The notes beneath the pieces are model-generated. The model worked only from the letters and a program-made list of their open reading frames with translations, ran no database searches and had not been told where the DNA came from. Below are positions 1-64,000 of a DNA stretch of 64,000 nt, piece by piece. The DNA is from an uncultured Gammaproteobacteria bacterium (GTDB lineage: Bacteria > Pseudomonadota > Gammaproteobacteria > DRLM01). Location: NCBI GenBank assembly GCA_963729605.1, contig CAVSNY010000005.1, positions 210,118 through 274,117 on the forward strand, in the 5' to 3' direction. The position numbers and the translations under genes are program-made. The first letter of the stretch is position 1. Every line of letters begins with the position of its first letter.

Positions 1-114
1 AATCAACTAGACGCACCGGCAACTCTCGGCTCTTCTTCGGAGGGGCGAAATAGTGCGCGCCAGGCATCATCCGCCCTTGCACGTTTTATCGCGTCACTCC
101 GCCCGCCACACAGG

Positions 115-1293
115 TCAGAGCGATTCACTCGCCGGATCAAGCGGAGAACCGCGCCGCCGTTGCGTCACCAATTCCACCACCGCGTCGGCGGCGCGCTGAT
201 CGGCGTCTCGGCGCAGAGTGCGATGAATCTCGGTGAAGGTCGCCGCGAGTTGCACGCGGCCCGCTTTATCATCCAGCCAATTCAAAACGGCGGCGGCCAC
301 CTTGGCCGGCGTCGCCGCGTCCTGTATCAACTCCGGCACCAAGTCACGCCCCGCCAGCAAATTGGGCAGCGAATAATGCGGCACCTTCACCAGCCGCTGC
401 GCCAGCCAATAGGTGAGCGGCGACAAACGGTACGCCATCACCGGCGGACACTTGAGCAGCAGGGCTTCCAGGGTGGCGGTGCCCGAAGCCACCATCACCG
501 CGTCGGCGGCGGTGAGCGCGACGTGGGCCTTGCCCTGCACGATGGTCACCGGCAAGCGCGGCGCCAAGGCCTGTAAGCGGGCCGCGAATAATTCCTGCGT
601 GGCGGCCGTCGCCAGCGGCGCGACGAAGCGCAGCCCCGGCCGTTGCTCGGCGCACGCACGCGCCGCTGCGATGAAGATGTCGCCCAAGGCCCGCACCTCG
701 CTCAGGCGGCTGCCGGGCAGGATCGCGACCACCTCGCCGTCCCGCGGCAAACCCAACTCGGCGCGCGCAGCATGCCGATCGGGGGTCAGCGGCAAGGCGT
801 CGGCGAGGGGATGGCCGACGTAACGCACCGGGACGCGATGGGCCTCGTAAAAGGCGGCCTCGAAGGGAAACAAGGTCAGCATCAAGTCCACGGCGCGGGC
901 GATCTTGCGCAAGCGGTATTGCCGCCACGCCCACACCGACGGACTGACGTAATGCACGGTGGGAATACCGGCGGTTTTCAATTGGCGTTCCAGGCCCAGG
1001 TTGAAGTCCGGCGCGTCGATGCCGATGAACACATCGGGCGGCTCGGCGAGAAAATGCCGCACCACCGCCTTGCGGATCGCGAACAATTCGCGCAGATGCC
1101 CCAGCACTTCGGTGAGGCCCATCACCGCGAGTTTTTCCGAGGGAAACAACGCTTGGCAGCCGGCGGCGATCATGCGCGGCCCGGCGATGCCGGTAAATAC
1201 CGCGTCGGGATAACGCTGTTTGAGCGCGGCGATCAGGCCGGCGCCGAGCAGATCGCCCGAGGCCTCCCCCGCGACCAGGCCGATACGGATCAT
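115..1293 (-). CDS. lpxB: lipid-A-disaccharide synthase
   Basis: [44 protein letters not shown] and SGTATLE motifs; follows lpxA. Confidence 0.97.
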
Positions 1294-1313
1294 CCTAAAA
1301 ACCGGGGATGTGA

Positions 1314-1429
1314 ACCACGGAGGACACGGAGCAAGACGGGGTGGCGTTGAGCGAGCGCAGCTATTGAATGACGACGACAAGGGCGCACGGTCGTTGCTTT
1401 CCCTCGGTAATCTCCGCGTCTTCCGTGGT
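1314..1429. repeat. REP/REPIN-like inverted repeat pair in the lpxA-lpxB spacer
   Basis: ACCACGGAGGACACGGAG (1314-1331) and CTCCGCGTCTTCCGTGGT (1412-1429) are 16/18 reverse-complementary. Confidence 0.6.
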
Positions 1430-1460
1430 CAACCGCTTTTTTCAGGATCATGAACGGCGG

Positions 1461-2231
1461 TTAACGGACGATGCCGCGGCTGGATTTTTCCAGAAAGCGG
1501 ATCATCTCGCCCACCTCCGGCGTCGCTTCGGCCAAGCCGCGCATCTGTTCGATCGCGTCTTTCAAAATGAGATTGGAGCGATAGAGAATTTTATAGGCGC
1601 GGCGCAACTGGGCGATGGTCTCGCTGCTGAAACCGCGGCGGCGCAGGCCTTCGACGTTGAGGCCGTGCGGCGCGCCGGGATGACCCGCCACCATCACGTA
1701 AGGCGGCACGTCCTTGGCGACACCGCTGCCGAAGGCGGTGAAACTATGGGCGCCCAAGGTGCAAAACTGATGCACTTGCGTGAATCCGCCGAGGATCACT
1801 TGATCCTCCACCACCACATGGCCGGCCAGCGAGGCGTTGTTGGCGAAGATGGTCTGATTGCCGATCAGACAATCGTGGGCCAGATGCACGTAGGCCATGA
1901 TCCAATTATCGTGGCCGATGCGGGTGACGCCGCCGCCCTGCACGGTGCCGCGATTGAAGGTGCAGAACTCGCGAATGACGTTGCGGTCGCCGATCTCCAG
2001 CAAGGTGGGTTCGCCTTGATATTTTTTATCCTGCGGCATCTCGCCCAAGGACGAAAACTGGAAAATTTTATTGTCGCGGCCGATGCGGGTGGGACCGTTG
2101 ATGACCACATGCGGGCCTACCCAAGTGCCCGCGCCGATGACCACATCGGGGCCGATGATGGAAAACGCCCCGATATGCACATCCGCCGCCAGTTCGGCCT
2201 TGGGATCGATAATCGCGCGCGGATCGATCAA
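1461..2231 (-). CDS. lpxA: acyl-ACP--UDP-N-acetylglucosamine O-acyltransferase
   Basis: Hexapeptide repeats, [29 protein letters not shown]; probable TTG start overlapping the fabZ stop. Confidence 0.97.
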
Positions 2232-2752
2232 ACTTCTACTTCCCGGTGGGCGCACATCAGATCGGCGCTGGCCACGATCCGGCCGTCCACCTTCACTTCG
2301 CCGCTGAATTTCCAGACACCGCGCATGGCCCGCGTCAGCTTGACCTCGAGGATCATCTGATCGCCGGGTTCGACCGGCTGTTTGAAGCGGGCGTTGTCGA
2401 TGGCGGCAAGATAATAGGTCGAACCGCTGGCCGGCGTGGTCTGCGCGGTTTTAAACGCCAGTATGCCGGTGGCCTGCGCCAGGGCTTCCAGGATCAACAC
2501 GCCGGGCATCACCGGGCGGCGGGGAAAATGGCCGGTGAAATAGTGTTCGTTGAAGGTGACGTTTTTCAACGCCACCAGCGATTCGCCCGGCGTAAAGGCC
2601 AACACCCGATCGATCAGCAAAAACGGATACCGGTGGGGCAGATATTTCAACACTTCGTGGATATCCATCGCGCAGTCCGCGCCCTCCGCGCGTTTCGCTT
2701 CGCCGGCCCCGCATTCAGCGCCGCCGTTTTTCAACGGTATTTCATCTGTCAT
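2228..2752 (-). CDS. fabZ: 3-hydroxyacyl-ACP dehydratase
   Basis: [31 protein letters not shown]; the start may be at 2668 (MDIHEV). Confidence 0.97.
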
Positions 2753-2776
2753 GATAATGGTCCTTGAACTGAAATC

Positions 2777-3808
2777 TCATTCGCCGCCGCGTTCCTTGAA
2801 GACCTTTTCCAAGCGCCGCAGGCGGCGCGCCATGTCATCGAGCTGATGAAACCGCGCATAATTTTTCCGCCAGTCGCGATTGGGTTCCAGCGGCGTCCCC
2901 GACGAATACAAACCGGGTTCGCGGATGGAATGCGCGACGAACGACATGCCGGTGATGTGCACGTCATCCGCGATCTCGGTGTGGCCGACGATGCCGACGC
3001 CGCCGCCGATGGTGCAGCGCGCGCCGATCCGGGCACTGCCGGCGATGCCCGTGCAGCCGGCGATCGCGGTGTGCGCGCCGATGCGCACATTGTGAGCCAC
3101 TTGAATCTGATTATCTAGCTTCACTCCGTCTTCGATGACGGTATCGTCCAGCGTGCCCCGGTCGATGGTGGTATTGGCTCCGATCTCCACATCGTCGCCG
3201 ATAGTGACGGCGCCCAACTGCGGTACCTTCACCCAGGACCCGCGGGCGTTGGCGAAACCGAAACCGTCGCTGCCGATCACCACCCCCGGGTGGATCACCG
3301 CCCGTTTCCCGATGCGGGTCCGCTCGCCGATCGAGACGTTGGCCGACAAACGGCTGCCTTCGCCGATCTCACTGCCACGCGCGATTACACAGCCCGGACC
3401 GACGGTCACCCCGGCGCCGATGCGCACCTGATCCTCGATCACCGCGTTGGCATCGATCCAGGCGCTGGGATGCACCTCGCTGCCGGGATGCACCACCGCG
3501 CGCGGATGCCGGCCTTCGCTGCGGGGCGGGATCGGCATCAGCAAGGCCGCGATGCGGGCATAGGCCAGATACGGATCGCGCGCCACCAAGGCATGGGTGT
3601 CGCATGCGTCCAGATATTCTTCGGAAAGTATCACCGCGGACGCGGCGGTCGCGGTCAGGTGTTTGGCGTAACGCGGATTGGACAAAAAGGAAATGTCGCC
3701 GGTCTTGGCATTCTGCAGCGTAGCCACCCCGCTGATGACGCAGGCGGCGTCGCCGCGGACCCGCCCTTCCACGTATTCGGCCAGCTGCCCCAAGGTCTGC
3801 ATCGGCAT
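2777..3808 (-). CDS. lpxD: UDP-3-O-(3-hydroxymyristoyl)glucosamine N-acyltransferase
   Basis: [33 protein letters not shown] motifs. Confidence 0.97.
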
Positions 3809-3818
3809 CCCCGGCCGG

Positions 3819-4343
3819 CTATTTGTTCTTCACCGCCGCGCCGCCCGCGGAAGTACGCAGTTTGTCCAACACCTTGTCGGTGAGGTCGATGGTGGTGCTG
3901 GCGTAAGCGATTCCTTCGTAGACGATCAGATCGTAATTCTGTTCCTTGCCGATGTTCTCGATCGCCTGTTGCACGAACTCCAGCAGCTTGCCGATCTCTT
4001 CGTTGCGGCGCAGATTGAGGTCCTCGCGAAACTCACCGGCGGCGCGGCGCAAATCGCGCTTCAAGGCATCGATATCCCGTTCCACCCGGCGCCGCTCGTT
4101 TTCACTCATCACCGCGCCGTCGCGGGCCAGTTGATCTTCCAACTGTTTGAGTTTTCTCTGGTCGCTCTGGAGTGCGGCCTCTTTGGCCGAGAATTCTTCC
4201 TTAAGCCGTTTCGACACCTCGGCGGCCTGCGGCGATTCCTCCAGCAGGCGCGCCGCGTTCACGTAGCCGATTTTCAAATCGGCGCCAACCGCCGGCGCCG
4301 TCGCCGCCAGCAATCCCAATAACAACCAAATCCGTTTCGCCAT
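3819..4343 (-). CDS. skp: OmpH/Skp periplasmic chaperone
   Basis: Signal peptide, KIGYVN motif, coiled coil, IDLTDKVL; lies between bamA and lpxD. Confidence 0.93.
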
Positions 4344-4370
4344 CACGTTCAACGCTCTCTCTATGAATGA

Positions 4371-6695
4371 TTAAAAGCCGGCACCCAAGGAAAATTGGAA
4401 TATTTCCGTCTCGTCGCCGGCCTGGTCATTTAACGCTTTCGCCAAACTAAAAGTCAACGGCCCGATCGGCGACAACCATACCGCCGACACGCCGACGGCA
4501 TAACGCAATTCACCGGCATCGAATTGATCGAAATCTTCGTAGACGTTACCGGCGTCGAAAAAGGCGCCCATCCGGAATGATTTATTATTGTCGCCGGCGA
4601 AAGGCGGTGAAAATAACAGCTCCAGACTACCCAGCATGCGGAACGCGCCGCCCAAGGCATTGTTGTTTTCCCTGGGACCCAGCGAATTGGAACGAAAGCC
4701 GCGCACCGAGCGGATACCGCCGGCGTAGTAGTTTTCGAGGAAGGGAAATCCCGTGGTATCGCCGTAGGCTTCGCCGTAGGCGATCTCGCCGTCGGCGGAG
4801 AAGGTGAAACGCCGCGAGAGCTCCTTGTACCAGGTGCTGCGATTGGTGGCCTTGTAATAGGTCAGGCCGCTGCCCGGCAAGGCGGTCTCCAAGGTCAAGC
4901 TTTCCAGCAGACCGGCGGTGGGGAAAAACGCCTCGTTACGCGTATCGTAAGACCAACCCAGGGTCAGCTTGAAGGCGTCGAACTCATCGGTATTGGCGTT
5001 GAGATAATCGATATAACGCTGCGGCGTCTGCGAAGTGATATTGATTTTCGTGTGTTCATAGCCCAGCGAAAACCGCAGGCTGTCGAACTCGCTCAAGGGG
5101 TAGCCGTAATTCACGCTGGCGCCGAAGGCGTCGGCGGTGAAATCGGCCACATTGGCCTGACCCGCGTCGGTGGTGCGCGAGAATACCCGGAAACCGCGGC
5201 TCAAACCGTCCAAGTTGTAATAGGGATTGGTGTAGGAAAAACTGTAGATCGTATTCACCCGGCTGTTGTTGATCTGCGCACTGACCCGTTTGCCAGTGCC
5301 GAGAAAGTTGTCCTGAGTGACGCTGGCGTTGAGCAAAACGCCCTGCGATTGCGAGAAACCTACGCCCGCCATCAAACTGCCGAAGGACGAGCGTTCCTTG
5401 ACGTTGTAATTCACGTCCACCTGATCTTCGATGCCGGGCACCGCCGGGGTTTCCACGTTGACCTCCTCGAAATAACCGAGGCGCTGCAAACGGACCCGCG
5501 AGCGGTTCACTTGTTCGGTGGAGATCCAGCCGCCTTCCATTTGCCGCAGCTCGCGCCGCAGCACCTCGTCGCGGGTGCGGGCATTGCCGCTGACGTTCAT
5601 GCGCCGCACATAGACCCGTTTATTCGGTTCGACGAAGAAGGTCAGTTTCACGGTGCGCTGTTCGCGATTCACGTCCGGCACCGGATTGATATTGGCGAAG
5701 GCGTAGCCCTCCTTGCCCAGCCGCTCGTTGATGCGGGTGGCGCTCTCGGTCACCTCGCGCCGCGAAAACAGCTCGCCGGGCGCGATGCTGATCAGCGACT
5801 TCAATTCCGATTCCGGCGCCTTCAATTCGCCGGCGAGCTTCACTTCCTGAACGGTGAACTGCTCGCCTTCGATCAGGGTGATGGTGATGTAGACGTTCTT
5901 CTTGTCCGGACTGATCGACACCTGGGTGGAGTCGACATTGAAGTCGATATAACCGCGGTCGAGATAAAAAGAGCGCAGGGTTTCCAGATCCGCGGCCAGT
6001 TTCTGCTTGGAATATTGATCGTTTTGATTGAACATCGACATCAAGGTGGAGGGGCCGAGTTGCAGGATCCGCAGCAATTCGCCGGTGGTGAACCGGCGGT
6101 TGCCCACCAGATTGATCTCCTGGATCTTGGCCACCTGGCCCTCGTCGATTTGCAGACCGATCTCCACCCGGTTGCGATCCAGGGCGGTCACCGTGTTGCT
6201 GATCTTCACCCCGTATTTGCCGCGCGCGAAATATTGCCGCTCCAGTTCGCGTTCGACTTGGTCCAAGGCGGAACGATCGAATATCCGGCCTTCGGCGAGA
6301 CCGATCCGCTTCAAGGCCTCGGTCAGTTCATTGCTGCTGATGTCTTTATTGCCGCTGAGGCTGACCTTGGCGATCGACGGCCGTTCCTCGACCACCACGA
6401 TCAGACTGTCGCCGTCGCGCTGCAATTTCACGTCGGTGAAAAAGCCGGTTTTGAACAGGGCGCGCACCGCCTCCGCGGCGCGGCCGTCGTCGATGGTGTC
6501 GCCGACGGCGAGCGGCAGGTAATTGAACACCGTGCCGACTTCGATGCGCTGCAAACCCTCGACGCGGATATCTTGGATGCGGAAGGCGGTGAAGGCCTGC
6601 GCCGTGGTGGAAACCAGGCAGGCGAGACTCATCATCAAAATCACGATTCTTATTTTCAACAACGGCACGGAATGCTCACTTGAATAATTGGACAA
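4371..6695 (-). CDS. bamA: outer membrane protein assembly factor
   Basis: POTRA repeats (IRVEGLQRIE), VRGF motif, C-terminal FQFSLGAGF; exact start uncertain. Confidence 0.97.
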   Translation of the reverse strand: MSNYSSEHSVPLLKIRIVILMMSLACLVSTTAQAFTAFRIQDIRVEGLQRIEVGTVFNYLPLAVGDTIDDGRAAEAVRALFKTGFFTDVKLQRDGDSLIVVVEERPSIAKVSLSGNKDISSNELTEALKRIGLAEGRIFDRSALDQVERELERQYFARGKYGVKISNTVTALDRNRVEIGLQIDEGQVAKIQEINLVGNRRFTTGELLRILQLGPSTLMSMFNQNDQYSKQKLAADLETLRSFYLDRGYIDFNVDSTQVSISPDKKNVYITITLIEGEQFTVQEVKLAGELKAPESELKSLISIAPGELFSRREVTESATRINERLGKEGYAFANINPVPDVNREQRTVKLTFFVEPNKRVYVRRMNVSGNARTRDEVLRRELRQMEGGWISTEQVNRSRVRLQRLGYFEEVNVETPAVPGIEDQVDVNYNVKERSSFGSLMAGVGFSQSQGVLLNASVTQDNFLGTGKRVSAQINNSRVNTIYSFSYTNPYYNLDGLSRGFRVFSRTTDAGQANVADFTADAFGASVNYGYPLSEFDSLRFSLGYEHTKINITSQTPQRYIDYLNANTDEFDAFKLTLGWSYDTRNEAFFPTAGLLESLTLETALPGSGLTYYKATNRSTWYKELSRRFTFSADGEIAYGEAYGDTTGFPFLENYYAGGIRSVRGFRSNSLGPRENNNALGGAFRMLGSLELLFSPPFAGDNNKSFRMGAFFDAGNVYEDFDQFDAGELRYAVGVSAVWLSPIGPLTFSLAKALNDQAGDETEIFQFSLGAGF

Positions 6696-8043
6696 CGTCG
6701 TTATAGATGGCGACGGTCATCAGCATCAGCAACAGCGGTACACCCACCCGTTGCCCCATGGCTTGCGCGGCATCGGACACCGGACTCCCCTTCACCATTT
6801 CGATGAGGTAATAAAGCAAATGGCCGCCGTCCAACACCGGGATGGGCAGCAGATTCAACACGCCCAGACTGATACTGACGATGGCGAGAAACGTCAGAAA
6901 GGCCACCAGACCCACCTGCGCGGAATAACCGGCGTATTTGGCGATGCTGATCGGACCGCTGATATTGGCCACCGACACATCGCCGGCCACCATACCCCAC
7001 AACATGCGCAGCGTCAGCACCGACATGTCCCAGGTTTTTTTGACGGCCACGCCCAGGGCATCCACCGGCGAATAACGCACCAGGGTCACGTAGTCCTTGC
7101 CCAAATCTTCCGGCACCGCCACCGCCGCGCCGACATAACCGATGTCGCCGTCCTTGGCCGCGCGCCGGCCGGGCTGTAAATCCACCACCAAACGCGCGCC
7201 GGCGCGGTCGATCTCGGTACGAATCACTTGATCGGGGCGGGCCCGCACATACTCCACCCAATTGTCCCAATCGGACACCGGCCGGCCGTCGCTGGCGAGG
7301 ATGCGGTCACCGGACCGCAAACCGGCCCGCTCGGCCGCGCCGCCGGGTTCGAGATGGCTGAGCACCGGTGGAATGGTGGGGCGCGCCGGTTGTATGCCGA
7401 GGGTATCGAGCAAATTGCCCTGCTGCAAATCTTTTTGTATCGCCCGCAGATGGATCTGATGCACCCGCTCCACGCCCTGTTCGTCGCGGGTATGCACGTC
7501 GATCTGTTCGTCGTTCATGGTGTTTTCGAGCAGGGCCATCACCGCGTTCTGCCAACTGTCCACCGCCTCGCCGTCCACCGCGATAATCGTTTCGCCGGGA
7601 GTGAAACCCGCCTCGGCCGCCAACGACTGCGGCGCCACGCTGCCGATGATGGGTTTGATCCCGTCCACGCCCAGCACGAACACCAGCCAATACACGGCGA
7701 TGGCCAGCATGAAATTGAAGAGCGGGCCCGCCAACACGATGGCGAAGCGTTTGCCGACGGATTGCCGATTGAAGGCCCGATGCACTTCATGCTCCGCCAC
7801 CTCGCCTTCCCGTTCGTCGAGCATGCGCACGTATCCGCCGAGCGGGATCGCCGCCAGCACGTATTCGGTTTGATCCGCGCCGCGGGTGGTGCGCCAGATC
7901 GGTTTGCCGAAGCCGATGGAAAACCGCAGCACCTTGACGCCGAGCCGGCGCGCCACCCAAAAATGGCCGAACTCGTGCACCGCGATCAGCAGCGCCAGCG
8001 CCAATAAGAAAAAGAATAACGAAGTAAGAATGCTGCCGCCCAT
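6676..8043 (-). CDS. rseP: RIP metalloprotease
   Basis: HEFGH, LGGYVRM, two PDZ-like domains, NLLPIPVLDGG. Confidence 0.96.
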   Translation of the reverse strand: MGGSILTSLFFFLLALALLIAVHEFGHFWVARRLGVKVLRFSIGFGKPIWRTTRGADQTEYVLAAIPLGGYVRMLDEREGEVAEHEVHRAFNRQSVGKRFAIVLAGPLFNFMLAIAVYWLVFVLGVDGIKPIIGSVAPQSLAAEAGFTPGETIIAVDGEAVDSWQNAVMALLENTMNDEQIDVHTRDEQGVERVHQIHLRAIQKDLQQGNLLDTLGIQPARPTIPPVLSHLEPGGAAERAGLRSGDRILASDGRPVSDWDNWVEYVRARPDQVIRTEIDRAGARLVVDLQPGRRAAKDGDIGYVGAAVAVPEDLGKDYVTLVRYSPVDALGVAVKKTWDMSVLTLRMLWGMVAGDVSVANISGPISIAKYAGYSAQVGLVAFLTFLAIVSISLGVLNLLPIPVLDGGHLLYYLIEMVKGSPVSDAAQAMGQRVGVPLLLMLMTVAIYNDVVQLFK

Positions 8044-8047
8044 AAGT

Positions 8048-9229
8048 CTACCCGCCGATCCGCGCCACAGCTTCACGCGCCACGGCGCGGGCGTGCGCAT
8101 CGTCTTCCAATATCCGCTCCAGCGAAATCGCGTCGCGGGCCGGGACATCGCTCAAGGTCGCCTCGACCACGGCGGCGATGGCCGTAAAAGCGAGCCGCTC
8201 CTCCAGAAACGCCTGCACCGCCACTTCATTGGCGGCGTTCAACACCGCGGTGGCGGTACCGCCGCGTTGCAGCGCCTGGTAGGCCAAACCCAAACAAGGA
8301 AACCGCGCGGGATCCGGCGCGGCGAAATGCAGGGCCGCGATGTCGAACAGATTCAAACGCCGCACCCCGGACTCGATGCGCTCCGGCCAGGCCAGGGCAT
8401 GGGCGATCGGCGTGCGCATATCGGGGCTGCCGAGTTGCGCGAGTATCGAGCCGTCGACGTATTCCACCATGGAGTGAATCACGCTTTCGGCGTGCAATAC
8501 CACCTGCACCTGTTCCGCCGTGGTGTCGAACAGCCAGCAGGCCTCGATCACCTCCAGGCCTTTATTCATCATGGTCGCCGAGTCCACCGAGATCTTGCGG
8601 CCCATCACCCAATTGGGATGGGCGCAGGCCTGGGCCGGCGTCGCGGCGGGCAATTCGGCGAGCGGCGTGTCGCGAAACGGACCGCCGGACGCGGTGAGCA
8701 AAATATTGCTCACACCCATGGCCGCCAGACCGCCGTTGCGTTCCGTGGGTAGACACTGAAAGATCGCGTTGTGTTCACTGTCCACCGGCAACAACTGGGC
8801 GCCGTGGGCGCGCACCTCGTCCATGAACAAGCGGCCCGACATCACCAGCGCTTCTTTATTGGCCAGCAATATCCGCTTGCCGGCGCGCGCCGCGGCCAGG
8901 GTCGGCAACAAGCCCGCGGCGCCGACGATGGCGGCCATCACGGTGCCGGCGGCGGGATGGGCGGCGGCGCGGGCCACCGCCTCCGCGCCGGCCTGCACCT
9001 CGATCGCCGTGTCGATGCCGCGCAAGCGCGCGCGCAAGCGCTCGGCGGCGGCGGGGTCGGCCAGCACCGCCAACTCGGGATGAAAGACGCGGCACTGCTC
9101 GGCGAGCCGCTCCACGTCGCCGTGCGCGGCCAGCGCCACCACCCGGTAGCGGTCGCGGTGGCGCGCCAGCACGTCCAGCGTGCTCACGCCGATGGAACCG
9201 GTGGCGCCCAATACCGTCACGCCGATCAT
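8048..9229 (-). CDS. dxr: 1-deoxy-D-xylulose-5-phosphate reductoisomerase
   Basis: [38 protein letters not shown]. Confidence 0.97.
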
Positions 9230-10050
9230 GTCAACCACGCTATCAATGCCAGACCCACATAAAATACCGGCGCCGCCGCCGTGATGCTGTCGATGCGGTC
9301 CAAGGCCCCGCCGTGCCCCGGTAAAAACCGGCCGCTGTCCTTGACGCCCGCCTCGCGTTTGAAGAGGCTCTCCAGCAAATCGCCCACCACGGAGATCACC
9401 ACCACCACCACGCACAGCACCACGAACCACGGCGCGACCGCCGCCGACACATTAAGGATGAACACCGCGGCCACCGCCACCAGCAGAGACGCGGCCGCGC
9501 CGCCCATCACCCCTTCCCAAGTCTTGCCCGGACTCACCCGCGCCGCCAGCTTGCGGCGGCCGAAACGGCGGCCGGCGAAATAGGCCCCGCTGTCCGCGGC
9601 CCACACCAGCACGAAGAGAAACAACACGTAGGCAGGACCGGTGGCCGGATCGCGGTGCAACGCGGTCAAGGCCAACCAGGGCGGCAACAAAACGGCCACT
9701 CCGGCCAGCGCCCCGCCCAGCGCCGTGGCGGGCAACACCTTTGCGCCGGCTTGATAACGGAATATCGACACCGTCGCCCAGCCCCACCATAGCACAGCCG
9801 CCGCGGCGATCCCACGGATGACCTCGACGGGCGGCGGGGAGTACACGGCGAACAGCAGACCACCTGCGATCAGCGCCACGAAAATCCGGCGCGCCGCCAC
9901 CGGCAAGGCCACCAGCCGCGCCCATTCCAACGCGGCCACCACCAGCACCGCGGTGAGCAGCATCGCGAAATAGGTCGTGGGCAGGGCGAGCACGCCCCAC
10001 ACGAACAAGGGAATCAGGACGGCGGCGGTCAACAGGCGCTGTTTAAGCAC
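9226..10050 (-). CDS. cdsA: phosphatidate cytidylyltransferase
   Basis: [35 protein letters not shown]. Confidence 0.96.
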
Positions 10051-10804
10051 CTGAACTCTGCTCCACCTGTTCTCCGGTGCGCCCGAAACGACGCTGCCGG
10101 CCGGCGTAGGACAGCAAGGCCGCGTCGAAGGCGCGGGCGTCGAAATCCGGCCACAGGACGTCAGTGAAGTACAGTTCCGAATAGGCGAGATGCCATAACA
10201 GAAAATTACTGATGCGCTGCTCGCCGCCGGTGCGGATGAATAAATCCGGTTCGGGCAGACCGTGCAGCGCCAGATGCGCCTCCAGCAGTTCGGAGGTGAC
10301 GTCCGCCGCGCGCAACTCGCCGGCCTCGACCTTCGCGGCGATGCGCTGAGTGGCTTGGGTCACGTCCCACCGTCCGCCGTAATTGGCGGCGACCACCAGG
10401 GTCAAGCCGGTGTTGTTTTTCGAAAGGGCTTCGGCGGCGGCGATTTCTTCCTGCAAACGCGGCGCGAAGGCGCCGCACTCGCCCACCACTTTCAGGCGCA
10501 CGTTATTTTCGTGGAGCTTTTTGCTTTCGCGTTGCAGGGCGGTGATGAACAGCTCCATCAGCAGGCTCACCTCTTTTTCGGGACGCCGCCAATTTTCGCT
10601 GCTGAAGGCGAACAGGGTGAGGACCTCGATGCCTTTTTCGCCGCAGGCGCGCACCAGTTGGCGCACGGTCTCGACCCCGGCCTTGTGACCGGCCACCCGC
10701 GGCAGAAAACGCTTTTTGGCCCAGCGGCCGTTGCCGTCCATGATGATGGCCACGTGGCGGGGCACGCCGTTGCCGGGGAGGATGTGTTGCGGCTCTTTAG
10801 ACAT
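10043..10804 (-). CDS. uppS: undecaprenyl diphosphate synthase
   Basis: HVAIIMDGNGRWA, FSSENWRRP, IRTGGEQRISNFLLW. Confidence 0.97.
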   Translation of the reverse strand: MSKEPQHILPGNGVPRHVAIIMDGNGRWAKKRFLPRVAGHKAGVETVRQLVRACGEKGIEVLTLFAFSSENWRRPEKEVSLLMELFITALQRESKKLHENNVRLKVVGECGAFAPRLQEEIAAAEALSKNNTGLTLVVAANYGGRWDVTQATQRIAAKVEAGELRAADVTSELLEAHLALHGLPEPDLFIRTGGEQRISNFLLWHLAYSELYFTDVLWPDFDARAFDAALLSYAGRQRRFGRTGEQVEQSSGA

Positions 10805-10943
10805 AAATATCAGGAGGGACTCGTACGCCTTCACTCTCGGGGACCGCCAACGCGGCCTACACCGCGAAAGGTTGCAGTTGACGCAGGCCGTCCCGCCGCG
10901 CTGCGCCCTTGAACGGCGCGCCCGCGCGCGCCGTTAGCTTCGA

Positions 10944-11501
10944 TTAAATCTCCATCAACTCCGATTCCTTGGCCGCCAACGCCTTGTCCACCTCGGCGAT
11001 GTACTTGTCGGTGAGTTTTTGTATCTCGTCCTGGGCGCGCCGGTCGTCGTCCTCGGAGATCTGCTTGTCCTTGAGCAGTTTCTTCAATTCGCCATTGGCG
11101 TCGCGGCGGATGTTGCGGATCGCCACCCGCGCGCCTTCCGCCTCGCCTCGCACCACCTTGATCAAGTCGCGGCGCCGTTCCTCGGTGAGCGACGGCAAGG
11201 GAATCCGGATCACCCCGCCCGAGGTGTTGGGCGTCAAACCGAGATCGGAGGTCATGATCGCCTTCTCGATCGGCTGGACCATATTCTTGTCCCAGGGCGT
11301 CACGGTCAGGGTGCGGCTGTCGGCCACCGCCACGTTGGCGGCCTGGCTGAGCGGCACGTCGCTGCCGTAAAACGACACCGTGATGTGATCGAGCAGGCTG
11401 GTCTGGGCGCGGCCGGTACGGATTTTTATCAGTTCATCCTTCAGCGCGACGATGCTCTTGCGCATGCGGGCATCGGCCTGGGTCTTGACGTCGCTGATCA
11501 T
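10944..11501 (-). CDS. frr: ribosome recycling factor
   Basis: [27 protein letters not shown]; 185 aa from ATG 11501. Confidence 0.97.
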
Positions 11502-12247
11502 GCATTGCCTCCCCGTTGTACCAGGGTGCCCTCGTCGGCACCGTTGACGATGCGGCGCAGCGCGCCGGGCCGGTTGATGTCGAACACCCGCAAGGGCATG
11601 TCGTAATCGCGGCACAACACGATGGCGGTGGCGTCCATCACCCCCAGCTTGCGGTCGAGCGCCTCGTCATAGGTCAGTGACGTGTAGCGCTCGGCGCTGG
11701 GATCTTTCATGGGATCGGCGGTATACACGCCGTCCACCTTGGTGCCTTTCAAGAGCAGATCGGCGCCGATCTCGATGGCGCGCAGGCTGGCCGCCGAATC
11801 GGTGGTGAAAAAGGGATTGCCGGTACCGGCGGCGAACACCACCACCCGGCCTTTTTCCAGATGGCGGATGGCGCGCCGGCGGATGTAGTCTTCGCAGATC
11901 TGATTGATCTTGATCGCCGACATCACCCGCGCCTGCGCGCCGCGCGCCTCCAGCGCATCCTGCATGCCGAGCGCGTTGATCACGGTGGCCAGCATGCCCA
12001 TGTGGTCGCCGGTGACCCGGTCGACGCCGGAGGCGGCGAGGCTGGCGCCGCGGAAGATGTTGCCGCCACCGATCACCACGCCCACCTGCACGCCGTCTTC
12101 GATCAATTGGCACAACTCATCGGCGATGCGGCCCATCACCGCCGGGCTGATGGTGTCCTCGCCATCGCCCATCAAGGCCTCACCGCTGAGTTTCAGCAAT
12201 ATCCGTCGAAAATGTGGCGCACTCTCCGTTGCTGGCACTGACATCAA
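11498..12247 (-). CDS. pyrH: UMP kinase
   Basis: [29 protein letters not shown]. Confidence 0.97.
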
Positions 12248-13122
12248 CCTCCGCGGACCTGGGCCATGACTTCTTCGGCGAAGTTTTCCGATTTCTTCTC
12301 GATACCTTCGCCCACTTCAAAACGCACGAAGCCGGTAACGACGGCGTTGTGCTGTTTCGCCAATTGCTCCACGGTTTGATCGGGGTTCTTGACGAAGGGC
12401 TGGCCGAGCAGGGTGATCTCGCGCAGGAACTTGCCGATCCGGCCCATCACCATCTTCTCGACGATGTCGGCGGGTTTGCCGCTGTCGGCGGCCTGCGCCG
12501 TATAAATCTCTTTTTCCTTGGCGATCACGTCGGCGGGCACGTCGTTGGGACCGAGCGCCACCGGCTTGCTCGCCGCCACATGCATGGCGATGTCCTTGGC
12601 CAAGGCTTCGTCGCCGCCCTTGACGCCCACCAGCACGCCGATGCGGCTGCCGTGCAGGTACATGCCGACCTTGCCGCCCTCATTGTTCAGCAGATGGAAG
12701 CGGCGTACCGAAATGTTCTCGCCGAGTTTGGCGATCAGCGCGCGACGCACCTCCTCCACGCTGCCGCCGCCGATGGGCAGGCCCATCACCTCGTCCACGG
12801 TGGCGGGCGACTTGGCCAACGCGGCCTGGGTCAGCTCGCCGGCGAATTTGATGAAGTCGTCGGCCTTGGCCACGAAGTCGGTCTCGCAGTTCACTTCGAC
12901 GATGACGCCGCGCGTACCGTCCGCGCTCACCGCCGCCACCACCGTGCCTTCGGCCGCCACCCGGCCGGCCTTCTTGTCGGCCTTGGCCAGGCCGGACTTG
13001 CGCATCGCCTCCACCGCGGCTTCGATGTCGCCGCCGGTTTCGGTCAAGGCCTTCTTGCATTCCATCATGCCGGACCCGGTGCGCTCACGCAGTTCTTTGA
13101 CCAGCGCCGCAGTAATTTCCAT
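12244..13122 (-). CDS. tsf: elongation factor Ts
   Basis: [29 protein letters not shown]. Confidence 0.98.
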
Positions 13123-13275
13123 AGTCCTAACCTCTCTTGCTTAAATCTTTGAAAAGGGATGATCGGCGGCGCCACCGCCGTCCGCATCGTCACGCCCGCC
13201 GCGCATCGGCGCCGGCGCGACTCATTATCCGAAACCGCGCGGGAAGGGACCGGCCCTCCCCGCGCGTCGTTCGAT

Positions 13276-14118
13276 TTACCCCGCGTCTTCCGCGTCGACG
13301 GCGCCGGCCTGTTGCAGCGCGCTGGCCGTCCGTTTGGGTTTCTTGATGGTTTGTTTCACGCCGGGTTCGGCGGCGGGGCCTTTGGCGACGTGGTCATCCA
13401 TTTCGACGAACTCATCGCCGGGGGAGGTTTGCAGCGCCACCGCCTTGCCGTTGACCACCGCGTCGGCCACGCCGCGCACATACAGTTGCACCGCGCGCAC
13501 CGCGTCGTCGTTGCCGGGGATGATGTAGTCGATGTGCTCGGGGCTGTTATTGGTGTCCACCACGCCGATCACCGGGATACCCAGTTTCTTGGCCTCGGCC
13601 ACCGCGATGTTCTCGTTGCCGACGTCGATCACGAACAGGGCGTCGGGCAGGCCGGGCATGTCTTTGATACCGCCCAGGCTGCGTTCCAGCTTCTCCAGTT
13701 CGCGGCTGAGGCCCAGGGCCTCTTTCTTGCTGAAGCGGTCCAGGCTGCCGTCTTGGCGCATGGCGTCCAGCTCTTTCAAACGGCGGATCGATTGACGGAT
13801 GGTCTTGAAGTTGGTGAGCATGCCGCCCAGCCAGCGCTGGTTGACGTAAGGCATGCCGCAACGCTTGGCCTCTTCCTCGATGGCCTGCTGCGCGGAACGC
13901 TTGGTGCCGACGAACAGGATGGTGCCCTTCTTGGACGCCAGACCGCTGATGAAATTGGTGGCCTCCTCGAAGAGGGGCAGGGTCTTTTCCAGATTGATGA
14001 TGTGAATCTTGTTGCGGTCCCCGAAAATATACTGGGCCATTTTGGGATGCCAGTAACGGGTCTGGTGACCGAAGTGCACGCCGGCCTCAAGCATTTGGCG
14101 CATGGAAACAGTAGCCAT
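13276..14118 (-). CDS. rpsB: 30S ribosomal protein S2
   Basis: [31 protein letters not shown]; GAGGAG RBS before ATG 14118. Confidence 0.98.
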
Positions 14119-14135
14119 GTAAAACTCCTCTGGTA

Positions 14136-14210
14136 GGGTTAAACCTCCATACATCCCATGCAGCAACCCGACGAGCGGGCACCCTGATGCATGTGCCGAT
14201 GTATGTGTGA
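14136..14210 (-). ncRNA. rpsB leader (t44 / S2 autoregulatory RNA)
   Basis: CACACATACATCGGCACATGCATCAGGGTGCC...GCATGGGATGTATGGAGGTTTAACCC matches the known proteobacterial t44 pattern directly upstream of rpsB. Confidence 0.85.
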
Positions 14211-14364
14211 AGTACACCGTGGACGTCGGCTTGGGCGGTATACCCCGCGCCGGCAAAGACGCCGGTTTGAAAAGTATTCGCCTCGGCCATCCGGCCACAG
14301 CAGGTATCGTTAAGTTTACGTACCGCCGGCGGGGTGAAAACACATCACCATATCCCCAGCGATC

Positions 14365-14381
14365 CGGCGCGCTTTATACCA
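14365..14381 (-). promoter_or_regulatory. rpsB promoter: extended -10 with GC-rich discriminator
   Basis: TGGTATAAA followed by GCGCGCCG, as conserved in gammaproteobacterial rpsB promoters. Confidence 0.75.
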
Positions 14382-14762
14382 TAAACCCGCCCGCCCGCTC
14401 AATAAAATTAATCTTGGACTCCGCCGCGGCCGGCGGCCGGGTCTAGGCAATAGGGCATGATCCATGGACGCGACTGCTCCGCCTTGACCGGGCACGCAGA
14501 TGCATGCCTTGGGATCGGAACGAGTTTACGGGACCCTTGCTTCATCCGGGCTTCCCGCGGCGGCGAGCCGCCCCCGTTTCCAATCCTCGAAGCGGCGGAT
14601 TGTTTCACAGCCGTTCCGCCGGGAAAACCGCCACCCGGGCGTGCGCCGCCGTTATTGCTGACACTGGCGGGCGGATAACGGTAAGATCACACCCAGGCAT
14701 CCCGGCCGGGGCAGCGTGCTCGCCCCGCTTGAATCAACTTACATGACAAATCGTTAATTCCC

Positions 14763-15530
14763 ATGAGCGTAACCATCAAAACAGCGGACGATATCGCCAA
14801 GATGCGGGTGGCGGGGCGCTTGGCGGCGGAAGTGCTGCACATGATCCGCCCCTACGTGCAGGCCGGCGTCACCACCGAGGAACTGGACCAGCGTTGCCAC
14901 GACTATATCGTCAAGGTCCAACAGGCCATCCCGGCGCCGCTCAACTACCACGGCTTCCCCAAATCCATCTGCACCTCGGTCAATCACCAGGTCTGCCACG
15001 GCATCCCCGGCAAAAAGCGCCTCAAGCACGGCGACATCGTCAATATCGACGTCACCGTCATCAAGGACGGTTTTCACGGCGACACCAGCAAGATGTTCTT
15101 CGTCGGCGAACCCGGCCCCCTCGCCCGCCGCCTGGTGCAAGTCACCTATGAATGCATGCGGATCGGCATCGAGATGGTCAAACCGGGGGTGCGGCTGGGC
15201 GACATCGGCCACGCGATCCAGCAACACGCCGAGTCCCATAACTACTCCATCGTGCGGGAATACTGCGGCCACGGCATCGGCCGCCAGTTTCACGAAGACC
15301 CGCAAGTGCTGCACTACGGCAAGCCCGGCACCGGCCTGCCGCTGGAGGCGGGCATGACCTTCACCATCGAACCGATGGTCAACGCCGGCAAACGCCATGT
15401 GAAATTGCTGCCCGACAATTGGACGGTGGTCACCAAGGATCACAGCCTGTCGGCCCAATGGGAGCACACCCTGCTGGTGACCGACAGCGGTGTCGAGGTG
15501 TTCACCAAATGCCCGGACGACGACATTTGA
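14763..15530 (+). CDS. map: methionine aminopeptidase type I
   Basis: CHGIP, VNIDVT, HGDTS, YCGHGIG..FHE, TIEPM, SAQWEHT; divergent from rpsB. Confidence 0.97.
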   Translation: MSVTIKTADDIAKMRVAGRLAAEVLHMIRPYVQAGVTTEELDQRCHDYIVKVQQAIPAPLNYHGFPKSICTSVNHQVCHGIPGKKRLKHGDIVNIDVTVIKDGFHGDTSKMFFVGEPGPLARRLVQVTYECMRIGIEMVKPGVRLGDIGHAIQQHAESHNYSIVREYCGHGIGRQFHEDPQVLHYGKPGTGLPLEAGMTFTIEPMVNAGKRHVKLLPDNWTVVTKDHSLSAQWEHTLLVTDSGVEVFTKCPDDDI

Positions 15531-18214
15531 CCGATCCCACCGCCGCGACCGGCGCGCCCGTCGCCGTCTTTGACGATCCCGCCCTGGCGGCGGCCCTCGC
15601 CGAGGGCGGCGCGGCGGCGATCAAACTCTTTCGCGACGCGCTCAAACTCGCCAATCAGCAGCTCAAGAATGATTTTCTCGGCGGCACGCCCGCGCAACAA
15701 TTGGTGCCCCGCCGCGCCGCGCTCGTGGATGGGTTGCTGCAAAAAATCTGGCCTCATTGGTTCGCGGCCTATGACGACGGCGTGGCGCTGGTGGCGGTGG
15801 GCGGCTACGGTCGCGGCGAACTGCATCCGGGCTCCGACATCGATTTGCAGATCCTCGTCGAGCCGGACGGCGACACGGCCCTGCGCGGCCAATTGGAAGA
15901 GTTCCTCACCTTTCTCTGGGACATCGGCCTGGAAGTCGGCCACAGCGTGCGCAGCGTGGCGGAGTGCGCCGAAGAGGCGAAAAAAGACATCACCGTCGCC
16001 ACCAATCTGATGGAGGCGCGCCACCTGGCGGGCGCGGCCGCTTTGTACGAGGCCATGCGCGAGGCGGTGAGTCCGCCGCGCATCTGGTCCAGCCTGGCCT
16101 TCTTTCAGGCCAAGCTGCTGGAGCAGATCAACCGCCATCACAAATACCACGACACCGCGTACAACCTCGAACCCAACATCAAGGAAGGGCCCGGCGGCCT
16201 GCGCGATATTCAAGTGATAGGCTGGGTGGCCAAACGCCATTTCGGCGCGGCGACGCTGCACGATCTGGTCGATCACCAGTTTCTCACCGAGGCCGAATAT
16301 CAGACCCTGATCGAGGGCCAGAATTTTTTGTGGCAGGTGCGCTTCGCCCTGCACACCCTCACCGGCCGCCGCGAAGACCGCTTGCTGTTCGACTACCAGC
16401 GCAGCCTCGCCAATCAATTCGGCTTTCGCGACGGTGGCCCCAGCCTCGCCGTCGAACAATTCATGAAGCAGTACTACCGCACGGTGATGGAGCTGAGCCG
16501 GCTCAACGAAATGCTGTTGCAGCTGTTCGAGGAGGCGATACTCTACGCCGCCGATCCCGGCGAACCGACGCCGCTCAACAAACGCTTCCAGCGCCGCAAG
16601 GGTTTCATCGAAGCGGTGAACGATGAGGTGTTTCACCGCTATCCCTTCGCGCTGCTGGAAATCTTCCTGCTGATCGAACAACACCGCGAACTCAAAGGCG
16701 TGCGCGCCGCGACCATTCGCCTGATCCGCAATCACGCCCACCTCATCGACGACAAATTCCGCAACGACCTGCGCAATCGCACGCTGTTCATGGAAATCCT
16801 GCGTCAGCCGCACGGGGTGAGCGAACAACTGCGCCGCATGAACCGTTACGGCGTGCTGGCGGCCTACCTGCCGGCCTTCGGCAAGATCGTCGGCCTGATG
16901 CAATATGATTTATTCCACGTCTATACCGTGGACGAGCACACGCTTACACTGATCCGCAATCTGCGCCGCTTCACCCGCCCCGAATACGCCAAGGAATTTC
17001 CGCTGTGCAGCGAGATCATGCAGCAGCACATTCCCAAACCGGAGCTGTTGTATCTCGCCGCGCTGTTTCACGACATCGCCAAGGGCCGCGGCGGCGATCA
17101 CTCCGAACTCGGCGAACAGGAGGCGCTGCAATTCTGCCTGCATCACGGCCTGAGCCAATACGACGCGCGACTGGTGGCCTGGCTGGTGCGCCATCACCTC
17201 GTCATGTCGATGACCTCGCAGCGCAAGGACATCAGCGACCCGGACGTCATCAATGAATTCGCCGCCATCGTGCGCAGCCCGACGCAGCTGAATTACCTGT
17301 ACCTGCTCACCATCGCCGACATCCGCGGCACCAATCCCTCGCTGTGGAACAGCTGGAAAGACACGCTGCTGCTGGAACTCTACACCTCCACCATGCGCGT
17401 CATCCGCCGCGGCCTGGACAATCACATCGACCAGAGCGAACATGTCGCCGCGATGCGCGCCGAGGCGCGGCAACTGCTGCTTACCTACGGCAACAATGAC
17501 CAAGCCATCGAACGAGCGTGGCTGAATTTCTCCGAAGAATATTTTTTGCGCTATACCGCCGATGAAATCGCCTGGCATACCCAAGGCATCATACAAAGCG
17601 TCCCCGCCGAACTGCCGCTGATTCTGGTACGGCACCAGACCAAACGCGGCGGCACGGAAATCTTCATTCACACCCCGATCGACGACCGGCTGTTCGCGCG
17701 CACCACCCACGCCCTCGATCAAATGGGCCTCAACATCGTCGATGCGCGCATCATCGGTTCGCGCGACGGCCTGACCCTCGATACCTACATCGTGCTCGAA
17801 GACACCGGCCAGCCGATCAGCAATCCGTATCGCATCGAAGACATCTTCAGCAAACTGCGCGAGTGTCTGACCCGTCTCGACCGCGAGCCGGCCGTGACCC
17901 GCCGCCAGCCGCGCCAGTTCAAACACTTCGCCATACCCACCAAAGTTTCCTTTAGCGCCGACGAGCGCAACCAAAAAACCGTGATGGAACTGATGACCAT
18001 CGATCGCCCCGGCCTGTTGTCGCGGATAGGCCAGGCGCTGATGGAATGCGGCGCGCGCCTGCACAACGCCAAGATCGCGACGTTCGGCGCGCGGGTCGAG
18101 GACATCTTCCACATCACCGATCAGGACAACAAACCGCTATCGCGCGACGAACAATTCCAGTGTCTGCGCGCGGCCATCGTCCGTTACCTCGACACCCCGG
18201 CGCAGGATCGCTGA
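15527..18214 (+). CDS. glnD: [protein-PII] uridylyltransferase
   Basis: AVGGYGRGELHPGSDIDL, EPNIKEGPGGLRD, HD domain (FHDIAKGRGGDHS), C-terminal ACT domains; TTG start overlapping the map stop is inferred. Confidence 0.96.
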   Translation: MTDPTAATGAPVAVFDDPALAAALAEGGAAAIKLFRDALKLANQQLKNDFLGGTPAQQLVPRRAALVDGLLQKIWPHWFAAYDDGVALVAVGGYGRGELHPGSDIDLQILVEPDGDTALRGQLEEFLTFLWDIGLEVGHSVRSVAECAEEAKKDITVATNLMEARHLAGAAALYEAMREAVSPPRIWSSLAFFQAKLLEQINRHHKYHDTAYNLEPNIKEGPGGLRDIQVIGWVAKRHFGAATLHDLVDHQFLTEAEYQTLIEGQNFLWQVRFALHTLTGRREDRLLFDYQRSLANQFGFRDGGPSLAVEQFMKQYYRTVMELSRLNEMLLQLFEEAILYAADPGEPTPLNKRFQRRKGFIEAVNDEVFHRYPFALLEIFLLIEQHRELKGVRAATIRLIRNHAHLIDDKFRNDLRNRTLFMEILRQPHGVSEQLRRMNRYGVLAAYLPAFGKIVGLMQYDLFHVYTVDEHTLTLIRNLRRFTRPEYAKEFPLCSEIMQQHIPKPELLYLAALFHDIAKGRGGDHSELGEQEALQFCLHHGLSQYDARLVAWLVRHHLVMSMTSQRKDISDPDVINEFAAIVRSPTQLNYLYLLTIADIRGTNPSLWNSWKDTLLLELYTSTMRVIRRGLDNHIDQSEHVAAMRAEARQLLLTYGNNDQAIERAWLNFSEEYFLRYTADEIAWHTQGIIQSVPAELPLILVRHQTKRGGTEIFIHTPIDDRLFARTTHALDQMGLNIVDARIIGSRDGLTLDTYIVLEDTGQPISNPYRIEDIFSKLRECLTRLDREPAVTRRQPRQFKHFAIPTKVSFSADERNQKTVMELMTIDRPGLLSRIGQALMECGARLHNAKIATFGARVEDIFHITDQDNKPLSRDEQFQCLRAAIVRYLDTPAQDR

Positions 18215-18222
18215 CCGCCCGC

Positions 18223-18843
18223 ATGATCCGCCCCGCGCCCGCCGCTCCGCTACGTTGGTTGCAAGACTATGGCCTGCCCGCGCTGTTGACGCTGGCATCC
18301 TTGCTGATCGCCCTGCTCGGCGACAATGCGGCAGTTGCGTTGCGTTATGAACGCGATTCGATCCTCGCCGGCGAAGTGTGGCGCCTCATCACCGGCCACC
18401 TCGTGCATCTCAGCTGGTCGCACCTGTGGCTCAACCTCGGCGGATTGGCGCTGATCTGGTTTTTATTTCACCGCCAACTCAGCGCCGGAACGTGGTGGCT
18501 GGTGTTGTTGGTGAGCAGCCTGGCGGTGAGCGGTGGCTTTTTATTATTCGATCCCGATCTCGGATGGTACGTGGGTTTATCCGGCGTGCTGCACGGCCTC
18601 TTCATGGCCGGCTTGATCGTCGGACTGCGCGCCGGCGCGTGGGGCGACTGGCTGTTGCTGAGCGCGGTAGTGATCAAACTGATCTGGGAACAACTCTACG
18701 GCGCCCTGCCCGGCAGCACCGAGGCCGCGGGCGGCAACGTCATCGTCGACGCGCATTTGTACGGTGCGATCGGCGGCGCGGCGGTCGCGCTGGCATTGCG
18801 GCTGTATCGACGGGGCAAAAGTGGTGAACGAGTCAATAATTGA
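18223..18843 (+). CDS. rrtA: rhombosortase (rhomboid-family GlyGly-CTERM protease)
   Basis: WRLITGHLVH..HLWLN, YVGLSGVLHG and AHLYG motifs of the rhombosortase subfamily. Confidence 0.82.
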   Translation: MIRPAPAAPLRWLQDYGLPALLTLASLLIALLGDNAAVALRYERDSILAGEVWRLITGHLVHLSWSHLWLNLGGLALIWFLFHRQLSAGTWWLVLLVSSLAVSGGFLLFDPDLGWYVGLSGVLHGLFMAGLIVGLRAGAWGDWLLLSAVVIKLIWEQLYGALPGSTEAAGGNVIVDAHLYGAIGGAAVALALRLYRRGKSGERVNN

Positions 18844-18873
18844 AACATGGGCTGCTCCGCGCATCTTCTCACA

Positions 18874-18921
18874 GGGTAACAGCGGCGGCGGCGAAGCCGT
18901 CCGCAGCACCTAAAGTTAGGC
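18874..18921 (-). repeat. degenerate attC site
   Basis: GCCTAAC-TTTAGGTGCTGCGGACGGCTTCGCCGCCGCCGCT-GTTACCC; the ORF stop lies in the R'' box, the right arm is eroded. Confidence 0.55.
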
Positions 18922-19323
18922 ATCACTCGGCTTTGCCCCCGGAAACCATTCAACGTGCTGATCGCCCTGGCGGCCAAGATAGGTAACTCGCTGGCCACGA
19001 AGGAACGCGAAGTATCCTTGAACGCCTGCGCGAATAGCGCGTTCGCAGAATGCCCGAAACTTTTGCCCATGCTGTTGGCTATCGAGGATTGCGGCTTTGA
19101 GAGCAGTTACGTCAAAGTCCTCGGAAATCAACGGCAGCTTCTCGAATGGAAGTGAGGCCGTTACTGCAGAACCTGAGGCACTGTAAAAGGTAAAGGAGTT
19201 TGTAGCGTAATCCACATGATAGTACTCAACACCTTCGGCAATGAGCTTGCCAACGATTTGAGGAAAAGGCATTGAGCCATCCAAGGTAGCTTTGGCCAAT
19301 GAGCTAACTACGTTTGCGTCCAT
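18916..19323 (-). CDS. DUF1398 (YbcV-like) family protein, cassette-borne
   Basis: PFPQIVGKL...GVEYYHVDY and GVQGY...G.RVTYLGRQGD.HVEWFP pattern; GGAG RBS. Confidence 0.75.
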   Translation of the reverse strand: MDANVVSSLAKATLDGSMPFPQIVGKLIAEGVEYYHVDYATNSFTFYSASGSAVTASLPFEKLPLISEDFDVTALKAAILDSQQHGQKFRAFCERAIRAGVQGYFAFLRGQRVTYLGRQGDQHVEWFPGAKPSDA

Positions 19324-19418
19324 AACATCTCCGAGAATTGGCTGGCTGGTAGTGATGCCGGATGGCAGGCACGTCGAGAGTCAGATATGGCTTCATGTGT
19401 ATCGTGACAATCGGCATC

Positions 19419-19450
19419 CGGCGCAATGCCCTTCGGTTGTTGCGCTCTAC
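19419..19450 (-). repeat. GTAG-type REP palindrome
   Basis: GTAGAGCGCAA-CAACCGAAGGGCA-TTGCGCCG on the minus strand. Confidence 0.65.
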
Positions 19451-19474
19451 GCAGGCTCATTTCATTTTGTTGAC

Positions 19475-19543
19475 GCTGAACACCAAAGCTCAGCTGCGAC
19501 GCGAAGCGACGACAGAGGCGTCAGCTGGAGCGCCTTATTGGGC
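19475..19543 (-). repeat. attC site (69 bp)
   Basis: GCCCAAT-AAGGCG-CTCCAGCTG...CAGCTGAG-CTTTGGT-GTTCAGC; L''/L' pair with an extrahelical base. Confidence 0.8.
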
Positions 19544-19876
19544 TGCAATTATTTCAAGCTCACGAATAAGTTTCCTCAATTCTTCTTTGCCTTGAGCATT
19601 GAGCGGCGTTGAATTGTCTTTTGTGAATTCGCCCTCAATGTATTCTCGATTCTCCACAATGTGTTTGTATCGCTCGCGAATATTGTCTAGGCGCTTGTCG
19701 TATGCGATGCGAACACACGAAAACTCATCAAATGCCGCCAGACTCAAACGACCCTCGATGCTTGCGTTAATGATATTTTTTATATCCTCAGCCGACGGCC
19801 GATATGTCTTGTCGCTTTGACGTTGCATAAAATAGAAGAACGCAAAGAGCCCAACGATGCTTACGGCTAGCCACAT
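19535..19876 (-). CDS. hypothetical membrane-anchored cassette protein
   Basis: 113 aa with N-terminal TM helix; the cassette begins GTTGGGCTG and ends CAGCCCAAT (complementary). Confidence 0.75.
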   Translation of the reverse strand: MWLAVSIVGLFAFFYFMQRQSDKTYRPSAEDIKNIINASIEGRLSLAAFDEFSCVRIAYDKRLDNIRERYKHIVENREYIEGEFTKDNSTPLNAQGKEELRKLIRELEIIAAQ

Positions 19877-19887
19877 AGTCTTTTTCA

Positions 19888-20068
19888 GCCCAACTTAAAT
19901 TAGACATCCTCATTGACGTCTTATAAGGCTTCATCATGTGTTCTAAATCTTTTCCCAGGGTAAAAGTATCCTGCATATCAGCAAGAAAATAAAATTTAGG
20001 GTGCCCTAATTAGAAATGACTAATACGGCAGATCATCCACCTGAGTAGCTCGGCCAGAAAAATTGGGA
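19888..20068 (-). repeat. ~180-bp promoter/attI-like platform, copy 1
   Basis: About 90% identical to 22385-22564; ends GTCTAAT-TTAA-GTTGGGC immediately before a cassette; the -10 box is degenerate (TACCCT). Confidence 0.75.
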
Positions 20069-20069
20069 C

Positions 20070-20192
20070 AGCTCGGTAGAGCGGATGCGTGCAACGCGAT
20101 CCGCCGAATGTGAGCGCCATGTGGCTGCACTCCTAACCTATCTTGCCAAAGCCATGCGGCGGAACGCCCTTTGGGCTTCCGCCCTACGAGCT
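20070..20192. repeat. REPIN-like element, copy 1
   Basis: AGCTCGGTAGAGCGGA...TCCGCCCTACGAGCT; two inverted GTAG hairpins; 3 substitutions and 1 indel versus 21084-21205. Confidence 0.85.
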
Positions 20193-20220
20193 AAAGGAGC
20201 CAGGCTCAAATTATTTTTCT

Positions 20221-20287
20221 AAGCTCAGCCGCGTCTCCGGCGACGCGAAGCGGCGACAGGGGCGTCGGCTGGGGCGCCTTGTTGGGC
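20221..20287 (-). repeat. truncated attC site (R' box missing)
   Basis: GCCCAAC-AAGGCG-CCCCAGCC...GGCTGAG-CTT then unrelated sequence; same family as the attC at 19475 and 23016. Confidence 0.7.
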
Positions 20288-20587
20288 TGCCGCTAGTACT
20301 GCTTGCGCATGCAATTTCAAGCCTAGGGCTTCAATGACCTTGAGGATAGTATCGAAACCAGGGCTTCGTTCTCCAGAGAGTGCCTTATACAAACTTTCGC
20401 GGGAGAGACCGGCGTCACGTGCCACTTGCGACATGCCCTTGGCACGTGCGATGTCACCCAACGCCTTGGCGATAAAAGCGGCATCTCCATTTGCCTCCTC
20501 TAAGCAAGCTTCCAGATAGGCCGCCATTTCTTCCGGAGTGCGGAGGTGTTCGGCAACATCGTAACGACTAGTACGGGTCTTAGTCAT
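20225..20587 (-). CDS. addiction-module antidote protein (HigA-like HTH antitoxin)
   Basis: YDVAEHLRTPEEMAAYL...ALGDIARAKGMSQVARDAGLSRESLYKALS; the C-terminus reads into the attC. Confidence 0.9.
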   Translation of the reverse strand: MTKTRTSRYDVAEHLRTPEEMAAYLEACLEEANGDAAFIAKALGDIARAKGMSQVARDAGLSRESLYKALSGERSPGFDTILKVIEALGLKLHAQAVLAAAQQGAPADAPVAASRRRRRG

Positions 20588-20596
20588 GATGAGTTC

Positions 20597-20887
20597 CTAC
20601 ATGTTACGAGCCAAGCGCAAAGCGGTTTTGATATCACTGGTCTGGCTCCGTTTATCACCGCCCGCCAGGAGAATTAACACCGTGCGGCCATGTTTCTTGT
20701 AATACACCCGGTAGCCGGGGCCGTAATCGATGCGCATCTCCGAGACGCCTTCACCCACGGGCTTAACGTCCCCGGGATTTCCGGCCACCAAGCGTTCGAT
20801 TCGTACCAGAATACGAGCCCGAGCGCGGATATCGGGCAGGCCATCGAGCCACTTGACATAGGCTTCCGTCTTACGGATTTCAATCAT
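20597..20887 (-). CDS. addiction-module killer protein (RelE/ParE/HigB-family toxin)
   Basis: GNPGDVKPVGEGVSEMRIDYGPGYRVYY...LLAGGDK; toxin-first gene order. Confidence 0.9.
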   Translation of the reverse strand: MIEIRKTEAYVKWLDGLPDIRARARILVRIERLVAGNPGDVKPVGEGVSEMRIDYGPGYRVYYKKHGRTVLILLAGGDKRSQTSDIKTALRLARNM

Positions 20888-20893
20888 GAACCG

Positions 20894-20922
20894 AATGTAT
20901 CCATACGGCTACACACTGTCAA
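20894..20922 (-). promoter_or_regulatory. sigma70 promoter of the TA operon with overlapping operator
   Basis: TTGACA-17bp-TACATT, 6 nt before the ATG; imperfect palindrome TGTAGCC-GTAT-GGATACA. Confidence 0.75.
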
Positions 20923-20979
20923 TTTGGTGTACTGTAACTGTTTAAGTGGCGTAGGGGTAGGTTTAAACCCAATGGCTTA

Positions 20980-21012
20980 GCTGGGATTCGGCTTCGCCTC
21001 ATCCCAGCCTAC
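20980..21012 (-). repeat. GTAG-type REP palindrome
   Basis: GTAG-GCTGGGAT-GAGGCGAAGCCGA-ATCCCAGC. Confidence 0.7.
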
Positions 21013-21083
21013 GAATTTGGTGGTACGCTCGTGTGCCGGACGCATGATTTGATTGGAGATGATTCCTGTAAATTAGAACCCGC

Positions 21084-21205
21084 AGCTCGGTAGGGCGGAT
21101 GCGTGCAACGCGATCCGCCGAATGTGAGCGCCGCGTGGCTGCACTCCTAACTATCTTGCCAAAGCCATGCGGCGGAACGCCCTTTGGGCTTCCGCCCTAC
21201 GAGCT
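21084..21205. repeat. REPIN-like element, copy 2
   Basis: Near-identical direct repeat of 20070-20192; abuts and truncates the attC of the upstream cassette. Confidence 0.85.
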
Positions 21206-21217
21206 CTGATAGCGTTA

Positions 21218-21421
21218 TTAGCGTGCATACGCCAACAAACCTGAAAACTGATGCGGAGGGAAGGAATCGAACCCTCCACGTTCTCTCTTGGAAAGAATGT
21301 ATTTGATCACACAACCACCTCTCGTTTGGGTTGGAGTTTTTTCCACCAGGCTCCGCAGGAACGCAGCTCCGCACCAAACACATGCCACAACAAACTGAAC
21401 TATGGCGTTTAAGTTTTTCAT
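21218..21421 (-). CDS. possible small protein (67 aa, hydrophobic N-terminus)
   Basis: GGAGGT RBS 4 nt before the ATG; MKNLNAIVQFVVACVWCGAAFL...; the stop codon falls in the cassette R'' box. Confidence 0.4.
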   Translation of the reverse strand: MKNLNAIVQFVVACVWCGAAFLRSLVEKTPTQTRGGCVIKYILSKRERGGFDSFPPHQFSGLLAYAR

Positions 21422-21524
21422 AATTACCTCCGTCGCCGTTTCAATGAAGCTGTTTACGGAATGGTAGATGTCCAACCCAAACGAGATTTCAATGTGTGCC
21501 TCAATACAAACCCCTTTACCCAAG
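21249..21524 (-). ncRNA. candidate structured RNA (long rod plus tRNA-like T-arm/acceptor 3' end) inside a cassette
   Basis: Perfect 16-bp inverted repeat at 21320-21335/21471-21486, extended by flanking helices with G-U pairs on the minus strand; 3' GAGGG-TTCGATT-CCTTC-CCTCCGC-A-TCA. Confidence 0.5.
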
Positions 21525-21547
21525 CCATTACGATTTGATTGTTACTA

Positions 21548-22380
21548 GAACCTATCTCAAAATTGCCTGAGCAGGATACCGATGGTTGCCAGCTGCACAA
21601 ACCCGAGAAAATTCTCGGCGTAGTATTCCCAACGGACCAGGAGACGACGTTGCCATTGAAGCCAGGCAAAGAAGCGTTCCACCAGCCAGCGTCGTTCGTA
21701 TCGGCGCAGGCGACGCCCGTCTTGTGTCTTGGATTTTACGCGATTCTGCCGGTGCGGCGAGATCATCTCGATGCCCTCTTGCCGCAATTCCTCGTCCAGT
21801 TTGTCGCTGTCGTAGGCACGATCGCCAATCAGATTTTCCGGCTTCGCTTCGATCATGTAGAACTCGAAACTCAGCTGCACCAGCGTGACTTCATGGTGGT
21901 TCGCCGCATGCGTACTGACCGCCAGCGGCAAGCCGTGACGATCCACAATTGCCATGATTTTAACGCCTTTTCCGCGTTTTGTCGGGCCGATCTCCGCGCC
22001 GCCGCCCTTGGCCGAGGCAAACGTGGCATCGATAAAGCATTCCGATTCATCCAGCGCGCCTTCATCGCGCAGCGTGTTGGCGAGAGAGGTCATGACATCA
22101 CGCAGCACTTCGTTGCGGCACCAATTCTGAAAACGGCGATGCACCGTTTTGTAGTTCGGATAGCATTGCGGCAGCATATGCCACTGCGCGCCGGTATTGA
22201 GAATCCAGAGAACGGCATCGAGGACTTGACGGGAAGAAATCGGCTTGCGACCTGCGCGCCCCGCCGCAATGTTTTCCTCCGGAAAGTGTTCCCGGATGCG
22301 TTCCCAGTGTTGGTCGCTCAGCCGTAGCATGCGGCAAATTATATGCGATTCTGCTCAGCTTGTGATTTTGAGATAGGTTC
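21548..22380 (-). mobile_element. IS5-family insertion sequence (833 bp)
   Basis: Perfect 15-bp terminal inverted repeats GAACCTATCTCAAAA / TTTTGAGATAGGTTC flanked by a TA duplication. Confidence 0.92.
21557..22330 (-). CDS. IS5-family transposase
   Basis: LSDQHWERI, TGAQWHMLP, IDAT, GDRAYDSD, YERRWLVERFFAWL (DDE). Confidence 0.93.
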   Translation of the reverse strand: MLRLSDQHWERIREHFPEENIAAGRAGRKPISSRQVLDAVLWILNTGAQWHMLPQCYPNYKTVHRRFQNWCRNEVLRDVMTSLANTLRDEGALDESECFIDATFASAKGGGAEIGPTKRGKGVKIMAIVDRHGLPLAVSTHAANHHEVTLVQLSFEFYMIEAKPENLIGDRAYDSDKLDEELRQEGIEMISPHRQNRVKSKTQDGRRLRRYERRWLVERFFAWLQWQRRLLVRWEYYAENFLGFVQLATIGILLRQF

Positions 22381-22384
22381 TACA

Positions 22385-22564
22385 CGCTAACTTAAATTAG
22401 ACGTCCTAATTGACGTCTTATAAGGGGTCATCATGTGTTCTAAATCTTTTCCCATTGTAAAAGTATCCTGCATATAAGCAAGAAATTAAATTTAGGATGT
22501 CCTAATTAGAAATGGCTAATACGGCAGATCATACACCTGAGCAGCTCGGCCATAAAAAGTGGGA
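22385..22564 (-). repeat. ~180-bp promoter/attI-like platform, copy 2
   Basis: Ends GTCTAAT-TTAA-GTTAGCG; contains TTGCTT-16bp-TACAAT and the palindrome TTAGGA-TG-TCCTAA (22492-22505). Confidence 0.75.
22454..22481 (-). promoter_or_regulatory. putative Pc-like cassette promoter
   Basis: -35 TTGCTT, 16-bp spacer, -10 TACAAT, oriented toward the GTT core site. Confidence 0.6.
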
Positions 22565-22604
22565 AAGATTTATTTATTCGCTCGTCAACCACAAACTACT
22601 ACTC

Positions 22605-22696
22605 GTTTAGCGCAGCCTTTTTGCGGTCCACTGGATACGGCTTGCCCTGGAACGCAGCGGAAGGGTAATCCGTCGGACTCAAAGCGGTTGTTATGT
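22605..22696 (-). repeat. degenerate/composite attC site
   Basis: ACATAAC-AACCGC-TTTGAGTC-CGACGGATTACCCTTCCGCTGCGTTCCAGGGCAAGCCG, then a fragment resembling another attC; no R' box. Confidence 0.55.
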
Positions 22697-22709
22697 GTTC
22701 GAATTGCGG

Positions 22710-23006
22710 TCACAGGATGTAACCATGAAGATCGGTGACGAGCCTTTGAATCGCCGACTGAAATTCACTTTCTTTAGCCTCAAGTACTTTTGTGGGCAGG
22801 TTCTCCCACTCATCGCTCTTCCACGCCGCGGCATAGCCGAAGCCTTCCTCTCCATCCCACTCTAAGAGCACCCGCTTTTCATCGTGAACGAATATAGTTC
22901 TTATCGAACCATAATAATCGAGCTGACTATTGTCAGATTCGATTCCGAATCCCGCCTTCTCTAAAACAGGCCAGATTGCTTCCTTAATTCGATAGTGCTC
23001 GTGCAT
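22710..23006 (-). CDS. hypothetical cassette protein
   Basis: 98 aa from ATG 23006; cassette ends GTTGTGTGT / ACACATAAC are near-complementary. Confidence 0.7.
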   Translation of the reverse strand: MHEHYRIKEAIWPVLEKAGFGIESDNSQLDYYGSIRTIFVHDEKRVLLEWDGEEGFGYAAAWKSDEWENLPTKVLEAKESEFQSAIQRLVTDLHGYIL

Positions 23007-23015
23007 GCCTTTTAC

Positions 23016-23082
23016 ACACAACGACCAAGCTCAGACGCGGCGCCGCGGCAGCGGCGACGTCGGCTGGAGCGCCTTGTTGGGC
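23016..23082 (-). repeat. attC site (67 bp)
   Basis: GCCCAAC-AAGGCG-CTCCAGCC...GTCTGAG-CTTGGTC-GTTGTGT. Confidence 0.82.
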
Positions 23083-23085
23083 GCC

Positions 23086-23400
23086 TTAAAGGAAATTGTA
23101 ACTGTCATTTACCTCTACTCCAACGTAGTTATTGTTTGAGTCAAGCAATATGTGAATTGTGATGGCATGAAAATTTGATTTCGGATGCCGAATGATTGCT
23201 TGATATCTATTTCCGAAACTGTCGTAGGAGAACTCTAAACCTCGTTTTCGGAGGTACTGTTCGATTGCTTCGGTGTTGTCACCTGGTTTCAGGGCGGACG
23301 AAATTTCCACTTCAACTTCTTCGGGCGTAGTGTCGAGCGTAAACAGACAGCCGGACAACAGTCCGAAAGAAAGGAGGAAAACTATATGTTTAAGGCTCAT
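23086..23400 (-). CDS. hypothetical lipoprotein, cassette-borne
   Basis: MSLKHIVFLLSFGLLSG|C lipobox; cassette ends GTTGGGCGTC / GGCGCCCAAC. Confidence 0.75.
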   Translation of the reverse strand: MSLKHIVFLLSFGLLSGCLFTLDTTPEEVEVEISSALKPGDNTEAIEQYLRKRGLEFSYDSFGNRYQAIIRHPKSNFHAITIHILLDSNNNYVGVEVNDSYNFL

Positions 23401-23412
23401 TGTCTGATAGAC

Positions 23413-23432
23413 GCCCAACTACATAGTTAGGC
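23413..23432 (-). repeat. collapsed attC (delta-attC) or attI-like simple site
   Basis: GCCTAAC-TATGTA-GTTGGGC: R'' and R' boxes 6 nt apart, no L boxes. Confidence 0.65.
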
Positions 23433-23502
23433 GGGAGAGCGAAGGCACGGTGTTGCACTTGCATGTGACGCCTCGCTGTTGACAGGTCCCTGGACATCGA
23501 TT

Positions 23503-23952
23503 TCATCGCCCATATTTTGGCTGATAGATTGTCCATGAGGAAAACGCTGGGTTATACCTCCGATACACAGCTTCAGGAGCGTTCTCTGCGGTGATGACGA
23601 GATCTTTACCGACTAGAGAACAAAGCTCAGAAAAGAAGCCTAGGACGAGCTCATGAGTGGACAGGTCAGTCACTTGTCGGGGATCAATATCAAGCTCGAT
23701 TTCGTCGGTGGTGAAGAAGTGACAGTTGATGGATGCATTGCCAACGTTCACTGTCAACAAATGACTACCGTCTCGGTTCGCAAAGATGCTGTGCGGATGA
23801 GGAAGCTCTTTAGGAGCACCATCGAAGGTATACACATGCGGCCTGCGACTGGCAACCTCGATCAAGACGCACCAATCAGCTATGTCTGTTTTATCGATGT
23901 ATGCATCCCGAAGCGAGCCATCGCATTCCCACAGGTCTGGCGGTTCAATCAT
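23503..23952 (-). CDS. hypothetical cassette protein
   Basis: 149 aa, WECDGSLRDAYI...DW N-terminus; starts just after TTTAGGC with a GAGAG RBS-like sequence. Confidence 0.75.
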   Translation of the reverse strand: MIEPPDLWECDGSLRDAYIDKTDIADWCVLIEVASRRPHVYTFDGAPKELPHPHSIFANRDGSHLLTVNVGNASINCHFFTTDEIELDIDPRQVTDLSTHELVLGFFSELCSLVGKDLVITAENAPEAVYRRYNPAFSSWTIYQPKYGR

Positions 23953-23968
23953 TGGCTGCTCTCAAAGG

Positions 23969-24030
23969 GCCTAAAGTCTAGCTCAGGGGCGCGCCGCTTT
24001 TGACGCGTTCCTTGGAGCACTTGGTTGGGC
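23969..24030 (-). repeat. attC site (62 bp) with mutated core
   Basis: GCCCAAC-CAAGTG-CTCCAAGG-AACGCGTCAAAAGCGGCGCGC-CCCTGAG-CTAGAC-TTTAGGC (GTT>TTT). Confidence 0.72.
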
Positions 24031-24099
24031 AGCCTTAACTGGTCTTGGATCGTGACGGTTGATTTCCGCAGCGAAAGTGAAGAGATCATCACAAGCCAT

Positions 24100-24131
24100 C
24101 CCCCAATCTCATTTCATTCCATCCGGGCTAC
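24100..24131 (-). repeat. degenerate GTAG-type REP
   Basis: GTAGCCCGGATGGAATGAAATGAGATTGGGG directly after the methyltransferase stop. Confidence 0.5.
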
Positions 24132-24135
24132 TCGC

Positions 24136-24861
24136 TCAACCATTATGAATATAGTGCAGTCTGCGTGTTAAATTCCGCATTGCCTCGAACCACTTGTCCC
24201 CGACCATGCGCGCCATCAATGCACGGTATTTGCAGATTTTTAGGTTGTTGGCTTTGGTGATGTATGCGTCTATGGCGCGAGTAGTATTATTCCACGCGGC
24301 GAGGGTATCGACATCGATGTTCGGCGCCCGTTTCAAACCAATAAAGCACAAATCGAAGGAAGCCCAGTTCACCCAGAGCCGGTAATGAGCAAAGGCTTTT
24401 TCCAGATCGCATTCACCGGCGAAGTCGCGGCCGGTCAGATTGCGGTAGTAATCCCATCCTTGTTCGACGGTCAGTGGTGAGTTAGTCGGTGTTGACCTTG
24501 TCGTCCCGTGTTCCGGACGACCTGTGGTGGCGCACGTCATGGTGACTAGCCCCCCGGGCCTGCACACGCGTGTCATGTTATTGAAAGTTTCCTTCCAGAA
24601 TGGATTATGTTCCATTACTTCACACGAGATGACCTGGTCAAACGAGTTATCAGGCGCATCATAACGTTGTCCCTCGCAAACAACGTCAACACCTCGGCCG
24701 GGCGCAATATCTATTCCCAGATATTGGCAGTTGGTGAAAAAGTCTCGCACACTACCGTTGATATTTAGTGAGCCTATTTCCAAAACTTTAACGTCACGGA
24801 AGAAACTTGGAAGGCCGACTGCAACCAATCCGACGTAATCACGCTGACTAAGATGTGACAT
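24136..24861 (-). CDS. class I SAM-dependent methyltransferase
   Basis: VLEIGSLNING, YLGIDIAPGRGVD, FDQVISCEVMEH, RPGG. Confidence 0.85.
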   Translation of the reverse strand: MSHLSQRDYVGLVAVGLPSFFRDVKVLEIGSLNINGSVRDFFTNCQYLGIDIAPGRGVDVVCEGQRYDAPDNSFDQVISCEVMEHNPFWKETFNNMTRVCRPGGLVTMTCATTGRPEHGTTRSTPTNSPLTVEQGWDYYRNLTGRDFAGECDLEKAFAHYRLWVNWASFDLCFIGLKRAPNIDVDTLAAWNNTTRAIDAYITKANNLKICKYRALMARMVGDKWFEAMRNLTRRLHYIHNG

Positions 24862-24972
24862 TGTGTGGCCCTGGAAAGGGTTGCCTAATTATTCGATGTG
24901 TGTGTGTGTGTGGAGCTCGGCCGGTTGGAGCGATTTCTCGAAGCCCAAGCTCTCACCGCCCGCCATAAACAC

Positions 24973-26055
24973 TCACCCCGCCATATTCTCCAACAACGCC
25001 TTCTTCACCGCGTCGAGCGTGGCCTCGACGTTGATCATCTTGGCCTGATTTTGTTTGATGGCGATGTCCGGGTCTTTTAAACCGTGGCCGGTGAGGGTGC
25101 AGACGATTTTGCTGCCGGCGGGTATCTTGCCGTTGTTGATGTCGCGCAGCGCACCGGCCAGCGACGCGGCGGATGCCGGTTCGCAGAAGATGCCTTCTTT
25201 ACGCGCCAGCAGGCCCTGCGCGGCGAGGATTTCCGCGTCGCTGCATTCGTCGAACCAGCCGCCGGATTCTTTTTGGGTGACCCAGGCCTTGTCCCAGCTT
25301 TGCGGATGACCGATGCGGATCGCGGTCGCGACCGTCTCGGGATTATCCACCGGGCCGCCGCGCATGAAGGGCGCGGAACCGGCGGCTTGATAGCCGATCA
25401 TCTTCGGCAGGCTGTTGACGATGCCGTGGTCTTTGTATTCCTTGTAGCCCATCCAATGCGCGCTGATGTTGCCGGCATTGCCGACCGGCAGGCAGTGATA
25501 ATCCGGCGCGCATTCCAGTTCTTCGATGATCTCGAAGGCGGCGGTCTTCTGCCCTTGCAGACGAAATGGATTGATCGAGTTGACGATGGTCACCGGCACC
25601 TCTTTGCCGACTTGTTTCACCAGTTCCATACCGTCGTCGAAGTTGCCTTTGATCTGGATCACGCAGGCGCCGTGCATCAGCGCCTGGGCGAGTTTGCCCA
25701 TGGCGATCTTGCCGTCGGGGATCAGCACGAAGGCGGCGATGCCGGCGCGCGAGGCATACGCGGCGGCGGACGCCGAGGTGTTGCCGGTGGAGGCGCAGAT
25801 GATGGCGCGGCTGCCCTCTTCCACCGCCTTGGTCACCGCCATGGTCATGCCGCGGTCCTTGAACGAACCGGTGGGATTGAGGCCTTCGTATTTGACGTAG
25901 ATGTCCACGTCCTTGCCCACGTCGCGGGGGATGTTGTTCAAGCGGATCAGCGGCGTGTTGCCTTCGCCGAGACTGATGATGCGGGTGTCGTCGTGCACCG
26001 GCAGGCGGTCACGGTATTTGTCGATCAAACCGGTGTAGCGGGAACGGAACGGCAT
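24973..26055 (-). CDS. thrC: threonine synthase
   Basis: LGEGNTPL, EGLNPTGSFKDRG (PLP lysine), CASTGNTS, TGHGLKDP. Confidence 0.96.
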   Translation of the reverse strand: MPFRSRYTGLIDKYRDRLPVHDDTRIISLGEGNTPLIRLNNIPRDVGKDVDIYVKYEGLNPTGSFKDRGMTMAVTKAVEEGSRAIICASTGNTSASAAAYASRAGIAAFVLIPDGKIAMGKLAQALMHGACVIQIKGNFDDGMELVKQVGKEVPVTIVNSINPFRLQGQKTAAFEIIEELECAPDYHCLPVGNAGNISAHWMGYKEYKDHGIVNSLPKMIGYQAAGSAPFMRGGPVDNPETVATAIRIGHPQSWDKAWVTQKESGGWFDECSDAEILAAQGLLARKEGIFCEPASAASLAGALRDINNGKIPAGSKIVCTLTGHGLKDPDIAIKQNQAKMINVEATLDAVKKALLENMAG

Positions 26056-26281
26056 GGACAACTCCTTAAGAACGTTTAACCATGAAGGACACACAGAAGT
26101 TCAATTGAACTACACTGAATGCCCTCGCAGTAATTTTTAATTTAAAGGCCAACGATATTTCAATTAATTCGGGCCCTGCTCTTGGTGAATCTGCATCGCG
26201 GCGCAGTGCACACTATCTCAAGCGCTCATCACGAACCTGGCTACCGATGGCCGTATCGACCAAGCCCTGTGCCGCGACGCA

Positions 26282-26636
26282 ACCACCCCGGCGCTACGCG
26301 CCACCCCTCCTTGAAAAGGAGGGGAGCTGATTCTTTCCCTTCCCATCGAGGTTTAACTTCACTGCCTTACTTAACTTCACTGCCTTCTTAACTTGACTGC
26401 CTTCTTAACTTGACTGCCTTCCTTAAGGATGAGCTTCACAGGTGATGACCAGCGTTTGCATGTGCAGCCCGGCGTTTAACTTCACTGCCTTCCGCAAGGA
26501 TGAGTTTCACCCCTTCCCACGGAGGGTAAGCTTCACTCTCTTCCGTGAGCAGCCTCACTCCTTCCCGCTCATTGAGGAGAGAACGCATTTCTCCCCTCCT
26601 CTTTCGAGGAGGGGTGCCCCATAGGGGCGGGGTGGT
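26282..26636. repeat. CCCCTCC-type palindromic element pair enclosing 17-bp tandem repeats
   Basis: Inverted units at 26282-26326 and 26591-26636; TTAACTTSACTGCCTTC x4 at 26353-26421 plus a fifth at about 26477. Confidence 0.7.
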
Positions 26637-26692
26637 GAGAACCAGGCGTGACACATGAACCCGCTGCGCATCCTCCGTCTCCTCCCCCGTGC

Positions 26693-28010
26693 TTAATTCT
26701 TATTCAAATACTCCACGCGAATCCGCGTCACCGCGCCGTTGATGGAGCCCAGGGCTTCGATGCGTTGAATCGCTTCGTTCATCTGCCGCTCGCGCATGCG
26801 ATGGGTGAGCATGATCACCGGCACGTGTTGCGCTTCGGGCGCCTGTTCTTTTTGGATGATGGCCTCGATGCTGATGCCGGCATCGGCGAGGATACGGGTG
26901 ACATCGGCCAACACGCCGGGACGGTCTTCCGCCTCCATGCGCAGATAATACGCGGTCTCCACTTCGCTCATGGGCAGGATGGGAATGTCCACCAGCGCGT
27001 CGGGTTGAAAGGCGAGATGAGGCACGCGGTTTTCCGGATCGGCGGTGAACGCGCGCACCACGTCCACCAGATCGGCCACCACCGCCGAGGCGGTCGGTTC
27101 GGCGCCGGCGCCGGCGCCGTAATACAAAGTCGGTCCCACCGCGTCGCCCTTCACCAGCACCGCGTTCATCACGCCATCGACGTTGGCGATCAGACGGCGA
27201 TAGGGAATCAAAGTGGGATGCACGCGCAGCTCCACGCCCTTGTTCGGTACGACGCGCGATGCCGAGGTGTTTGATGCGATAGCCCAACTCTTCCGCATAG
27301 TTCACGTCTTCGGCGGTGATCTTGCTGATGCCTTCGGTATATATGCGGTCGAATTGCAGCGGAATGCCGAAGGCGATGGAGGCGAGGATGGTGAGTTTGT
27401 GCGCGGCGTCGATGCCTTCCACGTCGAAGGTGGGATCGGCCTCGGCGTATCCCAACTGCTGGGCTTCGGCCAGCACGTCGGCGAAGTCGCGGCCCTTGTC
27501 GCGCATTTCGCTGAGGATGAAATTGCCGGTGCCGTTGATGATGCCCGCCAGCCACTCGATGCGGTTGCCGGCGAGCCCTTCGCGTATCGCTTTGATGACG
27601 GGAATGCCGCCGGCCACCGCCGCCTCGAAGGCCACCATCACGCCCTGTTCCTGGGCCTGGGCGAACAGTTCGTTGCCGTGTTTGGCGATCAGCGCCTTGT
27701 TGGCGGTGACCACGTGTTTGCCGTTGGCGATGGCCTTGCTCACCAGTTCGCGCGCGGCGAGCGTGCCGCCGATCAATTCGACCACCACGTCCACGTCGGG
27801 ATTGTTCACCACCGCGAAGGGGTCGTCGGTGAGTTGAATGCCGGCCATGTCGCAATTACGCACGCGCCGCAAATCACGGGCGGCGGCGTGGGTGACGACG
27901 ATGCCGCGGCCCGCGCGGCGCTCGATTTCCTTGGCGTTGCGTTTGAGCACGCTCACCGTGCCGCCGCCCACCGTGCCGATACCCAGCAGCCCTACCTTTA
28001 CCGGATTCAA
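26693..28010 (-). CDS. hom: homoserine dehydrogenase (one frameshift near 27238, probably a read error)
   Basis: [39 protein letters not shown]; the ACT domain is in a second frame. Confidence 0.93.
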
Positions 28011-28075
28011 TATTCTTCTCCTTGGATCATCCAGCGTCATACGATCAATCAACGCGCGGAAATTACAGATATCAA

Positions 28076-29288
28076 TTAAGCGCCGACCTGCGCCGCGCCG
28101 GGCTGGCCTTGGTCGCGGCGGAACATGTCGCGGATGCCGCGGATCGCCTGGCGGGTGCGGTGTTCGTTTTCGATGAGGGCGAAACGCACGTGAGTCATCG
28201 CCCTGTTCGCCGAAACCGACGCCGGGCGATACCGCGACCTTGGCCTCTTGCAGCAACCGCTTGGAGAACTCCAGCGAACCGAGATGACGATAGGGCTCGG
28301 GTATCTCGGCCCAAACGAACATCGCGCCTTTGGGCGGGGTCACCTGCCAGCCGATGGAATTGAGCCCTTTGCACAACACGTCGCGGCGGCGGCGATAGAG
28401 TTCGCGGATTTCATCGACGCAATCCTGCGGCCCTTCGAGCGCGGTGATGGCGGCGATCTGGATCGGCGTGAACATGCCGTAGTCGAGATAGGATTTCATG
28501 CGCGCCAGCGCCGCCACCAGTTTATGGTTGCCGCACATGAAGCCGATGCGCCAGCCCGGCATGTTGTAGCTCTTCGACAGCGTGAAGAATTCCACGGCGA
28601 CGTCCTTGGCGCCCGGCACTTGCAGAATCGACGGCGCGACATAACCGTCGAAGACGATATCGGCGTAGGCGATGTCGTGCACCACCCAGATTTCATGCTC
28701 GCGGGCGATCGCCACCACCTTCTCGAGGAAATCCAGCTCCACGCATTGGGTGGTGGGATTGCCGGGGAAATTCAGCACCAGCATCTTGGGTTTGGGCCAG
28801 CAGGCCTTGATGGCCTTTTCCAGTTCATCGCAGAAATCCACGCCGGGAACCAGCGGCACGTGGCGAATATCGGCGCCGGCGATGACGAAACCGTAAGGGT
28901 GGATCGGATAAGAGGGATTGGGCACCAGCGCCACGTCGCCCGGCCCCATGGTGGCCAGCGCCAAATGGGCGAGTCCTTCCTTGGAACCGATGGTGACGAT
29001 GGCCTCGCTGTCCATGTTCAAATCGACGTCGAAGCGTTTCTTGTACCAGTTGCAGATCGCGCGACGCAGGCGCGGTATGCCCTTCGAGACGGAATAGCGG
29101 TGGGTGTCGCCGCGCTGGGCGGCCTCGACCATCTTATCGACAATATGTTGGGGCGTGGGCTGGTCGGGGTTGCCCATGCCGAAATCGATGATGTCCTCTC
29201 CCCGCGCGCGCGCCTTGGCCTTCAGCTCGCCGACAATATTGAACACATAAGGGGGGAGCCGCTTGATTCTGGAAAATTCGTCGTTCAA
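28076..29288 (-). CDS. alaC: alanine transaminase, class I/II aminotransferase (one frameshift near 28194)
   Basis: [34 protein letters not shown]; the C-terminus [15 protein letters not shown] is in the shifted frame. Confidence 0.9.
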
Positions 29289-29482
29289 GGTAGTTAGTCC
29301 GGAAAACTGAAACCGGGAAAAATCACGGCGGAACCAGCACAAAACGCGCCCCGTAGGCGCACCAAAGCGCTACACATTACCCGCCCGCCCCAAACCCTGT
29401 CAATCGCGCGGGCTTGCGCGCCGTCCCGACACCGGTTAAAAAGGGCGGGCAGCCCTTTTCCGGACTCAAGACGGACTTTTTC

Positions 29483-29926
29483 ATGCAATTCAACCTGGAC
29501 CTGAACCACCATTCTTATACGATCCGCGCCTATGGACCGGGCAGCGTCACGGTCACCATCCCGCCGGACAGCGACGACCCCGCTCCCGCGGCGGTGGACG
29601 CCATCGGTCCGGCCGCCCAGCGCATTCGCCAGGAGGTCGTCACCCAAAGTCTGATCATCACCCCGCAGCGGCTCATCCGCGACTGGCCGCCGCAACGCTT
29701 GCAAGAGCTGGCGGAAGACCATACCCGGGCTTTGACGGAATTGGGGGTGGAGGTCGTGCTGCTGGGTTGCGGCGCCCGGCTGCAGTGGCCGGACTCGCGG
29801 GTGCTGGCCCCGCTGATGCAGGCGCGGATCGGCTACGAGCTGATGGATACCGCCGCCGCGTGCCGAACCTACAACATTTTGATGTCGGACGGCCGCCGGG
29901 TGGCGGCGGCCTTGATGATGATTTAA
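29483..29926 (+). CDS. Mth938-like (DUF498) domain protein
   Basis: EVVLLGCG, IGYELMDTAAACRTYNILMSDGRRVAAAL. Confidence 0.9.
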   Translation: MQFNLDLNHHSYTIRAYGPGSVTVTIPPDSDDPAPAAVDAIGPAAQRIRQEVVTQSLIITPQRLIRDWPPQRLQELAEDHTRALTELGVEVVLLGCGARLQWPDSRVLAPLMQARIGYELMDTAAACRTYNILMSDGRRVAAALMMI

Positions 29927-29942
29927 CCGCCGGTCGGAATGA

Positions 29943-29976
29943 GTAGACACAAGGCGGGGCACCGCCTTGTGTCCAC
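29943..29976. repeat. GTAG-initiated palindrome / bidirectional terminator-like hairpin
   Basis: GTAGACACAAGGCGG-GGCA-CCGCCTTGTGTCCAC between convergent genes. Confidence 0.65.
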
Positions 29977-29988
29977 CGGCAAGTCAGC

Positions 29989-30957
29989 TCAACCGAAGAA
30001 GGTGTCCGACGAGGCGCCGGAACGCTCCATCATTTCCCGCAAACGGCGCAAGGCCTCGACCTGAATCTGCCGTACCCGCTCCCGGGTGACGCCGATGCGA
30101 TTGCCCACCTCTTCCAAGGTGGCGGCCTCCTGGCCATGCAAACCGAAACGCCACTCCACCACCTCGCGTTGTTTATCGTTGAGGGCGTTGAGCCAGGTCT
30201 CGATACACTCGTTGGCTTCCGCGTCCTCCAAGGCCTCGCTGGGATCGGTCCAGGATTCATCGGGCAGGGTATCCAACAAGGTGCGATCCTGCGCACCGGC
30301 GGCGTCGATGGACACCTCCCGCTCATTCAGGCTGAGCATGTGTTCCACTTCGCTGGTGGTCCGGTTCATCACCAAAGCCACGTCTTCCGCGCTGGGGTCG
30401 TGATCCAAGCCTTGCGCCAAACGCCGCGAGGCGCGCAAATAGGCGTTGATCTGTTTGATGATGTGGATGGGCAGGCGAACGGTGCGGGTTTGATTCATCA
30501 AGGCCCGCTCGATGGTTTGGCGTATCCACCAGGTGGCATAGGTCGAGAAGCGGAAACCCCGTTCGGGATCGAACTTCTCCACCGCGCGGATCAAACCGAG
30601 ATTGCCTTCTTCAATGAGATCCAGGAGAGCCAAACCACGGTTGACATAGTGGCGGGCAATTTTGACCACCAGCCGGAGATTACTTTCGATCATGCGCTGC
30701 CGAGCGCTGATATCGCCACGTTGGGCCAGGCGTGAAAAGTAAACTTCTTCTTCGGCACTTAAGAGGGGAGCAAAACCGATTTCACTAAGGTAGATGCGCG
30801 TGGGATCCAGCACGGTACGATCAGGCTTGACGACCTCGGGCACATCCTCCGGTGGGGATGCGGCCGTCTCCAGCCCTTCCGTCTCTCCCCACCACTCCTC
30901 GTAAAGATGGGGTCCACGTCGCCCTTCCATTGGCATCGGCTCTTCGTACTCGTCCAC
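29989..30957 (-). CDS. rpoS: RNA polymerase sigma factor RpoS
   Basis: [53 protein letters not shown]; downstream of nlpD. Confidence 0.94.
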
Positions 30958-31092
30958 CGGGGACCTCCTTCCAGAGCTTTGGCGCGGAATACAAGACTGC
31001 CCCTCTTAAAAGAAACTTGCAAGGGGTAAATTGAAAAAATTTCGTGTCTTTAAATTAACATCTTAAATTTTGATATTTTTGATAGACATCAT

Positions 31093-31851
31093 TTAACGCA
31101 AGGCCGGCAAGTAACGCAGGGGATCAACCGGCCTTCCATCCTGGCGGATTTGGAAGTGCAGCACGGTATCACCGTCAGTCTTCTGACCCATGTCGGCGAT
31201 GTGTTGTCCAGCCGTCACCTCGGCACCTTCCCGCACGCGCAACTGACGATTGTGGGCATAGGCGCTTAAAAAAACATCATTATGTTTAATAATAATTAAA
31301 TTGCCGTAATGCAGCATTCCGCCGCCGGCGTACACCACCCGGCCGGGTGCCGCGGCGCGCACCGCCTGGCCGGCCCTGCCGGCGATATCGATGCCCTTGG
31401 TGCTACCGGAAAAACCCTGAGCTAGTCTGCCTTCGGTAGGCCATCGCCATTGAATCGGCAGATTGGGATTGGGCAGGGATTTAGAGGGGACGGGCGGCGG
31501 CAACGGCGCTGGCGGCGGCCGCGTCGCCAACGGCGGCGGCGGAGGCGGCACCGCGCGTACCGGCTCACGCGACGCCACCGCCGCCGTTCCCACCGGCGGC
31601 GCCACTATCAATACTTGGCCTTCGTAAATCGTGTAAGGCGGTTTGAGTTGATTCCATTCGGCGACTTGGCGGTAATCCCAGCCGTAACTAAAACTGATGG
31701 AGTACAAGGTCTCGCCGACTTGCACGCGGTGAGAACCCAGACTGCCGCAACCGTTCAACGCAAGCACCAACCACACCAAGAACACGCCGCGCGTGCCATA
31801 ACTCGCCCACCGCGGCTCATCGCGAGCAAGGCTGCTCGCCGCGGTGTTCAC
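31093..31851 (-). CDS. nlpD: LysM + M23 peptidase lipoprotein
   Basis: Lipobox LNGC, LysM (GETLYSI), Pro-rich linker, M23 domain (KGIDIAG, SAYAHN, LHFQIR). Confidence 0.9.
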   Translation of the reverse strand: MNTAASSLARDEPRWASYGTRGVFLVWLVLALNGCGSLGSHRVQVGETLYSISFSYGWDYRQVAEWNQLKPPYTIYEGQVLIVAPPVGTAAVASREPVRAVPPPPPPLATRPPPAPLPPPVPSKSLPNPNLPIQWRWPTEGRLAQGFSGSTKGIDIAGRAGQAVRAAAPGRVVYAGGGMLHYGNLIIIKHNDVFLSAYAHNRQLRVREGAEVTAGQHIADMGQKTDGDTVLHFQIRQDGRPVDPLRYLPALR

Positions 31852-31978
31852 AACGGAATGGCTCCCGGATATCTATAAAGCGGCAACAAACCCAACATCG
31901 TCGTTAATTCCGCGGGGCGAGAGGACGCGCCAACTCATACCGGACCCGATGAGGTAACGCGGATAGCCGGTGCATCGT

Positions 31979-32641
31979 TTATTGCATCCCCGCCCGCATC
32001 GGCACGAAGCTGACTTTATCCAACAACTCGTCACTGTAACCGGACTCGGTGCGGGTGATGAGCAACAAACTTTGCGCGCCGCTGCCGCCCACCGGAATCA
32101 CCAGCCGGCCGCCGACGGCCAATTGCTCCAGCAGCGCGATCGGCACGCCCTCCGGCGCGGCGGTGGCGACGATGGCGTCATACGGCGCGTGGTCGGGCCA
32201 GCCCAAGGTGCCATCACTGTATTTGATGCGGATATTGCGCAGGCGCAAATCTTGAAAGCGCCGCCGCGCCGTGGTGATGAGCGCTTCGATGCGCTCCACC
32301 GTAAACACTTCTTTCACCAACTGCGCCAGCACCGCCGCCTGATAACCCGAGCCGGTGCCGATCTCGAGCACCCGTTGCGGCACACCGTCGCGCAACAGCG
32401 CCTGGGTCATCAAGGCCACCACGAAGGGTTGCGAAATAGTCTGGCCATGACCGATGGGCAGCGCGGTGTCGTCGTAGGCGCGGCTGGCCAGCGCTTCGTC
32501 AACGAAGATATGGCGAGGCGTGTTGCGGATCACTTCCAACACCGACTTATTGGTGATGCCCCCTTCTTGTAAACGTCCTATCAAGCGGTCGCGGGTGCGT
32601 TGCGAAGTCATCCCGATACCGCGATGCTGTTTATTATTCAT
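31979..32641 (-). CDS. pcm: protein-L-isoaspartate O-methyltransferase
   Basis: [27 protein letters not shown]. Confidence 0.96.
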
Positions 32642-33393
32642 TCATCCCCCATTCCCTTAACCCAACCCGCCACCGAATCCAAGGCGCTGTAGCGGGTCAA
32701 ATCCACTTGCAGCGGCGTGATCGACACCCGCCGCTGACGGATGGCGAAGAAGTCGGTCCCCTCACCGGCGTCTTCCTCCGGCCCGGCCGGGCCCACCCAA
32801 TAAATCGCGCGCCCGCGCGGGTCGCGGGATTTGATCACCGGCTCCGCCTTGCGGCGGTGACCGAGGCGGGTGGCCTCGAAACCGGCGAGTTGCTCCCAGG
32901 GCACATCGGGCACGTTGATGTTCAAAATGGTGTCGGCGGGCAAGGGGTGATGCCGCAAACGCAGCACCAGGCGTTTGGCCACCTCGCCCGCGGTGTGATA
33001 GTGCTGCGGCTCCTCGCCCACCAGCGACACCGCGATGGCGGGCAGGCCGAGGAAACGCCCCTCCATCGCCGCCGCCACCGTGCCCGAATACAGGACATCG
33101 TCGCCGAGATTGGCGCCGGCGTTGATGCCGGACACCACCATGTCGGGCTCCTCGTCCAGCAGGCCGGTGATGGCCAGGTGCACGCAGTCGGTGGGCGTAC
33201 CGTCCACGTAGGTAAAGCCGTTGTCGCCCAAGGCGGCGCGCACCGGGCGATCGAGGGTCAGCGAATTACTCGCGCCGCTGCGGTTGCGGTCCGGCGCCAC
33301 CACGGTGACATCACCCAACTGGGCCAGGGCCGCCGCGAGCACCGCCAAACCCGGCGCGCGGTAACCGTCGTCGTTACTCACCAGAATTTTCAT
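32638..33393 (-). CDS. surE: 5'/3'-nucleotidase SurE
   Basis: [31 protein letters not shown]. Confidence 0.97.
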
Positions 33394-33984
33394 GCCATAT
33401 ACATCCCGGCCGCAAACGGCCCGTCATCCGCGGAGCAAATCGCCACAATATACTGGAAACCCATTATTTATCACACCGCGGGCATGCGCGATAACCCGCG
33501 GCCGACCGCCGGGCGGCACGCCCTCCAGCCTGCCATTACTTGACCGTTCCCGGCGATTACGCTATGCAGTTGCAAGACGCGCGCTGGCGCCGGTCAAGGG
33601 CGGGAAGCATGGGCCAAGAAATTCATCTTCAACCTTTTGATAGCGTCCGCGTGAAAATACGGTTTCGCATGCCAGACATCCTCGCGCGGACACGCGACAA
33701 AACGCCGGATCTCACCGAAACGGCGCGCGCCGGTCGCCGTGCCCGCCCGGCGAGAACCAACGACGGCCGAATACTTTCAACGGCGCGGCGCACGCCGGCC
33801 GCTATCGGCGACTTATCCGTTTCGGCGAATGCCCGCCGGGTGGTCTTGGCCCGCGCAAACGTGTACAAATACCGAAGTGCCCGCGTGGCGCGGCACGGAA
33901 CACAGCGAGGGATGACCGGACTCGGCCCGTCCTCGATACCAAAACGGAAAATGACCCTTCACTGTAGTTCATAGGGATTAGGAA

Positions 33985-35232
33985 ATGCCTCAAGAAAAAC
34001 CCCTCATCGACAAAGCGGTGCTAAGGACACTCCATCCCTTGTCCACGCTGCTGGAGGACGACCTCGACGATTTGTCGAAAAAAACCCAAATTGAAACCCT
34101 GCCGGCCGGCAGCCTGCTGTATACCCAGGGCGCAACCGATCCGCACACGATATACCTGATCGCCGGCAGCGTGGAACTGCGCGACCGCGACGGACAGACC
34201 AGCCGGATCGACGCCGGCAGCGCCACCGCCCGCCGCCCGTTGAGCGGGCAAAAACCCCGCAACGCCACCGCCACCGCGCTCACCGAGGCCGCCGTCATCC
34301 GCATCGAGGACAAACTGCTGGAGCTGATGATCAACACCAGCAATCTGGCGCAACCGGCCCAACCTCAAGCCATGGATCCCAATGTCATAGAAGAACGCTT
34401 GTTCGGACGGCTCTACCAAGATTACATGGAAGACAACATGCTGGTGCCCAGCATGCCGGACATCGCCTTGCGGGTGCGCAGCGCCATCGACGATCAAACC
34501 AAGGACATCGAAGACATCGCCAGGATCGTGCAGGCCGATCCGGCGCTGACCGCGCGGCTGGTGCAAGTGGCCAACAGTCCCCTCTACCGCGGCCAGGGAC
34601 CCATCAACAGTTGCCGCAACGCGGTCACCCGGCTGGGCCTAAAACAAACCCGCAATCTGGTTTACAGCTTCGCCCTCAAGCAATTGTTCCGTTCCACCTT
34701 GCCGGCGCTGCGGCAACGCATGATCCTCCTGTGGCAGCACACCACGTCGGTGGCCGCCATCTCCGCCGTGCTCGCCAAACTCACACCCGGTTTCGAAGTG
34801 GACCGCGGCCTGTTGGCGGGACTGATCCACGACATCGGCGTCCTGCCCATCATGGCCTACGCGGAACGCTACCCGCAGTTGGTGAGCGACGCGGCGGTCT
34901 TCGACAACATCGTCGCCCGCCTGCGCGGCCAGATCGGCGCCCTGGTGTTGCGGCGTTGGGAATTCGACGACGAGTTGATCAACGTGGCCTTGGAGGCCGA
35001 AAACTGGGACCGCATGGGCAATCCCGATAAAGCCGATTATGCCGACTTGGTGATCATCGCCCAAATGCACAGTTACATCGGCACGTCGCGCATGGCCAAA
35101 TTACCCGCGATCGATCAAGTGCCCGCCTTCAACAAACTGGCCTTAGGCAAACTCAGCCCGCGTATGAGCGTGCAAATCCTCGAAGACGCGCGGGAAGACA
35201 TCGCGGAAGTGGAGAGACTTTTGTTGGGATGA
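33985..35232 (+). CDS. cNMP-binding-like domain + HDOD domain signalling protein
   Basis: N-terminal IYLIAGSVEL...PRNATATA (cNMP-like); C-terminal DPALTARLVQVANSPLY, GLIHDIG (HDOD). Confidence 0.82.
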   Translation: MPQEKPLIDKAVLRTLHPLSTLLEDDLDDLSKKTQIETLPAGSLLYTQGATDPHTIYLIAGSVELRDRDGQTSRIDAGSATARRPLSGQKPRNATATALTEAAVIRIEDKLLELMINTSNLAQPAQPQAMDPNVIEERLFGRLYQDYMEDNMLVPSMPDIALRVRSAIDDQTKDIEDIARIVQADPALTARLVQVANSPLYRGQGPINSCRNAVTRLGLKQTRNLVYSFALKQLFRSTLPALRQRMILLWQHTTSVAAISAVLAKLTPGFEVDRGLLAGLIHDIGVLPIMAYAERYPQLVSDAAVFDNIVARLRGQIGALVLRRWEFDDELINVALEAENWDRMGNPDKADYADLVIIAQMHSYIGTSRMAKLPAIDQVPAFNKLALGKLSPRMSVQILEDAREDIAEVERLLLG

Positions 35233-35331
35233 GCAACCGCGCCGTATTCCATCCGCGCCGCGCCGCCACGCCCCTCGACCGGTAGCGCGGGACGATCGCG
35301 ATCAAGGAAGCGATCAGGACCCTCATCCCGG

Positions 35332-38300
35332 CTATCCTTTTTCCAGCATCCTCTCGAATTCCTCCGCCGGCACCGCCGGCGAATACAGAAAGCCCTGCGC
35401 GTAATCGCAACCGAAGGCGATCAACATGTCGCGTTGCAGTTCCTGTTCCACGCCCTCCGCAATGGTCTTGATGCCGAGTTTGTGCGCCATGACGATGATG
35501 GCCTCGGTCAACACCTTATCGCTTTCGTCATCGGTGATATTGCTGATGAACGACCGGTCGATCTTGAGATAGTCGATGTCGAATTGCTTGAGATAGGAAA
35601 GCGAAGAGAAGCCGGTGCCGAAGTCGTCTATCGAAACTTCGATGCCCTGGTTGCGAAACTCCAGCAAACGCTGCGCGGTCTTGGCCGAGGCCTTGAGCAA
35701 AGATCCTTCGGTGATTTCCACGGTGATGCTGTTTCCGGGCAATCCCAGGCTCGTCAGCATGATCGGCCAAGTCAGTTTTTGGCTAGGGTATTCGAATTGA
35801 ACCGGCGACTTGTTCACGCAGACCGACACGATGCGCCCGAATTGCTTGCGCCAGCGCTCGACACCGGCGATGGCCTGTTGAAATACCCAATCGCCGATCT
35901 CGTAGATCAGGCCGGATTCTTCAGCCAAGGGAATGAAGAGATCGGGCCTGACCAGGCCGCGTTCGGGATGTTTCCAGCGCAACAAGGCCTCGGCCTTGAC
36001 GATCCGGCCGGTCGCCAGTTCGAGAATCGGCTGGTAATAAACGTGCAGTTCGCCGCGCGCCAAGGCCCGCCGCAGGTCATGGATCAAGGCGAGCTTCTCG
36101 CGCGCCTCGCGCTGCATGGATTCGGTAAAGTAACTGAAACGCTGACGCCCTTCGGCCTTGGCCTTGTACATGGCCTGATCGGCGCGTTTCAACAGACCTT
36201 CTTTATCCTGCGCATCCTCGGGGTAGAGGGTGATGCCGATGCTGGCCGAAATGTAGTAACTCACCTCGTCGTTTTCAAAATAGAAAGGCCGGCTCAATTC
36301 CTGGATGATGTGATGGGCGATACGTTCGACCTGCATCCTATCGCCCAATTCAGGCAAGATCGCGGTGAATTCGTCGCCGCCCAGCCGGGAGATGGTATCG
36401 GCCTCGCGCACGCAACCGCCGATGCGGCGCGCCGCTTCCACCAACATCAAATCGCCGGCGGAATGTCCCAAGGTATCGTTGATGACTTTAAAGTGGTCCA
36501 GGTCGATGAACAACAGGGCCAGCGACGAGCCGTTGCGGTGCGCCTTCTTGATCTCCTGTTCCAAGCGATCCTGCAACAAACGGCGGTTGGGCAGGCCGGT
36601 CAACACGTCGTAATTGGCTTGTTTCCAAATCAGTTCGTCCTTCTGTTTCTTTTCGGTGATGTCGGCAAATTGCGCGACGTAGCGATACACGCTGCCGTCC
36701 GGATGGCGGATGATACTGATGTTGGCCCATTTGGCGTACAGCTCGCCGTCTTTGCGGCGGTCCCATATTTCTCCCTGCCAACGCCCTTCGCTCAGAATGG
36801 TCTGCCACATCTCCCGGTAAAATTTTTGGTCGTGCCGTCCGGATTGCAGCAGCTTGGGATCCTGACCCATCACCTCCGCTAGTTCATAGCCGGTGATGCG
36901 GGTAAACGCCGGATTGACGTCGACGATAAGATTGTTTTCATCGGTCACCATGATGGCTTCGGAGCTGGCCTGATAAATCGAGGTCGCCAGCTTCATGTTT
37001 TCCTGGGCGAGCATGCGTTCGGTGATGTCCATCGCCGCGCCGATGGCGTACAGCGGCTGACCGGCGGCGTCGCGCACCATGATCCCGCGATCGTGCACCC
37101 ACAGCACCTTGCCGTCGCGGCGGATCAAGCGGTGTTCGACTTTATAGAGACCGGTCACCAAGGCTTCTTCCCAGGCTAGGCGCATGACCGGCAGATCGTC
37201 GGGGTGGATGTACTGAAACCAATCGTCCAAGACCTGCATGCTGGGCTGCGCCGGCAATCCCAACATCCGGTTCAGCGAGGCGTCGCGGGTATCCATGCCG
37301 CTGCGCAAATCGACCCGCCACGTCCCGGTACGGCTGGCCTCCAAGGCGCTCTGTAAACGTTCGTGACTCTCCCGCAACGCGTCTTCGCCGCGTTTGCGTT
37401 CGGTGATGTCCCAATTGGTCCCCAGCATGCGCCGGACTTCGCCGCGCTCGTCGCAATACACCTCGCCATAGGATTTGATATGGAGGATTTCGCCGTCCGG
37501 CCGCATCACGCGGAATTCCGTATTGAACGGTTTTTTCTCGGTGATGGAGGCCCGTACCTCGGCCTCGAGCCGCGCCCGGTCATCCTTATGCAGACACTGC
37601 CGCCAGGCCTCATAGGCACCGGAAAAATCCTCGCGGCGAATACCGTAGAGCAGGAACATACTGTCATCCCACAACAGTTGACCGCTGGCGATATCCCAAT
37701 CCCACACCCCGATACCGCTGGCCCGCGCGGCCTGTACCAGGCGATCCCGGCTGTCGCGCAAAGCGAGTTCGTCCGGGCCGTGCGCGGCGATATTGTAAAA
37801 AATGAAAAGCCGGTCCCCCGCACCATCACCCAACAGGATCTCGCTCGTCATGGCGGTGCGGATCGTGCCGTCCTTGCAGCGAATAGTGATTTCCGATCCT
37901 TGAGAACGGACATGTCCGTTTATATCGGCCGGCGGCGCGCCCGCGGTCCGCAACCGGTATTTCGAATTGGGATGCACCTGGGCCAGCCAGTCGTCCAAGG
38001 TGGGTATATCTTGCGCGTCATAACCGAAGTTGGCGATGAACGCGGCATTTAAATGCGCGATACGCCGCTGTGCGTCGTAGAGGGCGTAAGGCACGGGGGA
38101 TTGATCGATGATGGCGCGCAAGTCGGCTTCGCTTCGTTGTAATTCCGACTCGGCGCGCTTGCCTGCGCTGATGTCCCGCGCGGTCCCCACTACATGGCCG
38201 GGCTTGCCCTCGGCAGCGCGCTGAAACGACACTCGGCCGGCGATAGTGCGCGGTTCACCGTCAGGATGGACGATGCGGTATTCGAGGGCGGGCGGCTCGC

Positions 38301-38556
38301 CGCCTTGCAAGGCGGCGTCGAGCCAAGCCTCCAAGGCCGGGCGGTCGTCGGGGTGGGTCAGATCAAGAAAATTTTTTACGCTAGGCTCGAAGCGATCGGG
38401 AGAGAGTCCATGAATCCGATACATTTCGTCGGTCCAGACGACCGCGCCGCTGCCACAGTCGATCCGCCAGCCGCCGCTATCGCCGAGCTGCCGCAGCATC
38501 AGCAGCAGCTCCTTTTCGTGCAGCCCTGCTTCTCGGATTTTTGTATGGACAATCAT
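35332..38556 (-). CDS. multi-PAS GGDEF-EAL diguanylate cyclase/phosphodiesterase
   Basis: About five PAS/PAC repeats, SRLGGDEF, AEALLRW, IDDFGTGFSSL; start uncertain (38556 or 38616). Confidence 0.93.
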   Translation of the reverse strand: MIVHTKIREAGLHEKELLLMLRQLGDSGGWRIDCGSGAVVWTDEMYRIHGLSPDRFEPSVKNFLDLTHPDDRPALEAWLDAALQGGEPPALEYRIVHPDGEPRTIAGRVSFQRAAEGKPGHVVGTARDISAGKRAESELQRSEADLRAIIDQSPVPYALYDAQRRIAHLNAAFIANFGYDAQDIPTLDDWLAQVHPNSKYRLRTAGAPPADINGHVRSQGSEITIRCKDGTIRTAMTSEILLGDGAGDRLFIFYNIAAHGPDELALRDSRDRLVQAARASGIGVWDWDIASGQLLWDDSMFLLYGIRREDFSGAYEAWRQCLHKDDRARLEAEVRASITEKKPFNTEFRVMRPDGEILHIKSYGEVYCDERGEVRRMLGTNWDITERKRGEDALRESHERLQSALEASRTGTWRVDLRSGMDTRDASLNRMLGLPAQPSMQVLDDWFQYIHPDDLPVMRLAWEEALVTGLYKVEHRLIRRDGKVLWVHDRGIMVRDAAGQPLYAIGAAMDITERMLAQENMKLATSIYQASSEAIMVTDENNLIVDVNPAFTRITGYELAEVMGQDPKLLQSGRHDQKFYREMWQTILSEGRWQGEIWDRRKDGELYAKWANISIIRHPDGSVYRYVAQFADITEKKQKDELIWKQANYDVLTGLPNRRLLQDRLEQEIKKAHRNGSSLALLFIDLDHFKVINDTLGHSAGDLMLVEAARRIGGCVREADTISRLGGDEFTAILPELGDRMQVERIAHHIIQELSRPFYFENDEVSYYISASIGITLYPEDAQDKEGLLKRADQAMYKAKAEGRQRFSYFTESMQREAREKLALIHDLRRALARGELHVYYQPILELATGRIVKAEALLRWKHPERGLVRPDLFIPLAEESGLIYEIGDWVFQQAIAGVERWRKQFGRIVSVCVNKSPVQFEYPSQKLTWPIMLTSLGLPGNSITVEITEGSLLKASAKTAQRLLEFRNQGIEVSIDDFGTGFSSLSYLKQFDIDYLKIDRSFISNITDDESDKVLTEAIIVMAHKLGIKTIAEGVEQELQRDMLIAFGCDYAQGFLYSPAVPAEEFERMLEKG

Positions 38557-39198
38557 GCCCCGCCTCTCTCGAACCACGGCGTTATCAGGGCACCGGGCAT
38601 CATCGATCCACGCCACACCCGGGACCCATACTGGGCATCCTTATCCCGCGAAGAGGGTCAGCCTCCAAGCTGACTCGATCCGCGTTTCACGGCCGCTCCG
38701 GAGCGGGCAGCGCCATGACAGCGATATATGTTTTCAATTTAATCGCCGATTCCCTGATAACGCATCTGCCGGACCGGTCGGTTCCTTCGTCCCGGCACTA
38801 ATAGAAAGCATTCTCAGAGTATAGGGCATAAAACCCGATCTTTGACTGGCTGTCAATCACGGCTGTGGGATGCGGGATGACCCTTCCGAACCCGGCATGA
38901 TGCGTATTATTCTCACGCGCGGCCTGAAACGTCCGCGCATCGATCCTGGCTCTCATCTCGATGCAAGCACCGCGTCGCGGCCCGCCGCGGACCGCTCATG
39001 CCGCAGGTCATGACGACCCTGGGTCACGGCCCCGCATCGCCCACCGAAGCCCCGCGGACAACGCGGTGCCGTCCCAATCAAAAACCGTTCCAGGGTGGCA
39101 AAGGATCACTACCCGGCGCGCTGACGGTATCAGCGGTAGATTTCATGAGGGAGGTGTTTTATTCTTCGGCTATCCCTCATTACCCATAAGGCGGACTC

Positions 39199-39495
39199 AT
39201 GCTCAACATCAACACCTTTCGGGTCATCAGCATGGTGGAAGGACTTTCCTTCCTCATATTATTGTTCATCGCCATGCCGGCCAAATACCACTTCGGTTAT
39301 CCGCAGGCGGTATCGGTGGCCGGGCTCGGTCACGGCCTGTTATTCATGTTGTTTTTCTTCATGGCGGTGATGGTGGGGCAGCGCCATGCCTGGAGCGACC
39401 GTTATACCTTGATGGTCATCATCGCCGGCGTGTTGCCCTTCGGCTGCCTGTTCCTCGAAAAAAGCCTCAAACGGCAGGCCGAGGCCGTCGCCTGA
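39199..39495 (+). CDS. DUF3817 membrane protein
   Basis: FRVISMVEGLSFLILLFIAMPAKY, HGLLF, LPFG. Confidence 0.8.
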   Translation: MLNINTFRVISMVEGLSFLILLFIAMPAKYHFGYPQAVSVAGLGHGLLFMLFFFMAVMVGQRHAWSDRYTLMVIIAGVLPFGCLFLEKSLKRQAEAVA

Positions 39496-39810
39496 GGTCA
39501 ACTCGCCTCACTAAAAAATGATCGCGCAACACGGCCCCTACAGCAGGAAACCGGGGCGGGGGGCAGGGTCGGCAATCCGCCGCGTTCGACCCCCGACCTA
39601 TCTGCCCTTGCAGGGGGTGATTTGTTTTAATTTTAAAATTCCCCGCGGCTTGCAGAAGGGACAAGGCGATGGGGGATTCTTAGGAAAGGAAGGCGTGGCG
39701 AGGGCGCGCGATTCTTCCCCTTGGGCAGGCGCGGGGATGCATTCCCGTGGGCAGTCAGCCCCGTTTAATCGGCGTATTTATCACTTCAATTCCCGGTTTA
39801 ACCAACAAGG

Positions 39811-40674
39811 ATGACCACCATGCACAGTAAATTCGTTGATTGGAAGCGAGGCGTGGCTTGTCTCGCCTTGTCTTTGGCGGTATCTCCGCTGTTAGCTGAT
39901 AACGACGCGGACGCGGCAAAAAATAAACTGGCGCAAATCATCGACGGCGAACACCGCTCCGCCGCCAACCAGGCCCGCGATGTCTACCGCCATCCGCTGG
40001 ACACCCTGCTCTTCTTCGGCCTGCGCGACGACATGCACGTGGTGGAGATCGCGCCGGGCGGCGGCTGGTATACCGAGATCATCGCGCCCTACGTCAACGA
40101 GCGGGGACAATATTACGGCGCCGGCGCGGACGCGGAATCGCCGCAGGAATCGGTGCGCGCGGGCGCGGCGCGTTTCAAGGCCAAGCTCGCGGAACACCCG
40201 GAACTGTACGGCAACGCCATCGTCACCGAACTCGCGCCGCCGCACAAAACCGCCATCGCGCCGGCCGGTTCGGCCGACATGGTGTTGACCTTCCGCAACG
40301 TGCATAACTGGCTGGCGGCGGGCACCGCCGATCAGGTGTTCGCCGCCATGTACCAGGCGCTCAAACCGGGCGGCATCCTCGGCGTGGTCGAGCATCGCGG
40401 CAAGCCCGAGGTCGAGCAGGACCCCAAGGCGAAATCCGGGTATGTGAACGAGGCCTATGTCATCGACTTGGCGAAAAAGGCCGGTTTCGAACTGGTGGAA
40501 AAATCGGAGATCAACGCCAATCCCAAGGACAGCAAGGACTATGAAGGCGGGGTCTGGACCCTGCCGCCCACCCTGCGTCTGAAAGAGCAAGACCGCGAGC
40601 GTTATCTCGCCATCGGCGAAAGCGATCGCATGACCTTGAAGTTCGTCAAACCGATAATCCACGCCGGCGATTGA
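39811..40674 (+). CDS. exported class I SAM-dependent methyltransferase-like protein
   Basis: Signal peptide, RDVYRHP, EIAPGGGWYT, LTFRNVHNW, GVWTLPP, GESDRMTLKF. Confidence 0.85.
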   Translation: MTTMHSKFVDWKRGVACLALSLAVSPLLADNDADAAKNKLAQIIDGEHRSAANQARDVYRHPLDTLLFFGLRDDMHVVEIAPGGGWYTEIIAPYVNERGQYYGAGADAESPQESVRAGAARFKAKLAEHPELYGNAIVTELAPPHKTAIAPAGSADMVLTFRNVHNWLAAGTADQVFAAMYQALKPGGILGVVEHRGKPEVEQDPKAKSGYVNEAYVIDLAKKAGFELVEKSEINANPKDSKDYEGGVWTLPPTLRLKEQDRERYLAIGESDRMTLKFVKPIIHAGD

Positions 40675-40702
40675 ATCACCCGCGTCGGGCGGCGATTAAG
40701 TG

Positions 40703-40840
40703 AATTATTCAGAGGTTCCCGCGACACATGGATGTGCCGCGATTTTCGATGGTGTTAACCATTGAAAATGAAGGGAGCGAAAATCACCTTTTCGCTTCCC
40801 GTGCGCTGAAAATTTCAGGATGAAATTATTCAGAGCTTCC
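40703..40840. mobile_element. MITE / IS-end remnant
   Basis: Two direct copies of AATTATTCAGAG(G/C)TTCC (40703-40719, 40824-40840) resembling IS termini, with internal hairpins. Confidence 0.45.
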
Positions 40841-40964
40841 TGAAGTGACCCCGCCCCAGCCGGGGCTTATAACATGAACGCCTCAAAGGCACTTCAAAAC
40901 ACCGGCCGCTGCATTGGCCGTCTCAGCGAGTAACTCCCTCCCTCTGCGAGGAAGGGGACCTCGA

Positions 40965-42433
40965 CTAAGACGCCGCGATCGCCGCCGCGCACAAGGTCAG
41001 CAGCGCGCCGGGATAAATGCCGAGCACCAGCACGGCGAGGCCGTTGATGCTCATGATCCATTTCATGTCGGCGGTCGAAGTCAGCGGCGTCTTGTCGTCG
41101 GCCTTGTCGAAATACATCAGCTTGACGACGCGCAGATAATAATACGCGCCGATGATCGCGAAGATCACCGCCACCACCGCCAGCCACACCATGCCGGAAC
41201 GGATCACCGATTCGAGCACCGCGAACTTGGCCCAGAAGCCGAGGAAAGGCGGCACGCCGGCCATCGAGAACATCAATATCGCCATCATGGCGGCGAACCA
41301 GGGGCTGCGTTCGTTGAGACCTTTGAAATCCTCGAGCTTGTCCGCCTCGAAACCGGCGCGGCTGAGCAGGAGGATCATGCCGAAGCCGCCCACGCTCATC
41401 AGCGCGTAGACGATCACGTAGAACATCGAAGCGGCGTAACCGTGGCGGCGCCGGTGAGCACACCCAGCAGCAGGAAACCGACATGGGCGATGGTCGAATA
41501 GGCCAGCATGCGTTTCAGATTGCCTTGGGCGATGGCGATGATATTACCGGCCGCCATCGACAGGACGGCCAGCACGATCAACATGCCCTGCCAATGCACG
41601 TGCAGGTCTTCCAAGCCCATCCACCAGCAGGCGCATCAGCATGGCAAAGGCCGCGATCTTGGGCGCGCTGCCGATGTACAAGGTCACCGGCCGTCGGTGC
41701 GCCGTGATAGACGTCGGGTATCCACATATGGAAAGGCACGGCGCCCAGCTTGAAGGCCACCCCCACCATCGATGAAGGCCAGCCGCGAACATCAGCACCA
41801 CGTTCTCGGTGGCGCCTTGCGAAGATAGGCGGCGATCTGGCCGAGGTCCAGACTGCCGGTCACGCCGTAGAGGATGGACATGCCGTACAGCAGCAAACCG
41901 GAAGCCAGGGCGCCGAGGATGAAATATTTCATGGCCGCTTCGGAGGCGATGCCGTGTCGCGTTGCAGCGCCACCATCGCGTAGAGGCACAGCGACAGCAG
42001 TTCCAGACCCGAATATAGACGGTGAGCAGATTGTGGGCCGAGATCAGCACCATCATGCCCAACACGCCGAACAGGCCGAGCACGTAAAACTCGCCCTTGA
42101 ACAATTTCCGTTCGATCAGATACTGGCGCGAATAAATGAACACCGCCGCGGTGGTGAGATACAACGAAAAACTTCAGCACGTCGGCCATGCGCGTCGCTG
42201 ACGAAGGTGCCGGAGAAGGTCAGCACCGGTCCGGCGTATGGAGGCGTGAAGGTGAGCATCGCCGCGCCCACCAGGGTGGCCAGCGACATTAAATAAGTGA
42301 TCACCCGGTTGCGGTCGGTGAGGAACAGGTCCACCACCAGGATCATGCAGGCCATGGTCAGCACGAAGATCTCCGGCAGGGCCGGAGTCAGGTCTGGCAT
42401 TACAAACCCGGAATTCGCCAGTTGTTCGCTCAT
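40965..42433 (-). CDS. nuoN: NADH-quinone oxidoreductase subunit N (multiple frameshifts, probably read errors)
   Basis: [48 protein letters not shown] are split across frames. Confidence 0.9.
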
Positions 42434-42472
42434 CAGCAATTCGCCTTTAAATCAGCCACGCTATCGTTATCG

Positions 42473-43991
42473 TTACAGTTTGGACGCTACGACGTGTTGC
42501 AGGAGGTTGGTCACCGAGGCGTGCAGCACGTCCACCAGCGGGTCCGGCCACACGCCGATCAGCAACACCAGGATCGCCAGCGAACCGAGCACCAGCCCTT
42601 CGCGGCCGTTGATATCCTTTAAAGTCCGCCACACCCGGATTCTTCACTTCGCCGAACAACACGCGTTTGACCATCCACAAGGTGTAGGCGGCGCCGAAGA
42701 TCAGCGTCGTCGCGGCCAGGAAGGCCAGCCAGAAATTGGCCTTGAACGCGCTCATGATCACCATGAATTCGCCGACGAAACCGGAAGTGCCGGGCATGCC
42801 GGCGTTGGCCATCGCGAACAGCACCATCAAGGCCGCGAAGTTCGGCATGGTGTTGACCACCCCGCCGTAGTCGCTGATGTTGCGGCTGTGCAGGCGGTCG
42901 TACATCACGCCCACGCAAAGGAACAGCGCGCCGGAGATGAAGCCATGGGAAATCAATTGCACCACCGCGCCTTCAAAACCCAAGGCCGCGCCCTGAATGC
43001 TTCCGGTCTGCTCGAAGATGCTGAAGACCAGAAAGAAGCCCAGGGTGACGAAACCCATGTGGGCGATCGACGAATAGGCGATGAGTTTTTTCATGTCCTC
43101 CTGCACCAGGGCCACCAGCGCGATATACACCACCGCGATCAGCGACAAGGTGATCACCAGCCAGTCGAGTTCGCTGGAGGCGTCGGGCGTGATCGGCAGC
43201 ATGAAACGCACGAAACCGTAGGCGCCGAGTTTCAGCATGATCGCCGCCAAAATCACCGAACCGCCGGTGGGCGCCTCGACGTGGGCGTCCGGCAACCAGG
43301 TGTGTACCGGCCACATCGGCACTTTGACCGCGAAGGCGAGCAAAAAGGCCAGGAACAGCAGGATCTGCTCGGTCATGCTCAACGACAGGCGGTGATAATC
43401 CAGAATGTAGAAGCTGTCGCTCTGGAAGAACAGATAAAGAACCGCGATCAGCAGGAACACCGAGCCGAGGAAGGTGTAAAGAAAGAACTTGATGGCGGCG
43501 TAGACCCGGCGTTGGCCGCCCCACACGCCGATCACGATGAACATGGGGATCAGCATCGCTTCCCAGAACACGTAGAACAAGGCTGCGTCCAAGGCCGCGA
43601 ACACGCCGATCATCAAACCTTCCATGATCAGAAAGGCCGCCATGTACTGCGCGACTTTTTTCTGGATCGATTCCCAGCCGGCGATCACCACCAGCACCGT
43701 GGTGAAGGTGGTCAGCAGGATCAGCAGCAGGGAGATGCCGTCGATGCCGAGGTGATAATTGATGCTGAAGGCGCTGATCCAGGGCCGCAGCTCCTCGAAC
43801 TGCATGGTCGCCGTGGCGTTATTGAACTGGGTATACAGCGGCAGCGAGGCCAGGAAGGTCAAGACCGCGACCAGCAGCGACAACCAGCGCACCGCGCCGT
43901 TGCCGACGACATTGGACGCCGCCAGCACCGCCAAACCGCCGAAGATGGGCAGCCAGATGACCAGACTCAACAGGGGCAATTCAGACAACAT
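42473..43991 (-). CDS. nuoM: NADH-quinone oxidoreductase subunit M (frameshift near 42620)
   Basis: FWEAMLIP, VKVPMWPVHTWLPDAHVEAPT, KKLIAYSSIAHMG. Confidence 0.95.
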
Positions 43992-44019
43992 GCGTTCCAG
44001 GCCTTGTTCGTTTTATGGG

Positions 44020-45972
44020 TTAAGCGAGCACAAACCAGCTCAGCAACAGCAACAAGCCGATGATCATCGCGAAGGCATAGTGATATAAGAAGCCGGACTG
44101 CACAACCCGGATCACGCCCGACAGCCAGCCCACCGTGCGGGCGGTGCCGTTCACCATCACGCCGTCGATCATCGTCACGTCGCCCATCTTCCACAACGCG
44201 CGCCCGGCGGCGCGCCCTCCTCCGGCGAATACCGAATCGTTGAAATCATCGAAACCGTATTTGCGGTCAAGGAGGTTATATACCCATTGAAACTTATCCT
44301 TGATCCGGCCGGGCAATTCGGGACGCAGCATATACAGGTAATACGCCGTACCCACCCCCGCCGCCGCCAGCCAGAACGGCGCGGTCATCATGCCGTGCAG
44401 CAGAAAACCCATCGCCCCGCTGAAATCCGCGCCGAGCCGCGCCAGCACATCGTGTTGCGGCAACACGAAAATGCTTTCGGCGAAATACCCCTGAAACAGC
44501 ACCGGCCCGACGAACATCCAACCCGCCACCACCGAAGGGATGGCGAGCAGGATCAGCGGTATCGTCACCACCGCCGGCGATTCATGCAGGTGTTCTTTGG
44601 TGTGATGATCCATGCGCTCCTGACCGTGGAACACCAGGAAGAACATGCGGAACGAATACAGCGCGGTCACGAACACGCCGAGCAGTACGCAAACATAGGC
44701 GAAAGTCGAACCGGCGAGTTCGGAATGATGTACCGCCTCGATGATCGCGTCTTTGGAAAAGAAGCCGGAAAAACCGGGGAATCCGATCAAGGCCAGCGAG
44801 CCGATCAACATGCAGATGTAGGTGATCGGCATGTATTTCTTGAGGCCGCCCATCTTGCGGATATCCTGTTCATGATGCATGGCGATGATCACCGAACCCG
44901 CGGCGAGGAACAGCAAGGCCTTGAAGAAGGCATGGGTCATCAGATGGAAGATGCCCGCCGCGTAGGCCGAAGCGCCCAGCGCCACGGTCATGTAACCGAG
45001 TTGCGACAGCGTGGAATAGGCCACCACCCGCTTGATGTCGTTTTGAATGATGCCGAGGAATCCCATGAACAAGGCGGTGATCGCGCCGATGATCATCACG
45101 AAACTCAAGGCGGTCTCCGACAATTCGAAGAGCGGCGACATGCGCGCCACCATGAAGATGCCGGCGGTGACCATGGTCGCGGCGTGGATCAGCGCCGAGA
45201 TCGGGGTCGGGCCTTCCATGGAATCCGGCAGCCAGACATGCAGCGGCACCTGCGCCGATTTACCCATCGCGCCGATGAACAGCAGGATGCAGATCACCGT
45301 AATCAGGTTCCACTCATCCGCGGCGAAGATGCGGATGGTCAAGTCGGTCATCTGCGGCGCGGCGGCGAACACCTCGGCGTAATCGAGGGTATTGAAATAC
45401 ACCAGCACCGCGGCGATGCCGAGCAGGAAACCGAAATCGCCGACCCGGTTGACCAGGAAGGCCTTGAGGTTGGCGTAGATCGCCGTTTCGCGCTTGTACC
45501 AGAAACCGATCAGCAGATAGGAGACCAGGCCCACCGCCTCCCAGCCGAAGAACAGCTGGAGGAAGTTGTTGGCCATCACCAGCATCAGCATCGAAAAGGT
45601 GAACAGCGAAATATAACAGAAAAAACGCTGATAACCGGGGTCGTCGCGCATATAGCCGATGGTGTAGATGTGCACCATCAGCGAGACGAAGGTCACCACC
45701 AGCATCATCAAAGCCGTCAGCCGGTCGATGAGGAAACCGATCTCGAAGCGGATACCGTCGCTCACCATCCAGGTGTAGACCGCGCCGTTGAAAGCGGGGT
45801 TGCCGTCCAGCACGATGTGTTTGAACACCACCAGCGACAGCACGAAGGACACCGCCACGCTGATATTGGTCACCCAATGCGCGCCGGCGCGGCCGATCTG
45901 GCGGCCGAACAACCCGGCGATGATGGCGCCGATCAAGGGCGCCAGGACGATCCAGAGATAAACTGTTTCCAT
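44020..45972 (-). CDS. nuoL: NADH-quinone oxidoreductase subunit L
   Basis: GWEAVGLVSYLLIGFW, GKSAQVPLHVWLPDSMEGPTP, HAFFKALLFL. Confidence 0.97.
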   Translation of the reverse strand: METVYLWIVLAPLIGAIIAGLFGRQIGRAGAHWVTNISVAVSFVLSLVVFKHIVLDGNPAFNGAVYTWMVSDGIRFEIGFLIDRLTALMMLVVTFVSLMVHIYTIGYMRDDPGYQRFFCYISLFTFSMLMLVMANNFLQLFFGWEAVGLVSYLLIGFWYKRETAIYANLKAFLVNRVGDFGFLLGIAAVLVYFNTLDYAEVFAAAPQMTDLTIRIFAADEWNLITVICILLFIGAMGKSAQVPLHVWLPDSMEGPTPISALIHAATMVTAGIFMVARMSPLFELSETALSFVMIIGAITALFMGFLGIIQNDIKRVVAYSTLSQLGYMTVALGASAYAAGIFHLMTHAFFKALLFLAAGSVIIAMHHEQDIRKMGGLKKYMPITYICMLIGSLALIGFPGFSGFFSKDAIIEAVHHSELAGSTFAYVCVLLGVFVTALYSFRMFFLVFHGQERMDHHTKEHLHESPAVVTIPLILLAIPSVVAGWMFVGPVLFQGYFAESIFVLPQHDVLARLGADFSGAMGFLLHGMMTAPFWLAAAGVGTAYYLYMLRPELPGRIKDKFQWVYNLLDRKYGFDDFNDSVFAGGGRAAGRALWKMGDVTMIDGVMVNGTARTVGWLSGVIRVVQSGFLYHYAFAMIIGLLLLLSWFVLA

Positions 45973-45974
45973 CG

Positions 45975-46280
45975 TTATCCCTTCAAACTATCCAGGTTGT
46001 TGACGTTGATGGTGCGGCGGTTACGGAACAATACCACCAGGATCGCGAGGCCGATGGCCGCCTCCGCCGCCGCCACGGTCAGTATGAAAAATACGAACAC
46101 CTGACCGCTGAGATCGCCCAGATAATGGGAGAAGGCGATGAAGTTCATATTCACCGACAGCAGCATCAGCTCGATGGCCATCAGCAAAATAATCACGTTC
46201 TTGCGATTGATGAATATCCCGGCCACGCTGATTGAAAACAACAGCGCCCCCAGAATGAGGAAATCAGACAATTCGATCAT
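45975..46280 (-). CDS. nuoK: NADH-quinone oxidoreductase subunit K
   Basis: [28 protein letters not shown]. Confidence 0.96.
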
Positions 46281-46353
46281 GTCCTCCCCTTGCCCCTCAC
46301 GTAAATCCCCGTTTCCCGCGCGCTTGAGCGACGCGGCCATTTCGCGAGCCGTG

Positions 46354-46645
46354 TTATTCGCCCGCGGTGTTTTTTCTTTCCGACGTCATTTTCACCATGC
46401 GCACCCGGTCGCCGCGTTTTACCAGCACCTGCTCGGCCGGATCTTGATACTTGGTCTGCGGCCGGCGGCGCATGGTCAAGGCAATGGCCGCGATGATCGC
46501 CACCAGCAAAATCGCCGCGGCGATCTCGAAGGGGTAGACATACACGGTGTACAGCACATTGCCGAGTTCCTTGGTATTGCTGTAATCGGCGGCGTGTTTA
46601 ATGCCCGTGCCGTAATGATCGACCCCGAAATGCTTGGCGCCCACC
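46354..46645 (-). CDS. nuoJ: NADH-quinone oxidoreductase subunit J, 3' half only (cut at the chimeric junction)
   Basis: [37 protein letters not shown]; the N-terminal half is absent. Confidence 0.88.
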
Positions 46646-48209
46646 TTCGCGGTCGCCTTCGCCTTCGGGGCCGTGGTCGCGCCGCCGGACGCGGTGGCGG
46701 CCACCTCGATCGCCCGCCGGGTCGGGCTGCCGCGCCGGCTGGTCACCATCCTGGAGGGCGAGTCCCTGGTCAACGACGCCACGGCGATCACCTGCCTGCG
46801 GGTGGCGATCGCGGCGATCGGGGTGACCGTCTCGCGCCGGCGAGGTGGGCGTCGGGTTCCTCATCGCGGCGGTCGGCGGGGCGCGTCGGTCGGCTTGGTG
46901 TCGTGGCGCTCGTGGTGATCCCCATCCGGCGCCGGGTCACCCAGCCGGTCTTCGACACGGCCATCTCGCTGATCGTGCCGTTCGCGGCCTACCTGCCCGC
47001 CGAGAAGCTGGGCAATGAGCGAGTTCCACGGCTCCGGGGTGATCGCGGTGGTCATCGCCGGGCTGATGCTCGGCCACAAGTCGCCGGTGATCCAGACCGG
47101 TCAGTCGCGGCTCAGCGAACGGGTCAACTGGGCGACCATCCAGTTCCTGCTGGAGAACACCGTCTTCCTGCTGATCGGTCTGCAGGCGCGACGGATCGTG
47201 GAGGCGGTCGGCGACTCGGACCTGTCCGGCGGGCGGATCGCGGTGTTCTGCGTGGCCGTGCTCGCTCGGGGTGATCGTCATCCGGATGTTCTGGGTCGGC
47301 GTGGCCCGGCTCTTCCTGTTCCGACGGCGGGGCACACCCCGGACTACGCCCCGCCGTGGGGCCACGCCGTGGTGGTCGGCTGGGCCGGAATGCGCGGGGT
47401 CGTCACCCTGGCCGCCGCCTTCTTGATCCCGGAGACCGTCGACGAGGTGGGGCTGTTGATCTTCGGCGCGATGGTGGTGACGGCGGGCACGCTGCTGCTG
47501 CAGGGGTTGACCCTGCCGGCGCTGGTCCGCGCGCTGCGGGCTGCGGGGACCGGACGCCCGCTCGGACGCGCTGCAGGCCGCGACGGTGCTGCAGACCTCG
47601 TCCAACGCGGCCCTCGGCGCACTGCCCGAGATCGTCGCGGAGTCCGACGCGCCGGAGACCGTCGACCTGCTTCGGCAGCGGATCGCCGCCCGCCCGGCGG
47701 CGATGTGGGAGGTCCTGGGTCGCCGGGATGCCGGCGAGACCCCGTCCGAGCAGTACCGGCGACTGCGGCTGAAGACCCTCGACGTCGAACGCAACGAGGT
47801 GCTCAAGATCCGGTCCAGCGGGACCATCGACCACGACGTCCTCGAGGAGGTCCTGGCCAGCTTCGACATCGAGGAGTCGATGCTGACCATCGCGACCGAG
47901 CGCGCCGACGAGCTGACCGAGGAGTTCGTGAACACCCCCGAGGATCCCGGCGGCAGTTGCCTGCACCTGGACACCAGCCCGGCGGAGATCGCCCCCGACG
48001 GACCGGGCACCTGCCTGGACTGCGAACGCGAGGGCACACGTACGGTGCACCTCCGGGTCTGCCTCTCCTGCGGCAACGTCGGCTGCTGCGACTCCTCGGT
48101 CGGACGCCACTCCGAGCGGCACTTCCGCAACTCCCAGCACCCGGTGATGCGCAGCTTCGAACCGGGTGAGTCCTGGCGCTGGTGCTACCTCGACGAACGG
48201 GTCGGCTGA
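46640..48209 (+). CDS. CPA1 Na+/H+ antiporter with C-terminal UBP-type zinc finger, 5'-truncated and frameshifted
   Basis: PPDAVA, LEGESLVNDA, GWAGMRGVVTLAAA; C-terminal CLDC..HLRVCLSCGNVGCCDSS..H...HF..HP...WRWCY. Confidence 0.88.
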
Positions 48210-48446
48210 CACAGTTCGCCGCCCGCCGGGCGTCGGCCCAGCCAACCCGGACAACGCCCGGACAACCCGCACACATCGGGTGGACAACGGGTATCAGGAC
48301 TGCCCCGGGGGCCTCTTGATGGGTATGAATGGACTGACGCGCGCGGGGGAAGGGTCGTTACGACGACCGCGCCAGGCAGAAAGCGAGCCATCTCCGATGA
48401 CGTCACCATCCATTCCGCTCGGCCACGACTTTGCCGCCGGTGCCCG

Positions 48447-49034
48447 ATGACCGGCGAAGCGGTCGAGGAGAGCCTGGCCACCCGGGCCGGCCGGCTGTTC
48501 GCCGAGTACCGCGACGGCGAGGAGGCCAAGATGGCCGAACTCGTCCGGATCCTGACCCCGATCCTGTGGCACACCGCGCGGTCGTCGCGGCTGGACACGG
48601 CCTCGGCCGAGGACGTCCTGCAGACCGTCTGGCTGACCCTGGTGCGAAAGGCGGACAGCATCACCGAACCGCTGGCCGTACTGCAGTGGCTGGTGGTCAC
48701 CACCAAGCGCGAAGCCTGGCGGGTGTCGCGCACGCAGGCCAAGGTACGACCCGAAGACCTGGAAGCCGGCGGGACACTGGAGAGGGACCACGCCGAGTCG
48801 GTGGAGGACTCCGTGCTCCGCGCCGAGACCGGGAATCGGCTCTGGCAGCACATCGACGCACTGCCCGAGCGCTGCCGCACCTTGCTCCGGGTCATAGCCT
48901 TCGCCGACCGACCCGATTACGCCGAGTTAGCCAAAGCGCTGGCGATGCCGCAGGGCAGCATCGGCCCCACCCGGGGCCGTTGCCTGGCCAAACTGCGGAT
49001 CGCCCTCGCCCAAGACCCCAGCTGGGAGACCTGA
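48447..49034 (+). CDS. ECF-type sigma-70 factor
   Basis: AEDVLQTVWL, WLVVTTKRE, LPERCRTLLR, GSIGPTRGRCLAKLR. Confidence 0.9.
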   Translation: MTGEAVEESLATRAGRLFAEYRDGEEAKMAELVRILTPILWHTARSSRLDTASAEDVLQTVWLTLVRKADSITEPLAVLQWLVVTTKREAWRVSRTQAKVRPEDLEAGGTLERDHAESVEDSVLRAETGNRLWQHIDALPERCRTLLRVIAFADRPDYAELAKALAMPQGSIGPTRGRCLAKLRIALAQDPSWET

Positions 49035-49558
49035 TGAACAGATCCGATGACCGGGAGATCGAGCTCGAAGAGGAGCGGCTGGCCGCCGAGAAGCTCGCGC
49101 CCAGCGACTACGCCATCCTCAACTCGCTGCGCGCGTTCTACGACGAGACCGATCCGGTGCCCGACGGTCTGGTCGAACGGATCCAGTTCGAGATCACCCT
49201 GGATGCCCTGCACGCCGAGGTGGCCACGCTGACCCAGCTGGACCTCGCCGCGTCGGGCGCCCGCGGCACCGCCACCGAGGCGGTGCGGACGATCACCTTC
49301 ACCAGCGAATCGCTGACCACGATGGTGACCCTGACCCCCCAGCCGGCGGGCACGCTACGCATCGACGGCTGGGCCGCCCCGGGCGCCGGGATCCGGGTCG
49401 AGGTGCTGCTGGCCGACGGCCCGCGCGAGACGTACGCCGACGACGACGGCCGGTTCGTGTTCGACGACGTGCCGACCGGGCTGGCCAAGTTCGCCCTGTA
49501 CCTGCCGAAGGCGGACGGGGAGTCCGCCACGGTGCTGAGCCCGACCATCGAGCTCTGA
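49034..49558 (+). CDS. putative anti-sigma partner with carboxypeptidase-regulatory-like beta domain
   Basis: DPVPDGLVERIQF N-terminus, ADDDGRFVFDDVPTG; translationally coupled to the sigma gene. Confidence 0.7.
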   Translation: MNRSDDREIELEEERLAAEKLAPSDYAILNSLRAFYDETDPVPDGLVERIQFEITLDALHAEVATLTQLDLAASGARGTATEAVRTITFTSESLTTMVTLTPQPAGTLRIDGWAAPGAGIRVEVLLADGPRETYADDDGRFVFDDVPTGLAKFALYLPKADGESATVLSPTIEL

Positions 49559-49585
49559 GCTCGCGGTCAGCCGCGCTCCGTCGCG

Positions 49586-52001
<2,416 letters not shown>

Positions 52002-52141
52002 GAGATACAGGTCGTCCTCGGTATTGGCTGTCGGCGGTGCCGCTCACGGCGCAAGCGTAGTGAACCCCTCCTGCAGCGGCGAATCGCCGAAATTCGATAA
52101 ACGCGTTGCCGAGCCACCGCGCGGCGGCTTGGATGAACGCC

Positions 52142-53289
52142 ATGATCGCGCCAGCGCGCAGCATCGTGGCGGACCGCCCGCCCGTTTCCCGACGGCGTGC
52201 CGATCCTGGTCGACGCCGTCGCCGGGGTCACCCTGCGGGCCACGGAGGAGGCCGACCTGCCGGCGCATGGTCGAGCAGTGCCGCGACCCGGAGACGATGC
52301 GCTGGACCACGATCCCCCAGCCCGGCCGGCGGCTACCAGCTCAGCGATGCCCGGGAGTTCCTCGGCGTGGTCCGGGCCGGCTGGCAGGACGGCAGCCGGC
52401 TCACCTGGGCCGTCGAGGCCGAGCGCGACGGCGTCCGCCAGTACTGCGGCGCGATAAGCCTGCGGCTGAGCCGGCGAGGCTGGGCGGAGATCGGGTTCGT
52501 CCTGCATCCCGGAGCCCGCGGCCGCTCGCGTGATGAGCACCGCCGTCCGGCTGGTCCGCGACTACGCCTTCGACGTGCTGGGGCTGACCACCCTGCGCTG
52601 GCGGGCCGGGCCGGCAACTGGGCCTCCCGCCGGGTGGCCGCGGCCGCCGGGTTCGTCTTCGACGGGTCGGTGCGCCGGCTGCTGGAGCACGCGGCGAAGC
52701 TGGTGGACGGCTGGCTGGCCACGATGACCGCGACGACCCGCGTACGCCGGTCCGCTGGCTGGAGCCCGTCGAGCTGGCCGGCCCGGGAGTGGACTGCGGC
52801 CGTTCGCCGAGTCCGACGTCGCGCGCATCATCGAGGCCTGCTCCGACGCCGCGGACCCGGCACTGGCTGGTCTCGCTGCCCCATCCCTACGGACGCGCCG
52901 ACGCGCTGAACTATCATCGAGACCACCCGGGAGCTGGCCGCCCGCGGCACCGGCCTGGTCTGGTGCGTCGCTGACCCCGCCGACGGCCGCTGCTCGGGTC
53001 GATCGGGCTGGAGGGGCTGGGCAGCTACGCGCCGCGCGGTGAGATCGGCTACTGGGCCCATCCCGACGCCCGCGGGCGTGGGCTGATCACCGAGGCCGTG
53101 CGGCTGGTCAGCGCCTACGCCCGGACGGCCGGCCTGGCCAGCTCGATCATGATCCGCTGCGCCGCCGGCAACACGGCTTCCCGGCACGTCGCCGAGGCCG
53201 CCGGCTACCGCGAGGTCGGCGTGCTGCCGGCCGCCGAACCGCTGGGTGACGGCACGCTGGCCGACCTCGTGCTCTACGCCAGTCCGTAA
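52142..53289 (+). CDS. tandem RimJ/RimL-type GNAT acetyltransferase, frameshifted
   Basis: Two repeats of EIG(F/Y)..HP.ARGRG...GN.ASR.VA..AG. Confidence 0.75.
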
Positions 53290-53359
53290 TCTTGCTCACA
53301 GCGGCGCATCGTGAAAATCCCGCGAGACGCGCGTACGCGACTGTGGCGAAAATCAGCCG

Positions 53360-54680
53360 GTGACTTTGCGGCTGAGCGTGATCGGCACCAACTACCTGGG
53401 CGCGACCCATGCGGCCGGCATGGCGGAGTTCGGCCACCACGTCATCGGGGTGGACATCGATGTGGATCGGGTCAAGACACTGAACGCCGGTCAGTCGCAC
53501 ATCTTCGAGGTCGGGCTGGAGCCACTGCTGGAGAAGCACACCGCGTCCGGGCGGCTGCGGTTCACCACCGACTACGCCGAGATCGCCGACTGGGCCGACG
53601 TGCACTTCCTGGCCCTGGGCACGCCGTCGGGACCGGGTGGCGCGGCCGACCTGTCCCAGCTGCACGCGGCGATCGACATCGCTGGCCCCGCTGCTGACCG
53701 AGCCATGCCTGGTGGTCGGCAAGTCGACCGTCCCGGTGGGCACGGCGCATGCAGCTGGAGCAGCGGCTGCGGGCCCAGGCGCCCGCCGGGGACGAGATCG
53801 AGGTGGCCTGGAACCCGGAGTTCCTGCGCGAGGCGTACGCGGTCGAGGACACGCTGCGCCCCGACCGGCTGGTCTTCGGCACCCACTCCGCCCACGCGCT
53901 GGAGGTGCTGGAGGAGATCTACGCGATCCCGATCACCGACCGGACGCCGGTGGTGCGCTGCGACATCGCCACCGCCGAGCTGATCAAGGTCGCGGCCAAC
54001 TCGTTCCTGGCCACCAAGATCAGCTTCATCAACGCGATGGCCCAGATGTGCCAGGCCGCCGGCGGTGACGTGACCCTGCTGGCCGACGCCATCGGCTTCG
54101 ACAAGCGGATCGGCCGGGAGTTCCTCAACGCCGGGCTGGGCTTCGGCGGCGGCTGCCTGCCCAAGGACATCAAGGCGCTGGCCGTACGCGCCGACGAGCT
54201 CGGCGTGCACGTGCTGAGCGAACTTCATCCACGCGGTGGAGGCGATCAACGACGGCCAGCGGACCGAGCTGGCCGACCTGGCCATCGACCAGGCCGGCGG
54301 TGACGTGCAGGGCAAGCGGATCGCCGTGCTCGGGGCGGCCTTCAAGCCGGGCACCGACGACACCCGCAACTCCCCCGCCCTGACCGTCGCCGACCGCCTG
54401 CACGCCCGCGGCGCCGACGTACGGATCTACGACCCGCAGGCCCGGCTGCCGCCGCGGGAGGGCTTCACCCAGGTGGCCAGCGTCGAGCAGGCGCTGCTGG
54501 GCGCCGAGGTCGTGCTGCACCTCACCGAGTGGCCCGAGTTCCGCCAGCTCGACCCGGAGAAGCTCGGCGACGCTGGTCAAGACCAAGGTGATCATCGACG
54601 GCCGGCTCAAGCTGCACGCGCCCACCTGGCGCAACGCCGGCTGGAAGCTCGTCCAGATCGGCCGCGCCTCCTCCCTCTGA
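53360..54680 (+). CDS. ugd: UDP-glucose/GDP-mannose dehydrogenase, frameshifted
   Basis: KSTVPVG, WNPEFLRE, KISFIN, GFGGGCLPKD, FKPGTDDTRNSP, TEWPEF. Confidence 0.88.
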
Positions 54681-54881
54681 CGCCTCCCGCGTCCTCAGCA
54701 TCTGGCTCGAGCACCACGATCTCGCCGACGGGCCGCCGCCATTCCGCGTCCCGGTTGAGGCGCCGTCCGTTGCCGGCGATGGCCAAAAACCGCGTGGTCG
54801 CGGAATACTCACCCCGCACCTGGTGCTGACATAGATAGTTGAATAATGTTTACGACCATCGAGCCCAAGGACCACACTGAC

Positions 54882-55516
54882 ATGACGGCCTCCGCCACCA
54901 AGGCCTCCCCGACCAGGGACCGCGCTGACTTCTGGTTCGACCCCCGCTGTCCTTTCGCCTGGATCACCTCCCGATGGATCCTCGAGGTCCAGAAGGTGCG
55001 CGACATCGACGTGCACTTCCATGTGATGAGCCTCGCCGTGCTCAACGAGGACACCGAGATCTCCGACGAGCTACCGCGAGTCGCTGAAGAGCACCTGGGG
55101 TCTCGTTCGGGTGGCGATCGCCGCCGAGCAGTTCAAGGGCGAGGAGATCCTGGCGCCGCTCTACACGGCGATGGGCACCCGGATCCACAACCAGGGCATC
55201 AAGGACATGGCGGTGGTGATCCGCGAGTCGCTGGACGAGCTGGGTCTGCCGCCGGAACTGGCCGACGCCGCCACCTCGACTGAGTACGACGAGGCGCTGC
55301 GGGCCAGCCACCATGCCGGCATGGACAAGGTCGGCAAGGGTGTCGGCACCCCGACCATCCACGTCAACGACGTGGCCTTCTTCGGCCCGGTCATCACCCG
55401 GATCCCCCGGGGCGAGGATGCCGGCAAGCTGTGGGACGCCAGCGTCGCCTTGGCCAGCTATCCCGTATTTCTTCGAGCTCAAGCGCGAGCGCACCGACGG
55501 CCTGCACTTCGACTGA
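54882..55516 (+). CDS. DsbA-like Rv2466c-family oxidoreductase, frameshifted
   Basis: [37 protein letters not shown]. Confidence 0.82.
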
Positions 55517-55566
55517 CCCGGCGCTGCTCCACAGGTCGGGCTGGGCCGACCCTGGCAGCGACCTGA

Positions 55567-57851
<2,285 letters not shown>

Positions 57852-58526
57852 CGCTCGCGCGAGCGCCCAGCAGTGCGGCGCGAGCGTACGAGTACGGCGC
57901 GCCGACGATGCAGCGAGTCAGACGCGCAACACGGTCTTCCGTTGCGCCGGTCGCGCGCGGTTCCAGCGCCGTCCGAGCGCCGAACTGGCACGCGAGCTCG
58001 GTACGGCGCGCCGACGACGGCGGCGACTGAGCAACCGAGTAGAATCTCGCCGGACACCGACGCCAGAGGAGCTCCGCGCGCCGGTCGCAGCTCACGGAGC
58101 GACCATGCGCCTGGCCGTCGGGCCACGAGCCCGTCGTAGACCGCGCCAACGATGCCGGGCCGGTGGCGTCGAGAGCTCGGACGACGTCCGCATCAGACCG
58201 GGTCGGACACGTTCCAGCGGCTATGCGCCGGCGCCTCACCCGAGCTGGCGTCGGCAGCCTGGTCAGCACTGAGTACGGTCTCAAGCGCGGCGTGTCCGGC
58301 CAACCCGAGCGGATGACCTCGGGTTCGGCTCGACCGCGTGGCGATGCCGATTCTGCGGCTCACGTACGCGAGTGCCGCGCTCGAATCGACAGCAGGTCCT
58401 CAGCGCTGGTCGGCAAGCCGGAATTCCTCGCAACTGCGTCCTCGGTCATGGTCACGCCGCCGCCAGCCAGACGTACACCACGACCGCTGTAGACGCCGAG
58501 CTGGTCCCGACGCACCTTGGGCAGCA

Positions 58527-59123
58527 CTAACGCGTCCTGCCTATGTCGATGGTTGTCCGCATACCATTACGCCACCACGACGCAGTCCACGCGCACCCAT
58601 GCGGGCGCTGCTCGGCCGCGTACGCCTGCTCGCTGGGCATCCAGTCGGTCCGCCAGCGCTCGAGCACGTCGGCGTCCCGGGCGAGGATCCGCTGCCAGCG
58701 GACGTCGGCCGGCGCGTCCAGCCACAGCGTGACGTCCCAGGGCACGGCGACCCGGACGTCGGTGGCCGAGACCCCCTCGACGATGACCGGTACACCGGCG
58801 GGCACCTCCACCCAGTCCGCGCCGGTGTCGGTCAGCCAGGTCCCAGCGCTGGTAGCGCGCCGGCCGCCCGGCCAGCAGCGGCTGCAGCACCTGGGCGGTG
58901 AACAGCTCCCGGTCCCAGCCGCGTACGCCGGGCCGGGCGAAGTCGTCGACGGAGACCACCACCGCTCCGGGCAGCGCGGCGGCGATCTCGCGCCGCCAGG
59001 GTGGTCTTGCCGGCGGCCCCGAACCCGTCGATACCGACCCAGCAGGTGCCGGTCCGCCCGGTCAACCGATCCCGCGACCCAGTCCGGCGCCGCGGACCGC
59101 GCGATCGTCTCCGGCACCAGCAC
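58527..59123 (-). CDS. uridine-kinase-like P-loop protein, frameshifted
   Basis: [29 protein letters not shown]. Confidence 0.7.
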
Positions 59124-59192
59124 CTCCCACGACCGAGCGCGACCGGCATTGCTAGCGTCAGCCTACGAAGCCACCACCGATGAGGGGAGATC

Positions 59193-60182
59193 GTGGAGCA
59201 CACCCGTCAAGGTCGCCGTCACCGGAGCCGCCGGCCAGATCTGCTACAGCCTGCTGTTCCGCATCGCCAGCGGGTCGATGCTCGGACCGGACCAGCCGGT
59301 GGAGCTGCGGCTGCTCGAGATCACCCCCGCGCTCAAGGCGCTCGAGGGGGTGGTGATGGAGCTGGACGACTGCGCGTTCCCGCTGCTGGCCGGGGTGGAG
59401 ATCGGCGACGACCCGAACCAGGTCTTCGACGGGGTCAACCTGGCCTGCCTGGTCGGCGCCCGCCCGCGGACCAAGGGGATGGAGCGCGGCGATCTGCTGG
59501 AGGCCAACGGGGCGATCTTCAAGCCGCAGGGCCAGGCCCTCAACGACCACGCGGCCGACGACGTCAAGGTGTTGATCACCGGCAACCCGGCCAACACCAA
59601 CGCCTTGATCGCCATGAGCAACGCCCCCGACATCCCGGCCGAGCGGTTCAACGCGCTGACCCGGCTGGACCACAACCGGGCCAAGGCCCAGCTGGCCGCC
59701 AAGACCGGGGTCAGTGTGAACGACATCACCCAGATGACGATCTGGGGCAACCACTCGGCGACCCAGTACCCCGACCTGTTCAACGCCCAGGTCGCGGGCG
59801 ACAACGCCGCCGAGCTGGTCGGCGACCAGGACTGGCTGGAGAACACCTTCCTGCCGACGGTGCAGAAGCGCGGCGCGGCGATCATCGAGGCGCGGGGGGC
59901 CAGCTCGGCGGCCAGCGCGGCCAACGCGACCGTCGAGCACATGCGCGACTGGGTGCTCGGCACGCCCGACGGCGACTGGGTGTCGATGGCGGTGCCCTCG
60001 GACGGCTCGTACGGGGTGCGCCGAGGGCCTGATCTCCTCCTTCCCGTGCACCATGTCCGGCGGGCGTACGCGATCGTGCCCGGCCTGGAGATCAACGCTT
60101 CTCCCGCGGCAAGATCGACGCCAGCGTCGCCGAGCTGGCCGAGGAGCGCGACGCGGTCCGGGCGCTGGGCCTGATCGGCTGA
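59193..60182 (+). CDS. mdh: malate dehydrogenase, frameshifted at both ends
   Basis: [42 protein letters not shown]. Confidence 0.94.
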
Positions 60183-60334
60183 TCCGGCGGGCCCTCCGGG
60201 TGCAGGGATGGACCGGCGCCGAGTGCCCCGTTCGGTAAGTCAGACTGTTGCCCATGACTGATTCCGGGCCGGGTGCGCCGCAAGGTGGTGCGTCCGAGCG
60301 CGACGATCTGCCCTGGTCATCCAGCCTGTCCAAC

Positions 60335-60374
60335 AGCAGTGTTATGTCCTGTACCTTGGCACCGACGTATTGCT
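60335..60374 (+). other. Oxford Nanopore ligation adapter remnant (artefact)
   Basis: AGCAG-TGTTATGTCCTGTACCTTGGCACCGACGTATTGCT resembles the adapter ...CCTGTACTTCGTTCAGTTACGTATTGCT, with an exact ACGTATTGCT end. Confidence 0.88.
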
Positions 60375-60418
60375 CGTCTCGCCGCTGCTGACCGGCGGGA
60401 CGCGTAGCGTACGGATGC

Positions 60419-62391
<1,973 letters not shown>

Positions 62392-62458
62392 CAGCGCATC
62401 CCATGGCGCTGCTCTGGGAGGAGTAGAGTCGGGCTCCAGCAGCGGCGAGGAGCCTCGG

Positions 62459-64000
62459 ATGGTCGCGACGGGTCTCGCGACGGAATCGCATCCCCTTGGC
62501 AGCACCGACGTGCTTCGGCGCTTCGCGCCCCCGACGCACCGGACGGCCTTTTGGATCGCGCTGTGGACGGTCACCGTCGCGGCAGTGGTCGTCACGGTCG
62601 TGCTGCCGGCCATCGCCGGGGCTCAGGACGTGAAAGAGCGCGCCGCCGCCGGGGCGATCGCCGGCGCGTTCGCGGGATGCGGGCTGATCGCCTGGCGTCG
62701 GCGCCCCGACAGCCGGAGCGGCCTGTGGATGGTCGCCACCGGCTTCGGGCTGTTCGTCGGACCGCTCCTCGCCGGGTTCGAGTCGCCGACCGTTCAGGAG
62801 TTCAACGACGTCCTCGACGATTTCTGGGCCATCGCGATCATCGCGATCCTACTCACCTTCATGAGCAGCGGGCGGCTCGAGCGGACCGCGGACCGCGTAC
62901 TGGTCGGCGCGATGGGGATTGTTGTTGATCCTGCAGATCGCGCGCGAACTGTTCCTCGCGCACGAAGGCAACTTCCTGCTCGTCCACCCGGATCGCACCG
63001 TTGTCGGCGCGCTCGAAACTGCGTTCGGCCTTCTGGCCGTCTTCGCCTGCCTGGGCACGGCGGTGGTGATCGGTGTCCGCTTCAAGCGCGCGTCGGGCGC
63101 CGCAGCGGCGGGCGATGCTGCCGAGCGTGGCCGGCATCTCCGCACTGTTTCTCGCCGCACTGGCGCAGCCCTCATCGACCTGGAATCTGGTGACCTGGCT
63201 CGTGCTCGCGGCGCTCCTGCTCGTGCCCGGCCGTGTTTCTCGCGAGCATGCTGCACTCGCGGCTGGCCCGCGGCGACCTGAACCGGGCTGTTCGGGGGAC
63301 TGCGCGGATGCTGCGCGGGACCGAGTTGCAGGCACGCCTGGCCGGCTGCCGTCGGGGACCCGAGCCTGGTGGTCGCGTACGCGCGCGACAGCGCTTACGC
63401 CGACTCGGAGGGCGTACCCGTGTCGTTGCCCGCCCGCGGCCGGACGCTCGCTCGCCCAGCTCGATGGGGCGGCGCTCCTCTATGACAGCTCGCTCGATCA
63501 GGACCCGGGCCTGATGGAGGCGGTTTCTCTCAGCGACTGCGATCGCGCTTGAGCACCAGCGGCTGCGGGACGAGTCGCAGGCCTCGCGGCAGCGTCTGAT
63601 CGCTGCCGGCGACGCCGAACGGCGGCGGCTCGAGCGCAACCTGCACGACGGGGCGCAGCAGCGGCTGACGATGCTTTGGCCTTCCAGCTGCGGTTGATTC
63701 AGGACGACATTCACCGTGACCCCGCGGGCGCCGAGGCGCTGGTCACAAACGCGAGCGGCGGAGCTGGCGCGGTGGCTCGACGAACTGCGCGAGCTCGCCC
63801 GCGGCATCCACCCCGCCGTGCTCGAGCACGGGCTCCCGCAGGCGCTGACGTCGCTGGCGGCGCGCTCGGCGGTGCCCACCGCGGTCTCGTGCGACCCCAC
63901 CGGGGAAGTCCCGTCAGCCGTCGAGCTCGCGCTCTACTTCGTCGCCTGTGAAGCACTGGCCAATGTGGCCAAGTACGCGCACGCGACGGCCGGCTCGATC
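62459..64000 (+). CDS. membrane sensor histidine kinase (HisKA_3 type), frameshifted, runs off the window
   Basis: TM helices, ERRRLERNLHDGAQQRL, ELRELARGIHP, EALANVAKYA. Confidence 0.85.

Follow-up and report, generated by a model that had tools for sequence, protein, structure and literature searches.

A structured element of about 280 nt, located on the minus strand of the 64,000-nt stretch of DNA analysed here (the window), is an undescribed, widely transferred gene for a hydrophobic protein of roughly 60 residues. Its transcript would combine a long base-paired rod with a tRNA-like 3' end, which suggests a new way to control or process a toxin-like small protein. The reading that we tentatively prefer, with a likelihood somewhat short of even, is that the unit is an mRNA for a fold-back-controlled, toxin-like small protein with a switchable tRNA-like 3' module.

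The element is carried in a cassette of a low-GC array. On the minus strand this cassette is bounded by GTTAGCGTG (22391-22383), a GTT crossover core followed by AGCGTG, and by CACGCTAAT (21225-21217), the R''-like box complementary to it, both read from the sequence. It qualifies as an integron gene cassette because its 5' junction carries a GTTRRRY core and its 3' side an attC whose R'' box is complementary. The homology of a repeat at 19881-20071 stops precisely at the 5' GTT, and a GTTRRR-type core lies at most 70 nt upstream of the element in 15 of the 22 related loci examined. The cassette is split by an 833-bp insertion sequence (IS; 21548-22380, minus strand), with a TA target duplication at 22382-22381 and 21547-21546 and a 257-aa ORF, 21557-22330(-), that matches DUF4096 (E 4.5e-23), DDE_Tnp_1 (E 4.8e-18) and also DDE_Tnp_1_2. 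A DDE transposase with N-terminal DUF4096, terminal inverted repeats and a short target duplication place it in the IS5 family. This IS is not part of the conserved element; its insertion leaves the element separated from the start of the cassette as well as from any promoter that may lie upstream.

The cassette had been postulated in the earlier note by removing the IS, and the GTTAGCGTG/CACGCTAAT boundaries, the inverted ends and the TA duplication bear this out. At the 3' end the proposed boundary box stands and the account of the attC is corrected, because part of that region is taken by a dispersed 125-nt repeat. The 3' recombination-site region (21077-21225, minus strand) consists of the R''-like CACGCTAATAAC (21225-21214), the palindromic host repeat A (21205-21083) and the next GTT (21079-21077); its R'' part is common to the relatives L030 and L010 and to one metatranscriptome contig. 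Repeat A has five long matches in the host genome (four near-full) and about 20 partial ones, two of which matches sit in an array adjoining a degraded integrase. A search of the genome with TIGR02249 gave no integrase match above the cut-off, and the window array is therefore regarded as a cassette cluster without integrase; a broken N-terminal piece of an integrase lies on another contig (C7:412215-412467).

Genome and metagenome scans retrieved 35 loci, 31 of which, distributed across many phyla, contain the element, as do three IMG/VR contigs, in agreement with the mobility that had been proposed for it. According to database labels, the genomes belong to Gemmatimonadales, Chromatiales, Burkholderiales genera, Methylophilus, Methylobacter, Marinobacterium, Cloacimonadota, Chloroflexota and Gloeobacterales. 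No further copy was detected in the genome of origin or in 11 other genomes of the same family (0/11), and blastn against plasmid and phage record collections gave no match to the element. In relatives ordinary attC sites come separately after the element, and some copies that are not in integrons have a promoter and a terminator of their own. A P2-like prophage holds two copies, inserted between gpA and the portal gene; this gpA-gpQ locus is presented as a hotspot for anti-phage genes (PMC9122126). The putative toxic, decoy or anti-phage roles suggested in the earlier note draw their support from this setting only. Regarding a possible partner gene, a 72-aa ORF occurs upstream of the element only in L049 and L047 and in no other locus, and the membrane ORFs downstream of it in L012, L013, L037 and L042 are not common to one another.

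Stop counts and spacer lengths define a conserved frame of 58 codons running from a TTG (21523-21521) to the codons for LRS (21350-21523, minus strand). Over 23 sequences this frame contains a single stop, against 83 and 41 in the other two frames, and shuffled segments were open with a mean probability of 0.04. Spacers of 65/62/47/74 and 44/41/32 nt are equal modulo 3 up to the motif GCGGAG, with one exception (L025), and every indel within the frame, at least five of them independent, has a length divisible by three. After GCGGAG the spacer occurs in each of the three length classes, the frame being lost exactly at the acceptor strand described below, and the position of the stop differs widely among relatives. 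In the window the frame continues to a TAA (21220-21218), which gives a TTG-initiated ORF of 101 aa (21523-21218). The 67-aa ORF of the earlier note corresponds to the 3' part of this longer frame: the coding part reaches further on the 5' side and less far on the 3' side, where the last ~40 residues of that ORF are not kept in frame in relatives. That note had offered a mobile structured non-coding RNA and a structurally controlled small-protein mRNA (type I toxin-like, tRNA mimic or decoy, possibly anti-phage) as two readings, and with 58 codons conserved a purely non-coding RNA is not supported. Substitutions in the translated alignments are conservative (I/V/L, D/E), and pN/pS is 0.68 in frame compared with 0.87-0.89 out of frame. 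Protein-level selection is weak, and the invariant wobble positions indicate that a large share of the conservation reflects constraint on the RNA. The opposite strand contains no open frame (35, 115 and 67 stops).

The 58-residue core comprises two hydrophobic stretches, (M)EVxVHIE..ISFGL..F.SV and MKNSxA..ACVWCG[AI]AFLRS, and the protein is hydrophobic throughout the set (GRAVY 0.59-1.49). AlphaFold2 predicted a single helix over residues 3-57 with moderate confidence (pLDDT 74.7), a level that does not separate one from two membrane helices. Relatives start at the TTG or at an ATG a few codons upstream, and the window copy lacks the upstream ATG of its closest relative. An internal Shine-Dalgarno (SD) sequence, GGAGGT (21431-21426), and an in-frame ATG (21421-21419) are located in the apical region of the fold (21419-21431, minus strand). 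This ATG is invariant in all 26 sequences and the SD core nearly so, the codon preceding the ATG varies, and the predicted median unpaired probabilities are 0.23 for the SD and 0.59 for the ATG. Pairing of the SD with an anti-SD stretch near helix P7 is retained as no more than an idea: it is 90.9% paired, compared with 56-75% in slid controls, and shows no convincing covariation, and the predicted SD partners differ among relatives. Database proteins form 77 and 19 clusters, all without a name. Gene callers give the long form in most of the 77, many of which terminate as LRSLW-stop, and the other 19 (103-224 aa, no Pfam domain in any) are read as read-through ORFs. The ORFs that gene callers place on the element range from 37 to 224 residues and fall in three frames, an inconsistency to be borne in mind in annotation.

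The minus strand of 21240-21547 folds at -110 kcal/mol, whereas 100 shuffles average -83.2 kcal/mol (sd 4.85) and none is as stable (z -5.52); the plus strand reaches -81.9 kcal/mol (z -2.67). Both the fold and the relatives define a rod (21287-21524, minus strand) in which a coding 5' arm (21524-21471) pairs with a 3' arm situated beyond the conserved frame (21335-21287). From P1 at its foot (CTTGG/CCAAG, 21524-21520 with 21291-21287) to P6, a perfect helix of 16 bp (21486-21471 with 21335-21320), the helices are 79.5-97.7% paired across 26 sequences, and both sides change in 14 of 34 pairs; in L048, a C-G pair of P1 is replaced by U-A. When rod, D-like hairpin, T-arm and acceptor are taken together in the 26 sequences, 95.9% of 1254 cells are paired (45-50% in slid controls) and 21 of 49 pairs show two-sided changes (2-7 in slid controls), with none of 500 shuffles matching the observed values for pairing and two-sided change. 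The long irregular helix of the earlier note is accordingly sound, as every helix listed there is in the minimum-energy fold, most recur as conserved pairs in relatives, and it holds up against shuffled controls and, by its compensatory changes, among homologues. Over 23 sequences the rod pairs include 88 G-U and 11 A-C cells, an asymmetry that favours the coding strand as the RNA, as had been argued from the many G-U pairs. The TTG start is predicted to be mostly paired (median unpaired probability 0.15), and P1-P6 provide, with covariation, the long-range 5'-3' pairing that closes the start region of an mRNA.

The tRNA-like 3' end (21249-21277, minus strand) was recognised from sequence and covariation. 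It comprises a T-arm with a 6-bp T-stem and the 7-nt loop TTCGATT (21277-21259), an acceptor 3' strand CTCCGC (21258-21253), a discriminator A (21252) and a TCA (21251-21249) in the position occupied by CCA in most relatives. Across 26 sequences the T-stem is 96.8% paired, with two-sided change in four of six pairs, the T-loop is TTCRA in 25, and the terminus is N-CCA in 21, so that this part of the earlier description is conserved as well; CCA is absent from the other five, the window copy having TCA. A D-like hairpin (21343-21350, minus strand) reads CC-UGGU-GG in the window and CUC-UGGU-GAG, UCUC-UGGU-GAGA or CUC-AGUAC-GAG in relatives; its helix is 96.8% paired in the 26 sequences, and pair 195:202 is UA in 12 sequences and CG in 11.

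The acceptor 5' strand belongs to a block that is nearly invariant even at wobble positions (21351-21384, minus strand) and is made up of a GGAR/UUCC hairpin around GCGGAG copy 1 (21372-21367), a U at -1 and GCGGAG copy 2 (21356-21351). Copy 2 represents both the acceptor 5' strand and the codons (L)RS, and it has two mutually exclusive partners. With the 3' CUCCGC it forms the acceptor helix (G-C, C-G, G-C, G-C, A-U, G-C), which is paired in 26 of 26 sequences (100%); one G-C pair has a compensated A-U counterpart, and a G-U pair occurs once. With the upstream UUCYGU, which is UUCCGU in the window (21456-21461, minus strand), it forms P7, which lengthens the rod and is 95.5% paired (39-66% in slid controls); this 'anti-acceptor' overlaps the possible anti-SD stretch. 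A G-to-A change of GCGGAG in L043 is compensated in both CUCCGC and P7, and outside L043 the two helices are invariant or changed on one side only. The alternative pairing of the acceptor that the earlier note proposed, there between CTCCGC and either GCGGAG copy, is supported in the form of these two partners of copy 2, and covariation in this one divergent lineage, L043, points to a putative switch. Two other partners were discarded. GCGGAR copy 1 pairs more poorly with the acceptor strand, being GCGGAA or GCGGAT in 20 of 26 sequences, which leaves an A-C or U-C mismatch, and for CTTCGC (columns 65-70) pairing reaches no more than 80.3% and covariation is absent.

In minimum-energy folds of the isolated 3' fragment the acceptor was closed in 23 of 23 sequences and the T hairpin formed in 18 of 23. 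The acceptor helix crosses the rod, and a nested model in which it is imposed is 10-35 kcal/mol less stable, so that the complete RNA may never adopt the tRNA-like state. A minimal substrate of RNase P is an acceptor/T minihelix with a T-loop, NCCA and, preferably, a U at -1, and these determinants are present in the element: 6+6 bp, a UUCRA loop, N-CCA in 21 of 26 copies and an invariant T before GCGGAG.

Concerning transcription, a crude promoter scan of both strands of the L016 cassette found no promoter-like site inside it. The window cassette contains no convincing promoter or terminator, and the promoter-like sites are associated only with the IS, as the one at 22366-22338, or with the flanks. 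In L048 an intrinsic terminator lies about 10 nt past the CCA. Crude promoter scans found no antisense RNA gene for the element, the complementary segment being within the same transcript. As no antisense RNA, internal promoter or partner gene was found, a classical type I pair is not established. Relatives of the element are present as metatranscriptome contigs in four studies, such contigs giving neither strand nor, by their stops or uncovered stretches, RNA ends, and habitats of runs with small shares being left out of account; one of 317 nt has a depth of 583, compared with 42.5 for the contig entering from upstream (about 14x). At 21514 a contig branches into a sequence that we take to be an Illumina adapter, a mere hint of a frequent fragment end.

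Neither the RNA nor the protein could be assigned to a known family, as the earlier note had anticipated. At the gathering threshold, Rfam gave only t44 in the window, located elsewhere; the tRNA model (RF00005) aligned weakly and below threshold (18.1 bits, gathering score 29, E 0.47), and a permissive scan of six relatives gave no tRNA match at E up to 1. The tmRNA model (RF00023) was restricted in relatives to a 17-nt match at the T-loop (14.5 bits, threshold 47). With default settings (tRNA, and tmRNA with -m) ARAGORN called none in 23 elements and none in the window, and its calls at relaxed settings with introns were discarded as mutually inconsistent. For the protein, every Pfam match fell short of the curated cut-off of its family by more than 9 bits (best E 0.025), PADLOC gave no match, NCBIfam gave none except a far-sub-threshold one on L016 (E 0.12, 10.7 bits, cut-off 850), and PHROGs gave only a weak match of unknown function on the L049 copy (E 0.013). 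The host genome has no close tRNA. In the literature covered, which included few subscription journals, no account was found of a tRNA-like or structured small-ORF cassette.

According to the preferred reading, the element would encode a small hydrophobic helical protein whose frame opens at the rod foot and which has a second in-frame SD and ATG. The first half of the coding region would pair beyond the conserved frame into an irregular rod of ~50 bp that buries the TTG. Pairing of GCGGAG with P7 would represent a rod-closed state and its pairing with the 3' CUCCGC a tRNA-like state, and this cis-acting switch may govern the onset and the duration of synthesis of a toxin-like membrane peptide, by analogy with fold-back-inhibited type I mRNAs. 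The tRNA-like state could be read by tRNA-maturation enzymes, with RNase P cutting 5' of GCGGAG, at the end of the conserved frame, and with trimming or repair of the 3' end to give CCA. Every helix and the frame are preserved in the window copy, which has lost the CCA (TCA) and is severed by the IS from upstream transcription.

A more far-reaching proposal, which we regard as quite improbable, is a toxin/antitoxin or abortive-infection module contained in one transcript and driven by tRNA mimicry. The rod would be opened, for instance by ribosomes that follow the nascent RNA or by stress or phage interference, GCGGAG would move from P7 to CUCCGC to build a tRNA-like domain, and RNase P would cleave this at the last conserved codon, giving two RNAs. 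The first would be a non-stop message for the membrane peptide, with its fate set by ribosome rescue, and the second a stable CCA-ended tRNA-like RNA whose exposed 3' arm would be antisense to the 5' coding region of other copies. If true, RNA switches that the tRNA-processing machinery reads would form a new class, carried by integrons and prophage defence hotspots.

Other explanations were weighed against these. The element may be an ordinary small membrane-protein gene in which the rod and the tRNA-like end merely stabilise or punctuate the transcript, with neither switch nor toxicity, a possibility that we regard as rather unlikely. The structure would then block 3' exonucleases or mark the site at which the cassette RNA is excised from a long array transcript; since cassettes have no promoters of their own, long array transcripts are to be expected. 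The hydrophobic protein and the conserved frame agree with such a gene, the ~14x deeper contig in one metatranscriptome fits a stable processed piece, and the L048 terminator about 10 nt after the CCA is also as expected. A stabiliser, however, needs no 50-bp pairing with its own coding region, no start codon buried in P1 and no in-frame acceptor strand with a second conserved partner, and ~35 invariant nt including wobble positions exceed the needs of a terminal hairpin. The RNA itself could also be the effector and the peptide secondary or regulatory, the RNA being a tRNA mimic that is charged, CCA-repaired or bound by tRNA-binding proteins. It would work in a tmRNA-like manner, or else would lure or sense enzymes that attack tRNA and that stem from phages, toxins or defence systems. 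We consider this unlikely. The full minihelix, T-loop, D-like hairpin, discriminator and CCA (21 of 26 copies), the invariance at the RNA level, the self-folding of the 3' fragment (acceptor closed in 23 of 23) and the two copies in a prophage defence hotspot all speak for it, but the element has no equivalent of an anticodon arm and matches no tRNA or tmRNA model, its frame has its own SD and ATG and in this is not like the tag frame of tmRNA, and a 58-codon frame with multiple-of-three indels is left unexplained. This option moreover requires a prior processing step, because the acceptor 5' strand is internal.

That the unit is a pure non-coding RNA with an incidental open frame would account for the invariant wobbles in two blocks, a pN/pS of only 0.68, the loss of the frame after LRS and the scattered stops; it is nevertheless very improbable given the stop counts (1 versus 83 and 41), the open-shuffle probability of 0.04, the conservative substitutions and the fact that at least five indels are all multiples of three. 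Lowest of all stands the view that the element is what is left of a tRNA gene or of a prophage att site, or that it serves cassette recombination as a single-stranded DNA structure; this view is largely refuted here. The 3' ends of tRNAs are common att sites, and the window copy does give a weak full-length tRNA alignment (18.1 bits). The attC sites, moreover, work as folded single strands (PMC5737381, which deals with attC-like motifs only). Against this view, the whole 280-nt unit, beyond its tRNA-like end, is conserved across phyla with compensatory changes, the asymmetry of G-U over A-C favours RNA, attC is separate from the element in relatives, copies outside integrons have their own promoter and terminator, and the host has no close tRNA.

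Several described systems share parts of this architecture. The type I systems hok/sok and Helicobacter pylori aapA1/isoA1 resemble the element in a small hydrophobic helical peptide, in residence on mobile DNA and in a 3' segment that pairs with the 5' translation-start region of a compact mRNA; hok-type mRNAs are subject to fold-back inhibition, and alternative conformations may be expected to gate translation in both cases. In the element, by contrast, the scans revealed no gene for an antisense RNA, the 3' segment has ~50 nt of the coding region itself as its partner and the mRNA ends in a tRNA-like module, and there is no sequence similarity in the libraries used. To our knowledge, no described type I system has an mRNA with a tRNA-like terminal module. 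Like tmRNA, the element unites in one RNA an acceptor/T module (reduced D element, no anticodon arm) and a short frame. Its frame, unlike that of tmRNA, has a normal SD and ATG, and lies 5' of the acceptor strand, which it enters. About 170 nt separate the 5' end from the acceptor 5' strand, which is thus internal, the pseudoknot ring is replaced by a rod, and there is no G3-U70 pair. With tRNA and the 3' tRNA-like structures of plant RNA viruses, it shares a UUCRA T-arm, a 12-bp stacked acceptor, a discriminator and CCA, and with the viral structures also the position at the 3' end of a coding RNA. It differs from this group in having neither anticodon arm nor cloverleaf nor a family-threshold score (RF00005), in being DNA-encoded in bacteria and in forming its acceptor by long-range pairing that crosses another helix. 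As in other integron cassettes, there is a 5' GTT core, an R''-type box and attC after the cargo, and no own promoter; compared with gene-less or small-ORF cassettes, the cargo is a conserved structured RNA plus a small frame and is also found outside integrons. The published work found on gene-less cassettes is reported to concern promoter activity.

Integron arrays hold very many small cassettes without assigned function, and the element stands for a conserved unit of small size, transferred from phylum to phylum, in which a small hydrophobic protein is joined to a tRNA-like 3' end and to base-pairing of the coding region with the 3' part of the mRNA. Should the switch prove real, RNase P and CCA metabolism would be tied to control of a toxin-like peptide, a bacterial, DNA-encoded case would be added to the few mRNAs with tRNA-like ends, and a candidate stabilising or defence function would be provided for cassettes and prophage hotspot genes.

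The low-GC island at 19-25 kb of the window (GC 0.47-0.55 vs 0.60-0.64 alongside) consists of short minus-strand genes with repeats in between, and harbors a mobile unit of about 280 nt which combines a small frame and a rod, both conserved, the rod burying the first start of the frame (TTG at 21523-21521, minus strand, predicted median unpaired probability 0.15), with a tRNA-like 3' module and an acceptor strand that has two partners and lies just where the conserved frame ends. No integron integrase above the family cut-off was found in the whole genome searched, thus the island is a cassette cluster without integrase; a broken integron-integrase piece (C7:412215-412467) adjoins a second array that is located on a different contig. 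Read on the minus strand, the cassette starts at the boundary GTTAGCGTG (22391-22383, read from the sequence), is split by an IS5-family element of 833 bp with a TA duplication (21548-22380, minus), picks up again at 21545 and reaches the box CACGCTAAT (21225-21217, minus), to which its first bases are complementary, as the earlier note had pointed out. The next GTT after the palindromic repeat lies at 21079-21077 (minus).

The neighborhood of the cassette is rich in repeats. An imperfect palindrome of 125 nt occurs at 21205-21083 and 20069-20192 and has five long matches in the genome (four of them near-full) as well as about 20 partial ones; these copies include C7:404263-404390 and C7:406304-406426, and two copies are found within a low-GC minus-strand gene array adjoining the integrase piece. 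The palindrome represents a long attC type that belongs to the host itself or, alternatively, a REP/MITE-like repeat that has spread into attC sites. A non-coding repeat of 190 bp (19881-20071 and 22378-22567, 88-89% identity) lies ahead of a 113-aa ORF cassette at one site and of the studied cassette at the other, and the homology between its copies stops exactly at the GTT crossover. It holds a small palindrome and a pair of internal direct repeats of about 22 nt, and may represent an unusual attC or a cassette without a gene. A toxin-antitoxin-like cassette resembling HigB/HigA (20225-20887, minus; Gp49-like and dnstrm_HI1420 matches) encodes a HigB-type Gp49-like ORF of 96 aa and, after it, an HTH "addiction module antidote" ORF of 120 aa that extends with its 3' end into the attC. 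The sole Rfam match in the window at the gathering threshold is a t44 RNA (14138-14227, minus, 72.2 bits).

The fold of the window copy is real and strand-specific. The minus strand from 21240 to 21547 folds at -110 kcal/mol (z -5.52), a value equaled by none of 100 shuffles, compared with -81.9 kcal/mol (z -2.67) for the plus strand in the same test; the earlier note had proposed this control, and the helices it named are present in the minimum-energy structure. Structure counts were made on an alignment of 26 sequences (A5), and also with 23 sequences and RNAalifold. Among the 26 sequences, 95.9% of 1254 cells of the named structure are paired vs 45-50% in slid controls, and the compensatory changes among homologues on which the earlier note had staked its reading were found in 21 of 49 pairs, changed on both sides, vs 2-7 in slid controls; in none of 500 shuffles did the share of paired cells, the number of both-side changes or the covariation score come up to the observed value. 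The rod is formed by helices P1-P6, which join the 5' arm with the 3' arm, and contains 88 G-U cells vs 11 A-C cells, therefore selection acts on the ORF-strand RNA. The D-like hairpin that follows GCGGAG covaries (UA in 12 sequences, CG in 11), the T-arm has a 6-bp stem with covariation in 4 of 6 pairs and the loop UUCRA in 25/26, and the acceptor, made of CUCCGC (21258-21253) and the second GCGGAG (21356-21351), is paired in 26/26, followed by one unpaired base and then CCA in 21/26. T-stem and acceptor give 12 stacked pairs, as they do in tRNA, and the base preceding GCGGAG is U in all sequences. In two related loci (L030 and L031; position of the element about 40-309) a natural deletion has removed about 30 nt including the T-arm and left the acceptor 3' strand and CCA in place; it apparently runs from one copy of a short direct repeat to the other.

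The same GCGGAG copy pairs with the 5'-arm motif UUCYGU (95.5% paired vs 39-66% slid), which lengthens the rod by helix P7. In the most divergent member (L043), GCGGAG became GCGAAG and both partners show the matching C-to-U change, a double compensation that is suggestive of a switchable strand and comes from one lineage, so that it is not statistical. Rod and acceptor helix cross each other, and enforcing the latter in a nested model costs 10-35 kcal/mol; in the 3' fragment alone, the acceptor closed in 23/23 sequences and the T hairpin in 18/23. Coexistence of rod and acceptor as a pseudoknot appears doubtful on geometric grounds, as short linkers would have to span a helix of about 50 bp.

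The conserved frame extends over 58 codons, from the TTG to the residues LRS. Within each spacer up to GCGGAG, the lengths differ only by multiples of three, being 38 nt from CTTGG to P6 in 23/23, 65, 62, 47 or 74 nt from P6 to the internal ATG, and 44, 41 or 32 nt from this ATG to the TGGTGCGGA block (the single exception, 45 nt, is L025), while all three residue classes occur past GCGGAG. One stop was counted in frame (L021) vs 83 and 41 in the other frames, and shuffled segments would be open with a mean probability of 0.04; from the internal ATG upstream, the frame is open to the alignment start in 20/23. The pN/pS is 0.68 in frame vs 0.87-0.89 out of frame, a weak signal of the kind that an overlap of RNA constraints with a tolerant hydrophobic peptide would be expected to leave. 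The protein is hydrophobic, its profile showing two maxima, and predicted to be helical (pLDDT 74.7). A profile search gathered 77 clusters of 28-102 aa plus 19 of greater length, none of which has a name or a Pfam domain. Many begin a few codons ahead of the TTG, and many end two codons past LRS, within the D-like hairpin; no protein conservation was detected past LRS among the relatives. The internal ATG, preceded by its own SD (the two together at 21431-21419), is invariant (26/26) and the frame read from it ends at 25-47 residues in 16/23 and beyond the tRNA-like end in 7/23; this signal may direct a second, shorter product.

A search with the 101-aa frame found 9 metagenomic ORFs, with their C-terminal parts in three different frames. 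A scan with one genome for each species gave 29 matching stretches, 21 of them confirmed by tblastn, of which 17 contain the whole element (69-90% nucleotide identity) and four only matches of 17-19 residues; 14 further loci, each of which has the element, came from a metagenome scan and 3 more from an IMG/VR DNA-pattern scan. The hosts, as labelled in the records, are highly varied. The element is single in its own genome and missing from 11/11 other genomes of the host's family, and was therefore acquired horizontally. Of 22 loci examined, 15 have a GTTRRR core at most 70 nt ahead of the element (chance rate about 0.2 per locus by the author's estimate), with attC-like sites after the element. 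Contigs binned as Methylophilus and Candidatus Nitrotoga carry identical elements and a Chloroflexota-binned contig differs by one base (L017-L019, about 2975-3279), which reflects either a very recent transfer or a mis-binned mobile contig. At four loci (L012, 540-851; L013; L037; L042, 1272-1598) the element is followed by a membrane-protein ORF of 103-108 aa, with no obvious attC separating the two; the ORF of L042 is not the same as that of the other three. In the Cloacimonadota contig of L021 the element lacks an obvious integron context and has an in-frame TAG replacing the SD; a Moco/tungsten riboswitch (2564-2692, minus, 57.4 bits) is found about 300 nt away from it.

In two collinear P2-like prophage pieces (L047 and L049) the unit is located between a replication gene (Phage_GPA) and the portal gene, with a promoter-like site and a 72-aa ORF ahead and a terminator behind; L048 carries a terminator of its own, about 10 nt past CCA. 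This gpA-gpQ locus of the prophage pieces, which contains old and tin in P2, is presented as a hotspot of anti-phage systems in PMC9122126. The 72-aa ORF (L049 2321-2536, minus; L047 2026-2241, plus), directly upstream of the element, contains an internal repeat (IRVIKAGG/IRIVKAGG), matched phrog_27431, an unknown-function family (E 1.1e-11), and was without a match in Pfam or PADLOC; only in the prophage context might it serve as a partner protein.

Relatives with 90-99% identity are present in metatranscriptome contigs from four studies. In one study, a 317-nt contig over 21227-21514 had a depth of 583 and the contig continuing upstream 42.5, a contrast between contigs without strand or ends, for which DNA carry-over is possible, that fits an accumulated processed or separately made RNA. 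In the assembly graph of a sludge metatranscriptome (run X3; 21485-21534) a branch occurs at 21514, with depth 42.5 upstream and 106 in a putative adapter, presumably of Illumina origin, a hint that fragments often end at this place, some 10 nt into the rod. The window copy has all helices and the frame intact, with TCA in place of CCA, a stop six codons ahead of the TTG (where P0001, a 92% identical relative, starts with Met) and the IS 22 nt upstream of the TTG; this copy may be silent or decaying.

Type I toxin mRNAs include a fold-back-inhibited kind, and by analogy the unit would act like these. The tRNA-like state would give RNase P and the maturation of the 3' end a point of access, with the RNase P cut between the last conserved codons; conservation of the frame would end at these codons because the RNase P cut would fall there. 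The released P7 strand might mask the SD; no covariation was found for this pairing and the predicted SD partners vary among relatives. In logic the nearest systems to the element are type I toxin mRNAs, in parts tmRNA and viral tRNA-like ends; the membership tests of tRNA and tmRNA place it in neither class. The earlier note had not recognized a known family, and this held: no Rfam 15 family matches the element and no Pfam, NCBIfam or PADLOC family matches the protein, PHROGs giving one weak match, to an unknown-function family, for one prophage copy only. No description was found in the literature searched, subscription journals being mostly beyond its coverage. The element is filed as a structurally controlled small-protein mRNA, and its switchable tRNA-like module may prove to be a new kind of component.
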